A stretch of 64,000 nucleotides of DNA from a bacterium (lineage in GTDB: Bacteria > Bacteroidota > Ignavibacteria > Kapaibacteriales > Kapaibacteriaceae): NCBI GenBank assembly GCA_034440235.1, contig JAWXBR010000054.1, positions 73,131-137,130 of the forward strand. The letters are read 5' to 3'. Numbering within the stretch: position 1 is the first letter of the stretch; each line of letters begins with the position of its first letter. Below are positions 1 to 64,000 of the stretch, piece after piece. The notes beneath the pieces are model-generated. The model was not told where the DNA came from and did not search any database. It saw nothing but the letters and a program-made list of their open reading frames with translations. The translations under genes and the position numbers were made by a program.

Positions 1-2199
1 TTCCCTGCCGATTTCATTCTGCTAACAACTGTGGTTGGCACACGACTTAATCCTGGCGAGTCTATCAGTCTTGAATTCGAATTCGCACCAACAGGTACTG
101 GAATTCGCAGCGCACAACTTCGCGTCGAAGGGTCGTGCGGCACAAGCTCAACTGTCGAACTCGAAGGCAAAGGTCTTCCACCATGCGTGTGGGCTGTAGT
201 CTCGGATACGTCGATTGGCAAGTTTGCTCTTGGCCAATCTGGGTCGCGCGCAATCGCATGTGTGCTGAGAAATGATGGACCTAATCTGCTACGTGGTACA
301 CTTTCGATTACGGGTGATGTTGGAGAGATTCAAATCACATCACCAGAAGCTCCTGCTCCGGGAATGACATTTGCGTTAGCGCCGAACGGCGGTTGTTTGA
401 CACTGGCAATTAATGTTGTACCTACATCTGGTGGCACTAAATCTGTTAAGCTTGGTTATGGATTACTAACCGAGTGTGGCGTGCCAGAAACAACCATTTC
501 GGCCCTTGTAGTCGAACCGCGAGTCGCGATTGATACAGTAGATCTCGGACCCAGACGCCTCTTAACACAGACCGACACGGCACTGTATGTACGCAATCTC
601 AATACCGACGATGCTGTTATCACCGCCATGCGAACTGTAGATGCTAACGATCCAAATTTCCCGATCGTTGCACTGCCAGTACTTACAACACCAATAACGT
701 TACGTCCATCAGAAGTTCTGCGCATCCCCGTCACCTACGTTCCGCAAGACCGCGCGGCACACGCAGTGCGTGTATTCGTGACAGTACAAGGACAGGCCGC
801 CGAGCTCGAAGGACTTGTTATGGGGTCGGGTTTCCTTGCAGCAATTGCAGCGACAGGATTTGACTTTGGTCCGTGGACCGTCAACTCGCCAACACCCTGT
901 CCTATCATAGGTACTGTTACGATAGACAACACCGATGCTACGAGTACGCTTGTCGTTCAAGACATCGACTTCTCTACGCTCGGACCGGACTTCGTCTTGA
1001 CTTCACCGATTCCGACCTATCCAATTACAATCCTCCCTAACGACCCACCTGTTTCGTTTAACATTCAGTTCACACCAAAGACTGTTGGGTTAATTACGAG
1101 GCAAGTGTGCATTACTCACGAAGCAAAACCAGGTCCGGGTCCACTCCCTCCGTATGCAAATACGTGCGTCGATGTTATCGGAATGGGCATCTCTGGCTCT
1201 GCATTAGTTCTTCCACCGTTTGGTAACGTTCTCACGTGTGCAACGAAGACTCAAATCGTACCAATTACGAATCCAAATCCTTCGCTTCCGTTGCAATGCC
1301 AACCGGCCGTCGCAACTGGTGATGTCGGAGTGTTTACGATTTCAGAACCAGGTGCGTTCACCATTCCTCCGGGGCAGACCTACAACATGACCGTTGTGTT
1401 CGCTCCCCTTGCTCCGGGCAACTTTGCCGCATCGTTTACAATTGCAAACGATCAGAGCCTCGATTTAACGATCATTACATCTGGCAGTGGTATTACAACA
1501 CCTGCGGACTTCCGCTTCAACACAATACCTGAGGGTGTCATTGGAAACGGAGTAGCAACGCCGATTAACGTAACGGTCGGTAATCTCGATACTGTACACA
1601 TCTCAGAAGTTGTTCTAACAATTTCGCATCCGAGAGACTTTCTTCGCTTCGCACTCTTTACGCAGCCCGAACAGACCGGCTGGAGCTTTGTTGCAGACGT
1701 TTCTGTTGCTGGACAAGTGACTATTACTGGAACTGCTAAAACACCTGTAACCACGTTGGTGAGCGGACCCTTCGTAACACCCGTATTCGATGCATTCCTA
1801 ACGGCCGACGCAGTGCTGCCAGTAACTCTCGATGCTGCAATTGCATTGCCCTGTGTTGTTGCCTCTGGTGATAACAGCGGCATTGCGATGAAGCTCGTGT
1901 GTTCGTCGCGTAGCCGTCTGGTGCGCCTTGGCTCATCGCAGTTTGCCATGAGTGTTCCTATGCCGAATCCAGCGACTGATAGAACTGTTGTTTCGTATTC
2001 AACTGGCATCGAAGGGTCTACAACATTCGAAGTTGTCGATCAGGTCGGCAACGTTGTGAAAACAATTGCAACCGAGTCTGCACCAAGTGCTGCATATGAA
2101 CTCGATCTACAGACCGATGATCTTGGAACCGGCATCTATTATCTTCGCATGCAAAGTGGGCCGTTCTCAGCAACGCGCACGCTACACGTCATCCGTTAA
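1..2199 (+). CDS. Large secreted cell-surface protein with T9SS type-A C-terminal sorting domain (5' partial, frame open from window start)
   Basis: Reading frame is open from nt 1 with no upstream stop. Last ~80 aa (MPNPATD...GIYYLRMQSG...) match the Por/T9SS C-terminal domain pattern. The body is rich in Thr/Pro/Val, as in beta-sandwich adhesin-like repeats. Confidence 0.6.
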   Translation, partial: FPADFILLTTVVGTRLNPGESISLEFEFAPTGTGIRSAQLRVEGSCGTSSTVELEGKGLPPCVWAVVSDTSIGKFALGQSGSRAIACVLRNDGPNLLRGTLSITGDVGEIQITSPEAPAPGMTFALAPNGGCLTLAINVVPTSGGTKSVKLGYGLLTECGVPETTISALVVEPRVAIDTVDLGPRRLLTQTDTALYVRNLNTDDAVITAMRTVDANDPNFPIVALPVLTTPITLRPSEVLRIPVTYVPQDRAAHAVRVFVTVQGQAAELEGLVMGSGFLAAIAATGFDFGPWTVNSPTPCPIIGTVTIDNTDATSTLVVQDIDFSTLGPDFVLTSPIPTYPITILPNDPPVSFNIQFTPKTVGLITRQVCITHEAKPGPGPLPPYANTCVDVIGMGISGSALVLPPFGNVLTCATKTQIVPITNPNPSLPLQCQPAVATGDVGVFTISEPGAFTIPPGQTYNMTVVFAPLAPGNFAASFTIANDQSLDLTIITSGSGITTPADFRFNTIPEGVIGNGVATPINVTVGNLDTVHISEVVLTISHPRDFLRFALFTQPEQTGWSFVADVSVAGQVTITGTAKTPVTTLVSGPFVTPVFDAFLTADAVLPVTLDAAIALPCVVASGDNSGIAMKLVCSSRSRLVRLGSSQFAMSVPMPNPATDRTVVSYSTGIEGSTTFEVVDQVGNVVKTIATESAPSAAYELDLQTDDLGTGIYYLRMQSGPFSATRTLHVIR

Positions 2200-2214
2200 A
2201 ACAAGCAGGGACAA

Positions 2215-3279
2215 ATGACCGACAGCATTGTTGAGGCACTAGGCGACAAAGCCGATTACTTTCTGAATCATCAATGCACGACCATTCCCCGAGAGCAGAT
2301 TCACCTGCCTTCGGGGAATGCTGTGCAGCGTCTGTACGGTCCAACAGACCGTAACAACCGCGTACTCTCGAACCTTCAGCGTATACTTTCGACTGGCAGG
2401 CTTGGCAACACGGGTTACGTTTCTATTCTCCCGGTCGATCAAGGCATAGAGCATAGTGCAGGGGCGAGCTTTGCCAAGAACCCGGCGTACTTCGATCCTG
2501 AGAACATTGTAACGCTTGCTCTTGAAGGGGGCTGCAACGCTGTCGCGTCCACCTTCGGTGTCCTCGGCTCCGTTGCACGGAACTATGCACATCGCATTCC
2601 CTTTATCGTCAAGCTCAATCACAATCAGTTGCTTACGTACCCAAATACGTTCGACCAGATCATGTTCGGAACAGTAGAGCAGGCGTTTGATATGGGCGCA
2701 GCGGCCGTCGGTGCTACCATCTACTTCGGCTCTGAAGAAAGTGGACGTCAGATTGTAGAAGTAAGCGAAGCATTTGCTCTGGCTCACGAGCTCGGAATGG
2801 CAACCATACTGTGGTGTTATCTGCGAAACTCGGCGTTCAAGAAAGACAAAGATTACCATGTTGCGGCAGATCTGACCGGACAAGCCAATCATCTTGGTGT
2901 AACGCTTGGCGCAGACATCATCAAGCAGAAGCTCCCAGAAAATAACGGCGGCTTTGAAGCGCTAAACATGGGAGGCTCTAGCTACGGCAAACTCGACAAA
3001 CGCATGTACACAGAATTGGCAACCGATCATCCGATCGATCTCACACGATACCAAGTTGCGAACTGCTATATGGGTCGCATCGGACTTATCAACTCAGGTG
3101 GCGCTTCTGGAGAAAACGATTTCAGCGAAGCAATAACCACTGCAGTGATAAACAAACGTGCCGGCGGCATGGGTCTAATCAGCGGACGCAAGGCCTTTCA
3201 GCGTCCGATGCCGGAAGGTATCAAGCTCCTAAATGCAATTCAGGACGTTTACCTTAGCGACGCTGTGACGGTGGCCTAA
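2215..3279 (+). CDS. fbaB: Class I fructose-bisphosphate aldolase (DhnA/FbaB type)
   Basis: Near full-length similarity, recalled from memory, to E. coli FbaB ([54 protein letters not shown]). ATG is at 2215. Confidence 0.85.
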
Positions 3280-5048
3280 TGGCCGAGACCAAACCACGCG
3301 CAGGTGCCTTACGAGAACTCCGCCGCCTCGTACCCTATCTCAAGAACTATAAAACCCTCGTTTTCTGGGGTCTTGTCTTTATTACAGCATCGAACATCTG
3401 CTCGACAAGCATACCTCGCATCATCGGCCATGTAATTGATGCGCTTAAGCTGCCCACGATTTCGACAGATGCCGTTTCATGGCTGTTATTGCAAGTACTA
3501 GGTCTAACGATAGGTAGCGGCTTATTCATGTTTGCGACGCGACGTACAATTATTGTGATGTCGCGACGCATCGAAGAGGACTTGCGAAACGACTACGTTA
3601 ACGCACTGCAAAATCAGGCGCAGAAGTTTTATCACGACCGATCGACAGGGTCGTTGCTTGCATTATTTACAAATGACATTGGAGCGGTTCGGGAGTTTAT
3701 CGGACCCGCTGTGATGTACACGGCGAATACCATAACAACCTTTGCATTTGCGTTAACGTGGATGATAATGCTAAACGGTTGGCTCACACTTGCCATCGTT
3801 GTTCCGGTGCCGATCATTGCACTCGTCACGTATCGTCTCGGAAAGAAAATCCACGAGAACTATCGTTCTGTGCAGGAGCAGTACGAGCTAGTGACTACGC
3901 ATGCGCAAGAGACGTTTTCTGGTGTTCGTGTTGTGCGCGCCTATTCGCGTCAGCAACATGAAAGCGATTCGTTTAAAGACATCAACCGCAACTACTACGC
4001 ACGCAGTATGCGTCTGGCTCGGGTGAACTCTTTGCTCATGCCTTCGATGATGGTATTGTTCAATCTCACGTATCTAATTGTTCTCGGTGTAGGGGGCTAT
4101 TCGGTTATTACCAGTGCACTCACTATTGGTCAACTGACACAATTCTTTATCTACTTAAACCAGCTTCTATGGCCGATTGCGGCCATTGGTTGGGTTACGG
4201 GCATGATTCAGCGCGGTGCGGCTTCTATGGGTCGACTTGGTGCAATTATCGACCACGTACCTGTCGTTCGTAATGCAGACAACGTCACGCCCCTTTCTGA
4301 GCCCCTTAAGGGCATTGTCACATTCGATGATGTGTCGTTGGTGTATTCGGGACAACGGCCTGTGCTCGACCACATCGCGTTGCATGTTCCTGCAGCCTCA
4401 TCGCTTGGTATTGTAGGGCAGGTTGGCAGTGGCAAGACTTCGCTTGTGAACCTTATTCCGCGACTTTATGACGTAACCACAGGCACCGTGATGGTTGATG
4501 GCGTAGACGTCCGCGAACTCTCACTAGAGGTGCTACGTGGTGGCATTGCCGTCGTACCACAGGAGTCGTTTTTATTCAGTGAAACGATTCGTGAAAACAT
4601 TCGCTTTGGGCGTCCCGCCGCAACCGACGACGAAGTACTTGCTGCCTCGCGCATAGCACAACTCGACCCTGATGTGCAGTCGCTTCCAAATGGGTACGAC
4701 ACGATTGTCGGAGAACGAGGCATTACACTTTCGGGTGGACAAAAACAGCGTACAGCCATGGCTCGGGCTATTCTTGCACGTCCTGCCATTCTCATCCTTG
4801 ACGATTCGCTTTCAGCAGTCGACACCGATACCGAATCGCGCATTCTTGACGGCTTAAAAGACGTCATGATAGGTCGTACCACAATTCTTATTGCACATCG
4901 CATCTCAACGATCAAAGGCTGCGATTCCATTATCGTTCTCGATCGTGGTCGGATTGTAGAAGAAGGATCACACGACGAGCTCTTGGCTCTCCGCGGTCTC
5001 TATGCAGACATGTTCGAACGTCAACAACTCGAAGAACTCATTGCCTGA
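3279..5048 (+). CDS. ABC exporter with fused permease and ATPase (MsbA/multidrug type)
   Basis: N-terminal 6-TM domain; Walker A GQVGSGKTS, ABC signature LSGGQKQR, Walker B ILILDD, H-loop. Start overlaps the fbaB stop (TAATG). Confidence 0.85.
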   Translation: MAETKPRAGALRELRRLVPYLKNYKTLVFWGLVFITASNICSTSIPRIIGHVIDALKLPTISTDAVSWLLLQVLGLTIGSGLFMFATRRTIIVMSRRIEEDLRNDYVNALQNQAQKFYHDRSTGSLLALFTNDIGAVREFIGPAVMYTANTITTFAFALTWMIMLNGWLTLAIVVPVPIIALVTYRLGKKIHENYRSVQEQYELVTTHAQETFSGVRVVRAYSRQQHESDSFKDINRNYYARSMRLARVNSLLMPSMMVLFNLTYLIVLGVGGYSVITSALTIGQLTQFFIYLNQLLWPIAAIGWVTGMIQRGAASMGRLGAIIDHVPVVRNADNVTPLSEPLKGIVTFDDVSLVYSGQRPVLDHIALHVPAASSLGIVGQVGSGKTSLVNLIPRLYDVTTGTVMVDGVDVRELSLEVLRGGIAVVPQESFLFSETIRENIRFGRPAATDDEVLAASRIAQLDPDVQSLPNGYDTIVGERGITLSGGQKQRTAMARAILARPAILILDDSLSAVDTDTESRILDGLKDVMIGRTTILIAHRISTIKGCDSIIVLDRGRIVEEGSHDELLALRGLYADMFERQQLEELIA

Positions 5049-5110
5049 TTTTATAGTGAGCTCGTTATTGCTCTTTGTTTAGAGAAAAACTTATTGCCTG
5101 ATTGCTACGC

Positions 5111-6472
5111 ATGAATGTACACGAGAACATCCTAAGTCTGATTGGCAACACACCACTTGTGCGCCTTAACTCGATAACGCGTGGTGTTAGTGCACCCATT
5201 TACGTCAAGCTCGAAAGTCGCAATCCTGGCGGTAGCGTTAAAGACCGAATAGGCATTGCCATGCTCGAGGCAGCAGAACGCGACGGCCGCATCAAGCCAG
5301 GCGCGTTAATCATAGAGCCCACAAGTGGCAACACTGGAATTGGTCTTGCTCTCGCATCGCGGCTAAAAGGCTATAGCTGTCTGTTCGTGATGACCGATAA
5401 GGCGTCTCAGGAGCGTGTGCGTTATCTGAAGGCGTTAGGAGCTGACGTATTGATTGTTTCGAGTGCTGCAAAGATGACGTCACCAGAGTACTACTGGAAT
5501 ACTGCCAAACGATTAAGCGAAGAGCTGCCAAACGCCATCATGCTTAACCAGTATGACAATCCCGCTAACCCCGACATTCACGAGGCTACGACGGGTCCGG
5601 AAATCTGGCGCGACACCGATGGCACCATCACCCATTACATTGGCAGCATCGGCACAGGTGGCACGATCAGTGGGGTCGGACGCTTTCTGAAGAAGAAAGA
5701 CAAAAACATTAAGGTCATCGCTGCCGATCCGATGGGCTCGTCTATTAAGACATTCAAAGACACCGGACGCCTTGTTGAAGCACTCCCCTACCTGATCGAG
5801 GGTGTAGGCCAGGAACGCATTCCGGGCAATCTCGACCTAACTGTAATAGATGAGATTATAAACATTTCAGATAAAGATGCCTTTATCACAGCTCGTGCAT
5901 TGGCGCGCGAAGAAGGCATTTTCTGTGGTGGGTCTTCAGGAATGATTATTGCGTGCGCATTGCGTGTTGCCAAGCTACTTCCTGCAGACGCATGTGTTGT
6001 GGCAACGGTATGTGATACTGGCGAGCGATACCTTACCAAGCATCACAACGACGAGTGGTTGAAAGAAAATGACCTTCTTGACAAAGATCGTTTTATGATG
6101 CGTGACGTACTTGCAGCAAAGCGCACTCGTGGTACGTTGCCCGCTCTCGTGCATGTAACACCCGATGGTACGTTACAAGATGCGTTGTCGTTAATGCAAT
6201 CACACGAAGTAAGCGACATGCCTGTAATCGACGGCGATGAATTAGTCGGCACTGCACGCGAAAACAAGCTCATGTCGGCAGTGATCGAGAATCGCCAGGC
6301 ATTAACGCGCACCGTTCGCGAATTCATGGAAGCACCAGCCCCAATTATAGATGCGCACGCAGATATATCGAAAGGCATAGGCCTACTGCGCAACGTCCCA
6401 ATGATCGTGGTCTCGGAGTTCGGACGTCTCAGCGGCGTCATCACACGACACGACGTATTAGAGTACCTCTAG
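5111..6472 (+). CDS. Cystathionine beta-synthase / cysteine synthase family PLP enzyme with C-terminal CBS-domain pair
   Basis: PLP lysine motif SVKDRIG, glycine-rich GTGGT loop, and a C-terminal tandem CBS region. ATG at 5111; the track start at 5102 is TTG. Confidence 0.75.
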   Translation: MNVHENILSLIGNTPLVRLNSITRGVSAPIYVKLESRNPGGSVKDRIGIAMLEAAERDGRIKPGALIIEPTSGNTGIGLALASRLKGYSCLFVMTDKASQERVRYLKALGADVLIVSSAAKMTSPEYYWNTAKRLSEELPNAIMLNQYDNPANPDIHEATTGPEIWRDTDGTITHYIGSIGTGGTISGVGRFLKKKDKNIKVIAADPMGSSIKTFKDTGRLVEALPYLIEGVGQERIPGNLDLTVIDEIINISDKDAFITARALAREEGIFCGGSSGMIIACALRVAKLLPADACVVATVCDTGERYLTKHHNDEWLKENDLLDKDRFMMRDVLAAKRTRGTLPALVHVTPDGTLQDALSLMQSHEVSDMPVIDGDELVGTARENKLMSAVIENRQALTRTVREFMEAPAPIIDAHADISKGIGLLRNVPMIVVSEFGRLSGVITRHDVLEYL

Positions 6473-6550
6473 GCATCATCACACGACACGACGTACTAGA
6501 GTACCTCTAGGCGTCATCAAAAGACACGACGTTCTAGGGCATCTCTAAGC
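6436..6550. repeat. Three degenerate tandem copies (~38 bp) of the 3' end of the CBS-enzyme gene, including its stop codon
   Basis: CGTCATCACACGACACGACGTATTAGAGTACCTCTAG, CATCATCACACGACACGACGTACTAGAGTACCTCTAGG and CGTCATCAAAAGACACGACGTTCTAGGGCATCTCTAAGC, read directly. Confidence 0.8.
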
Positions 6551-6579
6551 GCGTAGAGCCAACGCTTCTTTTACCGGAA

Positions 6580-7398
6580 CTAGCTCTTCTTCCAGTCGGT
6601 GAAATCTACTGCGTCTTCACCGCCGTCAACGCCAAGCACCTCACCGTTTATCCAGTGTGCTTCGTCGCGCACGAGAAGGCGAATTACATCCGCAACATCT
6701 TCTGGTGTTGTTAACCTGTGATACGGATTTCGCATATGGGCGTTGTCCATGATATCTGCGTTGCCCGGAATTTTAGCGAGCGCCGGAGTATAGGTAACGC
6801 CTGCACGAATAGTATTCGCAGTAATACTGTAAGGGGCCAGCTCGAGAGCGAGCTGACGGCAGTATGACTCCATTGCAGCCTTGGCTGCAGAAACGGCGCC
6901 GTACGACGGAAGAACGCGTGTAGAGCCAGCGCTCGTTAGGCCCAGGATGCGTCCACCCGGCGCCATCAGTCCATGCCGAACCAGGTCCTGCGTGTAGTAC
7001 ACCAAACTGTTTGCCATAACATCCATTGTCATCTCAAGACTCTTTAGCGAGATCGTATCAACGCCCGGGGGCGCCACAAATGGCTTGAGTGTACCAAAAG
7101 CTAACGAGTGCAGCATCAGTCGAATCGTAGCGCCCTCGTGCTTGCTAAACTCTTCCTTGATCGCAGCCATGATCTCGGCGCGACGCTCAGCGTCTACTGC
7201 ATTCACATTAAAGAAATGGTGGCGAACTCCGAGGGTCGAAAGTTCGGCCTTTATTTCATCGACGAGCTTTAGACCAGCAGCGCGGTCTAGGTGAACACCA
7301 AAAATGTGATAGCCTTCGCGGGCGAGGGCAAGTACGGTCGCGCGGCCAAAGCCACTCGATGCACCGAGGATAAGAGCGTAACGATTCTGTGATGTCAT
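6580..7398 (-). CDS. SDR-family oxidoreductase (possibly FabL-like enoyl-ACP reductase)
   Basis: Rossmann motif LILGASSGFGRA and the S...YxxxK catalytic pattern (SYGAVSAAK). Start set at the ATG of MTSQNRYA, since the track start is GTG. Confidence 0.6.
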   Translation of the reverse strand: MTSQNRYALILGASSGFGRATVLALAREGYHIFGVHLDRAAGLKLVDEIKAELSTLGVRHHFFNVNAVDAERRAEIMAAIKEEFSKHEGATIRLMLHSLAFGTLKPFVAPPGVDTISLKSLEMTMDVMANSLVYYTQDLVRHGLMAPGGRILGLTSAGSTRVLPSYGAVSAAKAAMESYCRQLALELAPYSITANTIRAGVTYTPALAKIPGNADIMDNAHMRNPYHRLTTPEDVADVIRLLVRDEAHWINGEVLGVDGGEDAVDFTDWKKS

Positions 7399-7435
7399 GG
7401 GCGCAAAGTTAGGAAACACACTGCGCTGGCAAGCA

Positions 7436-8125
7436 TTACTCTCGGATAAAGATCTCGTAGGACCGCTGCGGACCGCCTATCTGCTCGGATAAGGCGTTAA
7501 AACTCCGCTCTCTTATGAGCATGCCGTCTATCATAAATTTCACCTCTACAGTCCGATACGAGCCGCCGCTCTCCTGTGCCCTACAGCCCGTTCCATGTGT
7601 CGAGCCTCCGAAAACATTGCCGTCGAACTGAATGTTCACCTCGCAGCCCCTTCTGCGCCTTAACCCTACAACATCAATCATAAAGTTTTTGCCTCCGATT
7701 CCTATGCCCCTAAGGTCGGTCAGGTCGTATTTATCATTGTCGGGCAGATCGAACTCCACAAGTTCAATCATGCCTTCTTCAACACGCTTAATTCGCCAGA
7801 TACACCTGAATTTCCACATAGATGTATCGGTCGCAAGGCGTTCTTCGACAAAAAACCTACTGCTGTCGTTGCTTATATCAATGAACTGTGTGATGTGCAA
7901 ACGGTTCACAGAGATCGAGGTGTCCTTCTCCGCCTGAAGTTTGTTTGAGAACGAACCCTGCACCCACTTATAGAGTTTTAATACGGTCTCGTCAGTTGCA
8001 TGCAAAACACAAACAGAAAACATGAGTGCGATAACGATCGCAATCGAACGTAAGAACGCAGACTTGATGATAGCGATGATAGTGATGATACCCTTCATTG
8101 AAATCGTGTGTCGTTGAACATTCAT
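7436..8125 (-). CDS. CpcT/CpeT-like (DUF1001) family protein with N-terminal signal/TM segment
   Basis: The motif LYKWVQGSFSNKLQA fits the W..G.F.N..QA hallmark of the CpcT/CpeT lyase family as I recall it. Hydrophobic N-terminus. ATGA overlap with the mutL stop. Confidence 0.45.
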   Translation of the reverse strand: MNVQRHTISMKGIITIIAIIKSAFLRSIAIVIALMFSVCVLHATDETVLKLYKWVQGSFSNKLQAEKDTSISVNRLHITQFIDISNDSSRFFVEERLATDTSMWKFRCIWRIKRVEEGMIELVEFDLPDNDKYDLTDLRGIGIGGKNFMIDVVGLRRRRGCEVNIQFDGNVFGGSTHGTGCRAQESGGSYRTVEVKFMIDGMLIRERSFNALSEQIGGPQRSYEIFIRE

Positions 8126-9945
8126 TGAAATCGTTTCGATAGTTCGTCATACGAGATGATGATGTAGACGGGTTGACCTCGTGGAGTTGTGTGCGGCACC
8201 GCCGTAGCAAACAACTCTCGTACGATCGATGCGGCCTCATCTGGCTGCACGGTGTCGGCTGCTCGCATTGCCTGACGTGCTGCATAGATGGCCACCACGC
8301 CATCGCGACGACGCTCGGCAGGAAGACGTCCGCTCTCCTCTAGCGATTGCAGCATCTCATCGAGCACGTGCTCTTCACTGCCTGCACGTACATCTCCGGG
8401 TACGGCGTGTACGTCGACTGTGCCGTTGGTTTGCACTTCGAGACGAAAGCCCAACGATTCGAACTCGCGTAAATGTTCCCGCAACAAGGCTGCTCGCGAG
8501 GGCATAAGAGAAAGCGTAACCGAAAAAAGTAATGCTTGTGCTGTTACAGCTTCGTCGGGAGATCTGCGCATCAGGCGTTCGTACAAAATGCGCTCATACG
8601 CTGCACGCTGATCGATAACAACGATGCCTTCTGCCGACGAAGTAACGAGGTAGTGTCCACCGAGCTGCAGCACCGACGACGCAACGACCTCGCCGTGACT
8701 CTTGCTGAACAACTGAGACAGGTTCTGTCGTTCTACCGACGTCATCCCCTGTTGCGTATGCACGAACCCAGATTGTCCGAACGGCTGCCCATACGCTGGT
8801 TTGTAGACTCCCGCACCACCCACGCCAAGCTCACCTGGCATAATCTCGCCAGTAAACCGGTTTACAACCAGAGCTGTACCGCGATCGGGTGTCTGAAGTG
8901 ATTGAAGGGGCTGAGCAGCAAGGGGCGCGTTGCCAATAAACGAGGGAATGACGTTCGCCTTTTGCAATGCTGCTGCCACACTCATCTGCACGAGAAGGTA
9001 CACGGCATGTTCGTTCTCGAACTTCACTTCGTGTTTTTGAGGATGGACGTTTACATCGACTGCATTCGGATCGATTGTGATGTGCAATACAAACACTGGA
9101 TGCTGTCCCTGGTCGAGTAGGTGCTCGTGTGCAGTGTTGACTGCATGTGCCAAGGGTCTACTAACGATGGCACGTCCGTTCAGGAAGAGAAACTGACCGC
9201 TTCGGCTTTGCCGTGCGGTTGAAGGAATGCCAAGAAACCCTCTTATTTGAATTCCAGCCTCTTCGCTCTCTACCAAAAGCAACATACGCGATGGATCTAG
9301 TGCAAGCACATTCGCAGCACGCCGCTGCAATGTTGTTGGCTGCAGGTCGAAGACGATAACACTGCCGTCGTAGAATGTAAAACGGACGTCCGGACGCGAC
9401 AATGCCATGCGCTGCATGGTCTCGCTGATGTGACGAAACTCTGTCAGGTCTGACTTAAGAAATTTCTTGCGCGCCGGAATGTTGTAAAAAAGGTTACGAA
9501 CGTATACTTGTGTTCCACTGTCGCATGTGCATGGTTGGATATCGGGAACGCTTCCCGGAGTCGATCTGAGCATCCAGCCCGTGTCGTCTGTTGCACGACG
9601 CGTGCGAATTTCAATATCCGCAACGGCTGCGATCGAAGCCAGTGCTTCTCCCCTGAAACCAAGTGTTCGAATGGAATGCAGGTCGGCTTGCGACGAAATT
9701 TTACTCGTTGCATGACGAACCGTTGCAAGCGTTAGATCTTCTTTGCTTAATCCGCTGCCATTGTCGAGTATATGAATGAGGCTCTTACCTGCGTCGCGTA
9801 CGATAGCGGTGACATGTGTTGCACCCGCATCCACAGCATTCTCAACGAGCTCCTTTACAACAGATTCGGGTCGCTGCACTACCTCGCCTGCAGCAATCTG
9901 ATTGGCTAGGTAGTCTGGCAGGAGATGAATGGTCGTGGGCTGCAT
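8122..9945 (-). CDS. mutL: DNA mismatch repair protein MutL
   Basis: N-terminal GHKL motifs (NQIAAGEVVQRP, ELVENAVDAGAT, DNGSGL), full length with a C-terminal dimerisation region. Confidence 0.9.
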   Translation of the reverse strand: MQPTTIHLLPDYLANQIAAGEVVQRPESVVKELVENAVDAGATHVTAIVRDAGKSLIHILDNGSGLSKEDLTLATVRHATSKISSQADLHSIRTLGFRGEALASIAAVADIEIRTRRATDDTGWMLRSTPGSVPDIQPCTCDSGTQVYVRNLFYNIPARKKFLKSDLTEFRHISETMQRMALSRPDVRFTFYDGSVIVFDLQPTTLQRRAANVLALDPSRMLLLVESEEAGIQIRGFLGIPSTARQSRSGQFLFLNGRAIVSRPLAHAVNTAHEHLLDQGQHPVFVLHITIDPNAVDVNVHPQKHEVKFENEHAVYLLVQMSVAAALQKANVIPSFIGNAPLAAQPLQSLQTPDRGTALVVNRFTGEIMPGELGVGGAGVYKPAYGQPFGQSGFVHTQQGMTSVERQNLSQLFSKSHGEVVASSVLQLGGHYLVTSSAEGIVVIDQRAAYERILYERLMRRSPDEAVTAQALLFSVTLSLMPSRAALLREHLREFESLGFRLEVQTNGTVDVHAVPGDVRAGSEEHVLDEMLQSLEESGRLPAERRRDGVVAIYAARQAMRAADTVQPDEAASIVRELFATAVPHTTPRGQPVYIIISYDELSKRFQ

Positions 9946-9985
9946 TAACGCAAAGTTATCACCGCATTCGTAGGTTGCTGTACAG

Positions 9986-11161
9986 ATGCCCGACTTCTCC
10001 TTCCTTTCCGACTTCTCCTTCCCTTTAGTATATCAACTGCTCATCACCGCTGTACTCTGCGCGCTAACAGCAACCGGAGCCTGGAATATCTGGCGCATGA
10101 AGCGCCTTGGCGGTAGCAGCCCCTTACCGATTGGCAGCAGCAGCCCATTTCCGATTGATGGACGCCATATTTCGGTGTTAGTGCCAGCGCGAAACGAAGA
10201 GCGCTGTATTGAGGCATGTGTTCGTTCGTTGTGTTTGCAGACGTATCTGAACGCAGAGGTGATTGTTCTTGACGACGGGTCTACAGATGCGACGCCATCG
10301 ATCCTCCGTGGTCTGCAACTAGAGTTTCCAACATTGAAGGTTATCTGTGGTACTCCGCTGCCTACAGGATGGGTTGGCAAATCGTGGGCGTGCCACCAAC
10401 TTTCGCTGGTTGCAACTGGCGATGTATTGTTGTTCACAGATGCCGACACAGTACACGAAAAAGAGTGTCTTGCGGCAACGGCTGAGTTTGTCAGAGATGA
10501 GGACGTCGAATTTTTCTCTGTTGTGCCATTTGAAATCATGGGCTCGTTTGCAGAGCATGTCGTGATTCCGATGATTCATGTGCTGTTTATGTGTTCGGTG
10601 CCTACTGGATTGGGTAAGAACAAGGGTAGAAATCCTGCTGCCGCAGCGAACGGACAGTTCATGTGTTTTACTCGTGCAGGTTACGAAAAGGCTGGAGGTC
10701 ATGTTGGGGTGCACGATTCCATGGTCGAAGATCTGTTTCTTGCCAAGAATGCAAAACGAGCTGGCTTGCGAATGATCATGATCGATGCCACACATTTAGT
10801 ATCGTGTCGGATGTACGAGAATGCACGTGACGTAATCGACGGATTTTCAAAAAACTTTTTTCCAGCAACGAACTACAATCTTCTTTCTACCGCGTTTTTT
10901 ATGATGCACGTAGTTACGGCATACATCGTCCCCGTCTTCTTCTGGTTAGAAGGCTGGTACGCACTGACCGTTATACAGCTCAGCGCAGCAGCTTGTATTC
11001 GACTAATGATTGCGTTGAAATTTCGAATGCCGCTATGGCATGTGTTCCTGCAGCCAATCACGGCCACATATGCCGTGTTCATTGGCATGAACTCGATACG
11101 ATGGTCGTATTCGAAGCAAGGACTTCGTTGGAAAGGTCGGTCGTATTCAAAAGGAGAGTGA
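9986..11161 (+). CDS. Family 2 glycosyltransferase (membrane-associated)
   Basis: GT-A motifs (SVLVPARNEE, VIVLDDGSTD, DAD) and C-terminal TM helices. An 18-bp direct repeat lies at the 5' end. Confidence 0.75.
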   Translation: MPDFSFLSDFSFPLVYQLLITAVLCALTATGAWNIWRMKRLGGSSPLPIGSSSPFPIDGRHISVLVPARNEERCIEACVRSLCLQTYLNAEVIVLDDGSTDATPSILRGLQLEFPTLKVICGTPLPTGWVGKSWACHQLSLVATGDVLLFTDADTVHEKECLAATAEFVRDEDVEFFSVVPFEIMGSFAEHVVIPMIHVLFMCSVPTGLGKNKGRNPAAAANGQFMCFTRAGYEKAGGHVGVHDSMVEDLFLAKNAKRAGLRMIMIDATHLVSCRMYENARDVIDGFSKNFFPATNYNLLSTAFFMMHVVTAYIVPVFFWLEGWYALTVIQLSAAACIRLMIALKFRMPLWHVFLQPITATYAVFIGMNSIRWSYSKQGLRWKGRSYSKGE

Positions 11162-11162
11162 T

Positions 11163-11564
11163 GTGCAAAAAGCTTCAGCGATAGAACAGATACGCGATCT
11201 CTTCTTGCTTCGGATGCGCGAGCCAGAGGGCGCAGAACATCCGTATTACACAACCGGCTCGATTATCGGCGCAGCGTTGTTGCGCGTTGCCATTATAGCA
11301 GTTCTGTTAATGGTTTTTAACGAGCGTTACGGTTCGACGAGTTGGTGGTGGACTATTGCGCTTTTTTCTCTTTGGGGCATTGGAGCCTACCCTGCCTGGG
11401 TGCAATACCGGCGATTTAACGAGTCAGTCGAGAAGATTACAGAAGGAACATTATGCGGATCGTGCAGACACTTTAATCCTACAAATCAGTTGTGCATGAT
11501 ACTCGACGAACACGTAACAAGCGATCTACCACCGTGTGAAGGCGAGGCGTGGGAACCTAAATAG
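11163..11564 (+). CDS. Small membrane protein, hypothetical (translationally coupled to the glycosyltransferase)
   Basis: 2 TM helices and a C-terminal CxxC...C motif. Start uncertain (GTG). Confidence 0.4.
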   Translation: MQKASAIEQIRDLFLLRMREPEGAEHPYYTTGSIIGAALLRVAIIAVLLMVFNERYGSTSWWWTIALFSLWGIGAYPAWVQYRRFNESVEKITEGTLCGSCRHFNPTNQLCMILDEHVTSDLPPCEGEAWEPK

Positions 11565-11606
11565 CATCCCGATGTGCATCTATTTCAAAGTATCGTAAGC
11601 AAGTAG

Positions 11607-13013
11607 CTATTTCAACACATTCATGCGCTTGAGTTTGTATTGGCCCTTGTCGTCGACCTCGAACGAAAATGTCTTGTTCACAGAATTCGAATACGTCCAA
11701 ACTTCGACAGGCTTGTTGTTGGGCGCCAACTTCTTAGCGACATTCGATGGCGGTCCGTAGAATATGTAAATTTTTCCACGATCTGCATGTGCACCGTCCG
11801 GCTCAGCTAATGTGCTATAGATGAAGAAAGCCTGGTCGACCCTTCTGTAATACTCTGCCATCCGCTCATTGTATGTTGTATTCGGAGTAGGGTCCTGCTG
11901 ACGCCAATACGCCATTAATTTTTCCCGTCGTTCGGCATCCGAACCACCGTCGATGGCATCATGCACGTCTGCCGTGGCTACATAGCGAAGGATGTCGACA
12001 CCATAGTTGATTGTCCGCAACGACAACGGCATCGTCTCCCATAGAATCTGAAACGCGATCTTCATTGTGTCCGATCCTCCAACACGCACAAGCACCATCT
12101 CATAACGTCCAGGAACAAGCCCTGTCACAGGTATGGGCACTTCAATAATTGCCACGCTGCCGGTTCCACTCCTCTCATCGATTTCAAGAAGCGGTGTGTC
12201 GTTCGTTGAGCTTGGTGACAACTCAATCGCCTGCTTGGGACGTGACTTTAACCGACCCTGGATTTCCGACACAGCCCACCACCGAATGTCCCGTGCATCG
12301 TATGGCAACTGCCGTATGATATAGTCATACGATCGTTCAGTGGAATCCGAAACGAGTAGAAGTGCCACTGCATCTATTGCACCGAACGATACGTTGCCAC
12401 CGAATATGAAGGGTTGTACTGTTGTGCCGCCAGATTTGGCAAGGGGTAGTCCGAAGATTGGTTGCGTGATCTGGCTGTTTGTCGATAACGGATTGAATGA
12501 CAACGCGGGAAGCTTGAGCTTACGCTGTTGACTCTCTTTTTTTGCAAGAAGCTCAACGGAAACGACGTATGTACCAGGTCCAACACCAACGGATGACCAT
12601 CCATAGTGAAAGTCCGTCTTGCTATTTGTCTCTTCAAACGTGTTGGTGTAGGCGGTATCCTTCCAAGGCACACGCTGTCTGATTACACCAAGCGAGTCGC
12701 GGACCTCGATGCTTACACTCATCTCTGCTTTGAAATTTCCACCAATGTCAAAGCGATCATCATTACGTACGAACGTCAGGAAGTCGTTCGCCAAGCGAAA
12801 CATCACAATGATGCGAGCCGAGTCGCCACGCTCTGTGGGTATAGCTACTGCTTCTGCATGAAACCGATCGCCGTAGTCAAGGAACATCATACGGTCCTGC
12901 ACTCCACGTCCCTGACCGAATGCACTCGTTGCAGCAACTGCTAATAAACACACCGCATGAACAATTGTCGATCTAATCATAGTTGTGTCGTTGAGCAATT
13001 GTCGATTTTTCAT
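11607..13013 (-). CDS. Secreted hypothetical protein (signal peptide)
   Basis: N-terminal signal MIRSTIVHAVCLLAVAATSAFGQ. No recognisable catalytic motifs. Confidence 0.5.
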   Translation of the reverse strand: MKNRQLLNDTTMIRSTIVHAVCLLAVAATSAFGQGRGVQDRMMFLDYGDRFHAEAVAIPTERGDSARIIVMFRLANDFLTFVRNDDRFDIGGNFKAEMSVSIEVRDSLGVIRQRVPWKDTAYTNTFEETNSKTDFHYGWSSVGVGPGTYVVSVELLAKKESQQRKLKLPALSFNPLSTNSQITQPIFGLPLAKSGGTTVQPFIFGGNVSFGAIDAVALLLVSDSTERSYDYIIRQLPYDARDIRWWAVSEIQGRLKSRPKQAIELSPSSTNDTPLLEIDERSGTGSVAIIEVPIPVTGLVPGRYEMVLVRVGGSDTMKIAFQILWETMPLSLRTINYGVDILRYVATADVHDAIDGGSDAERREKLMAYWRQQDPTPNTTYNERMAEYYRRVDQAFFIYSTLAEPDGAHADRGKIYIFYGPPSNVAKKLAPNNKPVEVWTYSNSVNKTFSFEVDDKGQYKLKRMNVLK

Positions 13014-13459
13014 AGTGTACCTTCGAGAAAGTCTCGCAGCAGTACTGCTGCTGCAACTTCATCCTTCTTGCCTTTTGCATGCCGTTGTTGCTTACGCATT
13101 CCCGACGAACGCATCACTTCGAACGCACGCTTGGTGCTGAATGATTCGTCGATTTCATATACAGAAATCGGAATGCGTTTCTTGAATTCCTCTACAAACA
13201 CACCAATACGTTCAATGATCGGTGTGATGCGACCATCTTCCAACCACGGAACGCCCACCATGACGACATCGACGCGGTCATCGTGCAGACGTTTCTCGAG
13301 TTCATCCCAAACCGTGTCCTGCCTATTCTCGATCGCCGGTCGCGTAGACACCACAATATGCATTTCGTCACAAACTGCCACACCGATACGAGCATCACCA
13401 TAGTCAAGGACAGCAATACGCTTACCAATAAGAGCCTGCCTGTCTGGTGGGTTACTCAT
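13010..13459 (-). CDS. ruvX: Holliday junction resolvase-like nuclease RuvX/YqgF
   Basis: IAVLDYGDARIGVAVCD ... VVMVGVPW ... YEIDESFST is a classic YqgF pattern. True ATG is at 13459; the track extension upstream is spurious. ATGA overlap with the histidine kinase stop. Confidence 0.8.
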   Translation of the reverse strand: MSNPPDRQALIGKRIAVLDYGDARIGVAVCDEMHIVVSTRPAIENRQDTVWDELEKRLHDDRVDVVMVGVPWLEDGRITPIIERIGVFVEEFKKRIPISVYEIDESFSTKRAFEVMRSSGMRKQQRHAKGKKDEVAAAVLLRDFLEGTL

Positions 13460-15756
13460 TGGTCTTCTTCGACAGCATATCGAGCATTTCTTAGACGCGG
13501 ACCTTCCATGCCGTGCGGAATTCGAAACACGACCTGCGTGCCCGCCCCAAGCTGACTGCTTACGCGAAGCGATCCGTTGTGTAGATGCACCACATGCTGC
13601 ATAATCATCGTTCCAATACCAGTGCCAGAGCCGTCTTTGGATGTTGTGAAGTACGGGCGCATCATGTTTGCAAGCGTATGTGCATCCATGCCAGCACCAG
13701 TATCGCTTACACGCACATATACATACGTGCGATCGAACCACGTTGCAATCTCTACCTGTCCAGGCTGACCACGCAATGCCTTGATTCCATTCTCGACTGC
13801 ATTTCTGATAGCACGCGACAGCTTAAGCCTGTCTACATTCATCATCGTACCACGCAGCTTCATCGAAAATGTGACATGCGGAAACATGCCGGGATCGAAT
13901 TCATGTCGGATTTCTGTGCACAGTTCCGCACTATGCACCAATCCTCTCTCGAGATTTTCGGAACGTCCTACACTCACCAGGTCGCGCACTCGCTGGATAA
14001 GTACACCAACTTGAAAAAGGATGCGGCGGCGGCGCTCGGCATCGGGCTCGACCGGACTTGATTGAAGCTGCTCGGCGTTCAGTCGAATTGTCGACAGATT
14101 GGTTTGCATGTCGTGTGCAAGCTGCGCCCAATTCACCAATCGACGACGTTCCAACGCCTCTGTGATGTCAACACCTGTAATGATCGTACCGGTATATCGA
14201 CCCATCAAGCCATGCAAAGGCACACTGTTGCATACCAGTTCGCGATGTTCACCCTTTTCGACAACCGTAACCTTTTCTGATAACGAGGTGCGCGCAATTG
14301 TAACGTGTGTTAGGAATTCAAGAAGGTCGGCTATGTCGTCATGCACCATGTACGAACGATACAGCCTACGCATAGGTACATTCTTTGTGATTCGAAGAAG
14401 TTTAGCCCCACGCTCATTTGTACGTAGAAGTCGGCCGTTCGCATCGAGCATAAACACAACACCAGCACCTGGCAGGTCGATCATTGCATCGATCGTTCGC
14501 CTCTGTCGTCGATAAAGCACATACAGAACACCAAGGCATATCAGAAGAAACAGCGGCAGGATGTACCGCAACGCAGTATCAAGAAACCGCCGAACCATCC
14601 ACAATTGATGCGTCGTTCGGCTTAGCAGAAGGGAGCCCCTTGCACTTGTAAACAACACGCCATCGGGTTGCGTCGATACCGCTGCAGTATGTGCATCGAC
14701 GTTTACCGAAATCGCATCGCGAGAAAGGATCTCGCCTGACGATAGTGCACTTACGATTCCACCACTGAAGAGTATGTATATCGTGTCTCCACTAACGAGT
14801 ACAACACGAGGTTGCCCAAATTCGCCGGGTAGTACTTCTCCAACAGGAATCTGCTCTGCCCCGCCAAGAGGCGTTATGGCCAGCTCATATCGGCCCTCAC
14901 GCATTGCAACGACAGCTAGACGAATTCCTTCGTCCGTCGGAACAGTTGCCACCAATGCCGCGGGAACGTTAAGGGTTATGTAACTGGATTGTGTTGTTAC
15001 AGGATCGACTACGGTTACCTGCGTACCACGTGCTTCGTCTATCGGTGTCCGCACGACAATCTTCGAGGCATTAACGTCGATGCGTGCAACAGACGCCATT
15101 GGTACAGAAGGTGTAATGCGGCGTTCCAGAACAGAATCGAGTACCGTTAGATAAGCCACATTGCCAACGTCGGAGACGAAGGCAGCTCTATACGGACCCA
15201 CTGCGTCGAATAATGCTGCACCTCGAACGCGGTCTTCGAGAAGTCTACACGTCAGCAGAACGCTACTGTCGCGCTCCACACTTCCACCACCTGCAATCGA
15301 TGCGACATACAACCTGTCACCAACGCTAACAAGTGCATACGGCGTAGTGGTCTGCGCAAGAATTCGGATTTCGGTGTCAAATCGCTGACTTACATCGACA
15401 TCGAGTGGAACTATTACAAAAACGTTCAATGCTTTATCTAAAAACAAAACATTCGTCACGCGGCCATCACACTGTACAGCCAGGATTCCTTTCTGCCAAG
15501 GCACTGCAGCTCGAACGTCTGCTCCAACAAGCGCCGAATCGAGAACCAGACCACGACGCGTTATGAAGCTTATCGCAGGTGTAGCAACCGACCATACCGG
15601 ACGCGGTGTAAGCTTAAGAAAGCGGTTGTCCTCGCCGGGCATTGGTACAACAAAGGCCGTAAAGACTCGCTGCCTCACAAGAGCATAAGGGTCGCTCTTA
15701 TGCGCATGCGCGAATTGAAACGCAATGCACAACACAGCAACCAACGTTAGTTTCAT
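13456..15756 (-). CDS. Sensor histidine kinase with large periplasmic domain (orphan)
   Basis: Signal peptide, ~350-aa periplasmic region, TM helix, HisKA H-box LAHDMQTNL, HATPase_c boxes (NAVENG, SDTGAGMD, GTGIGT). No response regulator adjacent. Confidence 0.8.
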   Translation of the reverse strand: MKLTLVAVLCIAFQFAHAHKSDPYALVRQRVFTAFVVPMPGEDNRFLKLTPRPVWSVATPAISFITRRGLVLDSALVGADVRAAVPWQKGILAVQCDGRVTNVLFLDKALNVFVIVPLDVDVSQRFDTEIRILAQTTTPYALVSVGDRLYVASIAGGGSVERDSSVLLTCRLLEDRVRGAALFDAVGPYRAAFVSDVGNVAYLTVLDSVLERRITPSVPMASVARIDVNASKIVVRTPIDEARGTQVTVVDPVTTQSSYITLNVPAALVATVPTDEGIRLAVVAMREGRYELAITPLGGAEQIPVGEVLPGEFGQPRVVLVSGDTIYILFSGGIVSALSSGEILSRDAISVNVDAHTAAVSTQPDGVLFTSARGSLLLSRTTHQLWMVRRFLDTALRYILPLFLLICLGVLYVLYRRQRRTIDAMIDLPGAGVVFMLDANGRLLRTNERGAKLLRITKNVPMRRLYRSYMVHDDIADLLEFLTHVTIARTSLSEKVTVVEKGEHRELVCNSVPLHGLMGRYTGTIITGVDITEALERRRLVNWAQLAHDMQTNLSTIRLNAEQLQSSPVEPDAERRRRILFQVGVLIQRVRDLVSVGRSENLERGLVHSAELCTEIRHEFDPGMFPHVTFSMKLRGTMMNVDRLKLSRAIRNAVENGIKALRGQPGQVEIATWFDRTYVYVRVSDTGAGMDAHTLANMMRPYFTTSKDGSGTGIGTMIMQHVVHLHNGSLRVSSQLGAGTQVVFRIPHGMEGPRLRNARYAVEEDQ

Positions 15757-16223
15757 CGGGGCTGAATCTCACAAATGCACCATGCCTGCACGCCTTCACC
15801 ACGACCAGCAAATCCGATGTTCTCTGATGTGGTTGCCTTGATGCTGACTCGATTAAGGGGCATATCTGTCATCGCTGCAACTGCTTCACGCATTTGCAAC
15901 TTGAATGGTAGAATTTTTGGAGACTGAAGAACGAGCGTTATATCGATGTTTATGATGCGAAATCCCTGCTCGCGCACAAGTTTTACAGCATGCTCGACAA
16001 AAACCGAACTGGCCGAACCCTTCCACTGCGGATCTGTATCGGGGAAATGCTCGCCGATGTCACCTAAGGCCAGAGCCCCCAGCAACGCATCGACAAGTGC
16101 ATGAAGAATTACGTCGCCATCGCTGTGAGCAACCGTGCCTGTTTCGGATGGAATCCTCACACCTCCGAGTACCAGAGACTCGCCTTCTGCCAGGCGGTGA
16201 ACGTCATAACCAAGTCCTATCAT
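15753..16223 (-). CDS. ispF: 2-C-methyl-D-erythritol 2,4-cyclodiphosphate synthase
   Basis: GYDVHRL, SDGDVILHAL, DIGEHFPDTD and ATTSENIGFAGRGEG motifs. Overlaps the histidine kinase start. Confidence 0.9.
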   Translation of the reverse strand: MIGLGYDVHRLAEGESLVLGGVRIPSETGTVAHSDGDVILHALVDALLGALALGDIGEHFPDTDPQWKGSASSVFVEHAVKLVREQGFRIINIDITLVLQSPKILPFKLQMREAVAAMTDMPLNRVSIKATTSENIGFAGRGEGVQAWCICEIQPR

Positions 16224-16258
16224 ACCCGAAGCTACGATGTACGCCAGTATATTGAGGC

Positions 16259-17464
16259 ATGGAAGAGGCCGTCAGTGTAAGTGACCTGACCAAGGCAATC
16301 CGCCTGCTGCTCGAAGAAGGCATAGGCGATGTGGTTGTCGAGGGCGAAATCACGAACTACAAACATCATTCATCGGGACACCGCTACTTTACGTTAAAGG
16401 ATGAGGACGCCTCTATCCAATGTGTGATGTGGAAGAGCCGGAACATCAACTTCATTCCAGAAGACGGGATGCGAGTGCTGATTTTCGGACGCCTTAGTGT
16501 CTATCCGCCGCAAGGACGCTACCAGATCGACTGCACAACAATGCGTCCGTTCGGACTCGGTGATCTGCACGTTGCACTCGAGCAACTGAAGAAAAAACTG
16601 CTCGCACTAGGCTGGTTCGATGAAGCACGCAAAAGACCCTTACCGACCCTTCCCATGCGCATCGGAGTAATTACATCACCAACGGGTGCGGCACTTCATG
16701 ACATCATTTCCACAATACGTCGCCGCCTCCCCGTAGTCGAGATTGTGTTTCGTCCGGCACTCGTGCAAGGCGACGGCTCGGCCGAAGACATTGCAAAGGC
16801 CATTGCCGAAGTAAATCGTGTTGGTGCTGATGTATTGATTGTAGGGCGCGGAGGGGGCTCGATTGAAGATCTGTGGTCGTTTAACACAGAGATCGTTGCC
16901 GAAGCAATTGTAATGTCGGACATCCCCGTTGTGTCGGCGGTCGGACACGAGACCGATTGGACAATAGCCGACGGCGTTGCCGACAGGCGTGCTGCTACGC
17001 CAACCGCGGCCGCAGAAATGGTAACGCCTTTCACAACAGAGAGTTTGCTACAGACCATTGCCCACCACGAAGCACTGATGTTGCAGCGTATGTCGACGCG
17101 TGTTGCACGTGTGCAGGAGATTGTAACCGAGTTTAGAGATGGTACAACTGCACGTCGTTTGACAGAGCGTGTACACTTACGAGCACAGCGTGTAGACGAA
17201 CTAACGTCACGCATGGCTCGCGGTGCAGTCCAGCATGTTGCTATGCTTCGGCGTCAGGTCGAACACGTTGCTGCCCTATGCGCCACACTACATCCACTGG
17301 CTCCGTTGCGCCGTGGGTATGCAATTGTCGAACGCAATGGTCACATTCTAAGCACCACCGACAAACTCATACAGGGCGAGAGTGTACAGGTACGACGTCA
17401 CAATGAAATTGCAACGGTAACAGTAAACACACGCGAAGACACTAGGGCTAATCTCAATGAGTAA
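16259..17464 (+). CDS. xseA: Exodeoxyribonuclease VII large subunit
   Basis: OB-fold N-terminus (VEGEITNYKHHSSGHRYFTLKD), catalytic core GVITSPTGAALHD...RGGGS. Confidence 0.9.
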   Translation: MEEAVSVSDLTKAIRLLLEEGIGDVVVEGEITNYKHHSSGHRYFTLKDEDASIQCVMWKSRNINFIPEDGMRVLIFGRLSVYPPQGRYQIDCTTMRPFGLGDLHVALEQLKKKLLALGWFDEARKRPLPTLPMRIGVITSPTGAALHDIISTIRRRLPVVEIVFRPALVQGDGSAEDIAKAIAEVNRVGADVLIVGRGGGSIEDLWSFNTEIVAEAIVMSDIPVVSAVGHETDWTIADGVADRRAATPTAAAEMVTPFTTESLLQTIAHHEALMLQRMSTRVARVQEIVTEFRDGTTARRLTERVHLRAQRVDELTSRMARGAVQHVAMLRRQVEHVAALCATLHPLAPLRRGYAIVERNGHILSTTDKLIQGESVQVRRHNEIATVTVNTREDTRANLNE

Positions 17465-17678
17465 AAGCAAAGAATCAGCAGTACAAACGCTCGAGGATCA
17501 GTTGCGGCGACTGCAAGAGATTGCATCGCTCCTCGATGCTGGCGATCTGCCACTCGAAGAACAACTGCGCCTTTACGAAGAAGGCATAACGCTTGCGAAT
17601 ACATGTCGCGATTATCTTACAAGTGCCGAACTGCGTATACAAAATCTGGCAGGTGGGAATGTATCGTCCGCGACATAA
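17457..17678 (+). CDS. xseB: Exodeoxyribonuclease VII small subunit
   Basis: 73-aa helical protein, LEEQLRRLQEIASLLDAGDLPLEEQLRLYEEG. 8-bp overlap with xseA. Confidence 0.85.
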   Translation: MSKSKESAVQTLEDQLRRLQEIASLLDAGDLPLEEQLRLYEEGITLANTCRDYLTSAELRIQNLAGGNVSSAT

Positions 17679-18240
17679 CGACTGGACCGATCGCGAAGCC
17701 ATCGTTGCATTCTGCAAGGCACATCCTTTTGCAATGTTTGTAACGACCGACGCTACAGAGTTACGTCCGGTTGTTACACACATACCTGTTATTGTCCGCG
17801 ACAATGCAGGTGAATTAACATGTACACTACACATTGCGCGACCGAACAAACAATGGCAAGGAATAGATAAGACAGAAGTGTTGCTCGTATTCATGGGTCC
17901 ACATGCCTACATCGATCCACGCGGCTACGAAGAGCTTGATGTACCAACGTGGAATTACATCGCAGTGCACTTGTATGGCATCGTACGAGTTATTTCAGAG
18001 CCAGACGATGTACGCGCCCGCCTCCGACTGCTCGTTGAGCAGCATGGCAGCGCAGGGTTGTGGAAGCACCTAGAAGGCCCCCTTGTAGAGCCCCTTATCA
18101 ATGGCATCGTGATGATGGATGTGCACATCACCGACGTGCAAGGGAAACGCAAGATGAGTCAGAATAGAAGCGACGTAGACCGAGCGTATGGCGAGCAGCA
18201 GGTCTTTCCTGAGGGCACAACCGATACTACTCGGCCTTGA
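17659..18240 (+). CDS. PaiB-like FMN-binding negative transcriptional regulator family protein
   Basis: MYRPRHNDWTD...FAMFVTTD...GPHAYI pattern typical of the PaiB family. Start moved to the ATG at 17659. Confidence 0.55.
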   Translation: MYRPRHNDWTDREAIVAFCKAHPFAMFVTTDATELRPVVTHIPVIVRDNAGELTCTLHIARPNKQWQGIDKTEVLLVFMGPHAYIDPRGYEELDVPTWNYIAVHLYGIVRVISEPDDVRARLRLLVEQHGSAGLWKHLEGPLVEPLINGIVMMDVHITDVQGKRKMSQNRSDVDRAYGEQQVFPEGTTDTTRP

Positions 18241-19207
18241 CAGGCCTGAGCATGAGATTACGAATTGCTGAACGTGGCTCTTCGCCATCGAAGAGAATGG
18301 CAGCTACTTTTTCTGTGATGGGCAACTCGACTCCGAGCGTTGAAGCAAGCTCGAGAGCAGCACGTGTTGTGGGCACACCTTCAGCCACTGCCGTCATGTG
18401 CATGAGAATATCCTGAAGCGTTCTTCCCTTGCCAATCTCGTCGCCGACGAATCTGTTGCGACTGTGCCGCGATGCACATGTCACGATTAAATCGCCAAGT
18501 CCCGCAAGGCCATAGAATGTCTGTTGTTGCGCACCCAGTGCAACACCCAATCGTGATATCTCGGCGAGTCCGCGCGTAATTAGCGCAGCCTTCGTATTGT
18601 CACCCATGCCGAGTCCGTCCACAATACCCGCAGCGATTGCAATGACATTTTTTAATGCACCACACACCTCTACGCCCGTAACATCATCGGACGTGTAGAC
18701 GCGGAATACGTCGGTCGAGAATACATGCTGGGCAAGCAATGCAACATCAGCAAGTGTAGAAGCAGCGACGACGGTTGTTGGCATTCGGGCGATGACTTCT
18801 TCGGCGTGACTCGGACCCGATAGAACACCGAACGATGTGTTGCCGGCGCGAAGGCTTTCCAGAATCTGAGAGACTCGAAGATGTGTGCCGACTTCGATAC
18901 CTTTTGCTACGCTTACTACGTGCGCTCCGCGCAGTACATCAGAAGTGCTTAGAGTACTGCGTATGTGCTGCGTTGGTACAGCAATAACAACGAGATCACT
19001 GCCAATGGTGTCTTCGAGTACCGTTGTTGCATGAACCGCTGCTGGCAAGGTTGCGTTCGGAAGGAAGAGCGTGTTTCGATGATCGCTGTTTATCTCATCT
19101 ACGACATGAGGTTCGCGCCCCCATAACGTCACATCATGCCTATTCTCCGCGGCGATTGCGGCAAGTGCCGTACCCCACGCGCCAGCTCCAAGAACCGTGA
19201 TTCGCAT
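18227..19207 (-). CDS. gpsA: NAD(P)H-dependent glycerol-3-phosphate dehydrogenase
   Basis: ITVLGAGAWGTALA Rossmann motif and C-terminal GAQQQTFYGLAGLGDL motif. Confidence 0.9.
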   Translation of the reverse strand: MRITVLGAGAWGTALAAIAAENRHDVTLWGREPHVVDEINSDHRNTLFLPNATLPAAVHATTVLEDTIGSDLVVIAVPTQHIRSTLSTSDVLRGAHVVSVAKGIEVGTHLRVSQILESLRAGNTSFGVLSGPSHAEEVIARMPTTVVAASTLADVALLAQHVFSTDVFRVYTSDDVTGVEVCGALKNVIAIAAGIVDGLGMGDNTKAALITRGLAEISRLGVALGAQQQTFYGLAGLGDLIVTCASRHSRNRFVGDEIGKGRTLQDILMHMTAVAEGVPTTRAALELASTLGVELPITEKVAAILFDGEEPRSAIRNLMLRPVKAE

Positions 19208-19210
19208 GTG

Positions 19211-19897
19211 TTATTTTCGAGATCGGGTAAGAAACGATGGTTTTTTAAATCGACTTTCTGTTCCCAACAGTAACCGCCGGAGATTTGCTCGGTGCGCATA
19301 GATCACGAGAACAGCCAACGCAATGCAGAAGTAGATGAGTGTGTGGTATCCTTGTATCTCGACGCCAAGAATATTGTGTCGAAAGGCCATCGTACCAGGT
19401 ACCGAAGCAGCAGCAATGATGCTCCCCAGCGATACGTAACCAGATGCGAGAAACAATACAAGGAAGATGCCAAGAGCTATGGCAACTTCGACAGGAGCAA
19501 CAGCGATGAGCACACCTAGAGAGGTATTAATGCCCTTGCCACCTCGCATGCCGGCAAACACCGACCAGATGTGGCCTACAACTGCCGCCAAGCCTGCAAT
19601 GATGCGTACAACCGTTGCGTCCTCGAACGGTGTCCGGTTCTGAAACGGCATCTGTGTGTCAAACAACACCGCCACAAGCGCCACGGCCAGAACACCCTTT
19701 AGAATGTCTGCAGCTTGGACAAGAACACCCCATTTCCACCCAAGGACACGAAATACGTTGGTACTACCCATATTTCCGCTACCTTTTTCGCGGATGTCGA
19801 TATTGAAGAATCGACGACTAATGATCAAAGCAGTCGGAATGGCTCCGATAAGGTAGCTTTGGATAACAATCAATATGAGTCTGAGTAGGGGGTCCAT
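19211..19897 (-). CDS. plsY: Glycerol-3-phosphate acyltransferase PlsY
   Basis: YLIGAIPTALII, GSGNMGSTNVFRVLG. 5-6 TM helices. Confidence 0.9.
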   Translation of the reverse strand: MDPLLRLILIVIQSYLIGAIPTALIISRRFFNIDIREKGSGNMGSTNVFRVLGWKWGVLVQAADILKGVLAVALVAVLFDTQMPFQNRTPFEDATVVRIIAGLAAVVGHIWSVFAGMRGGKGINTSLGVLIAVAPVEVAIALGIFLVLFLASGYVSLGSIIAAASVPGTMAFRHNILGVEIQGYHTLIYFCIALAVLVIYAHRANLRRLLLGTESRFKKPSFLTRSRK

Positions 19898-20050
19898 GTA
19901 GTCGATCTGGTGAGGCGTGCCAATGACGGCATCCGAACCCCAAAATTACACATCTCTGAAGACTCGTAGTATCAAGTTTCCATAAAGACCCGTAAGGGTG
20001 ATGGGTGTGGCGAGGCGAGACTTTCACATTTTTCATGTAGAGGACACAGC

Positions 20051-21574
20051 TTGATCGTTCGACTATTACTTCGACTCTTACTCTGCGCGTTCATTACAAG
20101 CGCAATGTTTGCTCAAGATGATGTTGCTACCGGACCGGGTTCGACACCCGTAAGTATGCGCATCGTCGGTGTAACCCGGACCCCCGATTCATTGCATCTG
20201 AGGGTTCTTCTTCTTGACAGCAACGACGCAATGGTGCGTTTGCTCGAAGGTGTCGGATCGTGGTCTGTAACCACCCGGTGCCGTGCCGAAAACGCAACTG
20301 CAAACACAGCCTCGGTTCGAGTGTCGGAACGCGTCGTAGACGATTTGCCCGGCATTGCCATGGTGGTCGTAAACAACGCTCTCATTGAAGGGGGCTATCC
20401 GCGTACCGCGGTTACGGCGCTGTCGACCATGCTAAGCCGCATGGCCGACAAGGATTCTGTTGGCGTGATGTTATTCGACGAAGGCTCGAATATTGTCGCT
20501 CCCCTGTCGACTCCTGCACTTGCCGCAGAGGCATTGAATACAGGAATCGAGAATCCCGACGGACTCGGCGCTGTGTACAGTGCGTTGTCTAGTGCGCTTA
20601 GTGCTGTTGGTACACAGAGCTCACCACTTCGGAGCATTATTCTATTTACATCCTCGGATGACAATGCTTCTGTCGTTCACACACCAGCCGATATCGTTCG
20701 TCGAGCGCGGCTGGCAGGAGTTCAAATACACATCGTACGCATTGGTTCGAATGCACAGGGCTACGTATACAGGTACATCGCTCATGCAACGGGTGGACGC
20801 CTTATGACCATCGATGCATCGCAAGTCTCAGAAGTTGGAACGATTGTACGCGACATTGTAAAGAGCATGCATCGCTATCATGACCTTGCAATTGCTACCC
20901 CATCTGAAAACTCATGCTCAGATGTTTGGGTACATGCAGGTTTTGCAGCAGCAGATCGCCAGCTCTCAGATTCTTTACTAGTACCGCTACAAGATCGCGC
21001 ATACCGGATACCATCGATTGTCGTGGCAACATTCCCGGACGACGAAGACGCATCCTTGCGTCGGTCGTATGGCACACTTGCTACGCTATCAGAACTCATG
21101 CTCTCAGATTCGTCTGTAAACATCGAGCTCATTGGACATGCTTCCCCAGGTCCTGGAAAAGAAGCAGCTACGAAATCCCTTCGCCGAGCTCAGGCTGTGT
21201 CCGATTTATTGGTTGCGTACGGAATACCTGCAAGCCGCATCCGCGTGCGTTCAGAGGGCTCTTCGCGTCCGATGTTCTACTTCCAACAGTCAGAGGCCCA
21301 GCGCGCATTAAACAACCGCGTTGAAATGCGTTGGCTTGTTGGCAACGAAATGCCTTACACGGTAAGTGTCGGTGACGTTACCTCAGAGGAACAGGCGAGC
21401 AAGGCCGTCGATAAATGGGAAGAGCGTGGCTTCAAGGCTTATTTCGACCCGTTCGTTGGGTCCGATGGACCTTCTTATAGAATTCGTTTGTGGGGATATG
21501 CGAGCGCTAACGAGGCTCAACGAGCAGCAGTCGACGCCCGAAAGCGTTTCAAGGTGAAGGCAACAGCCGATTAA
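20051..21574 (+). CDS. Secreted vWA-like / OmpA-domain / SPOR-domain protein
   Basis: Signal peptide (TTG start). vWA-like middle region. OmpA C-terminal-like motif (ELIGHASPGPG...SLRRAQAV...RIRVRSEG). Terminal SPOR-like region. Confidence 0.65.
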   Translation: MIVRLLLRLLLCAFITSAMFAQDDVATGPGSTPVSMRIVGVTRTPDSLHLRVLLLDSNDAMVRLLEGVGSWSVTTRCRAENATANTASVRVSERVVDDLPGIAMVVVNNALIEGGYPRTAVTALSTMLSRMADKDSVGVMLFDEGSNIVAPLSTPALAAEALNTGIENPDGLGAVYSALSSALSAVGTQSSPLRSIILFTSSDDNASVVHTPADIVRRARLAGVQIHIVRIGSNAQGYVYRYIAHATGGRLMTIDASQVSEVGTIVRDIVKSMHRYHDLAIATPSENSCSDVWVHAGFAAADRQLSDSLLVPLQDRAYRIPSIVVATFPDDEDASLRRSYGTLATLSELMLSDSSVNIELIGHASPGPGKEAATKSLRRAQAVSDLLVAYGIPASRIRVRSEGSSRPMFYFQQSEAQRALNNRVEMRWLVGNEMPYTVSVGDVTSEEQASKAVDKWEERGFKAYFDPFVGSDGPSYRIRLWGYASANEAQRAAVDARKRFKVKATAD

Positions 21575-21608
21575 TTTTTATGTTGTAACTAATGTTAGTA
21601 TATCGTTA

Positions 21609-22583
21609 CTAGGTCTCTACGTGCTTTTCGGCGTGTTGCAACGATTCGAGCCAACGCTCTGCATCTATTGCAGCCATACAACCAGAACCGGCAGCAGTTA
21701 CGGCCTGCCGATAGATGCTATCCTGTGCATCGCCACATGCGAATACACCTTCGATGTTTGTGCGCGACGACTTACCCTTCGTAATGATATAGCCCGTCTC
21801 GTCCATGTCTAACAACCCTTTTACGATGCCTGTGTTCGGTTGATGACCTATTGCAACAAAGGCTCCACCAGCCTCTACGGTTGCCACAGAGCCATCGGTA
21901 GCATGCTTTAAGCGCAAGTGTGTAAGCTTACGTGCTTGACCTTCGGTAACACCTACAAACTCTTCGACAATGGTGTTCAATTGAAAAGTAATCTTTGGAT
22001 TGGCGCGCGCACGATCGACCATAATTTTAGATGCGCGGAACTCTTCTCGTCTATGAATGAGAGTGACGTGTTCTGCAAAACGTGTAAGGTAGATGGCTTC
22101 TTCCATTGCCGTATCGCCACCACCAATCACAAACACCTTCTGTCCCTTAAAGAAAAACCCATCACATGTTGCACATGCACTCACACCAAATCCCATGTAC
22201 TCGTTCTCACCTGGTGCGCCAAGCAGCTTCGCCTGTGCACCTGTAGCAATGATCAATGCATCTGCAGTGTATTCGACGTTGCTTTCGTTCCACACTTTGA
22301 ACGGACGTTTACTTGCGTCGATGCGCGCTATCATTTCGAATTTTGATACGGCACCAAAACGTTGCACTTGCTTGCGCATGACGTCCATGAGTTCCGGACC
22401 CATAATGCCATGCTCGAAACCCGGGTAGTTTTCTACATCCGTTGTTATCGTAAGCTGTCCACCAGGTTGCATGCCCTCAAACAGCAGTACGCTTAGGCTT
22501 GCACGGCTTGCGTACAGAGCTGCAGTAAAACCTGCTGGACCAGATCCGATGATGATAACGTTAGCGTGGTTGGTGGTGGGCAT
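21609..22583 (-). CDS. trxB: Thioredoxin-disulfide reductase
   Basis: IIIGSGPAGFTAALYA, redox CATCDG, VIGGGDTAMEEA. Confidence 0.9.
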   Translation of the reverse strand: MPTTNHANVIIIGSGPAGFTAALYASRASLSVLLFEGMQPGGQLTITTDVENYPGFEHGIMGPELMDVMRKQVQRFGAVSKFEMIARIDASKRPFKVWNESNVEYTADALIIATGAQAKLLGAPGENEYMGFGVSACATCDGFFFKGQKVFVIGGGDTAMEEAIYLTRFAEHVTLIHRREEFRASKIMVDRARANPKITFQLNTIVEEFVGVTEGQARKLTHLRLKHATDGSVATVEAGGAFVAIGHQPNTGIVKGLLDMDETGYIITKGKSSRTNIEGVFACGDAQDSIYRQAVTAAGSGCMAAIDAERWLESLQHAEKHVET

Positions 22584-23547
22584 CGTCGTCTTTCCTCTTT
22601 TTCGATAGCAACGCGCGTGCGTTGCGCTGTAGTCCTGCGAGTTTAGTCCGCTTTATGGGACTTTTCCGAAATCTCTCGGTGAATTCGTCCGGTTGCAAAC
22701 TTACGATGCTGTCTACTGGAAGGAATGTCTGATTCTGTCGGGGTTCGAATCGCGCCTCCTCAGACGGCTTACTAAACCGATTCCAAGGGCATACATCCTG
22801 GCAGACATCACAACCAAAAGCCCATCCGTCCATGTTTTCTGCAATGACTCTGGGTATTTCAACATCCGGCTTTGCTTCAATTGTCCAATACGATAAACAT
22901 TTCGAGCCGTCTACGACGTATGGTTCGACAATGGCTTGTGTCGGACATGCCTGCATACACGCAGTGCAGGTTCCGCAGTAGTCAATGGCCGGCTCACCAG
23001 CTTCCAGCTCGGCACTTGTAACTACAAGGCCAAGAAAAAACCACGATCCTATATCACGTCGCAAAACATTCGAGTGTTTACCCTGCCATGCAAGACCGGC
23101 ACGCGCAGCCCAGGCTTTCTCCATCACCGGACCTGTATCGGTGTATCGCCTGGTTTCGCTACTGGGTACAATGCTCTTGATTTGTTCGCATAGTTTATCA
23201 AGCATCGGCGGCAGTACATCGTGGTAATCATCGCCCCATGCATAGCGCGAAATTTTTCCGTCAACATCTGGATGTTTGTGCAAGGTGTTGTAGTTGCGAG
23301 CTACGACAATTACACTCTGCGCCGAAGGAAGGATGTGACGGACGTCATGGCGCGACGGACGCTCGTCCAGGTAGCCCATAGACCCCTGATAGCCCCTTGC
23401 CAGCCACGTGTTGTAGTGTGCGTACTCTTCGTCGAGAGGAACGGCGCGTGTTATGCCTACTGCATCAAAGCCGATGTTTAGCGCGGCCTGCTTTACGAGC
23501 TCTGCACGCTCACGCAGCGCTGTCGTCGAAGAACTCTGCACGTTCAC
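22561..23547 (-). CDS. queG: tRNA epoxyqueuosine(34) reductase QueG
   Basis: 4Fe-4S ferredoxin motifs CGTCTACMQACP and CDVCQDVCPWN. Overall QueG architecture. Confidence 0.8.
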   Translation of the reverse strand: MNVQSSSTTALRERAELVKQAALNIGFDAVGITRAVPLDEEYAHYNTWLARGYQGSMGYLDERPSRHDVRHILPSAQSVIVVARNYNTLHKHPDVDGKISRYAWGDDYHDVLPPMLDKLCEQIKSIVPSSETRRYTDTGPVMEKAWAARAGLAWQGKHSNVLRRDIGSWFFLGLVVTSAELEAGEPAIDYCGTCTACMQACPTQAIVEPYVVDGSKCLSYWTIEAKPDVEIPRVIAENMDGWAFGCDVCQDVCPWNRFSKPSEEARFEPRQNQTFLPVDSIVSLQPDEFTERFRKSPIKRTKLAGLQRNARALLSKKRKDDDAHHQPR

Positions 23548-24245
23548 GCAGGGTTGTCGTAAATAAATTGTCGGATGTGATGTACTAGCGTGTCTACATC
23601 CACGCGTTCAATCGGATGTTTTGTTGCGGGCAACACCGCAAGCTCTGCACGAGGTGTGGCGCGATAAAATTCAACGGTCTCGTCTATGCTCACCATCGAA
23701 TCGCAATCGCCCACCATGTAACGAACAGACGACTGCATGGTGCTCATCGACGATGGTGTGAGCAGGGGCTGCGCCGCAAGGGTCTGCATCATCGCAGAGG
23801 TTTTCGTGAGCATCGTGCGCCAGTGTGCGTCACCATGCCTACGCTGCAGATCTGCAGCAAACGCTGGGACCTTCGTTGCTACGACGTCGGGCTGCATGCG
23901 AGCAACCTCTGTGGCGGCGCCCTGTGGGGTCCAGACGAGCTTGGTACCGAGCGTAATGATGCGCGGACACAATGCATGGCCACCATTTAACGCAAGGTGC
24001 AATGCCACATAACCGCCCATCGAATATCCAAAGATTGCGTGGGGCTCGTGTTCACGCAGATAACGTTCGAGTTGTTGAGAGTACAACTCTATTGTCCAGC
24101 CGGCTTCTACATCTGCCGTACTTCCGTGGCCAACAAATTCAAGTATGTCTACATTATTGCGAGGTAGCTCGTCGCGTAAGCAATCACGAAGTGGCATCAG
24201 TTGGTGATGACTTCCAAGTGCACCATGCAATAGAAGTAGTCGCAT
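23544..24245 (-). CDS. Alpha/beta-fold hydrolase
   Basis: LLLLHGALGS and nucleophile elbow GYSMGG. Confidence 0.6.
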   Translation of the reverse strand: MRLLLLHGALGSHHQLMPLRDCLRDELPRNNVDILEFVGHGSTADVEAGWTIELYSQQLERYLREHEPHAIFGYSMGGYVALHLALNGGHALCPRIITLGTKLVWTPQGAATEVARMQPDVVATKVPAFAADLQRRHGDAHWRTMLTKTSAMMQTLAAQPLLTPSSMSTMQSSVRYMVGDCDSMVSIDETVEFYRATPRAELAVLPATKHPIERVDVDTLVHHIRQFIYDNPA

Positions 24246-24886
24246 TAGAAACCAGCATTAATCGTTGACGCGATTTCACGTGGATGGTTAACACACAACG
24301 TTGCTTCAGAGAGTTCATCGGCAGTACCATATCCGTACAACACACCAATAGACCGCAAACCGTTGTGCGAAGCGCCGTCAACGTCATGATGGCGGTCACC
24401 CACCATAATCATGTCCTCGGCCGATGCACCCTCTTGATCGAGGATGTGTTTTAGCAAATCGCGTTTCTCGACATTACGTCCGTCGAGTTCAGAGCCATAC
24501 ACATGGTTGATCTGCGATGCAATTGTCGACGAGGCGATTACTTCGCGTGCGTACTCGTGCGCCTTTGCTGTTGCAATTACGACACGATGGCCAGCATGAC
24601 GTAATGCAGTAAGCATGTCAGGGATGCCCTCGTAGATATCGTACTCGAACATTGGTCCGTCGCGATAGATGTGCCTATAACGCGCAACTGCTCCGTCGAG
24701 CACCGTTTGGTCGTCGGTGTTCAGGTATTGTTCGAATATCGTCCAGAGCGACGTGCCAATCACGGGCGTAAAGTCGTGATCTTCTTCAACGCTTACACCC
24801 GATTGCTCGAGGGTCATGCGTAGCGAATGTTCAATGCCTCGACGCGAGTCGATGAGCGTGCCGTCCAAGTCGAATAAAACAAGCAT
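24245..24886 (-). CDS. HAD-family hydrolase (phosphatase)
   Basis: Motif I LFDLDGTLIDS, motif III/IV GDRHHDVD. Confidence 0.7.
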   Translation of the reverse strand: MLVLFDLDGTLIDSRRGIEHSLRMTLEQSGVSVEEDHDFTPVIGTSLWTIFEQYLNTDDQTVLDGAVARYRHIYRDGPMFEYDIYEGIPDMLTALRHAGHRVVIATAKAHEYAREVIASSTIASQINHVYGSELDGRNVEKRDLLKHILDQEGASAEDMIMVGDRHHDVDGASHNGLRSIGVLYGYGTADELSEATLCVNHPREIASTINAGF

Positions 24887-24895
24887 GAGAGTTCC

Positions 24896-25525
24896 TTATA
24901 GATCGGGGACGACAACTATGTCGAGCGATGGTGAAATAGCAAGACGTCGAAATCCTTCGGCAATATCACCTTCATACACTAGTGTAGGATTCGCAAGTGC
25001 CGATGCTCGCCACGATACGCGAATCAATCCGTCTGTCATATCACACTGCGGCTCTGGGTCGCCGAACTCTTCGATGATGAAGAAACCAGCCTTCTCGCCC
25101 CACGCTCGCGCAACCTGAATGTCATCGACATGAATTGCCAATGCCTCAAGATACCCCAGCTCGCCATTGCCTTCATGAGAAATTCGCGGCAGGTCTAACA
25201 AATGGTGGTCGAGCACCTCAGCTATGATGCCACCCGGCATCGGAACTGTAAGCGCAGTTCCGCTGGCATTGGCCTCGTATGGCACACCTTTGTCGCGCAG
25301 CTTTTGTGCCACACGCTCAACCGACCCCGTTGTATAGGTAAGGCGCACCGAGGGGGCTGCCTCTTCTGTAACACGGACCATGATTTGGCCGTCGGAGACT
25401 ACGCCGTCTGGACCTTCGCAGTCTACAAAGCCACATTCTTCCCATTTATCCAAGGCAGCTTCGACATCGTCTGAAGCCACTGTAACTGCTGCCGATGAAC
25501 CTAGAATTGCCACGGTAATCCTTAA
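24896..25525 (-). CDS. Hypothetical protein, possibly VOC/glyoxalase-fold; start uncertain
   Basis: The ORF-track extension overlaps ychF in another frame, so the true start must lie near or below 25525 (non-ATG) or at 25381 (ATG). Confidence 0.35.
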   Translation of the reverse strand, partial: LRITVAILGSSAAVTVASDDVEAALDKWEECGFVDCEGPDGVVSDGQIMVRVTEEAAPSVRLTYTTGSVERVAQKLRDKGVPYEANASGTALTVPMPGGIIAEVLDHHLLDLPRISHEGNGELGYLEALAIHVDDIQVARAWGEKAGFFIIEEFGDPEPQCDMTDGLIRVSWRASALANPTLVYEGDIAEGFRRLAISPSLDIVVVPDL

Positions 25526-26616
25526 GAGCTTACTCTGAAGTACATGATATCGCCATCCTTGACGATATACTCCTTGCCTTCGACGCGGTACATACCCGCA
25601 TCCTTCACTGCCTGCTCGCTGCCAAGGCGATCCCAGTCTGGGTACGCCATTACTTCTGCGCGGATGAAGCCCTTCTCGAAGTCTGTGTGAATTTCTGCTG
25701 CCGCTTGCGGACCTGTACTGCCTTTGCGTACCGTCCATGCACGCGTCTCCTTCTTTCCTGCCGTAAAGTACGTAAGGAGTCCGAGCAGCGCATACGCCTC
25801 ACGAATTACGCGGTTTAGTCCAGGTTCACTCATCCCCATGTCCGTCAGAAATGTTTCGCGATCGGCTTCATCGAGCAACGCAATCTCCGATTCAATCTTG
25901 GCGCAAATAGGCACAACAAGTGCGCCTTCTTCTTGCGCGCGTTTACGGACTGCATCGAGGTGCACGTTGCCCGAAGCCATGCCGTCCTCGTCGGTGTTGG
26001 CTATGTACATCACGGGTTTGTCTGTAAGAAGCTGGAGCTGACGAATGAGCGGCGCAACTTTTTCATCACGATAAAATCCTCGTGCCGACTTGCCGCTGTC
26101 GAGATGCGCACGCAAAGCCGACAGCAACTCGTGCTCTTCCTTGGCATCCTTGTCATTCGAGCGCGCCTTTTTCTGCACCGAATCAATGCGCTTGTCTACA
26201 GTCTCGACATCTTTTAGGATGAGCTCGGTATCGATGATATCGATATCATGAATGGGGTTTACACCACCATGTACGTGCACAACGTTGTCGTCGGCGAAAC
26301 ACCGCACGACATGCGCAACAGCATCACACGACCGAATGTTCATCAGGAACTGATTGCCAAGCCCCTCGCCAGAGGCGGCCCCTTTCACGAGACCTGCAAT
26401 ATCGACGAACTCTACCGTTGCTGGTACCTCTCGATCTGTCTGGTACGCAACGCTTAGTTTTTTAAGACGAAGATCTGGCACATTTACAACGCCAACATTT
26501 GGGTCGATTGTGCAGAACGGGTAATTCGAGGCGTCAGCTTCGTTCGAGGTGAGTGCGTTAAAGAGTGTTGATTTGCCGACGTTTGGAAGGCCGACGATGC
26601 CGCAGGCAATGCCCAT
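25522..26616 (-). CDS. ychF: Ribosome-binding ATPase YchF
   Basis: P-loop GIVGLPNVGKSTLFNALT, DIAGLV, NTDED, C-terminal TGS domain. Confidence 0.9.
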   Translation of the reverse strand: MGIACGIVGLPNVGKSTLFNALTSNEADASNYPFCTIDPNVGVVNVPDLRLKKLSVAYQTDREVPATVEFVDIAGLVKGAASGEGLGNQFLMNIRSCDAVAHVVRCFADDNVVHVHGGVNPIHDIDIIDTELILKDVETVDKRIDSVQKKARSNDKDAKEEHELLSALRAHLDSGKSARGFYRDEKVAPLIRQLQLLTDKPVMYIANTDEDGMASGNVHLDAVRKRAQEEGALVVPICAKIESEIALLDEADRETFLTDMGMSEPGLNRVIREAYALLGLLTYFTAGKKETRAWTVRKGSTGPQAAAEIHTDFEKGFIRAEVMAYPDWDRLGSEQAVKDAGMYRVEGKEYIVKDGDIMYFRVSS

Positions 26617-26683
26617 GTGTTTCTATCTGGATCGGGGTGAACATATATGTCCCACAAAAATACGACGGGTCGGTCCTGAGACC

Positions 26684-28459
26684 CTACGCTATTTTCTGTA
26701 GGTGGGTAGAGAGGCTTTCAGAGGCCGCAAGCCCTAGTTTCTTGCGGATTCTGTACCGAATAATATCAACACTCTGCGAACCCATCGTAAGAATGTTTGC
26801 AATCTCCTTCGATGAAAGATTGAGCTTGAGGAGGCTGGCAATTTTTAGTTCGGTCGCAGTTAGCGATGGACATTTTTCTGTCAGTGCCTTCAAAAATCCG
26901 TCGTGTACGTCCTTAAGCTGTTCGACGAGCTTCTTCCAGTCTTCTCCCGTTCTTCTATACATGTCGAGTCGGCGAAGCACTTCCTGAAGTAATGTAGGAC
27001 GCTGCGAAGGGGCTGCTTTAAGGGTCCGTTGGATATCAGATTCAATAAACGATATCAAATCGTTCTTCTGCGCAACAGACACAGCAGAAATGTTGAGTTC
27101 GCGCGTGCGTGCTTCGAGTTCGTATTGCAGACGTTCATTCTGAAGTCGAACGACGGTATGCTCACGTTCAACGCGTTCGACATCGAGCCGTAACTGAAGT
27201 GCTTGACTGTGTCGTGCATGTACACGGTCTTCCGAGCGCAGGTGCAGTTGTTGGGACGAGCGACTGTGCTTCAACGCCTTGTCTAAGGCCCCTGCCTCTT
27301 CGTACACCGAAGCCAGAAGGTGATGCGCCACAGAAGCTGCACGAAAAACTTCATGCTTTTCAGCAAGGGCAATTGCAGCCTTAAGGTGTCGAATTGCTGC
27401 TGCCTGTTGTTTGGCTTGTATGGCAATCTCGGCAAGCACACGTTCGATGTTGATATGCAAAGAGTAATTGTCGGACTGCTTTGCGCGGACTACCGCAGTC
27501 TTCATTAAGGCATGTGCTTCTGCTCCTCGTTTACGCTTCGATGCCGCATCAGCAAGTGTGATAAGACAATCAACCTCGCGATCGATGTCCTGCAATGCAA
27601 TGAAGATTTCCATTGCCTCTCGAGCAAATTCTGTAGCCTGAACGTATGCTCGTCTGTCGAAGTATAGTTGACTTAGATAAAGCAACGACCGTGCCTTACC
27701 GTCGCGATCATGCAATTCCGAAAGTACAGCCAACGATTCTGTATAGTAGGCAAGAGCAGTATCGAGTTGTCCCATTGCACGGAAGACACGTCCAAGGTTG
27801 CACAGCGTAAGTCCGACGCCCATCATGTCTCTATTTACACGGTGCAATTCAAGGCTGCGTCGCGACCACTCGATAGCCTTTTCGTCGTCGCCAATGTTTA
27901 CATAGACCTCTGCGATATTGCCAATTGCCATAGCCCGCATAAGATGGTCGTCGCGTCGATCGGCAATCGTAAGACTTTCGACATATGCCTTCAACGAATC
28001 CGAATTCTGATCGAGCACGGCATAGGTCGAACCAATGTTGAGAAGTACCTGCGTGAGAATTGCTTCGTCGTTTTGTTTTCGCAGAATTGTTTCGGCCTGA
28101 CGAAACGCAGCAAGTGCCTCGACATATCTGCCAAGCCCCTTTAGTGCGAGCCCCATGTTTTGAAGAGCTCGTGATGTACCAGAGGCGTCACCGAGTTTGC
28201 GATAAAGTGGCAGCGTACGTACAAAAACCGCATTGGCGGCGGCAAAATCGTGCTTTGCGTAGAGGCAGAGCCCTACCATACGCATTGCATGAATCTCGCG
28301 CTCGCGAAGTCCTGCAGCCTTTGCAACACGCTGTGCCTGCCGAGCAAACTCTATCGCTTCGTCCGGCTGCCGGTACTGAATATCACGGCACGCCTGCAGC
28401 AGAAGCTCTACCCGCTTGGCTGGACTGCGCTCCGTTGGTGGCTTTTTGTCTGATGACAT
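26684..28459 (-). CDS. Tetratricopeptide-repeat protein with C-terminal LuxR/GerE-type HTH (putative transcriptional regulator)
   Basis: Multiple TPR-like helical repeats, a coiled-coil segment, and C-terminal LTATELKIASLLKLNLSSKEIANIL...IIRYRIRKKLGL, which is a LuxR-family HTH. Confidence 0.7.
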   Translation of the reverse strand: MSSDKKPPTERSPAKRVELLLQACRDIQYRQPDEAIEFARQAQRVAKAAGLREREIHAMRMVGLCLYAKHDFAAANAVFVRTLPLYRKLGDASGTSRALQNMGLALKGLGRYVEALAAFRQAETILRKQNDEAILTQVLLNIGSTYAVLDQNSDSLKAYVESLTIADRRDDHLMRAMAIGNIAEVYVNIGDDEKAIEWSRRSLELHRVNRDMMGVGLTLCNLGRVFRAMGQLDTALAYYTESLAVLSELHDRDGKARSLLYLSQLYFDRRAYVQATEFAREAMEIFIALQDIDREVDCLITLADAASKRKRGAEAHALMKTAVVRAKQSDNYSLHINIERVLAEIAIQAKQQAAAIRHLKAAIALAEKHEVFRAASVAHHLLASVYEEAGALDKALKHSRSSQQLHLRSEDRVHARHSQALQLRLDVERVEREHTVVRLQNERLQYELEARTRELNISAVSVAQKNDLISFIESDIQRTLKAAPSQRPTLLQEVLRRLDMYRRTGEDWKKLVEQLKDVHDGFLKALTEKCPSLTATELKIASLLKLNLSSKEIANILTMGSQSVDIIRYRIRKKLGLAASESLSTHLQKIA

Positions 28460-28563
28460 ACCACAATGTAAGAGAACCGAGAGAGACGACAGCTAAGAAA
28501 CTGTATAGATGATTCCTGCCCCAGCATTTGCGATGTTTGTTGCGAACCAAGCATGAGGCAGAC

Positions 28564-29643
28564 ATGGGTGGAAGAATAAAAACACCGCTTTACATCGTTC
28601 TATTTTTCGGTTGCAGCATTATTGCTGCTGCCCAACCGCGACTTGACCGACGTACGCTGCCAACACCCTCAAAGAGCTTTGTGCTCGGTATTGCGGACAC
28701 TGTTGGGGTGAAGGTTGGGGCCGCTGGACGTAATGTTTTCTGGGACTTTACGCAACTACGACGTCGCGTTGGGGTCGATTCAACCCGTATTCAATACCTA
28801 ACTCCAGCCGAAACACCACCACAGGCCGCAGCACTATTCCCAACGGCAGAAGTTGCCGTTCTGAGAGATCAGCGCTATGAGTTCTTTCGAACGGAGGGCA
28901 CAATGTTTCGCTCTCTTGGTGAATGGGCCCCTACATCGTCACTTATTTCTGGAACTGCTAATCCGTACGACACACGTCCAGTCGAATTAACACATGGCGG
29001 ACAGCATACCGACGATTTCAATGCAATCATTACCTCGCCAACGGCACCCTTGGTGCAGCAACGTTCGGGGACGGTTAGCTTTACCTACGACGGTTTTGGG
29101 CGCCTTCGTCTACCGAATGGTGAGGTCGACAGCGTTACACGCACGCGGACGATTACGCGCGTTGCCGACACTGCGCGGTTTACCGAACCCGTGGTTCGTT
29201 TGGTTATCCGAACAACAGATGTCGAATCATACCGCTGGATGCACATCGCTTCTGATGTTCCCTGGCTCATCGCAACCTTTACAACTTCTCGTGTGACTGC
29301 AAACGGAAAACCGGTATCGTCGATCACTACGCGCGAATTCTTGTTCAGAGACACCGTTAACTCGACAACAGGTATAGACGAGGTGTTAGCGTTGGATGAC
29401 AATTACACTCTGCATCCAAACCCGGCAAGAAGTAATGAGCAGGTTGTTGTGCGCCGAATCGACACCGAAGTAGTTGGTGCTACTCTTGTGAATGTACAAG
29501 GCATCACGCACGACGTAGTGGTAACACGAGCCGATAAAGTGTCATCAACTGTGCGCCTCGACAACGTTGCTGCAGGTTCGTACGTGCTTGTACTGCAGAC
29601 TGCAACGGGCCTTGAACACTATCGATTAGTTGTCATGCCGTAG
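28564..29643 (+). CDS. Secreted protein with T9SS type-A C-terminal sorting domain
   Basis: Signal peptide after the ATG at 28564. C-terminal LHPNPARSNEQVVV...GSYVLVLQTATG matches the T9SS C-terminal domain pattern. Confidence 0.6.
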   Translation: MGGRIKTPLYIVLFFGCSIIAAAQPRLDRRTLPTPSKSFVLGIADTVGVKVGAAGRNVFWDFTQLRRRVGVDSTRIQYLTPAETPPQAAALFPTAEVAVLRDQRYEFFRTEGTMFRSLGEWAPTSSLISGTANPYDTRPVELTHGGQHTDDFNAIITSPTAPLVQQRSGTVSFTYDGFGRLRLPNGEVDSVTRTRTITRVADTARFTEPVVRLVIRTTDVESYRWMHIASDVPWLIATFTTSRVTANGKPVSSITTREFLFRDTVNSTTGIDEVLALDDNYTLHPNPARSNEQVVVRRIDTEVVGATLVNVQGITHDVVVTRADKVSSTVRLDNVAAGSYVLVLQTATGLEHYRLVVMP

Positions 29644-29680
29644 TGGTACCGGTAGTCGAAACAATCTTGACAGTCGCAAT

Positions 29681-30517
29681 TCAAAATTTGAATTGTACAC
29701 CGAAGCCCAAGTAAGAATCGGCTTGGTCGAAGTACATGCCGTGCATGCTGCGTCCGTTGTACCCATACGCCGAAATCAGAACACCCCTCTCATGGTTGTC
29801 GAAGTCGACGTACACACCAATCTGAGCCGCTTGTATAGTTACATAGCGGTCGCTGATGCCAATCATTCTCCAGTCATAACCCGCATGCAGGAATATCTTA
29901 TCTTTTTTTAGTGGTAGCTCTATGTCTAACCCGACTTGAGGAATGAAGCAATTTGAACGACTTGGTTGTGTCGCCATCAACAGAGTTCCACCTGCATAGA
30001 CGAAAACTTCAGGCAAGACGCGAAGCGATCCTAGAAGCTCTAAAAATTCGCGGCTATACACAAAGGGTCGTTGTGCCGTGAAGGTTGCCGATGTGTCAGC
30101 CGAACCATCAACGAGATGCGAAGAGATGTGCGCTGCTCGTAAGCGAATTGCGAATCGATCGACTGGTTCGTATGATGCGTTGACGCCAAACCAGTAATCG
30201 ATGGTTTCCACGGGGAACTTGAAGTTGTGCTCTGAGCGTAGCCGCGTAAACGTCATAAAATCTGCACCAACCGTCAAGCTAGGTCGCGCAGAATCTACAG
30301 TAACATCAAACAGATCAAATGAGGCGCCGATGTCCAGACGCAATTTCCTTTGTGCTGGCTGCAGTACCGTAGCAATGCGTGCCTCATATACACTTGCTGT
30401 CGGAGTTCGAAACCGGGTGTCAGTGGCGCCAAGTACAACACATTGGCCCAAAACAAACGTTAGGCATGCGAGGAAAGGTAGACGCCGCGTTTTGACGAAC
30501 GAATAAATGCTATACAC
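29681..30517 (-). CDS. Hypothetical outer-membrane beta-barrel protein
   Basis: Signal peptide, alternating amphipathic beta strands, C-terminal ...GFGVQFKF ending in aromatic F. 58-bp overlap with the lpxA 3' end, so the start is uncertain. Confidence 0.45.
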   Translation of the reverse strand: MYSIYSFVKTRRLPFLACLTFVLGQCVVLGATDTRFRTPTASVYEARIATVLQPAQRKLRLDIGASFDLFDVTVDSARPSLTVGADFMTFTRLRSEHNFKFPVETIDYWFGVNASYEPVDRFAIRLRAAHISSHLVDGSADTSATFTAQRPFVYSREFLELLGSLRVLPEVFVYAGGTLLMATQPSRSNCFIPQVGLDIELPLKKDKIFLHAGYDWRMIGISDRYVTIQAAQIGVYVDFDNHERGVLISAYGYNGRSMHGMYFDQADSYLGFGVQFKF

Positions 30518-31257
30518 GCCTGCACCTCCAGGGTCGGTGTGGGATGTGCCACTTCGTATGCTCGAAGGCCATCACTGATATTGTATCCGCTGCGATACAA
30601 CGTCTCGTAGAACTCATCTAGGCTATCGATACTTTGTGCAGAAAAACCACGACGTCTCAGACCAATTGTATTCAGGCTCTGCACACCCACAGGTTCACGT
30701 CCGACGAGCGTAAACGGAGGAACATCCTTTGAAATCATTACACAAGCGGCAACCATACTATGCGGACCGATTTGTGTGAACTGATGCACACCAGTTACAC
30801 CACCGATGATGGCCCAATCGCCAACATTCACATGTCCGCCAAGCTGCACAGAATTGGCAAGAATCACATTATTCCCAATACGACAGTCATGCGCAACATG
30901 CGTGTAGGCCATGAGCAACACGTCACTACCAACACTGGTTAATCCTGAGTGTGCAGTGCCTCGATTAATCGTAACACACTCACGAACAACAGTGCGATCT
31001 CCGATGCTCGCAATCGTAGGCTCACCATCGTACTTAAGATCTTGTGGTGCAGTACCAATTACTGCTCCGGGATGAATGCGAACATCGCTGCCAATAATCG
31101 TGCTTCTGTCAATATGCACGTGTGACATGATGGTTGTACCAGCCCCAACTGTTACGTCGTCTCCAATCACACAAAACGGCCCCACCTGTACACCGTCCCC
31201 GAGTATGGCGGTTGGAGATACGATAGACGAGGGATGAACAGTCGTCGCAACGCTCAT
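30460..31257 (-). CDS. lpxA: Acyl-ACP--UDP-N-acetylglucosamine O-acyltransferase
   Basis: Left-handed beta-helix hexapeptide repeats and the LpxA N-terminus (IHPSAIVSPTA-like). Confidence 0.9.
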   Translation of the reverse strand: MSVATTVHPSSIVSPTAILGDGVQVGPFCVIGDDVTVGAGTTIMSHVHIDRSTIIGSDVRIHPGAVIGTAPQDLKYDGEPTIASIGDRTVVRECVTINRGTAHSGLTSVGSDVLLMAYTHVAHDCRIGNNVILANSVQLGGHVNVGDWAIIGGVTGVHQFTQIGPHSMVAACVMISKDVPPFTLVGREPVGVQSLNTIGLRRRGFSAQSIDSLDEFYETLYRSGYNISDGLRAYEVAHPTPTLEVQACIAFIRSSKRGVYLSSHA

Positions 31258-32660
31258 TCTGCCTCCCTGTCAACCACAACGGCGGTCAGTTCGCCCTCTG
31301 CTACGATCTGAGTACCAACAAATGCTTTAGCAACAAGGTGCGCCGTGTTGAATCGGAAGCGCGTCATCGTTACTTCCATCACCAACGTGTCACCTGGCAC
31401 AACGGGCTTGCGAAACTTGACGTTATTCATGCCTGCAAAGAACACAAGTTTCTTCGAAGCGTCGATACCACGGGTTACAAGCAGCATACATCCGGTTTGA
31501 GCCATCGCCTCGAGAATAAGTACACCCGGAAAAATTGGTCTATCGGGAAAGTGACCCATGAACTGGGGCTCATTGTAGGTGACGTTCTTGATACCAACGA
31601 TATGTCCCTTGTCCGGATCATAACTCGTTATTCTATCTACCATCAAGAATGGATACCGATGTGGCATCACCTTCAGTATGGCATTGATGTCGAACACCGT
31701 TCCTTCGACCGGACTCTTCTGGTACTTTTTAACGGTTTGCTGTTTTTCGTAGAGCCTTCGCACCTTGCGGGCAAACTCGATGTTGCCGGCATGGCCGGGA
31801 CGTGCCGCTAGTACCTGTGCTCGAAGGCGCGTGCCAATCAGGGCGAGATCACCAAGCATATCAAGCAGCTTGTGACGCGCAGGTTCATTTTTATAGCGAA
31901 GTTTATTATCGTTTAGTATGCCATTCGACCCGAGCACTGCATTCCCCTCGATGCCCATTTCCTTGAGCATTGCCTTCAACGCAGTATCCGTCATCTCCTT
32001 GTCAACAATCACAATGGCATTGTCAAGATTACCGCCCTGAATCAGTCCCTGCTTCCATAACACTTCCACTTCATGCAGAAAGCAGAACGTACGTGCTGGT
32101 GCAAACTCGGTAACGAATTCTTCTTCGAGGTTGAATAGACCAGTGTGCTGACTTCCAAGCGCTGGGTTGTTGTAGTCTACGAGCACAGTCACACGATAAT
32201 CATCGTTTGGGAGAGCCACGATTTCGGTGCCACGCTCTTCGTTCACGTAACGGATGGGTTCTTCGAGCACCAGTTCGTCGCGTTCTGCACTTTGCTCTTG
32301 CGTACCAGCGCGCTGTATCATCTCTACGTACGGCAGCGACGATCCGTCTCCAACCGGAGGTTCGTTGTTCGAAAGTTCAATAATGCAGTTGTCGATTCCC
32401 ATTCCCACCATCGCAGCAAGAACATGTTCGACTGTATGTACGCGAGCATCGCCAATTGCAATGGTGGTACCACGTGCAATGTCTACGACGTTGTCTACTA
32501 ATGCAGGTATTTCGGGCGACGAAGCAAGATCTGTTCGGATAAACCTGTAGCCAGAGTGTTCGTCTGCCGGACGGAATGTCATGCTCGTAAGACTGCCCGT
32601 ATGCAGACCTACGCCAGTCATCGTTACAGCTTCAGAAAGTGTACGTTGTTTTTTTGTCAT
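31254..32660 (-). CDS. lpxC-fabZ: Bifunctional UDP-3-O-acyl-GlcNAc deacetylase / 3-hydroxyacyl-ACP dehydratase (LpxC-FabZ fusion)
   Basis: N-terminal LpxC (TLSEAVTMTGVGLHTG..., HTVEH), C-terminal FabZ hot-dog (MPHRYPFLMVDRI, GHFP..PIFPGVL). Confidence 0.9.
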   Translation of the reverse strand: MTKKQRTLSEAVTMTGVGLHTGSLTSMTFRPADEHSGYRFIRTDLASSPEIPALVDNVVDIARGTTIAIGDARVHTVEHVLAAMVGMGIDNCIIELSNNEPPVGDGSSLPYVEMIQRAGTQEQSAERDELVLEEPIRYVNEERGTEIVALPNDDYRVTVLVDYNNPALGSQHTGLFNLEEEFVTEFAPARTFCFLHEVEVLWKQGLIQGGNLDNAIVIVDKEMTDTALKAMLKEMGIEGNAVLGSNGILNDNKLRYKNEPARHKLLDMLGDLALIGTRLRAQVLAARPGHAGNIEFARKVRRLYEKQQTVKKYQKSPVEGTVFDINAILKVMPHRYPFLMVDRITSYDPDKGHIVGIKNVTYNEPQFMGHFPDRPIFPGVLILEAMAQTGCMLLVTRGIDASKKLVFFAGMNNVKFRKPVVPGDTLVMEVTMTRFRFNTAHLVAKAFVGTQIVAEGELTAVVVDREAE

Positions 32661-33724
32661 GATGCAGTGTCGTTGGATTCCTCAACCTGCCGCTGCAGAT
32701 CCCTTACCTCTTGTAACAGTCTCGGTAACTGACGCAGCGCAGCTTCCATGCGCAATGCTGTCCGATGCTCCTTCGCCGGAGAACCAAGATATGCACCTGC
32801 GGTAAGGGGCTTTGAAACACCTGATTGAGCTTCGATAATAACGTCGTCGGCTGTTTCTATATGGCCAATCATTCCAACCTGACCACCAAATCGATTTCGC
32901 AATCCAATCTTCGCACTACCGGAAATTCCCGTCTGAGCTGCCATCGCAGTATTGGCACCGATAGTAACGCCGTGCGCTATATGAACGAGATTATCAAGTT
33001 TTACTCCATTCCCGATAAGGGTCTTACCAACTGCTGCTCGGTCGATCGTGGTGTTCGAACCAATCTCGACGTCATCACCAATTTCTACGATGCCCACGTG
33101 AGGAACCTTTTCATAAGATCCATCAGGGTTTTCGAGAAAACCAAAACCATCTGCACCTATCACGGCACCAGGATGAACAATACAACGAGCACCGATCTGC
33201 GTCCCCGGACCACACGTAACGTTGGCGTGAATTACAGTGTTTGCACTAACCCGAGTGCCTGGATACAGAACAACGTTTGCGAATAGTTGCGAACCCTCTC
33301 CGATGTCACAGCCTTCGCTAATAACGCAACCCGGACCAATAGCTGCTGTTTCGTGCACGGTCGCCGATGGATGTATCACAGCTGCTGCATGACGGAGTCC
33401 GCGATCCATGCGTAGTGGAGGAAAAAACCGCTGCATAACCAGCACAAAGCCACGGTAGGCAGCATCGGCAACAATTAATGTTTGCCCATTTGCCCCTTCC
33501 GAGTCTGCTAGCGATCGTTCGACAATCACGCATGAGGCTCGTGTAAGCGGGAGGAATTTCACGTACTTCGGATTTGAGAGAAAGGTCAATTCCCCGTCTC
33601 GCGCTTGCTCGATGCGATTGATACCTGTGATAACAAGGCTGTCATCACCGACGACTGTTCCACCAACGAGATCTGCTAAATAGCGAACGGTGAATCCATG
33701 ACGCTCTTGCAAATCCTCTCTCAT
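32657..33724 (-). CDS. lpxD: UDP-3-O-acylglucosamine N-acyltransferase
   Basis: LpxD N-terminal domain plus hexapeptide repeats. Coupled to lpxC-fabZ. Confidence 0.9.
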   Translation of the reverse strand: MREDLQERHGFTVRYLADLVGGTVVGDDSLVITGINRIEQARDGELTFLSNPKYVKFLPLTRASCVIVERSLADSEGANGQTLIVADAAYRGFVLVMQRFFPPLRMDRGLRHAAAVIHPSATVHETAAIGPGCVISEGCDIGEGSQLFANVVLYPGTRVSANTVIHANVTCGPGTQIGARCIVHPGAVIGADGFGFLENPDGSYEKVPHVGIVEIGDDVEIGSNTTIDRAAVGKTLIGNGVKLDNLVHIAHGVTIGANTAMAAQTGISGSAKIGLRNRFGGQVGMIGHIETADDVIIEAQSGVSKPLTAGAYLGSPAKEHRTALRMEAALRQLPRLLQEVRDLQRQVEESNDTAS

Positions 33725-34494
33725 CGTGGCACCTCATCATCTTTTTTGGGAGGTATGCTGTCCGGATTTGACCTAGGTAGCTCAGCGGGTGTCGATGGCA
33801 TGCGCACATCGCCAGTCGGAAACAACGGAGGCACATCAATAGGTGTGAGCGTCGAGTCGGGCTGAGGCTCCGATCCTCTGCGTGTCTTGCGTTTTCGTGG
33901 TTCTTCTTGACGTTTATTGCGTGGATCTGCGTCGATAATATCTTTTTGTTTACGTTCCATGTCTTCCGCATCGATGCCAAGTTCTTTCATCACCTTCGTT
34001 GTGATATCAAACTTTGCATTCACATAGACAAGGGGCTGCGTACTCTTATCCCAGACCATGTCGTAACCTTCGGCCGCAGCAACTTTTTGTACAGCGCTGT
34101 AAATCTTATCCCAGACAGACTTAAACAGCTGCTCTGCCTGTTTATCGTAGTCACCACCGGGTTCGAGCTTCTCGCGTGCAAAACGATCACGCTCTTTGCG
34201 CTTGTCTTCGAGCTCTTTTTCTTTCTGCTGACGTTCTGTGTCACTCCAGATAAGGCGATTCTTCTTCATCTCTAGCTCAAGCTCGTCGATGTCGCGTTGC
34301 TGTTGTGCTATCTCTGCCTTCCACTCATCGACCATTGTGTTCAGGCGCGTCTGTGCCTGCACATTTGCTTCATATCGCGTAGCAATGGCGTCTGTAGAGA
34401 CATAACCTATTTTCTGTGCTGCAAGACGCGCAGGCCATGTGCATGCCAACAGGCACACACACAAGGCGGTGGAAACGATCATCCATCGTCGCAT
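33721..34494 (-). CDS. skp: OmpH/Skp-family periplasmic chaperone (copy 1, with Pro/Arg-rich C-terminal tail)
   Basis: Signal peptide, long coiled-coil, OmpH-like organisation, position between lpxD and bamA. Confidence 0.7.
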   Translation of the reverse strand: MRRWMIVSTALCVCLLACTWPARLAAQKIGYVSTDAIATRYEANVQAQTRLNTMVDEWKAEIAQQQRDIDELELEMKKNRLIWSDTERQQKEKELEDKRKERDRFAREKLEPGGDYDKQAEQLFKSVWDKIYSAVQKVAAAEGYDMVWDKSTQPLVYVNAKFDITTKVMKELGIDAEDMERKQKDIIDADPRNKRQEEPRKRKTRRGSEPQPDSTLTPIDVPPLFPTGDVRMPSTPAELPRSNPDSIPPKKDDEVPR

Positions 34495-34532
34495 ACAACT
34501 AACTCCTTATTTGACGATGGAGCAATACGACC

Positions 34533-35057
34533 TTACTTGTCTCCTCGTTTCAGGCGATCAAGAACCTTGTACGTGATGTCGGCCTTGTCTTCAGAGAACA
34601 GCACAAGACCCGCAACTTTGTCGAGGACGAGATTCAGTTTTTCTTCTTTAGCGACGAGATTGATAGCGTCGCGCACTTTTTCACGAATAGGAGCAAGGTA
34701 TGACTCGCGTGCTGCGGCAATTTCACCAGTTGCACCAAGCTTGCCTTCCTGATATGCAAGGAACCGTTGTCGAAGTGCATTGAGGCTTTCTTCTTCTTTC
34801 TTCTTTGCATCGGCGCTCATCATTGCCTCTTGCTTGCGGTAGGTCTCGATGCGAGTTTCGAATTCCTTCTGCATCATCGTGAGTGTGTCACGAATCTTAA
34901 GACCCATGTCTTCGATTCGCTTGCTTGCGGCAATCGCATCAGGTAGCTCTTTTAAAACTGTCTCGGTGTTAACGAGACCTACACGATATGCTTGAGCAGA
35001 AGCACCAATACAACCAAGAAACGCTACTACAACTAGTGCTGTGATACGAACCAACAT
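34533..35057 (-). CDS. skp: OmpH/Skp-family periplasmic chaperone (copy 2)
   Basis: 174 aa, signal peptide, coiled-coil OmpH fold, directly downstream of bamA. Confidence 0.7.
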   Translation of the reverse strand: MLVRITALVVVAFLGCIGASAQAYRVGLVNTETVLKELPDAIAASKRIEDMGLKIRDTLTMMQKEFETRIETYRKQEAMMSADAKKKEEESLNALRQRFLAYQEGKLGATGEIAAARESYLAPIREKVRDAINLVAKEEKLNLVLDKVAGLVLFSEDKADITYKVLDRLKRGDK

Positions 35058-35078
35058 GTTTGTCCCTGAAGGAATGTG

Positions 35079-37439
35079 TTAACGACCAAATTGAAAATGG
35101 AAATGCCAACCAGAACGTTCGCCCGTAACCGGGTCTGCGTCAAACCCGTAACCGAGATCAAAACCAAGCAAGCCAATCGGGTTAAGCAGAAGACGTAGGC
35201 CAACCCCCGCAGAGCGCTTCAGACCGAACGGATCGGCTGTTTGAAGGCTCTCCCACACGTTTCCTGCCTCAGCAAAACTAAGCAAATAGATCGGGAAGGG
35301 ATTGAGCGCCAGTGAGAAACGAAGCTCTGCCAAAAGTCGTGCTTGCACGCGCCCACCAACCGCACCACCGTTGTTTGCCAATGGTCCTACCGAGTTGTCG
35401 CGATAACCACGAAGTGGCGTAATTGCAAAACCTCCGAGCCCGTTTCCACCCATGTAAAAGAGTTCGTTTGGAGGCATGGTAGTGTCACTCTTTATGCCAT
35501 TCAAATACCCCATCTCAGAACTAAGTAACAGCACCAGACGCGGGAATCCATTAATCGATAGCAATGGGTTGACCATGTCGTACGTAAGACCGACCTTGAA
35601 GTAGTCGGTGGTTCCGATGCCAAGAAAACCTGTCGTAATGCGCGTAGAGAGTGCAAAACGCGACCCCGACGTTGGGAATACAACATTGTCGAAGCTTGTG
35701 CGCGAAATCGTCTGCGAGAACCTAAGTGAGGTGTTTACACCCTGACGATAAAACAACGATGTCGAACTCGATTCGATACGATCGAACGCAACCGACCAGT
35801 CACCACGAAAATAATCGTCCGGAAACCGGAAGCGACGTCCGATGTTGAGCTGTGCACCCGTCTGCCGGATGCTGATGTTAAAGTTCTGACGTGTGTCGTA
35901 CACATTGAACCCCAACGACGTGGGCTCGCCCATCAACCATGGCTCGGTGAACGAAATCTGGAACGTCTGCAGACTCGATGCCTGCCCAAATTCCCACTGG
36001 AACGAGAGCACCTGGCCGCCACCACCGCGCAACGGCTGCGTGATATCGAAGTTGTTCAGCGTGATACCAACAGAACCTGTAAGACCTATGGCACCAGCAA
36101 AACCCACAGATGCGTTAAACGTGTCGGTGCTGCGTTCTTCGACCTTGTAGACAAGATCGACACGTGTATTGTCAACTTTCAATACCTCTGGCTTAATCGT
36201 CTCGGGATTGAAGTAGTTCAACACACCGAGACCGCGAATACTGCGAATAATAGCAGAGCGGTTAAAGTAATCGCCTGGACGTGTGTAGAGTTCGCGACGG
36301 ATAACCCTATCGCGCGTTTTGCTATTACCAACAACTTCTACGCGGCGAACGGTGTACCGATCGCCTTCGAACACACGTACAACAATGTCCACTGAGTCTT
36401 CGCCCAGGCGAACTAAGTCGGGCTTCAACTGCGCAGTTAAATAGCCATTGTCGGAATACAGCGAGGTAGCGTCGGTCTGGTCTTGGTTGATGTTCAGATT
36501 GTTCGTGAACAACGTCTGGTTGTACACTTCACCCGAATCAATGCCAAGTCTATTCAGCAACTGCTCTTCGGTGTACACGGTGTTACCGGTAAAACGAATG
36601 CTGCGTATGTAAACAGGTTTACCTTCGTACAAATCGATGCGGATAGAAACCGTCTCATCAACTTCGTTGTAGATAACAGTGTCGTCGAGTATTGCTGCGT
36701 CTAAAAGCCCCTTATCAAGGAACCATGAGCGCAAGCGTTCTTTATCGGCTTCGTACTTCGTGGCGTCGAACTTGCTCGACTTCCACAACTGCCACCAGTG
36801 TTTGGTCTTCGTGTCTTCGAAGGCACCGGCATAATCGTCATCTTCAAACAAGGCGTTGCCCGTGAACTCTATCGATGCGACGTGATATTCAACACCTTCG
36901 TCAATCGTAAGCGTCATGTCATAGAAGTTCGCAGAATCTACGCTGGTCATGGTAGACGTCACCTTGGCAAACAACATGCCTTCGGTTTCGTAGAGCTTCT
37001 TGACTTTCTGGCGTGCTAGATATTCGTCGTATGGTGAGATGAGGTCGCCACGACTGCGTGCAATTTCTTTTTCAATGTCAGAAGTCGAAATCTCATCGTT
37101 GCCCACAAGCGTAATGCGACGAAGTCGGGGCATCGGAGCGACGCGAATAATGAGAAACACACCGAGTGCTGTTTCGCGTTCCTTCTCAATGCGCACGTCG
37201 CGGAAGTTGCGCCTGTTCCACAGGTTTCGAATGGCTGCAACGAGTTCGTCTGGACGTGCCTCCATGCCAACGCGCAGGCCAGAGTATGCAATAACGGTCT
37301 GCATGTCTTCGCCCACGGTCAGACCCTCTACAGAGATGCCCGCGATAACGGAATACACTGGCGGTTGCGGCTGTGCCTGACCCCGAAGCAATACCGACGC
37401 ACATAGAAAGACGAGTACAGAAAGCCCCTTAACGCGCAT
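35079..37439 (-). CDS. bamA: Outer membrane protein assembly factor BamA
   Basis: Signal peptide from the ATG at 37439 (MRVKGLSVLVFLCA), five POTRA-like repeats, C-terminal 16-strand barrel ending ...GWHFHFQFGR. The track N-terminal extension overlaps uppS and was rejected. Confidence 0.85.
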   Translation of the reverse strand: MRVKGLSVLVFLCASVLLRGQAQPQPPVYSVIAGISVEGLTVGEDMQTVIAYSGLRVGMEARPDELVAAIRNLWNRRNFRDVRIEKERETALGVFLIIRVAPMPRLRRITLVGNDEISTSDIEKEIARSRGDLISPYDEYLARQKVKKLYETEGMLFAKVTSTMTSVDSANFYDMTLTIDEGVEYHVASIEFTGNALFEDDDYAGAFEDTKTKHWWQLWKSSKFDATKYEADKERLRSWFLDKGLLDAAILDDTVIYNEVDETVSIRIDLYEGKPVYIRSIRFTGNTVYTEEQLLNRLGIDSGEVYNQTLFTNNLNINQDQTDATSLYSDNGYLTAQLKPDLVRLGEDSVDIVVRVFEGDRYTVRRVEVVGNSKTRDRVIRRELYTRPGDYFNRSAIIRSIRGLGVLNYFNPETIKPEVLKVDNTRVDLVYKVEERSTDTFNASVGFAGAIGLTGSVGITLNNFDITQPLRGGGGQVLSFQWEFGQASSLQTFQISFTEPWLMGEPTSLGFNVYDTRQNFNISIRQTGAQLNIGRRFRFPDDYFRGDWSVAFDRIESSSTSLFYRQGVNTSLRFSQTISRTSFDNVVFPTSGSRFALSTRITTGFLGIGTTDYFKVGLTYDMVNPLLSINGFPRLVLLLSSEMGYLNGIKSDTTMPPNELFYMGGNGLGGFAITPLRGYRDNSVGPLANNGGAVGGRVQARLLAELRFSLALNPFPIYLLSFAEAGNVWESLQTADPFGLKRSAGVGLRLLLNPIGLLGFDLGYGFDADPVTGERSGWHFHFQFGR

Positions 37440-38274
37440 CACGCCCCTCAATATCCGCTGGACGAATGTGTCCCTCGATGTCCGCTGGACGTATGTCGTT
37501 GACTTGTTTGGAGGTTCGACCGAACCGGCGTTCGCGACGCAAGAAGTCGTAAAGTGCTTTATAATAATCATTGCGACGAAAATCGGGCCAGTATCGGTCT
37601 GTTACGTAAAGTTCAGCGTATGCAATCTCCCACAAAAGGAAGTTGCTGAGGCGTACTTCGCCGCTTGTTCTTATAAGGAGATCGGGATCGGGCATGAAGC
37701 CAGTCTGTAGATAAGACGACAATCGTTCTTCGGTAAGGTCCTCTGGAGAAACCTTGCCTCGACGAACGTCCAGAGCTATCATCTGCACTGCCCGAAGCAT
37801 GTCCCAGCGCGCGCCGTACGACAATGCAAGTGTGAGCGTTAGTCCGTCGTTGTCCTTCGTCCGCTCCATTGCACGCTGCAGCACTTTCTGCACAGACTTC
37901 GGCAACGCATTAGTCTTGCCAATTGTACAGATTCGAACGTTGTTCTTGTGGAGTTCGTCGACTTCGCGGTTGAGATACGATTCGAGTAGCATCATTAAGA
38001 AGCGGACTTCTTTTGACGGACGTTTCCAGTTTTCGAGCGAAAAGGCATAGAGCGTGAGGTAGCGTACGCCGAGTTGCGACGACACCTTAACGATGTCGCG
38101 AACAGATTCCATGCCCTCGCGATGTCCGTCTATGCGGGGTCGCTGCCTATCCTCAGCCCAACGTCCGTTACCGTCCATAATCACCGCAACATGCCGTGGC
38201 ACACGCCCCGTTTGTCGCAGATTTTCCTGAACGAACCGATCGTCCGGCGTCAACTGCTCCTCAGACCAGCCCAA
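37429..38274 (-). CDS. uppS: Isoprenyl transferase / undecaprenyl-diphosphate synthase
   Basis: HVAVIMDGNGRWA and YAFSLENWKRP motifs. The C-terminus carries a short tandem duplication, IRPADIEGH-IRPADIEGR. Confidence 0.9.
   Translation of the reverse strand: MGWSEEQLTPDDRFVQENLRQTGRVPRHVAVIMDGNGRWAEDRQRPRIDGHREGMESVRDIVKVSSQLGVRYLTLYAFSLENWKRPSKEVRFLMMLLESYLNREVDELHKNNVRICTIGKTNALPKSVQKVLQRAMERTKDNDGLTLTLALSYGARWDMLRAVQMIALDVRRGKVSPEDLTEERLSSYLQTGFMPDPDLLIRTSGEVRLSNFLLWEIAYAELYVTDRYWPDFRRNDYYKALYDFLRRERRFGRTSKQVNDIRPADIEGHIRPADIEGRDAR
37445..37492. repeat. 2 x 24-bp tandem duplication at the 3' end of uppS, overlapping the bamA start region
   Basis: ATATCCGCTGGACGAATGTGTCCC / TCGATGTCCGCTGGACGTATGTCG, read directly. 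Encodes the duplicated C-terminal peptide. Confidence 0.7.
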
Positions 38275-38479
38275 ACGTCCTCCTGTGCTTCATGAACCGG
38301 CAAAGATACGCCGCGGGACGCCATGTTGGGAGGGGGCCTCTCAGGGGGCGACGTGCTAACGTTGTTTCGTGAAAGGGACTTTCGTATGTTTGTCGTTCGT
38401 CTAACGCCAATCCCCCGCGTGGGTACGTTGCCGTAGACGGTGTATTGTGAAGTGTACTATCCTGTCGCCATCCGAGGCA

Positions 38480-38803
38480 ACCTTGAACGTAACGAAGGCA
38501 GACATCGTGGATAAAATCGCCAACGAAACCGGGCTTACTAAGCTCGAAACGAAGGCGGTTGTAGATGGATTTCTCTTGAGCATCATCAACTCACTTGCCG
38601 ATGGCAAACGCATCGAATTGCGTGGGTTTGGGGTGTTCAGTGTAAAAAGTCGCAAACCACGCATGGCGCGCAATCCGCGCACGGGCGATCCAGTGCCTCT
38701 CGAAGAGAGGTTCATCCCCACCTTCAAGGTTTCGTCGGAGTTTCAAGAGAAGGTGCACCATAAACTCCGCGCCGATAGTTCTCAGAACCCCAACCCAGCA
38801 TGA
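38480..38803 (+). CDS. HU/IHF-family DNA-binding protein
   Basis: GLTKLETKAVVDGFL...GKRIELRGFGVF...RMARNPRTGDPV is a classic IHF/HU fold signature. Likely TTG start at 38480. Confidence 0.7.
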   Translation, partial: TLNVTKADIVDKIANETGLTKLETKAVVDGFLLSIINSLADGKRIELRGFGVFSVKSRKPRMARNPRTGDPVPLEERFIPTFKVSSEFQEKVHHKLRADSSQNPNPA

Positions 38804-39405
38804 CTTCACGAATGTGGTTGATTGCCCTGCTAATCATAGCAGGCGTTGGCGGAGTTTCCTTTGGTATCAGTCGGTGGTTAACATCACAAGCAGTCGAAGA
38901 CGGTCAGGCGCTCATTCTCGAGCGTCAGAAAAAGCAGGGCGCGCCTAAAGAAGCTGGAGATCCGGAAGCTGAAAAACGCGTTGCCATGCTCGAGCAGATG
39001 TTGAAGGTTGTAAAGCAGAAACTGGTGGAGAACCCCGCCGATAGTATGCTTCTGGTGAGTGCAGGTAACATGTCGTATGACTTGGGGTTATTCCAACCTG
39101 CCGAAGGCTACTACAAATCCTTCCTTGACAACGTAGACCCAGCGAACCTGCGCGTGCGCATCGATTACGCATACGTAGTGTTCCAGAATGGCCGTAAAGA
39201 TGAAGGCATAGGAATCATGAAGAAGATTCTTAAGCAACATTCGAAAGACCAGACAGCTCTGTACAACCTGGGAGTGATGTACATTCAAATGAATAACACA
39301 GACGACGCGCTAAAGACGATGAAAAGATGCAGAGACGCAGAGCCGAAATCAGAACTTGGAAAACGTGCTGCCATGGCAGTCATTCAACTCGAAACAACAA
39401 CATAA
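38800..39405 (+). CDS. Membrane-anchored TPR-repeat protein
   Basis: N-terminal TM helix followed by TPR-like repeats. 4-bp overlap with the upstream gene. Confidence 0.55.
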   Translation: MTSRMWLIALLIIAGVGGVSFGISRWLTSQAVEDGQALILERQKKQGAPKEAGDPEAEKRVAMLEQMLKVVKQKLVENPADSMLLVSAGNMSYDLGLFQPAEGYYKSFLDNVDPANLRVRIDYAYVVFQNGRKDEGIGIMKKILKQHSKDQTALYNLGVMYIQMNNTDDALKTMKRCRDAEPKSELGKRAAMAVIQLETTT

Positions 39406-39439
39406 TCACACTTACAATCACAATTCAGGAGGCATCCCA

Positions 39440-39535
39440 TGCCATGCGGTAAAAAACGCAAGCGCCATAAGATGGCCACCCACAAGCGCAAAAAACGCTT
39501 AAGGAAGAATCGTCACAAGAAGAAGAACAGGTAGT
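39440..39535 (+). pseudogene. Tiny Lys/Arg-rich ORF resembling ribosomal protein bS22, split by a 1-nt frameshift in a C run
   Basis: Strong RBS CAGGAGG 7 nt upstream. Frame 1 reads MPCGKKRKRHKMATTSAKNA*. The -1 frame continues HKRKKRLRKNRHKKKNR* and ends immediately before a rho-independent terminator. Joined, this gives a 31-aa highly basic peptide. Confidence 0.4.
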
Positions 39536-39540
39536 CTATA

Positions 39541-39566
39541 AACCCCGCCCACAAGCGGGGTTTTCT
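39541..39566 (+). terminator. Rho-independent terminator
   Basis: CCCCGCCC-ACAA-GCGGGG hairpin followed by TTTT. Confidence 0.75.
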
Positions 39567-39637
39567 GTTGCCGATTGACGAAAAGTCAATCAAACCACTA
39601 CGCTCTTCATCTTCGCGTTTTCGCATCTCTTTCCTCT

Positions 39638-40579
39638 ATGATCCTCGGACTTCTCGCAGCATTCGGAACTCTTGCGTCGTGGTCGGCAGGTACGTTTTCA
39701 TTCCTGACGGCGTCGCGCCGCATGAATCCGACGCTGCTGAATCGCGCTCGCTTGTTCCTTGCTGTGTGTGCAACGTTTGTGCTTGCATGTGCAATCAACC
39801 TGCTTTGGCCATGGGAGCTGTTCACACGTCCAACAACCTACTCGTGGCTCTTTCTAGGCCTGTCTGGAATTGTTGGCCTTACGATTGGCGATCATTGCGG
39901 CTTTTCCGCACTACGCATCCTGGGGGCTCGGCGCCAGAGCGTCGTAAGCACCATCTCCCCCGCCGCGGCTGCCATTGCAGCATACTTCCTTCTGAGTGAA
40001 CAGTTGTCTATGCAGGCAATGATTGGTATGGGGCTCTCGACTGCAGGGGTCATGTGGGCGTTAGGAAGCGCCGAAGAACGGACGGCAGTTGATAAAGAAG
40101 GTTACGGTTCGTTTGGTGTCGGACTCTTACTTGCAGTGCTTGGGGCGCTGTGTCAGGGACTCGGCCTCGTCCTCGCCAAGATGGGTATGCACCCAGAGTG
40201 GTACGAACCCTCGGGCACGTTTGTACACGAGGTTGGCGGTGTTCAGGCTACGTTTATGCGTATGACCATCGGCTTTCTTGCTGTATACGTTCTCGACTTC
40301 GTAATGCGCGCCCCTTTCCGCCCCTTACGTGAAGCCTTTAAAGACAAGACCGGACGTCGTGCGATGTATTTGGGAACGTTATTCGGACCAATCATTGGTG
40401 TTACACTCTCGCTCGTTGCCGTCAGAGAGATCAGTGCAGCCATCGCACAGACCATCTTCAGCATGGTGCCACTGGTGGTGCTGGCTACAGCCGCCATCGT
40501 CCAGCGTGAACGGATGCGTCCGAGCGCCATCATTGGGGCAATCGTTGCTGTTACCGGTGTAGTTCTATTGGTGCTCTAA
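39638..40579 (+). CDS. EamA/DMT-superfamily transporter (10 TM)
   Basis: Two EamA-like 5-TM halves. Start moved to the ATG at 39638 (MILGLLAAFG), because the track start lies inside the upstream terminator. Confidence 0.7.
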   Translation: MILGLLAAFGTLASWSAGTFSFLTASRRMNPTLLNRARLFLAVCATFVLACAINLLWPWELFTRPTTYSWLFLGLSGIVGLTIGDHCGFSALRILGARRQSVVSTISPAAAAIAAYFLLSEQLSMQAMIGMGLSTAGVMWALGSAEERTAVDKEGYGSFGVGLLLAVLGALCQGLGLVLAKMGMHPEWYEPSGTFVHEVGGVQATFMRMTIGFLAVYVLDFVMRAPFRPLREAFKDKTGRRAMYLGTLFGPIIGVTLSLVAVREISAAIAQTIFSMVPLVVLATAAIVQRERMRPSAIIGAIVAVTGVVLLVL

Positions 40580-40677
40580 CAATTCTAGCTGTTTGTTGTT
40601 GTTGAGATTGTGCTGCGGGAACCATTCGCAGCGCGAGTTCCGTAGGTTTGTGCCTTCACAACACGGAAAAAAACACC

Positions 40678-41484
40678 ATGGCTTCCATCGAACACGTAAA
40701 GCAACTGCTCACCAAGGTTGGCGCACCAGAAATTCTCGAAGATCCCGATGCATTGGCATCGCTTGAAGAAGAGAAGTACGACGCCCTGCTAGAAGCCATC
40801 GACGAAATCCTCGAACTCATCGAAACGAGTCCGAACGACGAAGAAGTCATCGACACGTTATACATCACACACATGACGTTGTCGTCGGCGAACTACTGGC
40901 ACAGTGTGTTGGCAAGTGGCGAACCAACAGAAGAACCAGACGCTCATACAATTTCGAAGAGCTGGGGTGGCGAAGCATTACGTCCGTATGACAAAGATTC
41001 GCTCTCCGACATCATCATAAACTCTTCTAGTATCGACACACTTACAAAGTCTGGCTTACCTGCTTCCGCAGAACCAGGATTGTCGTTCAACGATACCATC
41101 GAACGTCTCGCAGATGTAGAAACACTCGAGACAAGCGACGAAGACGAAGCGAAAGATTACTTCGACCCGTATTGGATGTTAGGTCGCACTGCAGACGACG
41201 ATGTAATTGCACTCGACGAACGTGTAGACGGCGCAGTTGTCGTGCTCGACCGCGACTGGGGCTTTATGTCGATGCGTTACATGAACGCAAGCGTCGGCCA
41301 CCTCCTTGCTACACTCGAAGCATGGCGCAGACTCGAAGAAACCGAAGACCTTGCACCCGCACTCGAACGCTTCACAGAAGAACTCGAAAAACTCGACCCA
41401 GGTGCACTCGGCAGTGGCTCGTTCTGGTCCGACATGCTCGACGAACTCGAAGGCGATGCAGACGATGAGGAGACTGACGCATAG
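40678..41484 (+). CDS. Highly acidic hypothetical protein (Asp/Glu-rich)
   Basis: 269 aa with a very low predicted pI (long runs such as ETSDEDEAKDY and EGDADDEETDA). No catalytic motifs. Confidence 0.5.
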   Translation: MASIEHVKQLLTKVGAPEILEDPDALASLEEEKYDALLEAIDEILELIETSPNDEEVIDTLYITHMTLSSANYWHSVLASGEPTEEPDAHTISKSWGGEALRPYDKDSLSDIIINSSSIDTLTKSGLPASAEPGLSFNDTIERLADVETLETSDEDEAKDYFDPYWMLGRTADDDVIALDERVDGAVVVLDRDWGFMSMRYMNASVGHLLATLEAWRRLEETEDLAPALERFTEELEKLDPGALGSGSFWSDMLDELEGDADDEETDA

Positions 41485-41663
41485 TCAGTCAAACCACTCC
41501 CGCTTGGACATAGGCGTCCAAACCACTACGCTCGGTGGTAAGCTTAGTGAACCACTATGTCCTGGCGTAGTCTTTAACAAATCAAACCACTTATTCCTTT
41601 GACGAACCCGTTCGGTCGAAGTACGGAGTGAACTGATGTCGATGGTGATGGAGAAGATGAAGG

Positions 41664-42086
41664 GTGGGATCTGGTAGCCAGCAGTCAGTAGGAACAGGTC
41701 TCACAGAGTTCTCGAATGTAACAGGGGCAATTTTTGCTATTTCAACTTCAGCGAAGAGTGTTGATCAACTCTTGGCCGATCTTATCGAGTATCCGTATCT
41801 CACAGAGCGCATAGAGATGTATCGAGAAGATTTTGGCGGTCGCAACGACAAGCTACTACGAACAAGCCTTGAGGTATTGAATGCTCTTATGCCAATCAAA
41901 GCTGGATTTCTGTGGCACGGTGATACTGGTGAAATCGTTGTTCAATTCCGCGATTCGGAAAATAAACTGCACAGGGTGCAATTCAAGAACGATCAAATCA
42001 ATCTTGCAAATAGAGATAAGGAATACGAGGTAGAGACTATCGACAACTTTAGGAAGATTGTTACTGAGATTTGCTCGGCAGAGTAG
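41664..42086 (+). CDS. Hypothetical protein (lower-GC)
   Basis: ORF with protein-like composition. GTG start uncertain. GC drops relative to the flanks. Confidence 0.35.
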   Translation: MGSGSQQSVGTGLTEFSNVTGAIFAISTSAKSVDQLLADLIEYPYLTERIEMYREDFGGRNDKLLRTSLEVLNALMPIKAGFLWHGDTGEIVVQFRDSENKLHRVQFKNDQINLANRDKEYEVETIDNFRKIVTEICSAE

Positions 42087-42087
42087 G

Positions 42088-42537
42088 ATGGATCCAAACA
42101 CGCAAAAATTACTGTACGGAGTGTTTAAGACGGATATTCAGATCAATGGTGATTTTTTTGATTTGATGGCGTTTCCGATTCGTGCGTCCGTGAGTATTGA
42201 AGGTAAGTTGTCTAGGGACCAGATTGAGCGATATTACCACGATGAATTTGGTCCGAAGTATCGAGGATTTGAGGGCATCCTTGAGTTTAGCTTGAGTCAG
42301 ATTAATGCGATTAACAACGATTTCAAAAAGACTCAAAAAGATATTCCTAAGAAGCGAAGGATTACTACAAAGAGGGTAACGACAAGCAACACGCCTGTCC
42401 AATTGATTTGCAAGACTGTCAGGAGCGGTATGGATTCTGTACTAGAAATCCCGCCCATTTTAACATTCTCGATACTGATAGACCTAATAAGGACTATGAC
42501 AATAACCAACTCTTGGCGTACTTGGCTGAAGCACTGA
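42088..42537 (+). CDS. Hypothetical protein (lower-GC), immediately following the previous ORF
   Basis: ATG 1 nt after the upstream stop. No recognisable motifs. Confidence 0.35.
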   Translation: MDPNTQKLLYGVFKTDIQINGDFFDLMAFPIRASVSIEGKLSRDQIERYYHDEFGPKYRGFEGILEFSLSQINAINNDFKKTQKDIPKKRRITTKRVTTSNTPVQLICKTVRSGMDSVLEIPPILTFSILIDLIRTMTITNSWRTWLKH

Positions 42538-42708
42538 TGGCGGTCGGCAGGTTCCAAGCACCAAATGGTTTATCGGAATTAATCGCTCCGGATGAACCAA
42601 ATCAATAATACGAGTTGGCTGGTTTGGTTTTGGATTATTCACGATCCGTCCTCCTTATTTTCGCGGGATGGGTTCGTCAAAGGGATACGAGAGCAAATCA
42701 TCGCCCAT

Positions 42709-42746
42709 AAAAAAAAGGCCTCCAGTTAAAACTGGTGGCCTTTTTT
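42709..42746. terminator. Bidirectional rho-independent terminator between convergent genes
   Basis: AAAAAAAA-GGCCTCCAGTT-AAA-ACTGGTGGCC-TTTTTT. Confidence 0.8.
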
Positions 42747-42809
42747 GTGATTTCACAACTCTCCTCTTGCCCCCTCTCGCTTAGCGAGAGGGGGTTGGGG
42801 GTGAGTGTA

Positions 42810-44375
42810 CTACTTCGCTATTGCAACACTCCGACGTTCGCGGATTACCGTGACCTTAATCTGTCCCGGGTATTCCATTTCGTCTTGAATGCGCGTTGCG
42901 ATGTCGTTGGCCAGTGTATCGGCGCGCAAGTCGTCGATACGTTCGGGTTCGATCATCACGCGGACTTCGCGACCAGCCTGGATGGCGTAGGTCTTTGTAA
43001 CGCCTGCGAATGATGTTGCGATTTCTTCGAGCTGCTGAAGGCGCTTGATGTAGTTCTCGAGCGATTCGCGGCGAGCGCCCGGACGTGATCCGCTGATGCT
43101 ATCGGCGGATTGAACGAGTACTGCGATGGGCGATTCCATTTCGATGTCGTCGTGGTGAGCACCAACGGCGTTTACAACGAGTGGATGTTCTTTGTACTTC
43201 TTTACGAGTTCCATGCCGAGTAAGGCGTGTGGACCTTCGATGTCGCGATCGATACACTTACCAATGTCGTGCAACAGACCAGCGCGCTTCGCAAGGTTTA
43301 CATCGAGACCAAGTTCGTTGGCCATGATGCCTGTTAAGAAGCTTACTTCGATGCTGTGTGCAAGCAGATTTTGTCCGTACGACGAACGATACTTCATCTT
43401 GCCGATGTACCGCACCATCTCTGGGTGAAGGTTGTGAATGCCAAGCTCCATGAGAGCGTTTTCGCCCACGCGGATGAGTTCTTCTTCGAGCTCTTTGCGC
43501 ACCTTCTCTACAACTTCTTCGATGCGTGCCGGATGGATACGTCCGTCGGTCATAAGACGTTCGAGCGCAATGCGCGCGGTCTCGCGACGGAACGGGTCGA
43601 AGCCCGAGATGACAACTGCTTCTGGTGTGTCGTCTATAATAAGGTCGATACCGGTGGCAGCTTCGAAGGCGCGAATGTTGCGTCCCTCTTTACCAATGAT
43701 ACGTCCCTTCATCTCATCATTCAGCAGATTCACAACGCTCACGGTCGATTCTACGCAGTGGTCTGAAGCGGTGCGCTGAATTGCCATAAGGACAATTCGC
43801 TGTGCTTCTTTGCGGGCGTTAATCTTTGCTTCGTCGCGGACATCTTTAACGAGTTGCGCACCTGCTGCTTTCGCTTCGTTCACCATGTTGTCCATGAGGA
43901 AGCGCTTCGCGTCGTCGCGACTCATGCCTGTGATGCGTTCTAGGCGTTCGTTCTGCTCGTCTACGAGGACGTCAATTTCTTTGACCTTGCCATCGATGGT
44001 GCTGGCCTTCTTGGCGAGTTCACCTTCGAGTGAAGCGAGTTGTTTTTCTTTCTTGGTGATGACTTCGAATTTCGATTCGACACCTTCTTCGCGTTTCTTC
44101 AGCTCCTTCTCAAGCCCCTTAAGCTTCACGTCTTTCTGTTCACGTTCCTGTTCGTGCTGACGTTTTTGCTTTTGGATTTCTTCCTTGGCTTCGAGAAGTT
44201 TTTCGCGCTTTACGGCCGAAGCTTCTTTAGCGGCGTCTTCGACAGACGCTTTAGCTCTTGCTTCTGCAGTTGCCAGTGTTGTGGCAGCGAGTTTCTTCCC
44301 TGATATGTAAGTGATCAGAAAGCCGACCACGGCAACGGCGGCACCGATTGCCACCGCAACGATCGTTGGGTCCAT
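42810..44375 (-). CDS. rny: Ribonuclease Y
   Basis: N-terminal TM anchor, long coiled-coil, KH domain (IIGKEGRNIRAFE), HD domain (LLHDIGK...GAHHDD). Confidence 0.9.
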   Translation of the reverse strand: MDPTIVAVAIGAAVAVVGFLITYISGKKLAATTLATAEARAKASVEDAAKEASAVKREKLLEAKEEIQKQKRQHEQEREQKDVKLKGLEKELKKREEGVESKFEVITKKEKQLASLEGELAKKASTIDGKVKEIDVLVDEQNERLERITGMSRDDAKRFLMDNMVNEAKAAGAQLVKDVRDEAKINARKEAQRIVLMAIQRTASDHCVESTVSVVNLLNDEMKGRIIGKEGRNIRAFEAATGIDLIIDDTPEAVVISGFDPFRRETARIALERLMTDGRIHPARIEEVVEKVRKELEEELIRVGENALMELGIHNLHPEMVRYIGKMKYRSSYGQNLLAHSIEVSFLTGIMANELGLDVNLAKRAGLLHDIGKCIDRDIEGPHALLGMELVKKYKEHPLVVNAVGAHHDDIEMESPIAVLVQSADSISGSRPGARRESLENYIKRLQQLEEIATSFAGVTKTYAIQAGREVRVMIEPERIDDLRADTLANDIATRIQDEMEYPGQIKVTVIRERRSVAIAK

Positions 44376-44391
44376 GCGTGCTCCTTAGATG

Positions 44392-44640
44392 AAAAAAGAG
44401 CCGCATCGCGCTATCGGCGGGTTTCCCCACTTAACGGTTGCAAAAGAACCTGTTGGCTGCGCACGGTGGGTACCATCCTGGCCACCGCTGACGTCCACTG
44501 AACAGCCTTGTGCTATTCCCAAAGACGAAGTCAACGGGTGAGGCCTGCCATTGATGGTCAGAGCCTGGTTCCCAAGCAAAGAAAAAATTGTACGGTTCTT
44601 TTTCAAACGTGCGTACCGATAGCGGATGCGACAAAGCATC
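44392..44640 (-). ncRNA. Candidate structured non-coding RNA (6S/SsrS-like?) between zapA and rny
   Basis: ~330 bp with no credible ORF. A 14-15 nt long-range inverted repeat (GCATCGCGCTATCGG at 44403-44417 versus CCGATAGCGGATGC at 44616-44629) forms a closing stem. An adjacent second helix pairs AAAAGAACC with GGTTCTTTT. The hairpin plus T-tract ends at ~44392 on the minus strand. zapA-ssrS synteny is known from E. coli. Confidence 0.3.
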
Positions 44641-44704
44641 GATGCACGTGGACTTGACGGTGTCTTTCGACCAGATAAATAGTGTGGTGAGTTGCGTTAC
44701 GGGT

Positions 44705-45004
44705 CTACGGAAGGGGCTGTCGCCATGCTCGTTCAAGGTACTGTGTCATTTTGTCCAGTTCCTCGTTTACGAATCGAACGTCTTGCGAGTTCTGATCTAA
44801 GGCATCGTGATAGCGTTCGGCGATATTCAAAGCTGCTAGAAGCGAAAGCGTCGGAGTCGACTGCTCCCTAAGCGACTGTTGCAATGCTTGAATTTGAAGA
44901 TTTACTTCCCGTACTGACTTCTTAATCCTCTCTTCGTTATCTCCACGAAGGGTGAGGTCTTTTCCACCAATATTTACTCTGATTGCTTTCGACATAATCG
45001 TCAT
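44705..45004 (-). CDS. zapA: Cell division protein ZapA
   Basis: MTIMSKAIRVNIGGKDLTLRGDNEE...ALNIAER matches the ZapA family pattern. Start set at the ATG at 45004. Confidence 0.7.
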   Translation of the reverse strand: MTIMSKAIRVNIGGKDLTLRGDNEERIKKSVREVNLQIQALQQSLREQSTPTLSLLAALNIAERYHDALDQNSQDVRFVNEELDKMTQYLERAWRQPLP

Positions 45005-45029
45005 GTTCGCGTGTATCGTGTGCGTAAAG

Positions 45030-45818
45030 TTAGGAAATTCCGAACAATGAACTGATGCGTCCCGAAAGCACATCCAGTCGCGAAGCCAAAGCAACCATCT
45101 CTGCAGGTGCCATTCCTGGCTGAACCACAGAGCTAAAGATGTCGAGCTGACGCTGGTTGCGGTTTTCCTCGAGCGTTATCTGCAAGTCTTGCAGAAGCTT
45201 GGTACGAGCCTCGAGCTCGGTGCGCACAAAGGCAAGCTGTTGCGAGATCACCTTATGGTCGGTAAGCTGACCCTGCGCTTCGTTCAACTCATTCTGCAAT
45301 CTGTTCAATTCGTCCTCGAGTCTATCGATGTTCTTACGAAGCGAGCGTACCTCAACCTCATGCTCAAGCTCTCTGGCCAGCATCAACTCCTGCGCACGCT
45401 CGGTTGCGTCATGTGCACGTGCGTTTAACTCGTCATTGTCTGGCTGGTAGGGGGCTGCCTCGACGTTGCTCACAACCTGCCGCTCGTGTGCGATTGCAGG
45501 TGATGCGATCTGCTCTTGATGATGAACGACCGAGCCCTGCGCGGTACTCATGCGTGTTTCTAAGTCAGCAATGCGTTCGAGAAAATCCTGCACGCGCGAC
45601 TGCAGCTCTGTTTCGCTCTTGCGAAGCGACTGCACTTGCGCCTGAAGGATTGCATTTTCCTGACGAAGTGTTACGATAACGTCTGCGCTCTTGCGCACTG
45701 TATCCCAGAAACGAAGAACGGTGGCCTCGAGCTCTGCTTGCGCCTTCTGTGCCTGTGCATCGGGTGCATCTTCAAAGAGTTGCTGAGGTTGTTCTTGTGG
45801 TAGGTTTCTTGGACCCAT
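45030..45818 (-). CDS. Coiled-coil hypothetical protein (between pheT and zapA)
   Basis: Long heptad-repeat region rich in Q/E/L/R. No enzymatic motifs. Confidence 0.5.
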   Translation of the reverse strand: MGPRNLPQEQPQQLFEDAPDAQAQKAQAELEATVLRFWDTVRKSADVIVTLRQENAILQAQVQSLRKSETELQSRVQDFLERIADLETRMSTAQGSVVHHQEQIASPAIAHERQVVSNVEAAPYQPDNDELNARAHDATERAQELMLARELEHEVEVRSLRKNIDRLEDELNRLQNELNEAQGQLTDHKVISQQLAFVRTELEARTKLLQDLQITLEENRNQRQLDIFSSVVQPGMAPAEMVALASRLDVLSGRISSLFGIS

Positions 45819-45827
45819 GATTGCTCC

Positions 45828-48578
45828 TTAATTCCCGCGCACTTGCGCGTGCAGCACAGACGCTGCTGCGTTAACGATACTGTTCACTGCCGAATCGACT
45901 TCGGCATCGACCAACGTTCGCTCATCACTTCTGAAGGTCAGCGAAAGACCAACACTCTTCTTGCCACTTCCGAGCGCATCATCTCTATACACATCGAACA
46001 CGTCAACGTCCTTCAGCAACGCAGTACCCGATGTTCGCGCTACGTCGATAATTGCTCCTGCGGACACCCCATCTCCTACTACAAACGCAATGTCGCGGCG
46101 TACCGCCGGAAACATCCCCACGTTCCTGAACTCCCGCGTTTGTGCGGCCAACGATCTGACGTCAATCTCTACTGCGACAACCGTTCGTTCAATCTCGTAT
46201 TTCTTGGCATACGATGGATTCAGTTGCCCGACACGTCCAACTTTCTTTCCGTTATGCACTACCGAAAGCGAATTTGCACTTGCAAACATCGCCGAATCGG
46301 CGGCCTCTTCCGACAGTATTTCTGCTACTAATGTTATGTCAATCCCGGCCAATCGAAGCGCCGCTTTCACATCACCTTCGATGTCATACAGGTCGATTTC
46401 TTTCTGCTTCTCACTCCAATGCGCATCTGTAAGTCCGCATGCCACCATACACATCGTCTGCGTTTCACGAAGTCCGAATTCTGTCGCTTTATCCTCACTC
46501 GCACGGTTCTTACTCGTCGCATCAGTAACGATACCGCCGGCTTCGCTATTAAACACCTTGCCAATCTCCAACAATCGCACACCTTGCATACCATGGCGCA
46601 TGTTGCTCGAAGCAACACGCAGCAACCCGGGCAACAACGACGTCCGTAGCGCCGAAAACTCCACGCCCATCGCATTCTTCAGCCTCACCGTCGTCCGTTC
46701 ATCCGGAGCACCCAGCACATGCGTCACACAATCTGCATAGCCCCTTGCCGCAAGCCCCTTACGCACAGCATCTGCAACGTTCATGTGCTCGCGCGACACG
46801 AGATACGTAGCACTAGTGGTGTTCGTATCAGTGGTGTTCGTATCAGTGGTGTTCGTATCAGTGGCGTTCGGCTCAGTCGTGTTCGCTCGCGTGGGAGTGC
46901 CGTATGCAACGCGCGCGTGCGTCGACGACGGAATGTTGTTCACTCCGTATAGGCGCATTACTTCTTCGGCCACGTCTATCTCGTCGATAATGTCTGCGCG
47001 ATACGACGGCACTTGCCATAACCGACCCACCTTTGTAGCATCGAGTCCGACAAGTCCGACTGCTATACACATCTTATGAATCGTCTCGTCCGAAATGTCT
47101 ACGCCATTTACGCTACGCATCTTCTCGTAGCGCACATCGACCGTTGACGGTTGAGCCGGAGATGGGTACACATCAACTTGCGTGTGGGCTACAGGCTTAG
47201 TTGCTTCGCCTGAGTCTTGCGAAACACCTCCACCGAACTCGCAGATGAGTTGCGCTGCACGCGCGCATGCTTCGGCAAGTGCGCCTATATCGACGCCACG
47301 TTCGAAGCGATACGATGCATCGGAATTCAGCGAAAGTTTTTTTGCCGTGCGACGTATCGATGACGGTGCGAAGAACGCACTCTCTAGAACAATGTCGGTT
47401 GTGTCGTCGGCAATCTCGGAGTTCTCGCCGCCCATGACGCCTGCAATGCCAACCGGACCCGATGCTTTGCAGATAAGCAACATGTCATCGTCCAATTCGC
47501 GCTGCTTGCTATCGAGTGTCGTGAACTTCCAAGGCTTTGGCTTGCCAGCGTATGCTTCGGCAGCAGTCTGCACGATAATCGACGGCAGAAGATTTTCTGA
47601 AATCTTATTTGTGCCGACCATTGCTGACGTTGTGCTGTCACTGTTTGACACCAATGCACGCAAATCGAATGCATGCAGGGGCTGTCCGTATTCCATCATA
47701 ACGTAGTTGGTGGCATCGACCACGATGTTGCGCGGACGTAATCCGATTGCAGTCAAGCGGTCCTGCATCCACTGCGGCGACGGTTGCACACGCACGCCTG
47801 TAATGCGCTGCGCGATGTATCGCGGACAAAGCGTTGTGTTCTTGAGATCTACGTTAACGTCAGTAGAACCAGATGTTTCTTGATCATGTTGATTCGAACT
47901 ACCGGCGCGAGGCTTCGACATTGTAGAATCAATGCGTCCACGTTTCAGATCTAGCGCCTTGCCTTCGTGTACATGCATGTACGCCTGCAGGTCGCGCGCT
48001 ATGCCGATGTGCGAAAGTGCGTCTGCACGATTTGGCGTAATTGCTACATCGTAAACTATGTCAGTAAATCCCAGCACGTCTGCCAGCGGAGTGCCGACTG
48101 CGAGTGGAGTACCGACTGCGTACGGACCGTTGTGGTTTGTCGACTCATCGTCGACCATATCCCAAATGCCATCGACATCGGCTACGAGTCCGAGTTCGGC
48201 TTTCGAGCAAATCATTCCTTGCGACTCAACGCCACGAAGCACGCGGCGAGCAATCGTGTAGCCGCCCCCTGTCGGAACGACAGCCCCTTCTAGAGCAACC
48301 GGTACTGTTTGTCCGGCCGCCACATTCGCCGCCCCGCAAACAATCGTACGCACGACGCCATCGCCAACATCCACGGTCGTTACGCTCAGCTTATCGGCCT
48401 TTGGGTGTTTCTCGCACGTCAGGATACGTCCGACCACAAAGCCCTTCAGCGTCGCTCCGCGGTCATCGATATGCTCCACTTCGAGTCCGAGATCGGTAAG
48501 GGTCTGCGCGATGCGCGCAGGGGTCCATTCGGCCTTAAGATCGACGTACTCCGAGAGCCAGTTATGCGAGATGTTCAT
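45828..48578 (-). CDS. pheT: Phenylalanine--tRNA ligase beta subunit
   Basis: N-terminus MNISHNWLSEYVDL, tRNA-binding OB domain, and the B3/B4, B5 and FDX-ACB domains in order. Contains a low-complexity insert (TDTNT)n. Start moved to the ATG at 48578. Confidence 0.9.
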   Translation of the reverse strand: MNISHNWLSEYVDLKAEWTPARIAQTLTDLGLEVEHIDDRGATLKGFVVGRILTCEKHPKADKLSVTTVDVGDGVVRTIVCGAANVAAGQTVPVALEGAVVPTGGGYTIARRVLRGVESQGMICSKAELGLVADVDGIWDMVDDESTNHNGPYAVGTPLAVGTPLADVLGFTDIVYDVAITPNRADALSHIGIARDLQAYMHVHEGKALDLKRGRIDSTMSKPRAGSSNQHDQETSGSTDVNVDLKNTTLCPRYIAQRITGVRVQPSPQWMQDRLTAIGLRPRNIVVDATNYVMMEYGQPLHAFDLRALVSNSDSTTSAMVGTNKISENLLPSIIVQTAAEAYAGKPKPWKFTTLDSKQRELDDDMLLICKASGPVGIAGVMGGENSEIADDTTDIVLESAFFAPSSIRRTAKKLSLNSDASYRFERGVDIGALAEACARAAQLICEFGGGVSQDSGEATKPVAHTQVDVYPSPAQPSTVDVRYEKMRSVNGVDISDETIHKMCIAVGLVGLDATKVGRLWQVPSYRADIIDEIDVAEEVMRLYGVNNIPSSTHARVAYGTPTRANTTEPNATDTNTTDTNTTDTNTTSATYLVSREHMNVADAVRKGLAARGYADCVTHVLGAPDERTTVRLKNAMGVEFSALRTSLLPGLLRVASSNMRHGMQGVRLLEIGKVFNSEAGGIVTDATSKNRASEDKATEFGLRETQTMCMVACGLTDAHWSEKQKEIDLYDIEGDVKAALRLAGIDITLVAEILSEEAADSAMFASANSLSVVHNGKKVGRVGQLNPSYAKKYEIERTVVAVEIDVRSLAAQTREFRNVGMFPAVRRDIAFVVGDGVSAGAIIDVARTSGTALLKDVDVFDVYRDDALGSGKKSVGLSLTFRSDERTLVDAEVDSAVNSIVNAAASVLHAQVRGN
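46815..46889. repeat. In-frame 15-bp tandem repeat (3 perfect + 2 degenerate copies) inside pheT
   Basis: AGTGGTGTTCGTATC x3, then AGTGGCGTTCGGCTC and AGTCGTGTTCGCTCG. Encodes TTDTN-type pentapeptide repeats on the minus strand. Confidence 0.8.
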
Positions 48579-48668
48579 TGGATGTGAAGTATGCGAAGAA
48601 TACACGCAAAGATAGGTCTGTCAAGGGCCTAGGGGGTGGCGGTATTTATACACAGCGACGTACTGATT

Positions 48669-48752
48669 CCGGTTTGCGCCGCGAAGAGCGGCGCAAACCA
48701 TTTCGTCATTCCGGGAGCGCCGCGAAGAGCGGCGCAAACCATTTCGTCATTC
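48669..48752. repeat. Two tandem ~41-bp units, each with a GC-rich palindrome (12-bp perfect stem in copy 1)
   Basis: GGTTTGCGCCGC-GAAGA-GCGGCGCAAACC followed by ATTTCGTCATTC. The second copy is GAGCGCCGCGAAGAGCGGCGCAAACC followed by ATTTCGTCATTC. Confidence 0.75.
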
Positions 48753-48758
48753 TGCGAT

Positions 48759-49802
48759 TCACCACAACGGCAACGCCACGGTCAATCCGAATGCGCTTTG
48801 GACTCCATCGGGGATGAAATGGAGGCTGACTGACCCAAATGCGGCATCTGCGGTAAGTCGTGGCGCTAGGGCGGGGGTAACTAGCAGACTTCCGCCGCTA
48901 TTTAGGACAAGTACACCGCCAAAAAGACCAAGTTTTAGCCAGTCGCTAACGATGTCGACGTATACGCCACCACCGGCATACGACGCTAAATCGGACAATG
49001 AATATTGATATGCCCCTGCTTCTAAGAACCATGTTAGTGTGTTGTGATCGAACCGCATGTGCAAACCCAAACCAGGGTTGAACTCATTGAACTTGTCTTC
49101 AGAAAAAGGATGCGTCGACGCTACCGGTGCTAACAACCACAGGTGATAATGTGAGGTATCGTTTATGTTCGGTACGCCTAGGTCTTTCCCGATAGTCACT
49201 GCTACGTGTGCACGCGGACCAGCAAAGATGGCATCCAGATGAAGGCCTGTTGCTGAGTTTGTGCCAATCACGCGTCTATGGGCAGAGTAGTCGTAGGTGC
49301 CTCCCACCCCAACAAACCAACTGTTTTGAAAGCGGTACTGCAATGCAGCCCAAGAACCAATTGCAAAAGATGGCTGCGACAACGTCTCTGAATACGTGAA
49401 CAGAATTCCTCTGCGTTGGTGCGCAACATTCACCCCACCAACAGAAATGCCTGCCATCATAACGAATTGATCTAGCTCGTGCTTCAGGCCGACGTCAAGC
49501 ATTAACGAGTTTACTGTTGACGTTCCGTCGGTGGTTTCTGACTCGATAACACCTTCCCTAGAGGCCTCAATCCGAAGCGGTACCAAGAACGAGGATGTCG
49601 TCCGCAAGCCCACAACCAGCGGACTCTCAAAAACGTACCGCAGTTGAGTGCCTATAGAAAGCACGTTCTCGTTGTTCACGTGCGACATGCCTGCCGAAAC
49701 CGCAATCTGTGCATTTTGCGCTCGGACTTGTCCGAAAAACAAGACCATCAGCAGCACATTTGCAACCAGCAAAGTCCTACAAAGACACATCGTAAACTTC
49801 AT
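48759..49802 (-). CDS. Hypothetical outer-membrane beta-barrel protein (porin-like)
   Basis: Signal peptide, alternating beta-strand pattern, C-terminal ...LTVALPLW ending in aromatic W. Confidence 0.5.
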   Translation of the reverse strand: MKFTMCLCRTLLVANVLLMVLFFGQVRAQNAQIAVSAGMSHVNNENVLSIGTQLRYVFESPLVVGLRTTSSFLVPLRIEASREGVIESETTDGTSTVNSLMLDVGLKHELDQFVMMAGISVGGVNVAHQRRGILFTYSETLSQPSFAIGSWAALQYRFQNSWFVGVGGTYDYSAHRRVIGTNSATGLHLDAIFAGPRAHVAVTIGKDLGVPNINDTSHYHLWLLAPVASTHPFSEDKFNEFNPGLGLHMRFDHNTLTWFLEAGAYQYSLSDLASYAGGGVYVDIVSDWLKLGLFGGVLVLNSGGSLLVTPALAPRLTADAAFGSVSLHFIPDGVQSAFGLTVALPLW

Positions 49803-49808
49803 TATAGT

Positions 49809-50591
49809 ATGCAGAGTTTGCCAACGAATATATTCCGTCCCACTACCCTCGCTCTTCTTGCAATAATAGTGCTTTGTGGATGTGGCACTCCGGCTACGGG
49901 GCCGCTAGAGCGAGGGGGCGACGCTGCGCGTCGAGAGTTGCGCGACTACGCACGAGGATGGGGCGCCGATGTTTCGAACGACACGTCATGGCTAGATGCA
50001 CTGATACTGGTAGATTTTCGAGGGCTCGACCATCAAGGCTTAAACCTAGAGGTACATTTAACAGATGAAGGGGGCCACATCTACCGTCCAATAGCATCAA
50101 TAGCCGGGCAAACGCTTACGGTCGATTATAGTCTGCTCAAACCATGGCCAGTAGCACAGACTAACGTTCCATTGGCTGATGCGGCTGGCAATTCTCTGGT
50201 GCTGGACTTTGTCTCTCAACAAGCTGCTATTCCCATTACATGGCTCGATGCAGCATTTTTTTCTGCCGCCGATTCGGCAGGTGTCGTTCTTTACGATGCG
50301 GTCTCAGACAGCATACTGCTCTATAGCTCGAAGTGGGTAGCAGATTCTATTGAATGCAGCATTCGAGTACTTGACAGTACGCAGCAGACGGTCTTTTACC
50401 AGTCCTGGAAGCAAGCTGATAACGGAGCCCTGAACATTCCACTGCATATACGTCAGCAGATTTCTTCGACAGGCAATGCCGATATAGACATCACGCGCAC
50501 GTTGTACCAGGTTCAGATTACATCGTCAGGAAAGAAAGTCGGGTCCCTTCAAACAACGTCACAATTGCTTTTTCTCTACCCTCCAGAGTGA
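49809..50591 (+). CDS. Putative lipoprotein, hypothetical
   Basis: ATG at 49809 gives a lipoprotein-like signal (LAIIVLCGCG). The track upstream extension overlaps the divergent gene. The divergent start is only 6 bp away, so one of the two starts is probably wrong. Confidence 0.45.
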   Translation: MQSLPTNIFRPTTLALLAIIVLCGCGTPATGPLERGGDAARRELRDYARGWGADVSNDTSWLDALILVDFRGLDHQGLNLEVHLTDEGGHIYRPIASIAGQTLTVDYSLLKPWPVAQTNVPLADAAGNSLVLDFVSQQAAIPITWLDAAFFSAADSAGVVLYDAVSDSILLYSSKWVADSIECSIRVLDSTQQTVFYQSWKQADNGALNIPLHIRQQISSTGNADIDITRTLYQVQITSSGKKVGSLQTTSQLLFLYPPE

Positions 50592-50697
50592 AGCATGCAA
50601 TTACACCAACCCACGTTATCCACGCAACGGGAGTTGTTAAGTAGTATGATTCTTCGCACCTCGCACTTAAGTTGCTTGTAATAAAACACCTGTAGGT

Positions 50698-51126
50698 TTG
50701 ATGATGGCAGAACAAAAAACAAAACCGACCGAAGTGAGTGTCGACGAATACATCGCAGCACTCGATGACGAAACCAAGCGCAGCGATTCGTTAACCTTGG
50801 TTAAGATGATGCGCGCCGCTACAAAAGAGAAGCCCCGCATGTGGGGTCCGAGTATCATCGGCTTCGGCAGCGTGCACTACAAATACGCCAGCGGACACGA
50901 GGGCGACACGTGCATGATGGGATTTTCACCGCGCAAGGCTGCCATCTCGCTCTATCTTACATGCGATGCATCATCGCGAGTCCCCTACCTCGAACGGCTT
51001 GGCAAATACAAAACCGGCGTTGGTTGTATTTACATCAAGCGCCTATCGGACATCGACATGTCGGTATTGAAAGAGCTCATCGCAATCTCGGCAATGAGCG
51101 AACCCGACTTCGGCAAACACACATAG
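50698..51126 (+). CDS. DUF1801-domain protein (YdhG-like)
   Basis: VDEYIAALDDETKRSDSLTLVKMMR...MWGPSIIGFG pattern recalled for DUF1801. Confidence 0.55.
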   Translation: MMMAEQKTKPTEVSVDEYIAALDDETKRSDSLTLVKMMRAATKEKPRMWGPSIIGFGSVHYKYASGHEGDTCMMGFSPRKAAISLYLTCDASSRVPYLERLGKYKTGVGCIYIKRLSDIDMSVLKELIAISAMSEPDFGKHT

Positions 51127-51256
51127 CCCGTCCCAGGCGGACACAAACAATCACACCCTCCACATAGGCTAAGAACATGGCAATCTGCATTACAAGGGCG
51201 CCAGTGGCCGAGAAGGCGATTGGTTCCGGCTCGGCTTCGCCCCGCGCAAAGGCAAC

Positions 51257-51550
51257 ATGACCATCTACTTCTTGTGCGACATGCGACGTCTGGGCGACAG
51301 CCTTGCTAAACTTAGCAAGCATTCTGCGAGCGGCGGATGCCTTCACATCAAAAAGCTTTCAGACATACATCTACCGACGCTCAAGGGCATGCTTGTAGAG
51401 GCGTACAAGATCACACCAACCGAGCAGATCTCGGTATCGACGAAGACCAAGCCGGCGTCGAAGAAAATCGCAGCTAAGAAGGTCGCAGCAAAGAAGGTCG
51501 CAGCAAAAAGTACTACGGCAAAGAAATCGACTGTACGTAAGGGTCGATGA
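51257..51550 (+). CDS. N-terminally truncated DUF1801 paralog fused to a Lys/Ala-rich histone-H1-like tail (possible pseudogene fragment)
   Basis: Region 51170-51256 in the same frame encodes YKGASGREGDWFRLGFAPRKGN, matching YKYASGHEGDTCMMGFSPRKAA of the upstream gene, but it is preceded by a stop with no start. C-terminal tail is KKIAAKKVAAKKVAAKSTTAKK. Confidence 0.4.
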   Translation: MTIYFLCDMRRLGDSLAKLSKHSASGGCLHIKKLSDIHLPTLKGMLVEAYKITPTEQISVSTKTKPASKKIAAKKVAAKKVAAKSTTAKKSTVRKGR

Positions 51551-51556
51551 GGGGGC

Positions 51557-52318
51557 TTAGAATTTCAGAGGAACGTTCAATGGTGGCAAACACTGGGCTT
51601 GTCCGTTTTTGATGAAGGCCGGTCGAAGTTGCAAATACAATTGCTGACGTTCCAACGTATCGCCATAGAGTGCCCGGAGTTTAGGGTACAACTCCGATGC
51701 GTTCAACGTCAACTTTTCAGAGGTGAGGTTGTTCAGTCGACTGCTCATCGAAGCTATCGCGTCGCTGCACCCGGTGTTTGAGTCGGCCGTAACGTGAACC
51801 GTGTATTCCCAATCGCCCACGTGCTCTGAATAGAAAGAGATCAGGATTGCAGGTGGCGATCTGTAGAACTCTAATAGTTGAAGTGCCGCATGACTTACCA
51901 TCTCAGGGCTAATGTCTTTGCAAAGGCGAATATCGGGCGTCACTAACTTCCCCTTTCCTGTGTATTCGACCATCACCGTTCCGACGGCACCACTAGGCTG
52001 TCCAGAATACCCGTCGCTTCTCGACGCCTCTATGGTGTAAACACCTGGAGGCTGATTCACCATCCCCCAGAACTCTTCAGTATAGTACGAAGGAGTACTT
52101 ACAAAAAAGGTTTTCAGACCAACTGTTGCCGTAACAGTCGACGTGGAATACTTCGAGACGTAGTTTCCAAACTCATCGATTAACACTACCCTACCGTAGA
52201 TAATATTCTCATCAAGATATTCCGGCGTCGTGGGTGCAACCGAACACCCAACACACAGCCCCAATGCGAGCAACGTCAAGCACCTAATGAAACTGCCAAA
52301 GTCGAATCTGTTAACCAT
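51557..52318 (-). CDS. Putative lipoprotein, hypothetical
   Basis: Signal peptide with lipobox LCVGC. Confidence 0.5.
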   Translation of the reverse strand: MVNRFDFGSFIRCLTLLALGLCVGCSVAPTTPEYLDENIIYGRVVLIDEFGNYVSKYSTSTVTATVGLKTFFVSTPSYYTEEFWGMVNQPPGVYTIEASRSDGYSGQPSGAVGTVMVEYTGKGKLVTPDIRLCKDISPEMVSHAALQLLEFYRSPPAILISFYSEHVGDWEYTVHVTADSNTGCSDAIASMSSRLNNLTSEKLTLNASELYPKLRALYGDTLERQQLYLQLRPAFIKNGQAQCLPPLNVPLKF

Positions 52319-52418
52319 GATACACCTCCCCTAAGTATTGAGTCAATACTACACAATAATGCCAAGCCCCGTGACTCCTTGCCAGTCGTCCCCTTTTTGC
52401 TATCTTTGTAGTCCCTAT

Positions 52419-52491
<73 letters not shown>

Positions 52492-52508
52492 CTTCGAAAA
52501 AATCTAAG

Positions 52509-52547
52509 TCCCTGTAGTTCTAACGAGTTACAGGGATTTTGCTTTTT
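52509..52547 (+). terminator. Rho-independent terminator after the tRNA
   Basis: CCCTGTA-12 nt loop-TACAGGG followed by ATTTTGCTTTTT. Confidence 0.7.
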
Positions 52548-52579
52548 CAGGTGACGGTACAGGTGACGGTTTTTCGAAA

Positions 52580-53284
52580 ATGCTCCCCCAATACGCCAGT
52601 AGATTCGACATGATGAACTACAAAGCGGCACCTGAGTATTTCCTTTCTCTCGAGCAGGAACAGATCATTCAGGATTTGTCGGTTCGCATTGCTGACGAGT
52701 TTATTCCCGACATGAGTAAGCACATTACGAATGCGCAGACGCTCGATGAATTACAAGAACTTCGTGAACACTTTGAGGCCGTGTCGTTGGAGTTCAGACG
52801 TCAGCGTCAGCTCGTTCCTTTAGAGGGACAACTATATCAGTATAGATGGCTCCTAGGTGAGACTTATGGTACTACTGATAGACCGAAAGAACTCCAGGTA
52901 GTTGACAACAACAGGCCTAGGAAGTTGAGCCTATTGGGAAATCACTGGGACGCCACAGTCCTAGCAAGGGAAAACCTCACACGTTTCATCGAGGCTATAC
53001 CGACGCTAGTAGACAGTCTAGACGCACGCGAACGCGAACTAAAACTGGGTCCAAATGCACCTACACCTTATCGCGAACTTGGGCTACTTCTACGCCTATT
53101 TCCGGTTGATCAGCTGATGTCCATAGGCCAGGTTTTAGAAGACCGTGCTGGGACCGCCGATTTACGTCCGTTAAATATGACAAATGCGGCAATCATATTG
53201 AACGAGCTACGCGACCGAATGGATTTCGAGGTGCGTGCTGGATGTAAGATGCATTTCACTCATCAGAAAGGGACAACTAAATAG
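52580..53284 (+). CDS. Hypothetical protein (first gene of the lower-GC island)
   Basis: 234-aa ORF with protein-like composition, no recognisable motifs, and lower GC than the core. Confidence 0.4.
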   Translation: MLPQYASRFDMMNYKAAPEYFLSLEQEQIIQDLSVRIADEFIPDMSKHITNAQTLDELQELREHFEAVSLEFRRQRQLVPLEGQLYQYRWLLGETYGTTDRPKELQVVDNNRPRKLSLLGNHWDATVLARENLTRFIEAIPTLVDSLDARERELKLGPNAPTPYRELGLLLRLFPVDQLMSIGQVLEDRAGTADLRPLNMTNAAIILNELRDRMDFEVRAGCKMHFTHQKGTTK

Positions 53285-53793
53285 TTTGGCCCTGATCGTG
53301 AGCCGCGAGACTATGTTTTGATACTTGCTACCAACTACTTCATTAGACCCGCTCCAGACCTTGTGAAATGGATGGCTGACCTGAAGGTTATGGACGAGCT
53401 CATTGCCCGTGAACAATTGCTCAAACGCTGATACTTTGCGGCGACATCCGAACTAACGGACGGGCATAGTACATCGTAGCAGTTCCAATATCCCTTCCAT
53501 ATGCTTACAATGCCGAAGGCCGTTGAAAGGGGCCTTATAGTGGCGGTGTATGTATGAAAGCCTGTAAAGGCACCCACTCAGTGTCAAGCAAGGTTCATTC
53601 TAAATTAGTTGGTTGAATCATACTCCGTCGCCATAAATAAAGTCCGGTACCCGTAACGGTTTGCAGCTATAAGAAGTTAGTGATTACGAAGCACAAAACT
53701 GTCGGAAACCACAAAACTTTAGACGAAGCACCAAGCTTCATTTAACCACTGCAGCCCGCGCCAATTTCTTAGCGGTGCTGTTAGCAGAAGTTT

Positions 53794-55194
53794 CTATTTC
53801 GTTTGTGTTTGTAACCACTTTAATATTTCATTTAAAGCTGTCGGTGAGAAAGTCTGTTCAATTGTCGCATATTCTTCTGGTGAACCTGTTTTACATTCTT
53901 GAAACAAGTGATTTAAATTTGGTAATTCTATTATTGTTACTTTTTTATTTCCACCTTTTGTCAATGCTTTTTCTATTGCTTCCAAATTTTCTTTTGGTGG
54001 CACTTGTAAATCTTTTTCTCCATTGATTGCTAAAACTGGGCATTTCACTTTTTCCAAAGCTGGTGCAGGATTATACTTTATAAAATATTGCATCCAAGGA
54101 TTAGCAATTTGTTTGACTTGTAATTTTACAAAATCTTCATCGCTCATTCCTTGTGGTTTTTTAGAATTTGGATTGTCTTTTAATGACTGCATAATGTAGA
54201 TAGTCAAGTCATTATTTAATTGTTCTAGATTTATTGATTTGTTTGCAATATCAAATGTTTTTCTATTCTCAATTTCATTTTTTTGTAAATCTTCCTCGCT
54301 AATTCCTGATGCTTTTCCAATTAATTTTTGTTGTAGTAAAAGTATTTGGTCGCCTTCAATTCCTGTACCTGCCAATAAAACTATAAATGCTACATCTTTT
54401 GATTTACTAGCAACCATTGGTGCAATCAATCCGCCTTCACTATGTCCAATCAAACCAATTTTCTTTTTATTTATTTCTTTCCTTGTCTTCAAATATGAAA
54501 TTGCACTTTCTACATCTGTTGCAAAGTCGGCAGAAGTAGCAGTTTTAAAGTCACCCTTTGATAATGCTGTTCCTCGGTCATCATAACGTAAAACTGCAAT
54601 TCCATTTTTTGTTAAATAGTCAGATAAAACAAGGAATGGTTTGTGTCCTAATAATTCTTCATCTCTGTTTTGTGGACCACTTCCACTTATTAATATCACA
54701 ACAGGAAACACACCGTCTTTTTTGGGTAATGTCAATGTTCCTGCTAAACTAATTCCGGCATTTTTATTTTCAAAAGTTATGTCTTCTGAATAGTAAGAAT
54801 ATGGTTTTGTTGGTTCTTGCGGTCTTACAAGTTTTTCTTTTTCAATAACTTCGTTTGATAAATTCATTGGAAAGGATTGTCCACCTTGTTTGAACGTCCC
54901 AACTATAATGTTGTCTTTACCCAATGTTCCTTCATATTCAATTTTTGCATTTGCAATTGTGATTTTTAAAATTGAATTTTCAAAACTTGTAGTTGTCGTA
55001 GGAATTCCTTTTGCTCCTTGGTCTGGACTGTCCATTGTTGAACTTACACCATTGTCTGTTTTGGTGATATTGAACACAAGTCTCATTTGTGTTCCTTGAA
55101 CTTTTAATGCTCCATTCCATTGTCCTATAATATCTTGTCCAAAAACGGTCAAAGAGAAAAGACTTGTCAATAATATTAATGTTATTTTTTTCAT
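53794..55194 (-). CDS. Secreted alpha/beta hydrolase (dienelactone hydrolase/S9-like), very AT-rich
   Basis: Signal peptide MKKITLILLTSLFSLTVFGQ, nucleophile elbow GHSEGG, oxyanion ILISGSG. Codon usage is markedly AT-rich, unlike the host core. Confidence 0.7.
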   Translation of the reverse strand: MKKITLILLTSLFSLTVFGQDIIGQWNGALKVQGTQMRLVFNITKTDNGVSSTMDSPDQGAKGIPTTTTSFENSILKITIANAKIEYEGTLGKDNIIVGTFKQGGQSFPMNLSNEVIEKEKLVRPQEPTKPYSYYSEDITFENKNAGISLAGTLTLPKKDGVFPVVILISGSGPQNRDEELLGHKPFLVLSDYLTKNGIAVLRYDDRGTALSKGDFKTATSADFATDVESAISYLKTRKEINKKKIGLIGHSEGGLIAPMVASKSKDVAFIVLLAGTGIEGDQILLLQQKLIGKASGISEEDLQKNEIENRKTFDIANKSINLEQLNNDLTIYIMQSLKDNPNSKKPQGMSDEDFVKLQVKQIANPWMQYFIKYNPAPALEKVKCPVLAINGEKDLQVPPKENLEAIEKALTKGGNKKVTIIELPNLNHLFQECKTGSPEEYATIEQTFSPTALNEILKWLQTQTK

Positions 55195-55195
55195 T

Positions 55196-55534
55196 TTAAA
55201 GTGATTTTAAGTATTGGGATATTGTGTAAATAATGGCCAGAACAGCAACTAATGCAACTATCGAAATTGGATTTGCAATATTTACTGTCCAACCTAAATA
55301 TTTATTCCGTTTAGGCGTAAAAATTCTTTTGTCGGATTTGTTGAAATAAAAAATTCCCCACTTCCAATATTTGGGGTCTTTGTGCCATTTTTCAAATGTT
55401 TCCTTTGTTGGTTTTTCTTCAGTTGTCATAATTCTATTTTTTATTTGTCGGTTTGGTAAAATTTCTGCTAACTCACTTATAATCGCAACATCTTCTCTCT
55501 TATACAACACATTTGTGTTGGATAAGCCTGACAA
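55196..55534 (-). CDS. Small membrane protein, hypothetical (coupled to the hydrolase)
   Basis: C-terminal TM helix, AT-rich. Probable true start is at MTTEEKPTK. Confidence 0.35.
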   Translation of the reverse strand: MSGLSNTNVLYKREDVAIISELAEILPNRQIKNRIMTTEEKPTKETFEKWHKDPKYWKWGIFYFNKSDKRIFTPKRNKYLGWTVNIANPISIVALVAVLAIIYTISQYLKSL

Positions 55535-55819
55535 ATGCAGAGTATATTTTCGAGGCTGACTTAATAGATCGCCAGAGAGTCATCAGAAGTTTTGGAGAGC
55601 TTGCTTGCCTTCGTAGGCATAAAATTCATTAGGCCGGCGGCTTGCACTACTCACGTGAGATGGGTCATGCAAAGTCTATCATTCGTTCAAGTGCAAAGAT
55701 AGTTAACGGCTCATTCCAGCGTTGACTCTATTTGAGTGGGAACCCTCCCTGCCAACGATTCTGTGTACACAAAGCGTAGTGTAATTTAAGCTACAAATTG
55801 AGGTCGTACAGGAGGCAGG

Positions 55820-56230
55820 ATGAAGACCGAAGCAATCGTTGTCAATGGCACGTTGGATCGTGTAGAACAACGCAGTACGGAAGTGGTACAGAAGACAGGT
55901 CGTCGCACGTTTAGTGCGGAATACATCAAAGCAATTCTGCAAGAGCTTGATACATGCAAGCACGGAGAGTCGGGCAGAATTCTACGGCGCGAGGGATTGT
56001 ACAGTAAGCAGGTTGCTCAGTGGAGGAAGCAACGCAACAGTGTCGTCGCTGTTCCGAAGCGCGGCCCGAAGGCAACGATGAGTCCTGATACGAAACAGGA
56101 GCTTGCACGGTTGACGCGTGAGAACGCCCGACTGCAGCGCAAGCTTGAGCACGCCGAGCTCATCATCGAGGTCCAAAAAAAAGTGTCGCAACTGCTGGGA
56201 GTAACCGAGTTACAGGACGAGGAGCGTTGA
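55820..56230 (+). CDS. IS3-family transposase OrfA
   Basis: Typical OrfA (RRTFSAEYIKAILQEL...LTRENARLQRKLEHAELIIEVQKK). Confidence 0.85.
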   Translation: MKTEAIVVNGTLDRVEQRSTEVVQKTGRRTFSAEYIKAILQELDTCKHGESGRILRREGLYSKQVAQWRKQRNSVVAVPKRGPKATMSPDTKQELARLTRENARLQRKLEHAELIIEVQKKVSQLLGVTELQDEER

Positions 56231-57241
56231 TGGACGAGATCACAACCCTTGGCCAACGCGTTGGCATCCGTCGGGCATGCAAGGAACTGGCTATGCCACG
56301 CACGACATACTATGCACGGCTCACACCACGCGTACAGACGGAGCGCAAACCACGACCGCGACCTGCACGTGCACTTAGCGAGGAAGAGAAAACACAAGCC
56401 ATCGAACTGCTCACGTGCGAACAGTACGTCGATCAATCTCCAGGCACGATCGTCGCAAGTATGCTGGACAAGGGTTCGTACCTCTGTAGTGAGCGTACCT
56501 TCTATCGTGTGCTTGCATTACTCACGCAGGCTCGTGATCGTCGGCGCACTGCACGGCATCCGGCGTACAGCAAACCCGAGCTCGTAGCACACGAACCCTG
56601 TGAGGTCTGGACGTGGGATATCACGAAGCTCAAGACTGCACAGAAAGGCGCGTACTACAACCTGTATGTCATGCTCGACATGTTCAGTCGCCGCCCTGGT
56701 CGTGGGCTGGCTGCTGGCCTACCGTGAACAGGAAGACCTGGCCTGTCTGTTGATCGATCAGGCGTGTGCACGCGAAGGCATTCTGCCCGAGCAGCTCACC
56801 ATTCATGCGGACAATGGATCCGTGATGCGATCGGGTGATGTGAGTGATCTGTACGTCAAACTCTGCATCACGAAAAGCCACTCACGACCGTACTGCTCCA
56901 ATGACAATCCGTACAGCGAGAGCCAGTTCAAAACCATGAAGTATTCACCTGCATTTCCTGAGCGCTTCGAAAGCATCGAACATGCTCGGGCATTCTGCAC
57001 GGAATTCTTCGACGCCTACAACTACCACATGTATCATTCAGGTCTGGCGATGCTCACGCCTGCAATGGTGCATCACGCAGAAGCCGACCTCGTCATTCGT
57101 AAGCGCCAGAAGGTGCTGACAACGGCATTCTCCGCACATCCTGAACGATTTGTCAACGGTAGTCCGAAGCACCACCTTGTGCCGGTGTCTGTCTGGGTTA
57201 ACAAACCTGTTGAAGATCCAAAAGAAGTGTTAAATTCTTGA
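56230..57241 (+). pseudogene. IS3-family transposase OrfB (DDE), interrupted by a frameshift near 56690-56700
   Basis: ORF 56227..56727 ends ...DMFSRRPGRGLAAGLP*. ORF 56600..57241 carries ...VVGWLLAY...IHADNGSVMRS...SNDNPYSESQFKTMKYS. The two halves of the conserved D-x-F-S-R-x-V-V-G-W region are in different frames. An extra nucleotide lies in a CCC run. Confidence 0.7.
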
Positions 57242-57327
57242 ATCAATGTGTTCAGATATCGTTGGCAGGTACCGAATGGTATTCGACTAGCTAGCACGAA
57301 GAGCGAGAAGATTGGGTCGTAGTACAG

Positions 57328-59826
57328 TTATACTAAATCTGCCACATGCCCATAGTATTCTTCAATAAATCTGCTTAGTGTAGCATTTTCATCGGAAGTC
57401 AGTGAGAGAGCCGTAAGTGCGCCGTTGTGAATTGCTTTTGCAACCGCTGACCCTATCATGTCACTAGCTTTGCTGTCGATATTATTTCTCGACACATCGG
57501 GGATAACCTTGCGTGAATGAATATTCGCAACAATTGAAACAATCTCAAATACCCCTGCCGTTATTGGGATCCGATATTTGAAATCCTTTATGAGGACGTT
57601 TCTTATGAATAATTCCCACCTATTATCATCTGGCCTCCAGTAATGGTGTACGTTGTCATTAGTCTCGAAGGGGAGGTATAGCTCGTTTATTCGCCCTTCA
57701 AATAGTGATTTTGTTTTTTCAAACGCTCTTGTCGTGCATTCCTTCGAATGACCTAACGCCACCAAATCTGCGAACCCTAGATTGTCAAACAAGTAATCAC
57801 CCTTACTCAAGGTTTGAGTAATAAGTTGACTTTGATTTTCCTGTGGCACGATGATTGATATCCAAGTCATGTCACGGTCCATTTTCTCAATTACTTCTTC
57901 GACATCATTTTCGGTGAATTTCAACCCATTCAGGTAATCACGCTCCGTATCTCCATCTACTAGCGGTATAGCCAGATACTTGATTTCATTGCCGTTCAAG
58001 TAGTCTGATATTCTTAGACTTGAATAGTCATCTACTTCAACCAGTCCATCTTCATCGTCGTATCGGTAGAGGGTGCCATAAAAGTCAATTTCTTCAAACT
58101 TTGAAATAAAGCGACTCCGTCGCTTGATGAAAGCTAGCCCTTCAAAATCGATGAGATAATCACGAAGTTGAATTGGTACGAGGCTACCTTTCTCAGGTAC
58201 TGTACGCTCAATTGGATTTGATACCGGATGCACGACCTTCTCCATTCTGTCTATTAACTCAAATTCAATTCCATCGGTTATAAAGTATTTCATTAGGAAG
58301 GCTTTCACAGCTTGTACTTTGTGCTCAAACGCCTTAATGAACTCCGTGTAGCTTAAGATTACTTCAGTTCCGTCAAACTCAAGGTCTTCGACTTCTGTCA
58401 ATGAGGTCCACTCATTTCCACTTTCTAACTGTATCAGATACTTGTTGCGTGAACGGTAGTGCCTAGTTGCGACCATCACCTCACTTGACAGCATGAAGCA
58501 TGCAAGGAATCCGATGCCATAGTTACCAATTGGCTTATACTCGTGTTCTTTAAGAATAAACTCTCGCGATTTATAATACGAGACACCTATGTTGAGAAAA
58601 TGCTTTTTGATGATCGCCATCGACATTCCCGTGCCGTTATCTTTAACAATGGCTTGGTTTCTACTTTTATCGAGGATAACCTTAATTTTTGGACGGTATT
58701 CATCTTGTCCAAATTCGTAGCTCTGAGCCTCTATTTCCTGTCGTAGCTTACACGAATCGATCGAATTTTGAATCAATTCTCTTAAGCCTAGTGTCTTGTC
58801 TCCATAGATTTTCTCGCCCATTAATAAGGAACTGATTGCCTTGAATTCGAGCGTCATTCTGTAGTCCGAAAATGTGTAGCCGATTGGGGTAATGAACACG
58901 TCAGGCTTATCATTAAAGAATAGTGCGTATCGGTCTGCCATTCCCGCCACTAACTCGATTGCATCCGTGAATTCACTTTCTACCCAGCTTGCATAAACAA
59001 GGATTTTTCTATGAATGCCAGCACTATTTGACTCTCCATGAAAGACGATTCTTTTCTGTGACGTTGTGGGATTGACGACAATCTTCTTGTTATTTGATAT
59101 CGTGAAATTCTGTTTCCACTCTGCATTGCTAATCCCCTGAGGATCGATCAGTTTGTACAGACGATATGGCGTCCGATTACTATCAATATCTAGTATATCT
59201 GCGAGCCTAAGTATACATGCGACGTATTGTGAATTATATGGGTAATCACCTTTTACGCTATGCAGGTTCAACCTTTGACGTATCCAATCGAAGCCCTCGG
59301 TGTGTGATTCGCAGATCAGTGCTAGATCCACATTAAAGTCTATTGATGATAATCCGGGTATTGTAAATCTTCCTTTCAATACTTCGCGTATGTACTTAGC
59401 AGACAGAGATGCATGAATCATTCTCACATACTCTTGAAGCGCGATCGTTTCATCGCCGCTGCACAATGTCTTCATTGCCGAGTATTTCGCACTGCTATGA
59501 ACGAAAGCACCCGATTTGATGTCGTCAATATCGACTTGACTAACTGCCATACCGATGTCGTGCAAAAGCGCAGAGTAAATAAGTAAAGCAATTTCGAGGT
59601 CACTGAGCTTTGTGTAGTCTTCGACGATTTCGCTCATGTACTCGATCACCCTAAAAGAGTGACTTGTGTCGTGAAGTGTATAGTGGGGGAATACATGTGG
59701 AATTCGGGTGTTAAGGACATCCTTGATTTCATTGTAAACCTCCACTATATGCGGTGCAAAGGGACTACACACGCTAAGAAGATGCTTGAACAACGTTAAA
59801 TCTTGCAGTCCTTGTGTTGGGTTCAT
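57328..59826 (-). CDS. HD-domain phosphohydrolase fused to a GHKL (HATPase/Bergerat-fold) ATPase domain, with ~350-aa uncharacterised C-terminal region
   Basis: N-terminal HSFRVIEY...LLHDIGM gives the H...HD metal-binding pattern. Middle region has LRELIQNSIDS (N-box), VKDNGTGMS (G1) and IGNYGIGFLA (G2). No histidine-kinase H-box. GC lower than the core. Confidence 0.6.
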   Translation of the reverse strand: MNPTQGLQDLTLFKHLLSVCSPFAPHIVEVYNEIKDVLNTRIPHVFPHYTLHDTSHSFRVIEYMSEIVEDYTKLSDLEIALLIYSALLHDIGMAVSQVDIDDIKSGAFVHSSAKYSAMKTLCSGDETIALQEYVRMIHASLSAKYIREVLKGRFTIPGLSSIDFNVDLALICESHTEGFDWIRQRLNLHSVKGDYPYNSQYVACILRLADILDIDSNRTPYRLYKLIDPQGISNAEWKQNFTISNNKKIVVNPTTSQKRIVFHGESNSAGIHRKILVYASWVESEFTDAIELVAGMADRYALFFNDKPDVFITPIGYTFSDYRMTLEFKAISSLLMGEKIYGDKTLGLRELIQNSIDSCKLRQEIEAQSYEFGQDEYRPKIKVILDKSRNQAIVKDNGTGMSMAIIKKHFLNIGVSYYKSREFILKEHEYKPIGNYGIGFLACFMLSSEVMVATRHYRSRNKYLIQLESGNEWTSLTEVEDLEFDGTEVILSYTEFIKAFEHKVQAVKAFLMKYFITDGIEFELIDRMEKVVHPVSNPIERTVPEKGSLVPIQLRDYLIDFEGLAFIKRRSRFISKFEEIDFYGTLYRYDDEDGLVEVDDYSSLRISDYLNGNEIKYLAIPLVDGDTERDYLNGLKFTENDVEEVIEKMDRDMTWISIIVPQENQSQLITQTLSKGDYLFDNLGFADLVALGHSKECTTRAFEKTKSLFEGRINELYLPFETNDNVHHYWRPDDNRWELFIRNVLIKDFKYRIPITAGVFEIVSIVANIHSRKVIPDVSRNNIDSKASDMIGSAVAKAIHNGALTALSLTSDENATLSRFIEEYYGHVADLV

Positions 59827-59907
59827 AAATGAAATGTAAAACAGCCTGTGATGTGAAATAGATTCTTTGTCGTCGGCCTGTGTAGTCCTGAAATCGCCTT
59901 GGAGATA

Positions 59908-62574
59908 CTACCCAATTGCGGGTCGATCGACTGATATCGCTAGCTTGCGTTCCTCATCGATCCGACTCCGTGCTTTCTTGCATGCTTTCACAAACTCCTG
60001 AAGCTGGTCCATGTCGCGAAGAAAGTCACTAGGCGAAGGGCGGTGGACATTGGACGCTGTAGACATGGCATGACCCAGCATCCACTTCGAACAATTCGAC
60101 ATATTGATGTGAATTGTTTTGTATTGATCAGTGGTTACTTCAACCTCACGCAGACTCTGAGTTTTAATGTCACTTGAATGTCTTACAATCACTTTGTTCA
60201 GCAATACTTCTTCGATTGCTGTTTCCCAGGCCTCTCTGAGCAGACTATATGTGATAGCTGCCTTACAATCATATGCATTTTGATCATCGGTGTACAGCGC
60301 CTGGAACGACTTTAGGCGTTCCCTTAAGGATTCAATCCGATTCACGACTGGCATTGCATGCCAAGGAAGTCCTTTTTGACTCAAACCAACTACATAGCTT
60401 TGACAACTGACGGTCAGCGCATTGAATCCTACTTGCGTTGATTCCGCGTTTGACTGTAGGTCTAAGAGAAATGCTATATCGTGGGTAAAAATAATTACTT
60501 GGCGACGTTCAGCCTCACGCGCAAGCCTAGCAGCTACAGTCCTACGATAGCGATGATCGAGTGAACTAACCGGATCGTCTAGAATAATAGGACAAGAATG
60601 ATCTCCTGAGATTACCTCAGATAGAAAGCCAGCCAAAGCCACTACTCTTACTTCTCCCTCGCTAAGGACATTCGACAAATCTGGGTTTAGTCCACTTCTT
60701 ACACCGTCAAGTCCAAGTTTGTGATGGGTCTCACCTGCGACTCCGATTGGACGTATGTTTAGAGGAATTTGCTGCGCCCCGAGGGCTAAGAGTTCGGCTT
60801 GTATCATTTCGTTCAGGTTCGGCGTTAAGGCATCCTTAATGATACTCTTACCCTTCCTCGTAATCTGCGTCGTATCTAAAGCTGCAATGGCTTGGTCAAA
60901 ATTGTATTTTGCATGTAACGCGGTCTTGTATTTGAGAAAGCTGAGAAGGTTTGTGAAGTAGGATTGGCGCGCTGCAAGTTCCGCTTTCTCTAATTTGAGA
61001 CTCGCCATCTGTTCCGGTTGTGAATTCTTTTCAGCACTCACCGCATCCCTTTCCAGCGTATCAATTAGTTTGTCCAGTTCTATCGTTGGATTTGTAGAAA
61101 GCGTTTGAAATTCATTGACCACCTGCCGATCCAATTGTAACAATACTTGTGCGTGCCGAATGATAAGTTCATCTAGGTAGGTCTTGGTTGATTTAGCAGC
61201 AGTCGCGTTCAATTGCGTTATTTCGGCTATTGTATCATTGCAGGCTCCAGCCGCAGGATGCATAACAAGTTTATTCACAACCTCAATTACGGATTGAAGC
61301 AAAACCTCTGCGGCACGCAGCTTCACCTTGGTTTCTTGGTCCACAAATGTTCGAAAACGACTCAGGCGATCCTTCCCCTCTTCGTCCAGTAGCTGCATGC
61401 AGAAGACACACCTGCTCGCGTCACCAACAAACGGAAAATCCAGACTTGGGTATGCCTGGGCCACTGAGTATTCTTTTGCAGCTTGGTATAGCATTTCCCA
61501 AGCTGTCTGACCTGCACCACTTAATGGTTCATCATCCAGTCCTTCAATAGAAAGGATTTTTACAGCGTTCTCGGCTTCGTTGACTTGTACGACTAACAAA
61601 TTGTGCGCAGTTACTGCGTCATCGGAAAGATTGTGGACAAGCTCGAATACATAGTCGCGCAGATGTTTTATTCTTTGCACTAAACTGCGCGTAGACAGCA
61701 CTACCTTGGCAGGATCGTTCAATTCCGCCAGAGCAATCTGGTTCGCCACAGCAATCAATCGTTCCGAGTCAATCAGCGTCCAGTTCGCGAGGCTCGTTAG
61801 CTCATCCTCAGTCGTCGCGTGAGTGATCTCGTTCACAGACCGCCCAGTAGTTGTGTCCATCGCAATGTCAGAATACGAGGGCAATGAGGGATCCGGAGCC
61901 AGAGACCCCAACTGGGCTCTGAGCCAACTCATTAACCTCGCTAGTTCCTCAAAGACATGGGCGCCATATGGCAGATATATGATATCGTTCTTCTCATCGA
62001 CGATCACCCGCGCACATTTCGAATCGAATACTGTGACGTTCATAAGGATGTCTGGACTGGCGATACCGTCCTGCCATCGGTATTCTTTGTCCAAACCCTC
62101 ATCCTGGCAATAAACTATGGTTGCTGCCGCAGGCAACACCGAACCCTCGTCAAATATGTTCGGCAGAATAGTTTCTTTTGTGTCTCGGGCTCGACACGCT
62201 CGTTTGAGCACACGGGCATAGCCTGATTTGCCGGAACCGTTCTCACCATATATGACCGTCAATCCCGCGTGGCCAAATGGAATGAATGAACCGTCAGAAA
62301 TCATGTTAATGCTTCGAAGGTCCTTTAGTGCTTTGAGTGTTACGTTTGATCTGACAACAGGCGCGCCGGAGACCTGTCCCAAACTCACGCGAAGAGGAGG
62401 TACATTGATTGTGGCATAAGCACTTAGGCCATGCGCGTTCAATACCATGGACAAGAGGTCTTGTCTGTCATTATCCGTTAATTCGGAGAACGTGAGCAGG
62501 CGGCGAACGGCGTCACTCATCCATGCAGGAGTGTCTTCCGCTGCCCATTTGATTATCGAGTCCAATGCGCTCAA
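59908..62574 (-). CDS. PrrC/RloC-like ABC-type ATPase (AAA_13-like) with coiled-coil CxxC zinc hook and C-terminal putative nuclease region
   Basis: Walker A LTVIYGENGSGKSG (~aa 105-118). Long coiled-coil containing RCVFC (CxxC) at ~aa 390. ABC signature-like LSEGEVRVVALAGFL, Walker B CPIILDDPVSSLD, D/H-loop VIIFTHD. C-terminal ~200 aa with LLREAWETAIEE...VRH...H, the R-x3-E...H pattern recalled for PrrC/RloC anticodon nucleases. Confidence 0.55.
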   Translation of the reverse strand: MSALDSIIKWAAEDTPAWMSDAVRRLLTFSELTDNDRQDLLSMVLNAHGLSAYATINVPPLRVSLGQVSGAPVVRSNVTLKALKDLRSINMISDGSFIPFGHAGLTVIYGENGSGKSGYARVLKRACRARDTKETILPNIFDEGSVLPAAATIVYCQDEGLDKEYRWQDGIASPDILMNVTVFDSKCARVIVDEKNDIIYLPYGAHVFEELARLMSWLRAQLGSLAPDPSLPSYSDIAMDTTTGRSVNEITHATTEDELTSLANWTLIDSERLIAVANQIALAELNDPAKVVLSTRSLVQRIKHLRDYVFELVHNLSDDAVTAHNLLVVQVNEAENAVKILSIEGLDDEPLSGAGQTAWEMLYQAAKEYSVAQAYPSLDFPFVGDASRCVFCMQLLDEEGKDRLSRFRTFVDQETKVKLRAAEVLLQSVIEVVNKLVMHPAAGACNDTIAEITQLNATAAKSTKTYLDELIIRHAQVLLQLDRQVVNEFQTLSTNPTIELDKLIDTLERDAVSAEKNSQPEQMASLKLEKAELAARQSYFTNLLSFLKYKTALHAKYNFDQAIAALDTTQITRKGKSIIKDALTPNLNEMIQAELLALGAQQIPLNIRPIGVAGETHHKLGLDGVRSGLNPDLSNVLSEGEVRVVALAGFLSEVISGDHSCPIILDDPVSSLDHRYRRTVAARLAREAERRQVIIFTHDIAFLLDLQSNAESTQVGFNALTVSCQSYVVGLSQKGLPWHAMPVVNRIESLRERLKSFQALYTDDQNAYDCKAAITYSLLREAWETAIEEVLLNKVIVRHSSDIKTQSLREVEVTTDQYKTIHINMSNCSKWMLGHAMSTASNVHRPSPSDFLRDMDQLQEFVKACKKARSRIDEERKLAISVDRPAIG

Positions 62575-62993
62575 TGTGTGCCTACGATTAATGAACCTAA
62601 TTTGGGATTAAGTCTATAGACTGGAAACGTCGGACAAAAGTACCCCCTTCCACTAGTCCTCAAGATCAGTATCGTCTACATATTACGCCTGAACGCAGAG
62701 ATTTGACAGCATTCCTTGATGACGCTGATAAAGAAAGCGATCTCAGCGCCGACACATGTAACACGTACCAGATTCATAGAAACTTCGGACTTCAGGTCTT
62801 TGACCCTATTGATCATTACGACCTAGCTACTTTCGCTAGCTATTACGCAATGACAGCCTAAAACACAACGTATCGGAAAGTTACCGTGCTTTACGACAAT
62901 CAATTCAAGAGCCTAGTTGAGAATGCTTTAGACTTCCTAAATCGCTCGTTGATGGAGATTGAGGATTCACCTAAGTTGGAAAATCCGCCCAAT

Positions 62994-63137
62994 GTGAGCA
63001 ACGAATTCCGCCACAAAGTAAGCAATGAATTCCGCGTTAAAGTGAGCAATGAATTCCGCGTTAAAGTGAGCAATGAATTCCGCGTCAAAGTGAGCAGTGG
63101 ATTCCGCGTCAAAGTGAGCAGTGCATTTCGTAGACCA
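62994..63137. repeat. Six tandem copies of a 24-bp unit (minisatellite) upstream of the ATPase gene
   Basis: GTGAGCAATGAATTCCGCGTTAAA consensus. End copies are degenerate and each copy contains GAATTC. On the plus strand it encodes VSNEFRVK repeats fused to a non-repetitive 36-aa N-terminus (ORF 62886..63158). Confidence 0.8.
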
Positions 63138-63226
63138 GGCACGCAACGCTGCACGTGATACGATAGGAAGATTGGTTGACCGGATCAGCAGATTCCGAGA
63201 ACATCACGTTCAAAGAAAGGCTGATC

Positions 63227-64000
63227 ATGGCAAATACACCAATCGCAATGAGTAAACTCAAACAAGTACTGAAGCTGCACCTGCGCGGCAGGAGCAAGCT
63301 TCAGATCAGCACGATGACGGGCGTATCACGCAACACCGTCACGAAGTATATCGCCCACGTGCAGCATCTGGGTTTCACGCTCGAGGACCTGGAGCAGCAC
63401 AATGACCAAGCGCTGGAGCGTTTGTTCTGTCAGGAGCCGCCGCAGGAGATGGACGCACGTGTTGCCGTGCTGCACACGTTTATCCAGAGCAATGACAAGC
63501 GCTTGCGTAAGCGAGGCATGACGCAAGGCCGCTTGTACGAAGACTACACGCAGCAGCATCCTGATGGCTTCGGCAAGACAACGTTCTATCGCCACTATAA
63601 TCTGTGGAAGCCCAGAACAAAGCCGTCGATGCATCTGGAGCACAAGGCCGGTGACAAGATGTTTGTCGATTTCACGGGTCAGAAGATCCCGATGATCGAT
63701 CCGGACACGGGCCAATGCGTCGAAGCGGAATGCTTCGTTGCCATCCTGCCAGCCAGCCAGTACACCTACGTGGAAGCGGTGGCCTCACAGCGCGTCGAGG
63801 ACTTCATCGCATGCTGCGAGCGTGCGCTGCACTATTTCGGTGGTGCACCGGCTGCCATGGTACCGGACAATCTGAAATCCGCCGTGATCAAAACGCACCG
63901 CGATGAACCAACACTCAATGACAACTATGAAGCCTTTGCTGAGCACTACAGCATGGCTGTTGTCCCCGCCCGCTCACGCCGGCCGAAAGACAAAGCCCAC
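63227..64000 (+). CDS. istA: IS21-family transposase IstA (3' partial, runs off the window)
   Basis: N-terminal HTH (MSKLKQVLKLHLRGRSKLQISTMTGVSRNTVTKYI) and start of the DDE domain (FVDFTGQKIPMIDPDTGQ...AILPASQYTYVEA...MVPDNLKSAV). No stop before the window end. Confidence 0.8.
   Translation, partial: MANTPIAMSKLKQVLKLHLRGRSKLQISTMTGVSRNTVTKYIAHVQHLGFTLEDLEQHNDQALERLFCQEPPQEMDARVAVLHTFIQSNDKRLRKRGMTQGRLYEDYTQQHPDGFGKTTFYRHYNLWKPRTKPSMHLEHKAGDKMFVDFTGQKIPMIDPDTGQCVEAECFVAILPASQYTYVEAVASQRVEDFIACCERALHYFGGAPAAMVPDNLKSAVIKTHRDEPTLNDNYEAFAEHYSMAVVPARSRRPKDKAH

Follow-up and report, generated by a model that had tools for sequence, protein, structure and literature searches.

A stretch of 64,000 nucleotides (the window) from a Kapaibacteriota lineage of Bacteroidota contains, at positions 39439..39534 of the forward strand, what is very probably an intact and functional gene for bS22, of the Bacteroidota/spirochaete sequence type. 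It is an ordinary copy of an already known ribosomal protein. An earlier note on this DNA had described a small bS22-like gene broken by a frameshift, and the result reported here is mainly a correction: the locus holds a normal gene copy, with no pseudogene, assembly error or recoding, and hunting for a frameshift or inspecting read pile-ups at this site would be wasted effort. The features of the locus are listed below.

38447..38803 (maximal ORF), + strand: HU/IHF-type DNA-binding protein gene (Pfam Bac_DNA_binding, E 3.4e-27)
38800..39405, + strand: TPR-repeat protein gene, 201 aa (Pfam TPR_19, TPR_6, TPR_14), ending 33 nt before the bS22 ATG
39394..39438, + strand: A/C-rich leader, conserved and unstructured, overlapping the end of the TPR gene by its first 12 nt and including the Shine-Dalgarno site
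39427..39432, + strand: Shine-Dalgarno AGGAGG, 6 nt upstream of the ATG, inside CAGGAGG
39439..39534, + strand: bS22 coding sequence, 31 aa (MPCGKKRKRHKMATHKRKKRLRKNRHKKKNR), ATG start, TAG stop, in a single open frame
39540..39569, + strand: intrinsic terminator with a 9-bp stem (AAACCCCGC/GCGGGGTTT), loop CCACAA and a T-rich tail (TTTTCTGTT)

Reading frame of the bS22 gene

We translated the three forward frames, listed their ORFs and read the sequence from 39200 to 39800. The bS22 frame ended at a TAG stop at 39532-39534, and MPCGKKRKRHKMATHKRKKRLRKNRHKKKNR appeared as one 31-aa ORF in the mechanical ORF list of the window. The earlier note had placed a frameshift in a C-run, giving a reading of MAT followed by six codons and a stop. 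As assembled, the disputed stretch is ATG GCC ACC CAC AAG (GCCACCCACAAG), with all three Cs in place, and no stop interrupts frame 1 between ATG and TAG. When one C was deleted in silico from GCCACCCACAAG, the product became MPCGKKRKRHKMAT-TSAKNA-stop. This is the exact truncated reading of the earlier note, which could be reproduced only by removing that C; therefore, the reported frameshift is a base-counting error, in which one C was dropped in reading. Because the window contains no frameshift, the three explanations offered for it (a sequencing error, a pseudogene or a programmed -1 frameshift) all fall. The 31-aa Lys/Arg-rich peptide that had been proposed after 'repair' is exactly the one encoded by the assembled sequence. 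The gene is also present where it had been located (39440-39535), with both ends given one base too high.

Identity of the encoded peptide

We compared the peptide with all PDB chains by phmmer. The only matches were three bS22 chains, each aligned to the entire window peptide: 9I5V_10, a chain of the Porphyromonas gingivalis 70S ribosome modelled as bS22 (E 7.5e-10); 7JIL_5 from Flavobacterium johnsoniae (E 3.3e-9); and 8FMW_V from Borrelia burgdorferi (E 7e-7). HMMER reported a high bias term for these matches. The peptide was identical to the P. gingivalis protein at 27/29 residues (93%), to the F. johnsoniae protein at 25/29 (86%) and to the B. burgdorferi protein at 21/28. Since Lys and Arg make up 58% of its 31 residues (68% with His included), composition was controlled by shuffling the query. 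No composition-preserving shuffle out of 100,000 matched any of the three bS22 proteins at more than 16-17 residues without gaps, compared with the 21-27 observed. There are 13 residues other than Lys and Arg, and 11 of the 12 comparable ones match P. gingivalis bS22; P2, G4, T14, H15, N24 and H26, which are among the 14 invariant columns of a 12-sequence alignment, are all present. bS22 genes are characteristically short and stand alone, with about 28-31 codons and a very basic product (pI above 12, over half Lys/Arg); the window gene, with its 31 codons and 58% Lys/Arg, fits this description. A single-sequence AlphaFold2 model gave one helix spanning residues 5-29 (mean pLDDT 91.9), which for a short basic peptide that folds on rRNA is weak evidence.

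The earlier note had likened the peptide to bS22 from both mycobacterial and Flavobacterium ribosomes. The phmmer matches bear out the Flavobacterium/Bacteroidota half of this statement, and a mycobacterial likeness was not detectable in sequence. The pattern it gave, KKR.KRMxxKKH.K, is truly that of mycobacterial bS22 (5O5J/5O61 and related entries), a protein without detectable sequence similarity to the window peptide. BLASTP at E<=100 gave no alignment between the window peptide and actinobacterial bS22 (represented by a 33-residue sequence), and a profile of 12 Bacteroidota/spirochaete-type sequences found no actinobacterial or mitochondrial mS38 chain at E<=10. With both searches negative, membership of the actinobacterial type was rejected, and we therefore place the window peptide in a separate sequence type; its tie to actinobacterial bS22 rests on published structure superpositions. 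Mycobacterial bS22 itself weakly reached mS38 by sequence search.

Pfam and NCBIfam scans of the window peptide gave no match. In control scans of the same libraries, three structurally verified bS22 proteins were equally unrecognised; the null results for the window peptide are therefore uninformative and reflect the libraries, not the gene. The COX24_C model PF08213, whose gathering threshold is 23 bits, did not match the window peptide at E<=10, gave only 11.7 bits to P. gingivalis bS22 and nothing to the F. johnsoniae and Borrelia proteins, indicating that the COX24_C / AURKAIP1 model does not capture the Bacteroidota/spirochaete sequence type. COX24_C / AURKAIP1 is the name that NCBI puts on some bS22 proteins. 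At gathering thresholds, Rfam returned nothing near the bS22 locus, and its sole match in the window was a tRNA-Met at 52419-52491. As the curated HMM libraries (Pfam, NCBIfam) are blind to this type of bS22, such genes stay hypothetical or are missed. The remark in the earlier note that micro-ORFs often escape annotation agrees with the literature, in which bS22 went unannotated in Borrelia and was listed as a 'hypothetical protein' in F. johnsoniae and P. gingivalis (PMC7797042, PMC12123416, PMC10618245); yet gene calls for the exact window protein exist in about 1,470 public assembly blocks.

An exhaustive search for representative proteins yielded 332 clusters. The representatives inspected share the same 29-31-aa core, and their extensions are miscalled starts, read-through, adapter sequence or duplication; the search thus widened the sample and revealed no new biology. 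Two metagenome representatives, P0001 and P0003, have an extra copy of the first ~16 residues ahead of the whole peptide (for example, MPNGKKKKGHKMATHK-LSI-MPNGKKKKGHKMATHKRKKRLRKNRHKSK), which may be a real short duplication or may have arisen in assembly. Tails from adapter sequence or read-through occur in other representatives; P0090, for instance, ends in ...CLLYTSDAADE.

Conservation and genomic setting

Eight places encoding the exact protein (L001-L008), listed among the roughly 1,470 assembly blocks, were compared with the window. Their bS22 DNA differed from that of the window at 12-20 of 96 positions, always synonymously, an outcome that is partly built in by retrieval through exact protein identity. 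Among the distinct alleles, the differences fell at first, second and third codon positions in the numbers 16/0/77. An HU-like gene followed by a TPR gene lay immediately upstream of bS22 in 8/8 places, and the window has the same trio. The outer contexts were OmpH-BamA-UppS, as in the window, SppA/HIT, and MutY...RNase G; the last is that of contigs also carrying the Bacteroidota gliding-motility gene GldD, on which the identical 31-residue bS22 is again encoded. These comparisons show that a single amino-acid sequence has been kept despite substantial divergence of the DNA and in three outer gene contexts. A ninth locus, L009, was located in a reference-genome scan through the adjacent TPR protein (79% aa identity) and not through bS22, and is thus an independent sample. 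It comes from a Candidatus Kapaibacteriota MAG, the nearest reference genome; in the NCBI taxonomy, Candidatus Kapaibacteriota resolves within the phylum Bacteroidota. Its bS22 gene had one conservative amino-acid change, N30S, and four synonymous nucleotide changes, with 91/96 nt identical and 87% identity at third positions. Judged from these substitution patterns, the peptide is under extreme purifying selection. The F. johnsoniae type of bS22 extends unchanged into an uncultured Kapaibacteriota lineage, which supports the high conservation published for the phylum.

A consensus scan found no terminator-like site on the + strand of the TPR-bS22 interval, and bS22 probably shares a transcript with the two genes before it, HU-like and TPR; the true start of the HU/IHF-type gene is probably near 38483. 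Two genes downstream of bS22 lies a gene for a SUKH-4 family immunity protein (40648-41484, + strand, Pfam E 1.6e-17), which is found at the same place in L001, L003, L006 and L007.

The strong Shine-Dalgarno sequence CAGGAGG reported earlier was read directly, with AGGAGG at 39427-39432. Only eight AGGAGG sites occur on both strands of the window, and just two of these full sites are located directly upstream of a gene start, the one before bS22 among them. Shine-Dalgarno-like motifs preceded 14/53 long ORFs in the window, compared with ~7% of random sites, indicating that this genome uses such sites. The class Bacteroidia, within Bacteroidota, is known for not using them. Before bS22 itself, a Shine-Dalgarno site was present in the window, L002, L008 and L009, whereas the GldD-carrying loci L004 and L005 have A-rich leaders without one.

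The whole 45-nt leader is identical (45/45 nt) between the window and L009. At third codon positions of neighbouring genes, the identity between the two was 64% for HU, 58% for TPR and 47% for EamA. The bS22 leader and synonymous sites form an island of nucleotide conservation in this pair of Kapaibacteriota genomes, in which the adjacent genes are near saturated at third positions. The 50 nt upstream of the ATG are 72% A+C, compared with a fraction of 0.505 +/- 0.079 for random 50-mers of the window. Structure in the leader RNA was considered and rejected: the minimum free energy fold had a z of -0.75, and the first 37 nt were unpaired. A consensus promoter scan gave a weak sigma-70-like match, TCGAAA-18-TACAAT, at 39389-39418; such sites were no more frequent than in shuffled sequence, and the -35 part is not conserved in L009. 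It is possible that the leader is a strong translation-initiation region, perhaps with an internal promoter. L009 carries, at 3606-3658, a 53-nt insertion of CCGACGACCGAA-like repeats, placed after the stop codon of TPR and ahead of the bS22 leader; it is absent from the window and abuts the 5' edge of the fully conserved 45-nt block.

The leader, the bS22 synonymous sites and the constant HU-TPR neighbourhood might be taken to mark a dedicated regulatory element or a functional link with HU and TPR, which we consider improbable. The candidate element could be a translational operator that responds to free bS22, or to ribosomes without bS22, and so tunes bS22 synthesis; a feedback dependent on the Shine-Dalgarno sequence has reportedly been proposed for bS21 in Flavobacteria. 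An ordinary strong promoter and translation-initiation region, together with codon bias linked to high expression, would account for the same conservation.

The canonical terminator that had been noted after the stop was also found: a hairpin begins 6 nt past the TAG and is followed by TTTTCTGTT. Its G+C-rich stem (39540-39548/39555-39563) had a folding energy of -21.6 kcal/mol and a z of -4.76, with 0/200 shuffles as stable. The hairpin was not flagged by the consensus promoter/terminator scan; it was established by folding and by comparison with relatives. L009 retains it with another loop and one A:T pair changed to G:C in a compensatory way; in L001 and L006, which are more distant, a different hairpin plus T-run stands in its place.

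Three alternatives to an intact bS22 gene were weighed. The peptide is short and rich in Lys and Arg, low-complexity matches are easily inflated, and the HMMER bias term was high, so that a chance short ORF in an A/G-rich stretch, resembling bS22 only through shared Lys/Arg composition, had to be considered. It is left with next to no probability by several observations: none of the shuffles exceeded 17 identities, conservation of the non-basic residues is position-specific, DNA substitutions stay within synonymous sites in lineages whose gene contexts differ, the Shine-Dalgarno site and the terminator bracket the ORF exactly, and frame-disrupting changes were found in 0/9 loci compared. The second alternative is a gene with a 1-nt deletion in the C-run, whether by sequencing error, as a pseudogene or as a programmed -1 frameshift site. 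The sequence offers it no support, as that reading needs one C removed from GCCACCCACAAG; L001-L009 have CCC or an equivalent in-frame codon pair (ACC/ACG CAC/CAT) at this site, and a single frame yields the full conserved product without any frame change. We regard this alternative as practically dismissed.

The remaining alternative accepts an expressed bS22-homologous basic peptide and gives it a different main role, for example as a nucleic-acid-binding partner of the adjacent HU-like protein or as a regulatory or antimicrobial peptide. The HU-TPR-bS22 order, kept in every place examined, and the lack of ribosomal-protein genes beside bS22 would fit such a role. It is nevertheless very improbable, given 93% identity (27/29) to a protein bound to the P. 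gingivalis 70S ribosome and 86% to that of F. johnsoniae, and an rRNA pocket that is described as structurally conserved (PMC10618245). Conservation so extreme is, moreover, typical of a protein contacting rRNA along most of its length. A non-ribosomal role thus appears unlikely from the sequence comparisons, and an intact gene for ribosomal bS22 is the reading that we retain.

Several other features of the window were recorded. An IS3-family-like insertion sequence lies at 55820-57241 (+ strand), with two genes:

55820-56230, + strand: orfA, with a weak HTH_Tnp_1 match and a perfect AGGAGG at 55810
from 56227, + strand, -1 frame: orfB, with the integrase core rve

The -1 frame of orfB relative to orfA is usual for IS3. 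The rve core is itself split between two frames near 56690-56700, with profile positions 2-36 in ORF 56227-56727 and 36-100 in ORF 56600-57241, and the junction reads ...DMFSRR / VVGWLL... in GTCGCCGCCCTGGTCG. This frameshift in orfB is genuine in the window and reflects either a decayed transposase or an assembly error. A 52-aa GTG-start ORF at 42484-42642 (- strand; MNNPKPNQPTRIIDLVHPERLIPINH...), preceded by AAGGAGG at 42650-42656, is a candidate small gene; it lies just downstream of the hairpin plus T-run terminator of the RNase Y gene and had no Pfam match. Two tandem repeats, at 62990-63127 (24 nt x 5.8 copies, 90% matches) and 6434-6551 (38 nt x 3.1 copies, 87% matches), are located near the ends of, or between, long ORFs.

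Proposed role and comparison with known bS22 proteins

Previous work on F. johnsoniae found unassigned density between 16S h44 and h45, touching 23S H70, which was built de novo and matched Fjoh_1533, a 30-aa hypothetical protein with a pI of 12.7 that is highly conserved in Bacteroidetes (PMC7797042). Its structural homology to the mycobacterial protein gave Fjoh_1533 the name bS22, and the Bacteroidota and actinobacterial proteins are treated as structural homologues, not sequence relatives (PMC7797042). A 30-aa homologue occupies the same ribosomal position in P. gingivalis, where its authors proposed that it stabilises h44, forms an extra intersubunit bridge and influences the aminoglycoside pocket (PMC12123416). 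The Borrelia bS22 gene was unannotated, has a GUG start and is among the essential-gene candidates; its product resembles the Flavobacterium type more than the mycobacterial type and, alone among the ribosomal proteins, escaped detection by mass spectrometry, and the rRNA pocket that bS22 fills has been described as structurally conserved (PMC10618245).

On the basis of these orthologue structures, the 31-residue peptide would form an alpha-helix only on the ribosome and insert into the 16S rRNA pocket between h44 and h45, beside the decoding centre. Its C-terminus would touch 23S rRNA H68-H70, adding an intersubunit contact and stabilising h44, so that the peptide would be a constitutive 30S component contacting the 50S subunit. 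The h44/h45 position and the H68-H70 contacts are established for orthologues (PMC7797042, PMC12123416, PMC10618245), and we infer by analogy that the peptide binds the ribosome in the Kapaibacteriota lineage. From the gene layout, the bS22 gene would be transcribed together with HU-like and TPR, and may in addition have a promoter of its own in the 45-nt leader; it would be translated from the AGGAGG site, and transcription would end at the hairpin 6 nt past the stop.

The window peptide is closest to bS22 of its own phylum, F. johnsoniae Fjoh_1533 (7JIL) and P. gingivalis AAQ66340 (9I5V/9I5X), with which it has in common the length class (31 residues to their 30), the pattern MPxGKKRKRHK-ATHKRKKR-R-NRHKKK and, by prediction, the helical form of the modelled chains (PMC7797042). 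It differs from them in having Cys instead of Ser/Asn at position 3 and a C-terminal ...KNR tail. Borrelia bb0822 (8FMW) has the same Cys at position 3, within a common MPCG N-terminus, as well as THKRKK...NRHKK, and its gene is likewise tiny; that gene is unannotated with a GUG start, whereas the window gene has an ATG, a strong Shine-Dalgarno site and is routinely called in metagenome assemblies. Actinobacterial bS22 (Mycobacterium smegmatis/M. tuberculosis 5O5J/5O61; Cutibacterium acnes 8CRX), mitochondrial mS38 (AURKAIP1/COX24) and eukaryotic eL41 match the window peptide in size and in basic helical character. Published superpositions place the bS22 types, mS38 and eL41 in the same rRNA pocket (PMC7797042, PMC12123416, PMC10618245).

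Follow-up and report, generated by a model that had tools for sequence, protein, structure and literature searches.

A probable 6S RNA gene, divergent and expanded, in the zapA–rny gap of the Kapaibacterium lineage

The locus described here is the gap between zapA and rny, the gene for RNase Y, within a window of 64,000 nucleotides (the whole stretch of DNA that was analyzed). Both neighbors are minus-strand genes, and their preliminary identification was confirmed by matches to PF05164 and PF12072, respectively (Table 1). Beyond zapA, on its upstream side, lie an ORF for a 262-aa coiled-coil protein and pheT. The ATG start codon of rny is located at 44375, and its ribosome-binding site, AAGGAG, at 44381–44386. 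An 84-aa ORF (44385–44639, minus strand) overlaps the region that is treated here as RNA. Protein comparison of RNase Y relatives assigns the window to Kapaibacteria: the closest match, with 96% identity, comes from a Candidatus Kapaibacteriota MAG, and others come from Kapaibacterium, Ignavibacteria and Melioribacteraceae MAGs. A simple promoter scan of the locus, which excludes Bacteroidota-type promoters, returned one weak plus-strand promoter-like site. A simple terminator scan of the same locus returned no hairpin terminator, the closing stem described below being long-range and of a type outside the reach of that scan.

Read on the minus strand, the gap has a markedly stable predicted fold. 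The MFE of 44392–44640 was calculated to be −103.2 kcal/mol, versus −77.5 ± 4.8 kcal/mol for 200 dinucleotide shuffles (z = −5.35), none of which was as good. The long closing helix of the preliminary description was found to be present: GCAUCCGCUAUCGG (44616–44629) pairs with CCGAUAGCGCGAUGC (44403–44417) through 14 bp with one bulged C, and two more pairs, out to 44631/44401, lengthen this stem, named P1, to a total of 16 bp. The second helix described at that time, in which AAAAGAACC (44594–44602) pairs with GGUUCUUUU (44442–44450), was likewise recovered as the 9-bp P2, and it covaries strongly. The hairpin and U-tract placed just before the ribosome-binding site of rny also hold, the former at 44418–44430 and the latter as a U6 run (44392–44397) that lies 3′ of P1 and ends 5 nt before that site. 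From the outside in, the resulting rod consists of P1, an internal loop, P2 (9–10 bp), a central bubble of 20 and 17 nt, an irregular terminal stem, P3, and a variable apex. The central bubble, a feature that the preliminary description had proposed to look for, is present in the consensus structure, but the unconstrained MFE fold of the window RNA (−99.5 kcal/mol, versus −80.8 kcal/mol for the consensus fold) disagrees with it in the interior. The structural argument is based on comparative data and not on the fold of a single sequence.

Table 1. Coordinates of the predicted RNA, its parts and its two neighboring genes, numbered along the 64,000-nucleotide window
Feature	Position	Strand	Remarks
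zapA	44705..45004	-	Upstream neighbor; PF05164 ZapA, 53.4 bits
Predicted 6S RNA body, from P1 5′ arm to P1 3′ arm	44401..44631	-	231 nt; unit conserved in 39 orthologues
P1 closing stem, 5′ arm UCGCAUCCGCUAUCGG	44616..44631	-	Partner 44401-44417, one bulged C
P1/P2 internal loop, 5′ side	44604..44615	-	Holds the CGCAC box (44609-44613), complementary to GUGCG of the 3′ bubble strand
P2 (downstream helix), 5′ arm AAAAAGAACC	44594..44603	-	9 bp with 44442-44450; predicted part of the pRNA template
Central bubble, 5′ strand GUACAAUUUUUUCUUUGCUU, 20 nt	44574..44593	-	Unpaired in the covariation-supported consensus
P3 terminal stem, 5′ strand GGGAACCAGGCUCUGACCAUCAAUGGCAGGCC	44542..44573	-	Irregular, with near-invariant loops; covariation
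Variable apical region	44497..44541	-	One to three hairpins, by lineage
P3 terminal stem, 3′ strand GGACGUCAGCGGUGGCCAGGAUGGUACCC	44468..44496	-	Partner of 44542-44573
Central bubble, 3′ strand ACCGUGCGCAGCCAACA, 17 nt	44451..44467	-	Holds GUGCG (44460-44464); unpaired in the consensus
P2, 3′ arm GGUUCUUUU	44442..44450	-	Aligns to GGuUC of Rfam 6S
Small hairpin GUGGG-GAAA-CCCG	44418..44430	-	P1/P2 internal loop, 3′ side; Kapaibacteria-specific insertion
P1 closing stem, 3′ arm CCGAUAGCGCGAUGCGG	44401..44417	-	End GAUGCGGC identical in B. thetaiotaomicron 6S
CUC + U6 tract	44390..44400	-	Probable RNA 3′ end / terminator tail; read from sequence
rny (RNase Y)	42810..44375	-	Downstream neighbor; PF12072 (150 bits), PF00013 (KH), PF01966 (HD)

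How widely is this element conserved? Via the RNase Y protein, 80 related loci were fetched, with ~2.5 kb around rny for each relative; this protein search yielded close relatives only and reached no Bacteroidia or Chlorobia contexts. In 72 related loci, from Kapaibacteria, Ignavibacteria and Melioribacteraceae, the zapA–rny gap was found to contain the element. Wherever the contig extends far enough, searches with blastn and an nhmmer profile located it directly before rny, and at least 62 of the 72 loci carry a zapA homologue just upstream of it. Two near-invariant blocks keep 85–95% identity in genomes that share only about 80% identity in RNase Y. The nhmmer profile made from the group of the window also matched, in the same place, two of the related loci, L066 and L060. 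A covariance model of the element core (R1, 187 positions) gave exactly one full-length match in each of the 72 loci, including loci outside model building, with scores of 116–117 bits for L066 and L060. On the window, R1 matched 44422–44603 of the minus strand with 129.1 bits and an E-value of 1e-22 (R1 E-values being rough), and this was its sole match in the 64 kb. The length of the RNA was estimated to be about 230–280 nt in Kapaibacteria and 184–240 nt in Ignavibacteria and Melioribacteraceae.

Covariation in the related zapA–rny gaps, to which the preliminary description had looked for a decision, bore the structure out, with 22 pairs changed on both sides and 94–95% of the paired positions intact, versus 33–51% when the partners were slid. 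For 39 orthologues, with P2 included, 95.1% of 1902 cells were observed to be paired, versus 33–45% with the partners slid by 1–3 columns; 22 pairs were changed on both sides, and none of 500 shuffles reached the observed values. For 73 model-aligned sequences (alignment A4), 93.9% were paired versus 39–51% when slid, and 22 of 29 pairs were double-changed, in a phylum-wide alignment that was fitted to the model and leans towards it by construction. RNAalifold, applied to the 39 sequences, returned P1 and the long irregular P3; 20 pairs carried compensatory changes.

The helices contribute to this result individually. In P1, 7 of the 13 pairs counted were changed on both sides and 95.2% were paired among the 39 orthologues. 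P3 (columns 64–96 and 186–214 in alignment A1) contains 22 pairs, 12 of which were changed on both sides, and it was confirmed in A4. P2 is the most convincing helix: across the phylum it was paired in 99.4% of cases, with 6 of 7 pairs changed on both sides, and the swaps can be read in the raw sequences (GAAGAAC/GUUCUUC, GAGAAC/GUUCUC, GAUCC/GGAUC, GAAAAC/GUUUUU and GAAUC/GAUUC). The minus strand was assigned as the transcribed one because G-U pairs are frequent in this orientation, as at column pair 75/205, which is U-G in 39 of 39 sequences. The U-rich tail after P1 is also conserved among orthologues. The loops of P3 (AUUACAGGCCUCA and CAGUGGAAGUAAAAAG) are near-invariant, being conserved more strongly than is usual for 6S RNA. 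The orthologues differ in the length of the apical region (about 20 to 90 nt) and in the sequences of its local hairpins. In Kapaibacteria, the apex is larger and sometimes branched, and an additional small hairpin occupies the P1/P2 loop; the stem of this hairpin differs in sequence among the Kapaibacteria rows, and the hairpin is absent from the Ignavibacteria rows. A local CAGUGG/CCACUG hairpin was considered and dropped, as covariation is lacking at its variable position and CCC pairs with GGG of P3.

6S RNA is an RNA-polymerase-sequestering regulator in most bacteria, and to our knowledge nearly all bacteria are expected to carry one. A 6S-like RNA had been proposed for this gap, and a comparison with Rfam supports that reading through the orthologues, although not through the window itself. 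At the gathering threshold, neither 6S, 6S-Flavo nor any other ncRNA family matched the window at this site, and a search of 501 nt of the window at E ≤ 10 also gave no match at the element. A gathering-threshold scan of 20 distant loci detected tRNAs only, the link to 6S emerging under E-value thresholds. Under these, RF00013 (6S) was found to match L066 with 39.5 bits (E = 1.5e-4) and L060 with 39.0 bits (E = 2e-4) over its full length (model positions 1–187), in a 58.8-kb search with all 4227 Rfam families. Positions 1–187 also matched at L057 (37.7 bits), L051 (32.1 bits) and L049 (21.7 bits). The E-values span 1.5e-4 to 9e-3 for matches of 32–39.5 bits, and reach 2.8 when L049, at 21.7 bits, is included; searched alone (321 nt), L066 gave an E-value of 8.3e-7. 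Every match has the expected orientation and falls exactly on the orthologous element in the zapA–rny gap, and among non-tRNA Rfam families none outscored 6S on the orthologues. All scores are below the curated gathering cut-off of RF00013, 46.4 bits, which is an annotation threshold and not a biological criterion; thus, Rfam-based annotation would miss these orthologues.

The alignment of L066 with RF00013 agrees with the covariation in detail. P2 is covered by the Rfam helix CuGAgCC/GGuUCaAg and the base of P3 by GGG...CCCAC, and the 5′ and 3′ bubble strands of Rfam coincide with the loop that was derived independently by covariation. The most conserved blocks of the family (GGGA, ..GCC, GGAAG..AAAA, CCCAC-UG and GGUU) are 6S consensus positions, and the blocks GUGGAAG..AAAA and CCCAC of the P3 3′ strand align to GGAAgCcuaAAa and CCCACCUg of the Rfam consensus. 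L051 and L049 align end to end with the window, and so only a few steps lead from the window to the 6S model. The window itself has no Rfam match because RF00013 scores drop as lineage-specific insertions grow. Searches with R1, filters off, of E. coli ssrS and of KSB1/Zhuqueibacterota gaps gave noise only (≤ 10 bits).

Comparison with known 6S RNAs extends this likeness. RF00013, which includes E. coli ssrS and B. subtilis 6S-1, shares with the element the rod with closing stem, downstream helix, large central bubble and terminal stem, together with the GGG...CCCAC blocks flanking the bubble, GGAAG..AAAA, and GGUUC in the P2 3′ arm. The position relative to zapA, which had been likened to that in E. 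coli, is a real correspondence: ssrS of E. coli K-12 begins 42 nt past zapA on the same strand, and the RNA of the window likewise lies just downstream of zapA, with its predicted 5′ end 74 nt past the zapA stop. The two loci differ in the gene that follows, which is rny here and a 5-formyl-THF cyclo-ligase gene in E. coli. The RNA of the window is also longer (231 nt versus 183 nt in E. coli), and its lineage departs from standard 6S RNA by the extra P1/P2-loop hairpin, the larger apex and a weak release hairpin.

Within the Bacteroidota, the 6S RNA of B. thetaiotaomicron (BTnc017) has been validated experimentally, with pRNAs detected (Ryan et al. 2020, PMC7366714). It is a 181-nt RNA at NC_004663.1:512924–513104, with its own start site and terminator, located between BT_0425 and the convergent BT_0428, and the terminator called in the tables of that study corresponds to P1 plus the U-tract (PMC7366714). 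BTnc017 and the present family have the same layout of P1, P2 and bubble. Collinear blocks are common to the two (CAAUGGCGGGCCACAUCC versus CAAUGGCAGGCCUCACCC, and GGUGGAUUACAAAGAGG versus CAGUGGAAGUAAAAAG), the CAAUGGCAGGCC block of the P3 5′ strand is also present in the B. thetaiotaomicron RNA, and the 3′ end, GAUGCGGCU followed by the U-tract, is identical. Profile similarity by nhmmer is weak, at 6.2 bits (E = 2.8e-4 in a 362-nt search space), and the resemblance was taken as corroboration only. A parallel is provided by 6S-Flavo (RF01685; Weinberg et al. 2010), a divergent Bacteroidota 6S candidate that was missed by standard searches and recognized via its structure. The sequences displayed in the supplement of that work are, however, unrelated to the present element at the sequence level, and RF01685 matched neither the window nor any of the 40 loci scanned.

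A further property of 6S RNAs is refolding. In Ignavibacteria and Melioribacteraceae, an alternative hairpin of 8–14 bp is built from the 3′ strand of the bubble, the 3′ arm of P2 and a few nucleotides beyond it. Its stems are wholly different between genomes (AUAAAUAGG/CCUAUUUAU, AAUUAACAGG/CCUUGUUAAUU, UAGAUAGG/CCUAUCUA, GAAAGAG/CUCUUUC and AAUGGAAG/CUUCCAUU); the hairpin covaries, and it is mutually exclusive with P2. The release hairpin of the E. coli type is formed by the 3′ bubble strand and the P2 3′ strand once P2 is disrupted (PMC8876501). The alternative hairpin of Ignavibacteria and Melioribacteraceae fits this description. RNAfold prefers it already in the free RNA, and therefore either the formation of P2 may depend on the polymerase or the hairpin may be pre-formed, as it is in the 6S RNA of B. 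subtilis.

In the window and other Kapaibacteria, the alternative hairpin has just 4–7 bp, with a z-score of about 0. These RNAs contain a nearly invariant CGCAC (44609–44613 in the window) that is complementary to GUGCG (44460–44464), and pairing between the two would cross P2. The complementarity was observed to be 94.4% paired in A1, with one-sided changes only, all of them G-U-compatible, and RNAfold picks it over P2 in three Kapaibacteria relatives. The CGCAC/GUGCG pairing might substitute for the release hairpin in Kapaibacteria.

What, then, does the zapA–rny gap encode? In our judgment, with a probability of about 85%, it encodes a divergent 6S RNA (ssrS) of ~230 nt, in an expanded form belonging to the Kapaibacterium lineage. 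This identity is based on 1) full-length RF00013 matches of orthologues, 2) matching helices and bubble, 3) homology of the window element to these orthologues, 4) covariation, 5) the covarying alternative hairpin of Ignavibacteria and Melioribacteraceae, 6) blocks and the 3′ end in common with BTnc017, 7) adjacency to zapA, and 8) size. The modeled rod, with its large central bubble between the closing and downstream helices on one side and the terminal stem on the other, is the architecture of 6S RNA. The genomic scope of the 6S search was 64 kb of this genome.

By analogy with characterized 6S RNAs, a working cycle can be proposed. The RNA would be transcribed from the minus strand, either together with zapA or from just downstream of it, and would probably end at the U-tract after the closing stem. 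The bubble and its flanking helices would mimic an open promoter and occupy the active site of the housekeeping sigma-A RNA polymerase holoenzyme, dampening transcription under nutrient scarcity. The 5′ bubble strand is predicted to be the template strand and to contain the pRNA start region; on outgrowth, this strand and the P2 5′ arm (about 44575–44603) would template a short pRNA. The pRNA would unzip P2, the freed 3′ strand would refold, in Ignavibacteria orthologues as the 8–14 bp hairpin of the E. coli type, and the complex with RNA polymerase would fall apart. Promoter mimicry, polymerase trapping and the pRNA cycle are thus inferred for the RNA of the window from the known systems.

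A different reading, raised at the outset together with that of a zapA 3′ UTR, is a cis-acting leader or attenuator of rny, in which the structure and U-tract would control transcription into rny or serve as an autoregulatory cleavage target of RNase Y. In each of the 72 loci that contain it, the element does directly precede rny; in the window its U-tract comes very close to the rny ribosome-binding site (5 nt), and leaders through which RNases regulate themselves are known, such as the rne-II motif in the set of Weinberg 2010. The RNase leader motifs (rne 5′ UTR and rne-II) resemble the element in being conserved structures directly before a major endoribonuclease gene, but they are cis-regulatory mRNA leaders without resemblance to 6S RNA, whereas the element matches the entire 6S model. 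The spacer between element and rny varies, moreover, from about 25 to 285 nt (~285 nt in L045 and 110–130 nt in L061–L065), the related B. thetaiotaomicron 6S RNA is transcribed independently, from its own start site to its own terminator, and no alternative structure resembling a ligand pocket, or an anti-terminator that involves the ribosome-binding site, was seen in the element, whose consensus shows no pairing to that site. A leader is very unlikely to be the main identity of the element. An additional role of this kind is possible, as imperfect termination at P1 and the U-tract could let 6S transcription feed the expression of rny.

The element could also be a different structured ncRNA that resembles 6S RNA, either a binder of core RNA polymerase like Ms1 or an RNA derived from the zapA 3′ UTR with another partner. 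All Rfam scores being below the curated cut-off, and the near-invariance of the P3 loops, which suggests sequence-specific recognition, are in keeping with such an RNA, and Ms1 provides the precedent of a 6S-like fold binding other forms of RNA polymerase (PMC9130861). However, the conserved blocks are those of the Rfam 6S consensus and of the validated B. thetaiotaomicron 6S RNA, and the geometry of bubble and P2, with a refolding hairpin, fits the 6S cycle; we regard this reading as very unlikely. Least probable, to the point of being negligible, is a small protein gene. The preliminary description found no convincing ORF in the gap, which is inexact in that the 84-aa ORF exists, but correct in its substance: the frame and strand of stop-free stretches differ from one relative to another, the window and its closest relative are set apart by a 1-nt indel, and the variation is compensatory in helices instead of falling at third codon positions. 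With no conserved reading frame in relatives, the small-ORF reading was rejected.

A more elaborate form of the 6S reading was also considered. In it, the Kapaibacterial 6S RNA may have a lineage-specific switch instead of the E. coli-type release hairpin, with the nearly invariant CGCAC/GUGCG complementarity acting as a 5–7 bp pseudoknot across P2 or as a closed alternative conformer. As a separate idea, the zapA–6S–rny order seen across the phylum could mean that RNase Y from the adjacent rny cuts the 6S RNA out of a zapA–rny transcript. These ideas are speculative and unlikely; if excision by RNase Y were true, polymerase sequestration would be coupled to RNA decay and cell division.

The preferred reading, a divergent and lineage-expanded 6S RNA, places the element in a known, near-universal RNA family, and it is useful rather than surprising to the specialist. 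Literature searches for a link between zapA, 6S RNA and rny returned nothing relevant, and 6S candidates from Ignavibacteria may already be catalogued in surveys of 6S distribution. The finding adds an unannotated housekeeping regulator to the Kapaibacteria and Ignavibacteria, which are poorly studied and mostly uncultured. Owing to lineage-specific insertions, these genes either escape the Rfam 6S model entirely or fall short of its cut-off, and the alignment of 73 sequences with its model could seed improved annotation. The adjacency of zapA and 6S RNA, kept throughout the phylum and shared with E. coli, is a positional marker for divergent 6S genes.

A CGCAC/GUGCG complementarity between the loop below P2 (the downstream helix of the predicted 6S-like RNA) and the 3' bubble strand is near-invariant and confined to Kapaibacteria. 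This pairing would either cross P2 as a pseudoknot or give an alternative fold; it lacks compensatory double changes and is therefore unproven. In three full-length RNAs from Ignavibacteria/Melioribacteraceae (L066, L060 and L053), the predicted minimum-free-energy fold of the free RNA replaces P2 with the 3' bubble hairpin, and yet P2 covaries phylum-wide.

Between the RNA and rny, a spacer of 110-130 nt was found to be conserved in one Ignavibacteria clade (L061, L063, L064 and L065), reading in part …GUUUCAACYUAAAAUCAUAUGUUAGAAUUAYGGAGAAUUAAAAUAUG. The spacer of locus L045 is ~285 nt long. Such spacers may represent rny leaders in their own right.

A different element of ~120 nt, with a closing stem of ~21 bp followed by a U-tract, occupies the zapA-rny gap in Zhuqueibacterota/KSB1-like MAGs. 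It was matched neither by R1, the covariance model of the RNA core, nor by Rfam, and could be a further divergent 6S RNA or an unrelated sRNA.

Coordinates of features in the window and in related loci
Feature	Location	Strand	Remark
CGCAC	44609-44613	minus	loop below P2
GUGCG	44460-44464	minus	3' bubble strand
262-aa coiled-coil ORF	45030-45818	minus	between pheT and zapA
pheT	45828..48605	minus	phenylalanyl-tRNA synthetase beta subunit
tRNA gene	52419-52491	plus	Rfam, 63.7 bits
~120-nt element	L075:2331-2450, L076:2311-2425, L079:2340-2445 (approximate)		A5 columns 43-160
L045 spacer	L045:2217-2500		

Within the 64-kb window, tRNA is the sole Rfam family at or above the gathering score. A tandem repeat rich in Thr/Asn/Asp inside pheT (window ~46790-46880; …NATDTNTTDTNTTDTNTTSATY…) is an apparent low-complexity insertion in the encoded subunit. 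The 262-aa ORF gave only sub-threshold coiled-coil matches against Pfam, and may encode a ZapB-like division protein within a pheT-x-zapA-6S-rny cluster.

Follow-up and report, generated by a model that had tools for sequence, protein, structure and literature searches.

Within the window, the whole stretch of 64,000 nucleotides that was analysed, two large genes lie on the minus strand: one encodes an 888-aa RloC-like zinc-hook ABC ATPase of the PADLOC PDC-S06 family (59908..62574), read from a TTG start, and the other, downstream of it, an 832-aa protein in which Pfam, NCBIfam and PDB matches identify an HD-CE domain fused to a GHKL (Hsp90-like) domain (57328..59826). The open reading frames and their common orientation agree with the original prediction, though the gap that it gave as 82 bp measures 81 nt. 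A scan of this gap stayed at background level; neither a promoter-like nor a terminator-like site turned up in it, which makes co-transcription of the two genes at this locus possible. On one side they are flanked by an IS3-family element (55820..57241, plus strand) with orfA and orfB, the latter split by an extra frameshift, so that this copy is probably inactive. On the other side lies the left end of an IS21-family element (62991..64000, plus strand), consisting of 24-nt tandem repeats at 62991-63134 and an IstA-like open reading frame with rve and HTH matches that runs from 63227 to the window end.

An initiator-type tRNA-Met(CAT) at 52419..52492 on the plus strand marks the boundary of a drop in GC content, from 0.51 before it to 0.32-0.48 after it. 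The predicted position of the genes between IS3-family and IS21 elements, in a lower-GC island starting at tRNA-fMet, is thereby confirmed, and the IS flanks and atypical GC support a mobile, horizontally acquired setting. A composite transposon is ruled out, the two flanking IS families being different and the IS3-family copy frameshifted; direct or inverted repeats of at least 16 nt bracketing the two genes were likewise not found. The low-GC DNA adjoining the tRNA-fMet gene is best read as a mosaic of pieces acquired separately.

The ATPase opens with a conserved domain of about 95 residues (62290..62574, minus strand, as are all features of the two genes given below), in which W18, D21, A22, R24 and R25 are invariant and to which no Pfam profile matches. 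Canonical RloC has no such domain, and the Walker A motif accordingly begins at residue 110 here and at about residue 31 there. This motif, GENGSGKS (residues 110-117; 62224..62247), is conserved from G110 to S117. Near the midpoint of the insert that separates it from the ABC signature is the zinc hook CVFC (61399..61410), the sole CxxC of the protein, with both C389 and C392 invariant. The stretch from the signature to the H-loop (residues 637-699; 60478..60666) comprises LSEGE (637-641), the Walker B motif IILDD (663-667), the D-loop SLD (671-673) and H698. Across 17 homologues at 39-50% identity the motif residues are invariant, including three in the C-terminal domain, R780, E784 and H835. 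An ABC head split by a long, putatively coiled-coil insert carrying a CxxC hook, as originally described, is supported by motif conservation. The Pfam matches are SMC_N, AAA_21 and the expected AAA_13, found at 1.5e-17 over profile positions 255-589 only.

The relation to RloC was examined by profile alignment with hhalign against a set of canonical RloC proteins, taken as those annotated 'wobble nucleotide-excising tRNase'. The alignment reached 97% probability (E = 1.1e-10) over residues 384-742, covering the hook and the returning arm and pairing CVFC with the CPFCQQ of RloC. As judged from these sequences, the hook and head scaffold of the ATPase is homologous to that of canonical RloC. 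Its nearest relatives are found in Planctomycetota and Methylomirabilia at 49% identity, and full-length relatives are carried on 174 plasmids. Type III and type II restriction-modification genes abound among the neighbours of the family, and one relative (P0136) adjoins MNT and Fic-like genes. The original prediction recognised neither the HD-GHKL combination nor the gene pairing as a named system; the ATPase already corresponds end to end to a catalogued single-gene candidate, PDC-S06. Its sub-model PDLC04891 aligns to residues 1-869 over profile positions 1-857 of 858 (E = 2.2e-189), and sub-models 04893, 04888 and 04892 also match, in a comparison made by HMM searches only, without PADLOC's system rules.

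What distinguishes this protein is its C-terminal all-alpha domain (residues ~737-888; 59911..60366), the predicted effector. R780, E784, R798, H835 and R845 are invariant in it, and three of these form the pattern R780-x3-E784-x50-H835, in agreement with the R-x3-E...H arrangement first noticed in the C-terminal extension. Since shuffling the C-terminal 180 aa produces such a pattern in 21% of cases, its weight derives from invariance across the family and not from its occurrence in a single sequence. The surrounding SxW..GH context is invariant as well and resembles the SW..DGSH of RloC. Homology to the RloC nuclease domain was not detected by hhalign of the C-domain profiles (0.1%), comparison with single canonical RloC sequences gave no signal, and residues 711-888 matched nothing in the PADLOC PrrC model or in Pfam, HEPN profiles included, at E-values up to 10. 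Of the 713 positions of the AAA_13 profile, canonical RloC covers 2-712, but the alignment of the window ATPase ends at 589. An AF2 model folds the domain as a four-helix bundle, and a Foldseek search with this model gave non-specific matches (best E-value 0.59), several HEPN RNases among them; the modelled fold is compatible with HEPN. The PrrC/RloC label therefore holds for the scaffold and does not extend to the effector domain, in which homology is not detectable.

A protein of this kind could also be a Rad50/SMC-like ATPase that tethers or senses DNA, its helical C-domain serving protein interaction or regulation and its effector acting in trans. Rad50 and AriA are the only solved structures matching the ATPase in the PDB, covering the stretch from signature to H-loop, and together with the missing homology to RloC, PrrC or HEPN domains and the chance rate of the triad pattern they lend this reading some weight. 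Against it stand the invariance of R780, E784 and H835 with their context at 39-50% identity, the HEPN RNases among the fold matches, the lack of a conserved partner gene that might supply an effector, and the embedding of one close relative (P0137) between hsdM-hsdS and hsdR in a type I restriction-modification locus, the arrangement known for PrrC. A C-domain that is not a nuclease is on balance improbable. The sequence evidence is best read as indicating a divergent RloC-type protein and candidate single-gene defence. In such a protein, dimers joined through the hook would silence the effector; a phage cue, DNA damage or the disappearance of a partner restriction system would trigger an ATP-dependent change in the head that sets the C-domain free. 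With its R780/E784/H835 triad, the C-domain would then cleave RNA without a metal ion, tRNA anticodon loops being the most likely target, and this cleavage would stop translation and abort the infection.

The second gene encodes a protein whose N-terminal HD-CE phosphohydrolase domain (residues 46-286; 58969..59691) matches PF24391 at 1e-53, scoring 183 bits where the cutoff is 27, with nearly the full profile aligned (positions 1-261 of 263). H52, H56, H89-D90, H138, H175 and D210 are invariant in this domain, for which the PDB offered only a weak match, the uncharacterised HD hydrolase 2pq7. It is followed by a GHKL/Bergerat ATPase domain (residues 335-516; 58279..58824) with motifs I-III intact and invariant (E350/N354, D396-N-G-T-G400 and G434-N-Y-G-I-G439). 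The Pfam HD and HATPase_c_3 matches anticipated for the protein were both obtained, at 4.5e-6 and 1.4e-10. The latter, together with the NCBIfam HtpG match (1e-22) and the PDB matches of the domain to Hsp90 N-domains (5e-15), bears out its placement with the Hsp90/MutL/MORC type rather than with histidine kinases. The C-terminal half (residues 517-832; 57331..58278) probably contains, according to a low-confidence model, an S5-fold transducer domain after the GHKL domain, and ends in a terminal helical region.

The combination of HD and GHKL domains was initially thought unrecognised, yet it turns out to be the stable architecture of thousands of proteins, with a Pfam model, HD-CE, of its own. 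Clustered at 50% identity, the family makes up 2,738 groups; the same HD-CE and GHKL architecture is present in more than 1,000 homologues and is kept in all ten of the distant relatives sampled. The nearest relatives, at 62% identity, are from Bacteroidota. No PADLOC model covers the whole family, the 2008 MORC/paraMORC survey contains no HD fusion, and a defence family combining HD with HSP90, GHKL or HATPase_c_3 was not found described in the literature searched, in which the abbreviation HD-CE turned up only in unrelated medical senses.

Such a protein might serve in housekeeping or signalling, perhaps as an Hsp90-like chaperone paralogue whose phosphohydrolase acts on a nucleotide or second messenger, with an incidental defence context. 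Its best NCBIfam and PDB matches are indeed HtpG and Hsp90 N-domains, sources often name the protein 'molecular chaperone HtpG', genes for GGDEF, EAL and response-regulator proteins occur among its neighbours, and the sole PADLOC model match is that of the HD domain to the HD region of RT_UG24 (5e-9). A full-length Hsp90/HtpG chaperone is nonetheless rejected, as only the N-domain aligns (HtpG positions 15-198), at 80 bits where 371 are required. The distribution of the family is patchy, with about 60% identity among distant Bacteroidota genera and members in Firmicutes, on plasmids and on viral contigs; the neighbourhoods are variable and rich in restriction-modification genes, defence ATPases and transposases, with OLD, AriA, GajA-like, LmuB-like, PDC-S06, GmrSD, ResIII and SLFN helicase genes represented; and the window copy itself sits between two IS elements in DNA of atypical GC. 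These features make a housekeeping role unlikely, and a laterally mobile candidate defence family is the plausible interpretation of its sequence contexts. As a defence protein, the dimeric GHKL and S5 domains would form an ATP-driven clamp, as in MutL, MORC, Hsp90 and VcSduA, that senses or grips its ligand, a nucleic acid or a protein, and gates the N-terminal HD domain, with its complete set of metal ligands, as the effector. A nuclease acting on invading nucleic acid is favoured for this effector, with nucleotide hydrolysis as the alternative.

The two genes had been proposed to form a new two-gene defence system, and it is here that the original prediction fails. In tblastn and profile searches, an HD-GHKL gene was found beside ATPase homologues at none of 86 loci. 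These comprised 80 metagenome loci, 63 of them with 500 bp or more of sequence downstream, and six more on plasmid, viral and long contigs (3 + 3), the long contigs holding the three closest relatives. From the other side, a same-family ATPase neighbours the HD-GHKL gene in only one of 43 homologue loci (L010), or one of 41 as counted in the tblastn and profile searches. Neither family has a conserved neighbour gene. The ATPase and HD-GHKL genes are not a conserved pair, and the proposed system falls with the pairing, the neighbourhood comparison having largely borne out the very absence of co-occurrence that had been named as refuting it. Taken individually, each gene is a plausible defence candidate.

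A loose functional connection between the two might nevertheless exist, since a hook-bearing ABC ATPase of some kind is the immediate, co-oriented neighbour in 5 of 42 HD-GHKL loci (the window, L010, L014, L009 and L017; gaps of 35-350 bp). The genes would then cooperate in a modular two-layer system, in which the RloC-like ATPase/nuclease guards the HD-GHKL protein or is regulated by it and partners are interchangeable between ABC subfamilies, on the model of PrrC held by EcoprrI. That coupling of PrrC to a restriction enzyme provides a precedent, and the shared orientation and the 81-nt gap free of terminator-like sites speak for cooperation. However, none of the 86 ATPase loci shows the association; the ABC ATPases next to HD-GHKL genes come from three or more unrelated subfamilies and occur on both sides of the gene; ABC ATPases are a frequent component of defence islands in general, and OLD, AriA and GajA-like genes also neighbour the family; and the adjacency of about 10% equals, and does not exceed, the frequency of the commonest unrelated neighbour clusters. 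The two window genes, moreover, differ in donor lineage and in GC (0.477 for the ATPase gene, 0.415 for the HD-GHKL gene). Cooperation is accordingly given little credence. Its more specific form, a loose modular immunity in which an RloC-like suicide nuclease monitors the HD-GHKL protein as first-line effector, with partners swapped between ABC subfamilies, would account for the adjacency in either gene order and is rated a similarly long shot. In that reading, and independently of any coupling, HD-CE–GHKL enzymes would make up a new and very widespread family of single-protein defences whose HD effector is gated by ATP. The somewhat favoured explanation is that two single-gene defence candidates were acquired independently and came to lie next to each other, their independence being supported by the non-recurrence of the pair, the differing GC, the different donor lineages and the lack of conserved neighbours.

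The failure of the pairing claim spares effort on a gene pair that does not recur, and the main interest of the locus shifts to the HD-CE–GHKL family, which is large, mobile, found in defence-rich neighbourhoods and not covered by PADLOC as a whole. Should it prove to protect against phage, the theme of a nuclease gated by a GHKL clamp, as in MutL, paraMORC and VcSduA, would be widened to include an HD effector. The ATPase sub-family keeps the RloC hook scaffold and the triad pattern while its C-domain has become too divergent to recognise, and so bears on how effector domains diversify upon a conserved sensor scaffold.

Comparison with known systems places the ATPase closest to RloC, whose defining features include a C-domain Arg-X3-Glu-X36-52-His catalytic triad (PMC2610378). 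RloC and the window ATPase have in common the ABC ATPase motifs, a CxFCxQ zinc hook in a putative coiled-coil insert, a rare start codon and single-gene organisation, and the Arg-x3-Glu-x50-His spacing falls inside the x36-52 range. Mutants of the hook are hyperactive in RloC. They differ in the N-terminal domain, in the residue before the triad His (Gly in the window ATPase, Ser in RloC) and in the C-domain, which lacks detectable homology to the nuclease domain of RloC or PrrC, proteins for which the PDB holds no structure. The PADLOC PrrC model aligns only to the Walker B region. Embedding in type I restriction-modification loci is shared by PrrC and the relative P0137 and not by the window ATPase, around which no hsd genes were found in the flanks examined (50-64 kb). 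PDC systems are candidates picked up by their embedding in known defence loci, and PDC-S06, a single-gene phage defence candidate, is a catalogue entry rather than a characterised system; its 13 sub-models span several C-terminal domains, only three of them sharing that of the window ATPase.

For the HD-GHKL protein, the closest parallels are VcSduA, paraMORC3 and MutL, with which it shares a GHKL domain of the Hsp90/MutL type, its motifs intact, and probably an S5 domain after it. VcSduA (Shedu type I-D) is a validated defence protein with a GHKL domain fused to a nuclease, and the HD-GHKL protein resembles this type further in its fusion to a predicted hydrolytic effector and in standing alone as a laterally mobile gene whose neighbourhood is not conserved. 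The effector, however, is an N-terminal HD-CE phosphohydrolase in place of a C-terminal PD-(D/E)xK or RE-fold nuclease, and the DUF4263 PD-(D/E)xK nuclease of Shedu type I-D has no counterpart among its Pfam or PADLOC matches. The defence reverse transcriptases of UG24 (class 3 UG/Abi), in which an HD domain has been proposed as the immune effector, carry a related HD phosphohydrolase domain. The likeness is confined to this domain, and the regulators differ, a reverse transcriptase/primase module in UG24 and a GHKL ATPase in the HD-GHKL family.

The 888-aa zinc-hook ABC ATPase (59908..62574) and the 832-aa protein joining an HD-CE domain to an Hsp90-like GHKL domain (HD-GHKL; 57328..59826) are both encoded on the minus strand by open reading frames that exist as originally predicted, the ATPase gene lying upstream and an 81-nt gap separating the two. 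Their expected surroundings, comprising IS3 and IS21 elements, an initiator tRNA-Met, and a drop in GC, were found as well. The IS3-type element occupies 55820-57241 on the plus strand, where orfB is broken up into a pair of overlapping ORFs (56227-56727 and 56600-57241); because this break is an extra frameshift, additional to the usual one between orfA and orfB, the copy is likely inactive. An IS21 istA-like ORF extends from 63227 as far as the window end, closely preceded by a 24-nt unit repeated in tandem five to six times (62991-63134), the copies probably being multiple terminal repeats of an IS21 end, and the 'VSNEFRVK' repeat ORFs at 62886-63158 (plus) and 62900-63154 (minus) are artefacts of these repeats. 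A composite transposon is ruled out, the two IS elements being of different families and bracketing repeats being absent. The tRNA-Met (52419-52492, plus strand) is of the initiator type, with a C1×U72 mismatch and a GGG/CCC anticodon stem of three closing G-C pairs; a repeat of its 3' end was sought downstream within the window and not found. Past this tRNA the GC content drops from 0.51 to 0.32-0.48, with 0.477 in the ATPase gene versus 0.415 in the HD-GHKL gene, and the island is a patchwork, since GC is 0.32 in the neighbouring genes at 53.8-55.5 kb. These genes (53794-55534, minus strand), encoding an alpha/beta-hydrolase (466 aa) and a DUF5808 protein, have a GC3 of 0.19, the genome as a whole having ~0.51 GC; they were either acquired very recently from a low-GC donor or result from chimeric MAG assembly.

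The proposal that the two genes form a new two-gene anti-phage system is not supported by the distribution of either family, compared across 41 genome loci encoding HD-GHKL homologues and 80 metagenome loci encoding ATPase homologues, each taken with as much as 10 kb of flanking DNA. Neither tblastn nor the family profile detected an HD-GHKL gene in any of the 80 ATPase loci, an absence that is informative because downstream DNA extends for at least 500 bp in 63 of them and at least 1.5 kb in 47. The partner gene is also absent from six further plasmid or viral contig loci and, on long contigs, from the loci of the three closest ATPase relatives. An ATPase of the same family occurs in only one HD-GHKL locus (L010, Terrimonas, 12557-15157), at 23% identity and downstream rather than upstream, and clustering of all flanking ORFs gave no conserved neighbour for either family (maximum 7/80 and 4/40). 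The differing GC content of the two genes and their different nearest-relative lineages, Bacteroidota for HD-GHKL (62% identity) and Planctomycetota and Methylomirabilia for the ATPase (49% identity), also point against a conserved pair. A looser functional link between HD-GHKL proteins and hook-bearing ABC ATPases at large could explain why such an ATPase is the immediate, co-oriented neighbour in 5/42 loci, namely the window, L010, two loci with a canonical RloC (L014, 12806-15064; L009, 1-891), and one with an SMC_N/AAA_23-type protein (L017, 7513-9957). Such a link is nevertheless quite improbable: the five neighbours belong to differing subfamilies, those outside the window are found both upstream and downstream of the HD-GHKL gene, 35-350 bp away, and other defence ABC ATPases (OLD, AriA, GajA-like) adjoin HD-GHKL genes too. 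The adjacency is instead read as defence-island clustering.

The assignment of HD and Hsp90-type GHKL domains to the 832-aa protein is borne out by Pfam matches to HD-CE (PF24391, 1e-53), HD, and HATPase_c_3, and the GHKL domain is of the Hsp90 type, with matches to NCBIfam HtpG (1e-22) and to Hsp90/HtpG N-domains in the PDB (~5e-15). Within the family (54-62% identity) the HD ligands H52, H56, H89-D90, H138, H175, and D210 are invariant, as are GHKL motifs I-III. Judged from its homologues, the fusion is not a one-off, being common to >1,000 of them at 90% clustering and present as HD-CE plus HATPase_c_3 in 10/10 distant relatives sampled; a search with the HD-CE region alone yields 2,738 clusters (50% identity), almost all of them 800-900 aa long and with the HD domain N-terminal. 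Neighbours include ResIII, GmrSD, SLFN-type helicases, OLD, AriA, GajA-like and LmuB-like ATPases, PDC-S06 (a PADLOC single-gene phage defence candidate), and transposases. PADLOC lacks a model for the protein, whose sole match there is with RT_UG24 and is confined to the HD region. In RT_UG24, predicted to be a defence reverse transcriptase, this HD phosphohydrolase has been proposed as the effector. A literature search turned up no account of a defence protein that combines HD and GHKL domains. The nearest precedents for its function combine a GHKL plus S5 module with a nuclease: VcSduA, whose role in defence has been validated, and paraMORC3, which is described as stand-alone, with lateral mobility. 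HD-GHKL is an uncharacterised variation on nuclease gating by a GHKL domain: an ATP-driven dimeric clamp would gate an HD nuclease, or the HD domain may hydrolyse nucleotides instead.

The 888-aa protein matches PADLOC PDLC04891 (PDC-S06) end to end (E = 2.2e-189) and is a new member of that catalogued candidate family, one of 145 PDC candidates nominated because they turn up inside BREX, DISARM, or type I restriction-modification loci. Pfam matches are to AAA_13 (1.5e-17), SMC_N, and AAA_21. The ABC motifs, CxxC hook, and R-x3-E...H arrangement originally described all stand, since an alignment of 17 sequences (39-50% identity) has Walker A (G110-S117), LSEGE, Walker B, the D-loop, H698, the sole CxxC (C389, C392), and R780-x3-E784-x50-H835 invariant or conserved; as the bare R-x3-E...H motif turns up in 21% of shuffles, its weight lies in this invariance. 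The conserved N-terminal ~95-aa domain (62290-62574, minus strand), with W18, D21, R24, and R25 invariant, has no Pfam match, is missing from canonical RloC, and may be a sensor or partner-binding module. The family's genomic settings support a PrrC- or RloC-like role. Like PrrC, one relative (P0137, 48% identity) sits inside a type I restriction-modification locus, between hsdM-hsdS and hsdR (an HSDR_N gene; L128, 2554-11585), which also holds an RHH/PIN toxin-antitoxin pair and a TumE-like gene; another, P0136, adjoins MNT and Fic-like genes. Type III and type II restriction-modification genes are enriched among the family's neighbours, and 174 plasmids carry full-length relatives.

The PrrC/RloC label holds for the scaffold, but the evidence does not place the effector domain in the RloC/PrrC nuclease family. 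Against a profile of proteins annotated at source as 'wobble nucleotide-excising tRNase', hhalign aligns ATPase residues 384-742 with RloC 250-622 (97% probability, E = 1.1e-10), pairing CVFCMQ with CPFCQQ and ending before the RloC nuclease core, whereas the C-domains alone score 0.1%. The AAA_13 model extends over all of canonical RloC (profile positions 2-712) and over the ATPase at positions 255-589 only, and neither PADLOC PrrC nor Pfam matches its last 178 residues. An AF2 model of residues 706-888 is a four-helix bundle (pLDDT 78, pTM 0.71) whose second, long helix bears R780 and E784, with H835 just past the third; Foldseek returned no significant match, HEPN proteins being among the top hits, and neither RloC nor PrrC has a structure with which the model could be compared directly. 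Beyond this anatomy and conservation, we infer an effector held silent by Zn-hook dimers until a phage or DNA cue triggers an ATPase-coupled conformational switch, which would free the helical C-domain to act through R780/E784/H835 as an RNase, probably on tRNA, halting translation and aborting infection. RloC is defined by ABC motifs, a coiled-coil/CXXC zinc-hook insert, and a C-domain Arg-X3-Glu-X36-52-His triad, and its genes often have rare start codons, implying low expression of a toxic protein (PMC2610378). The ATPase shows all three patterns, each of them invariant, its gene starts with a rare TTG (62572-62574, minus strand), and its SxWxxGH context resembles the SWxxDGSH of RloC. Overall, the protein is RloC-like in scaffold and probably works in an RloC-like way.
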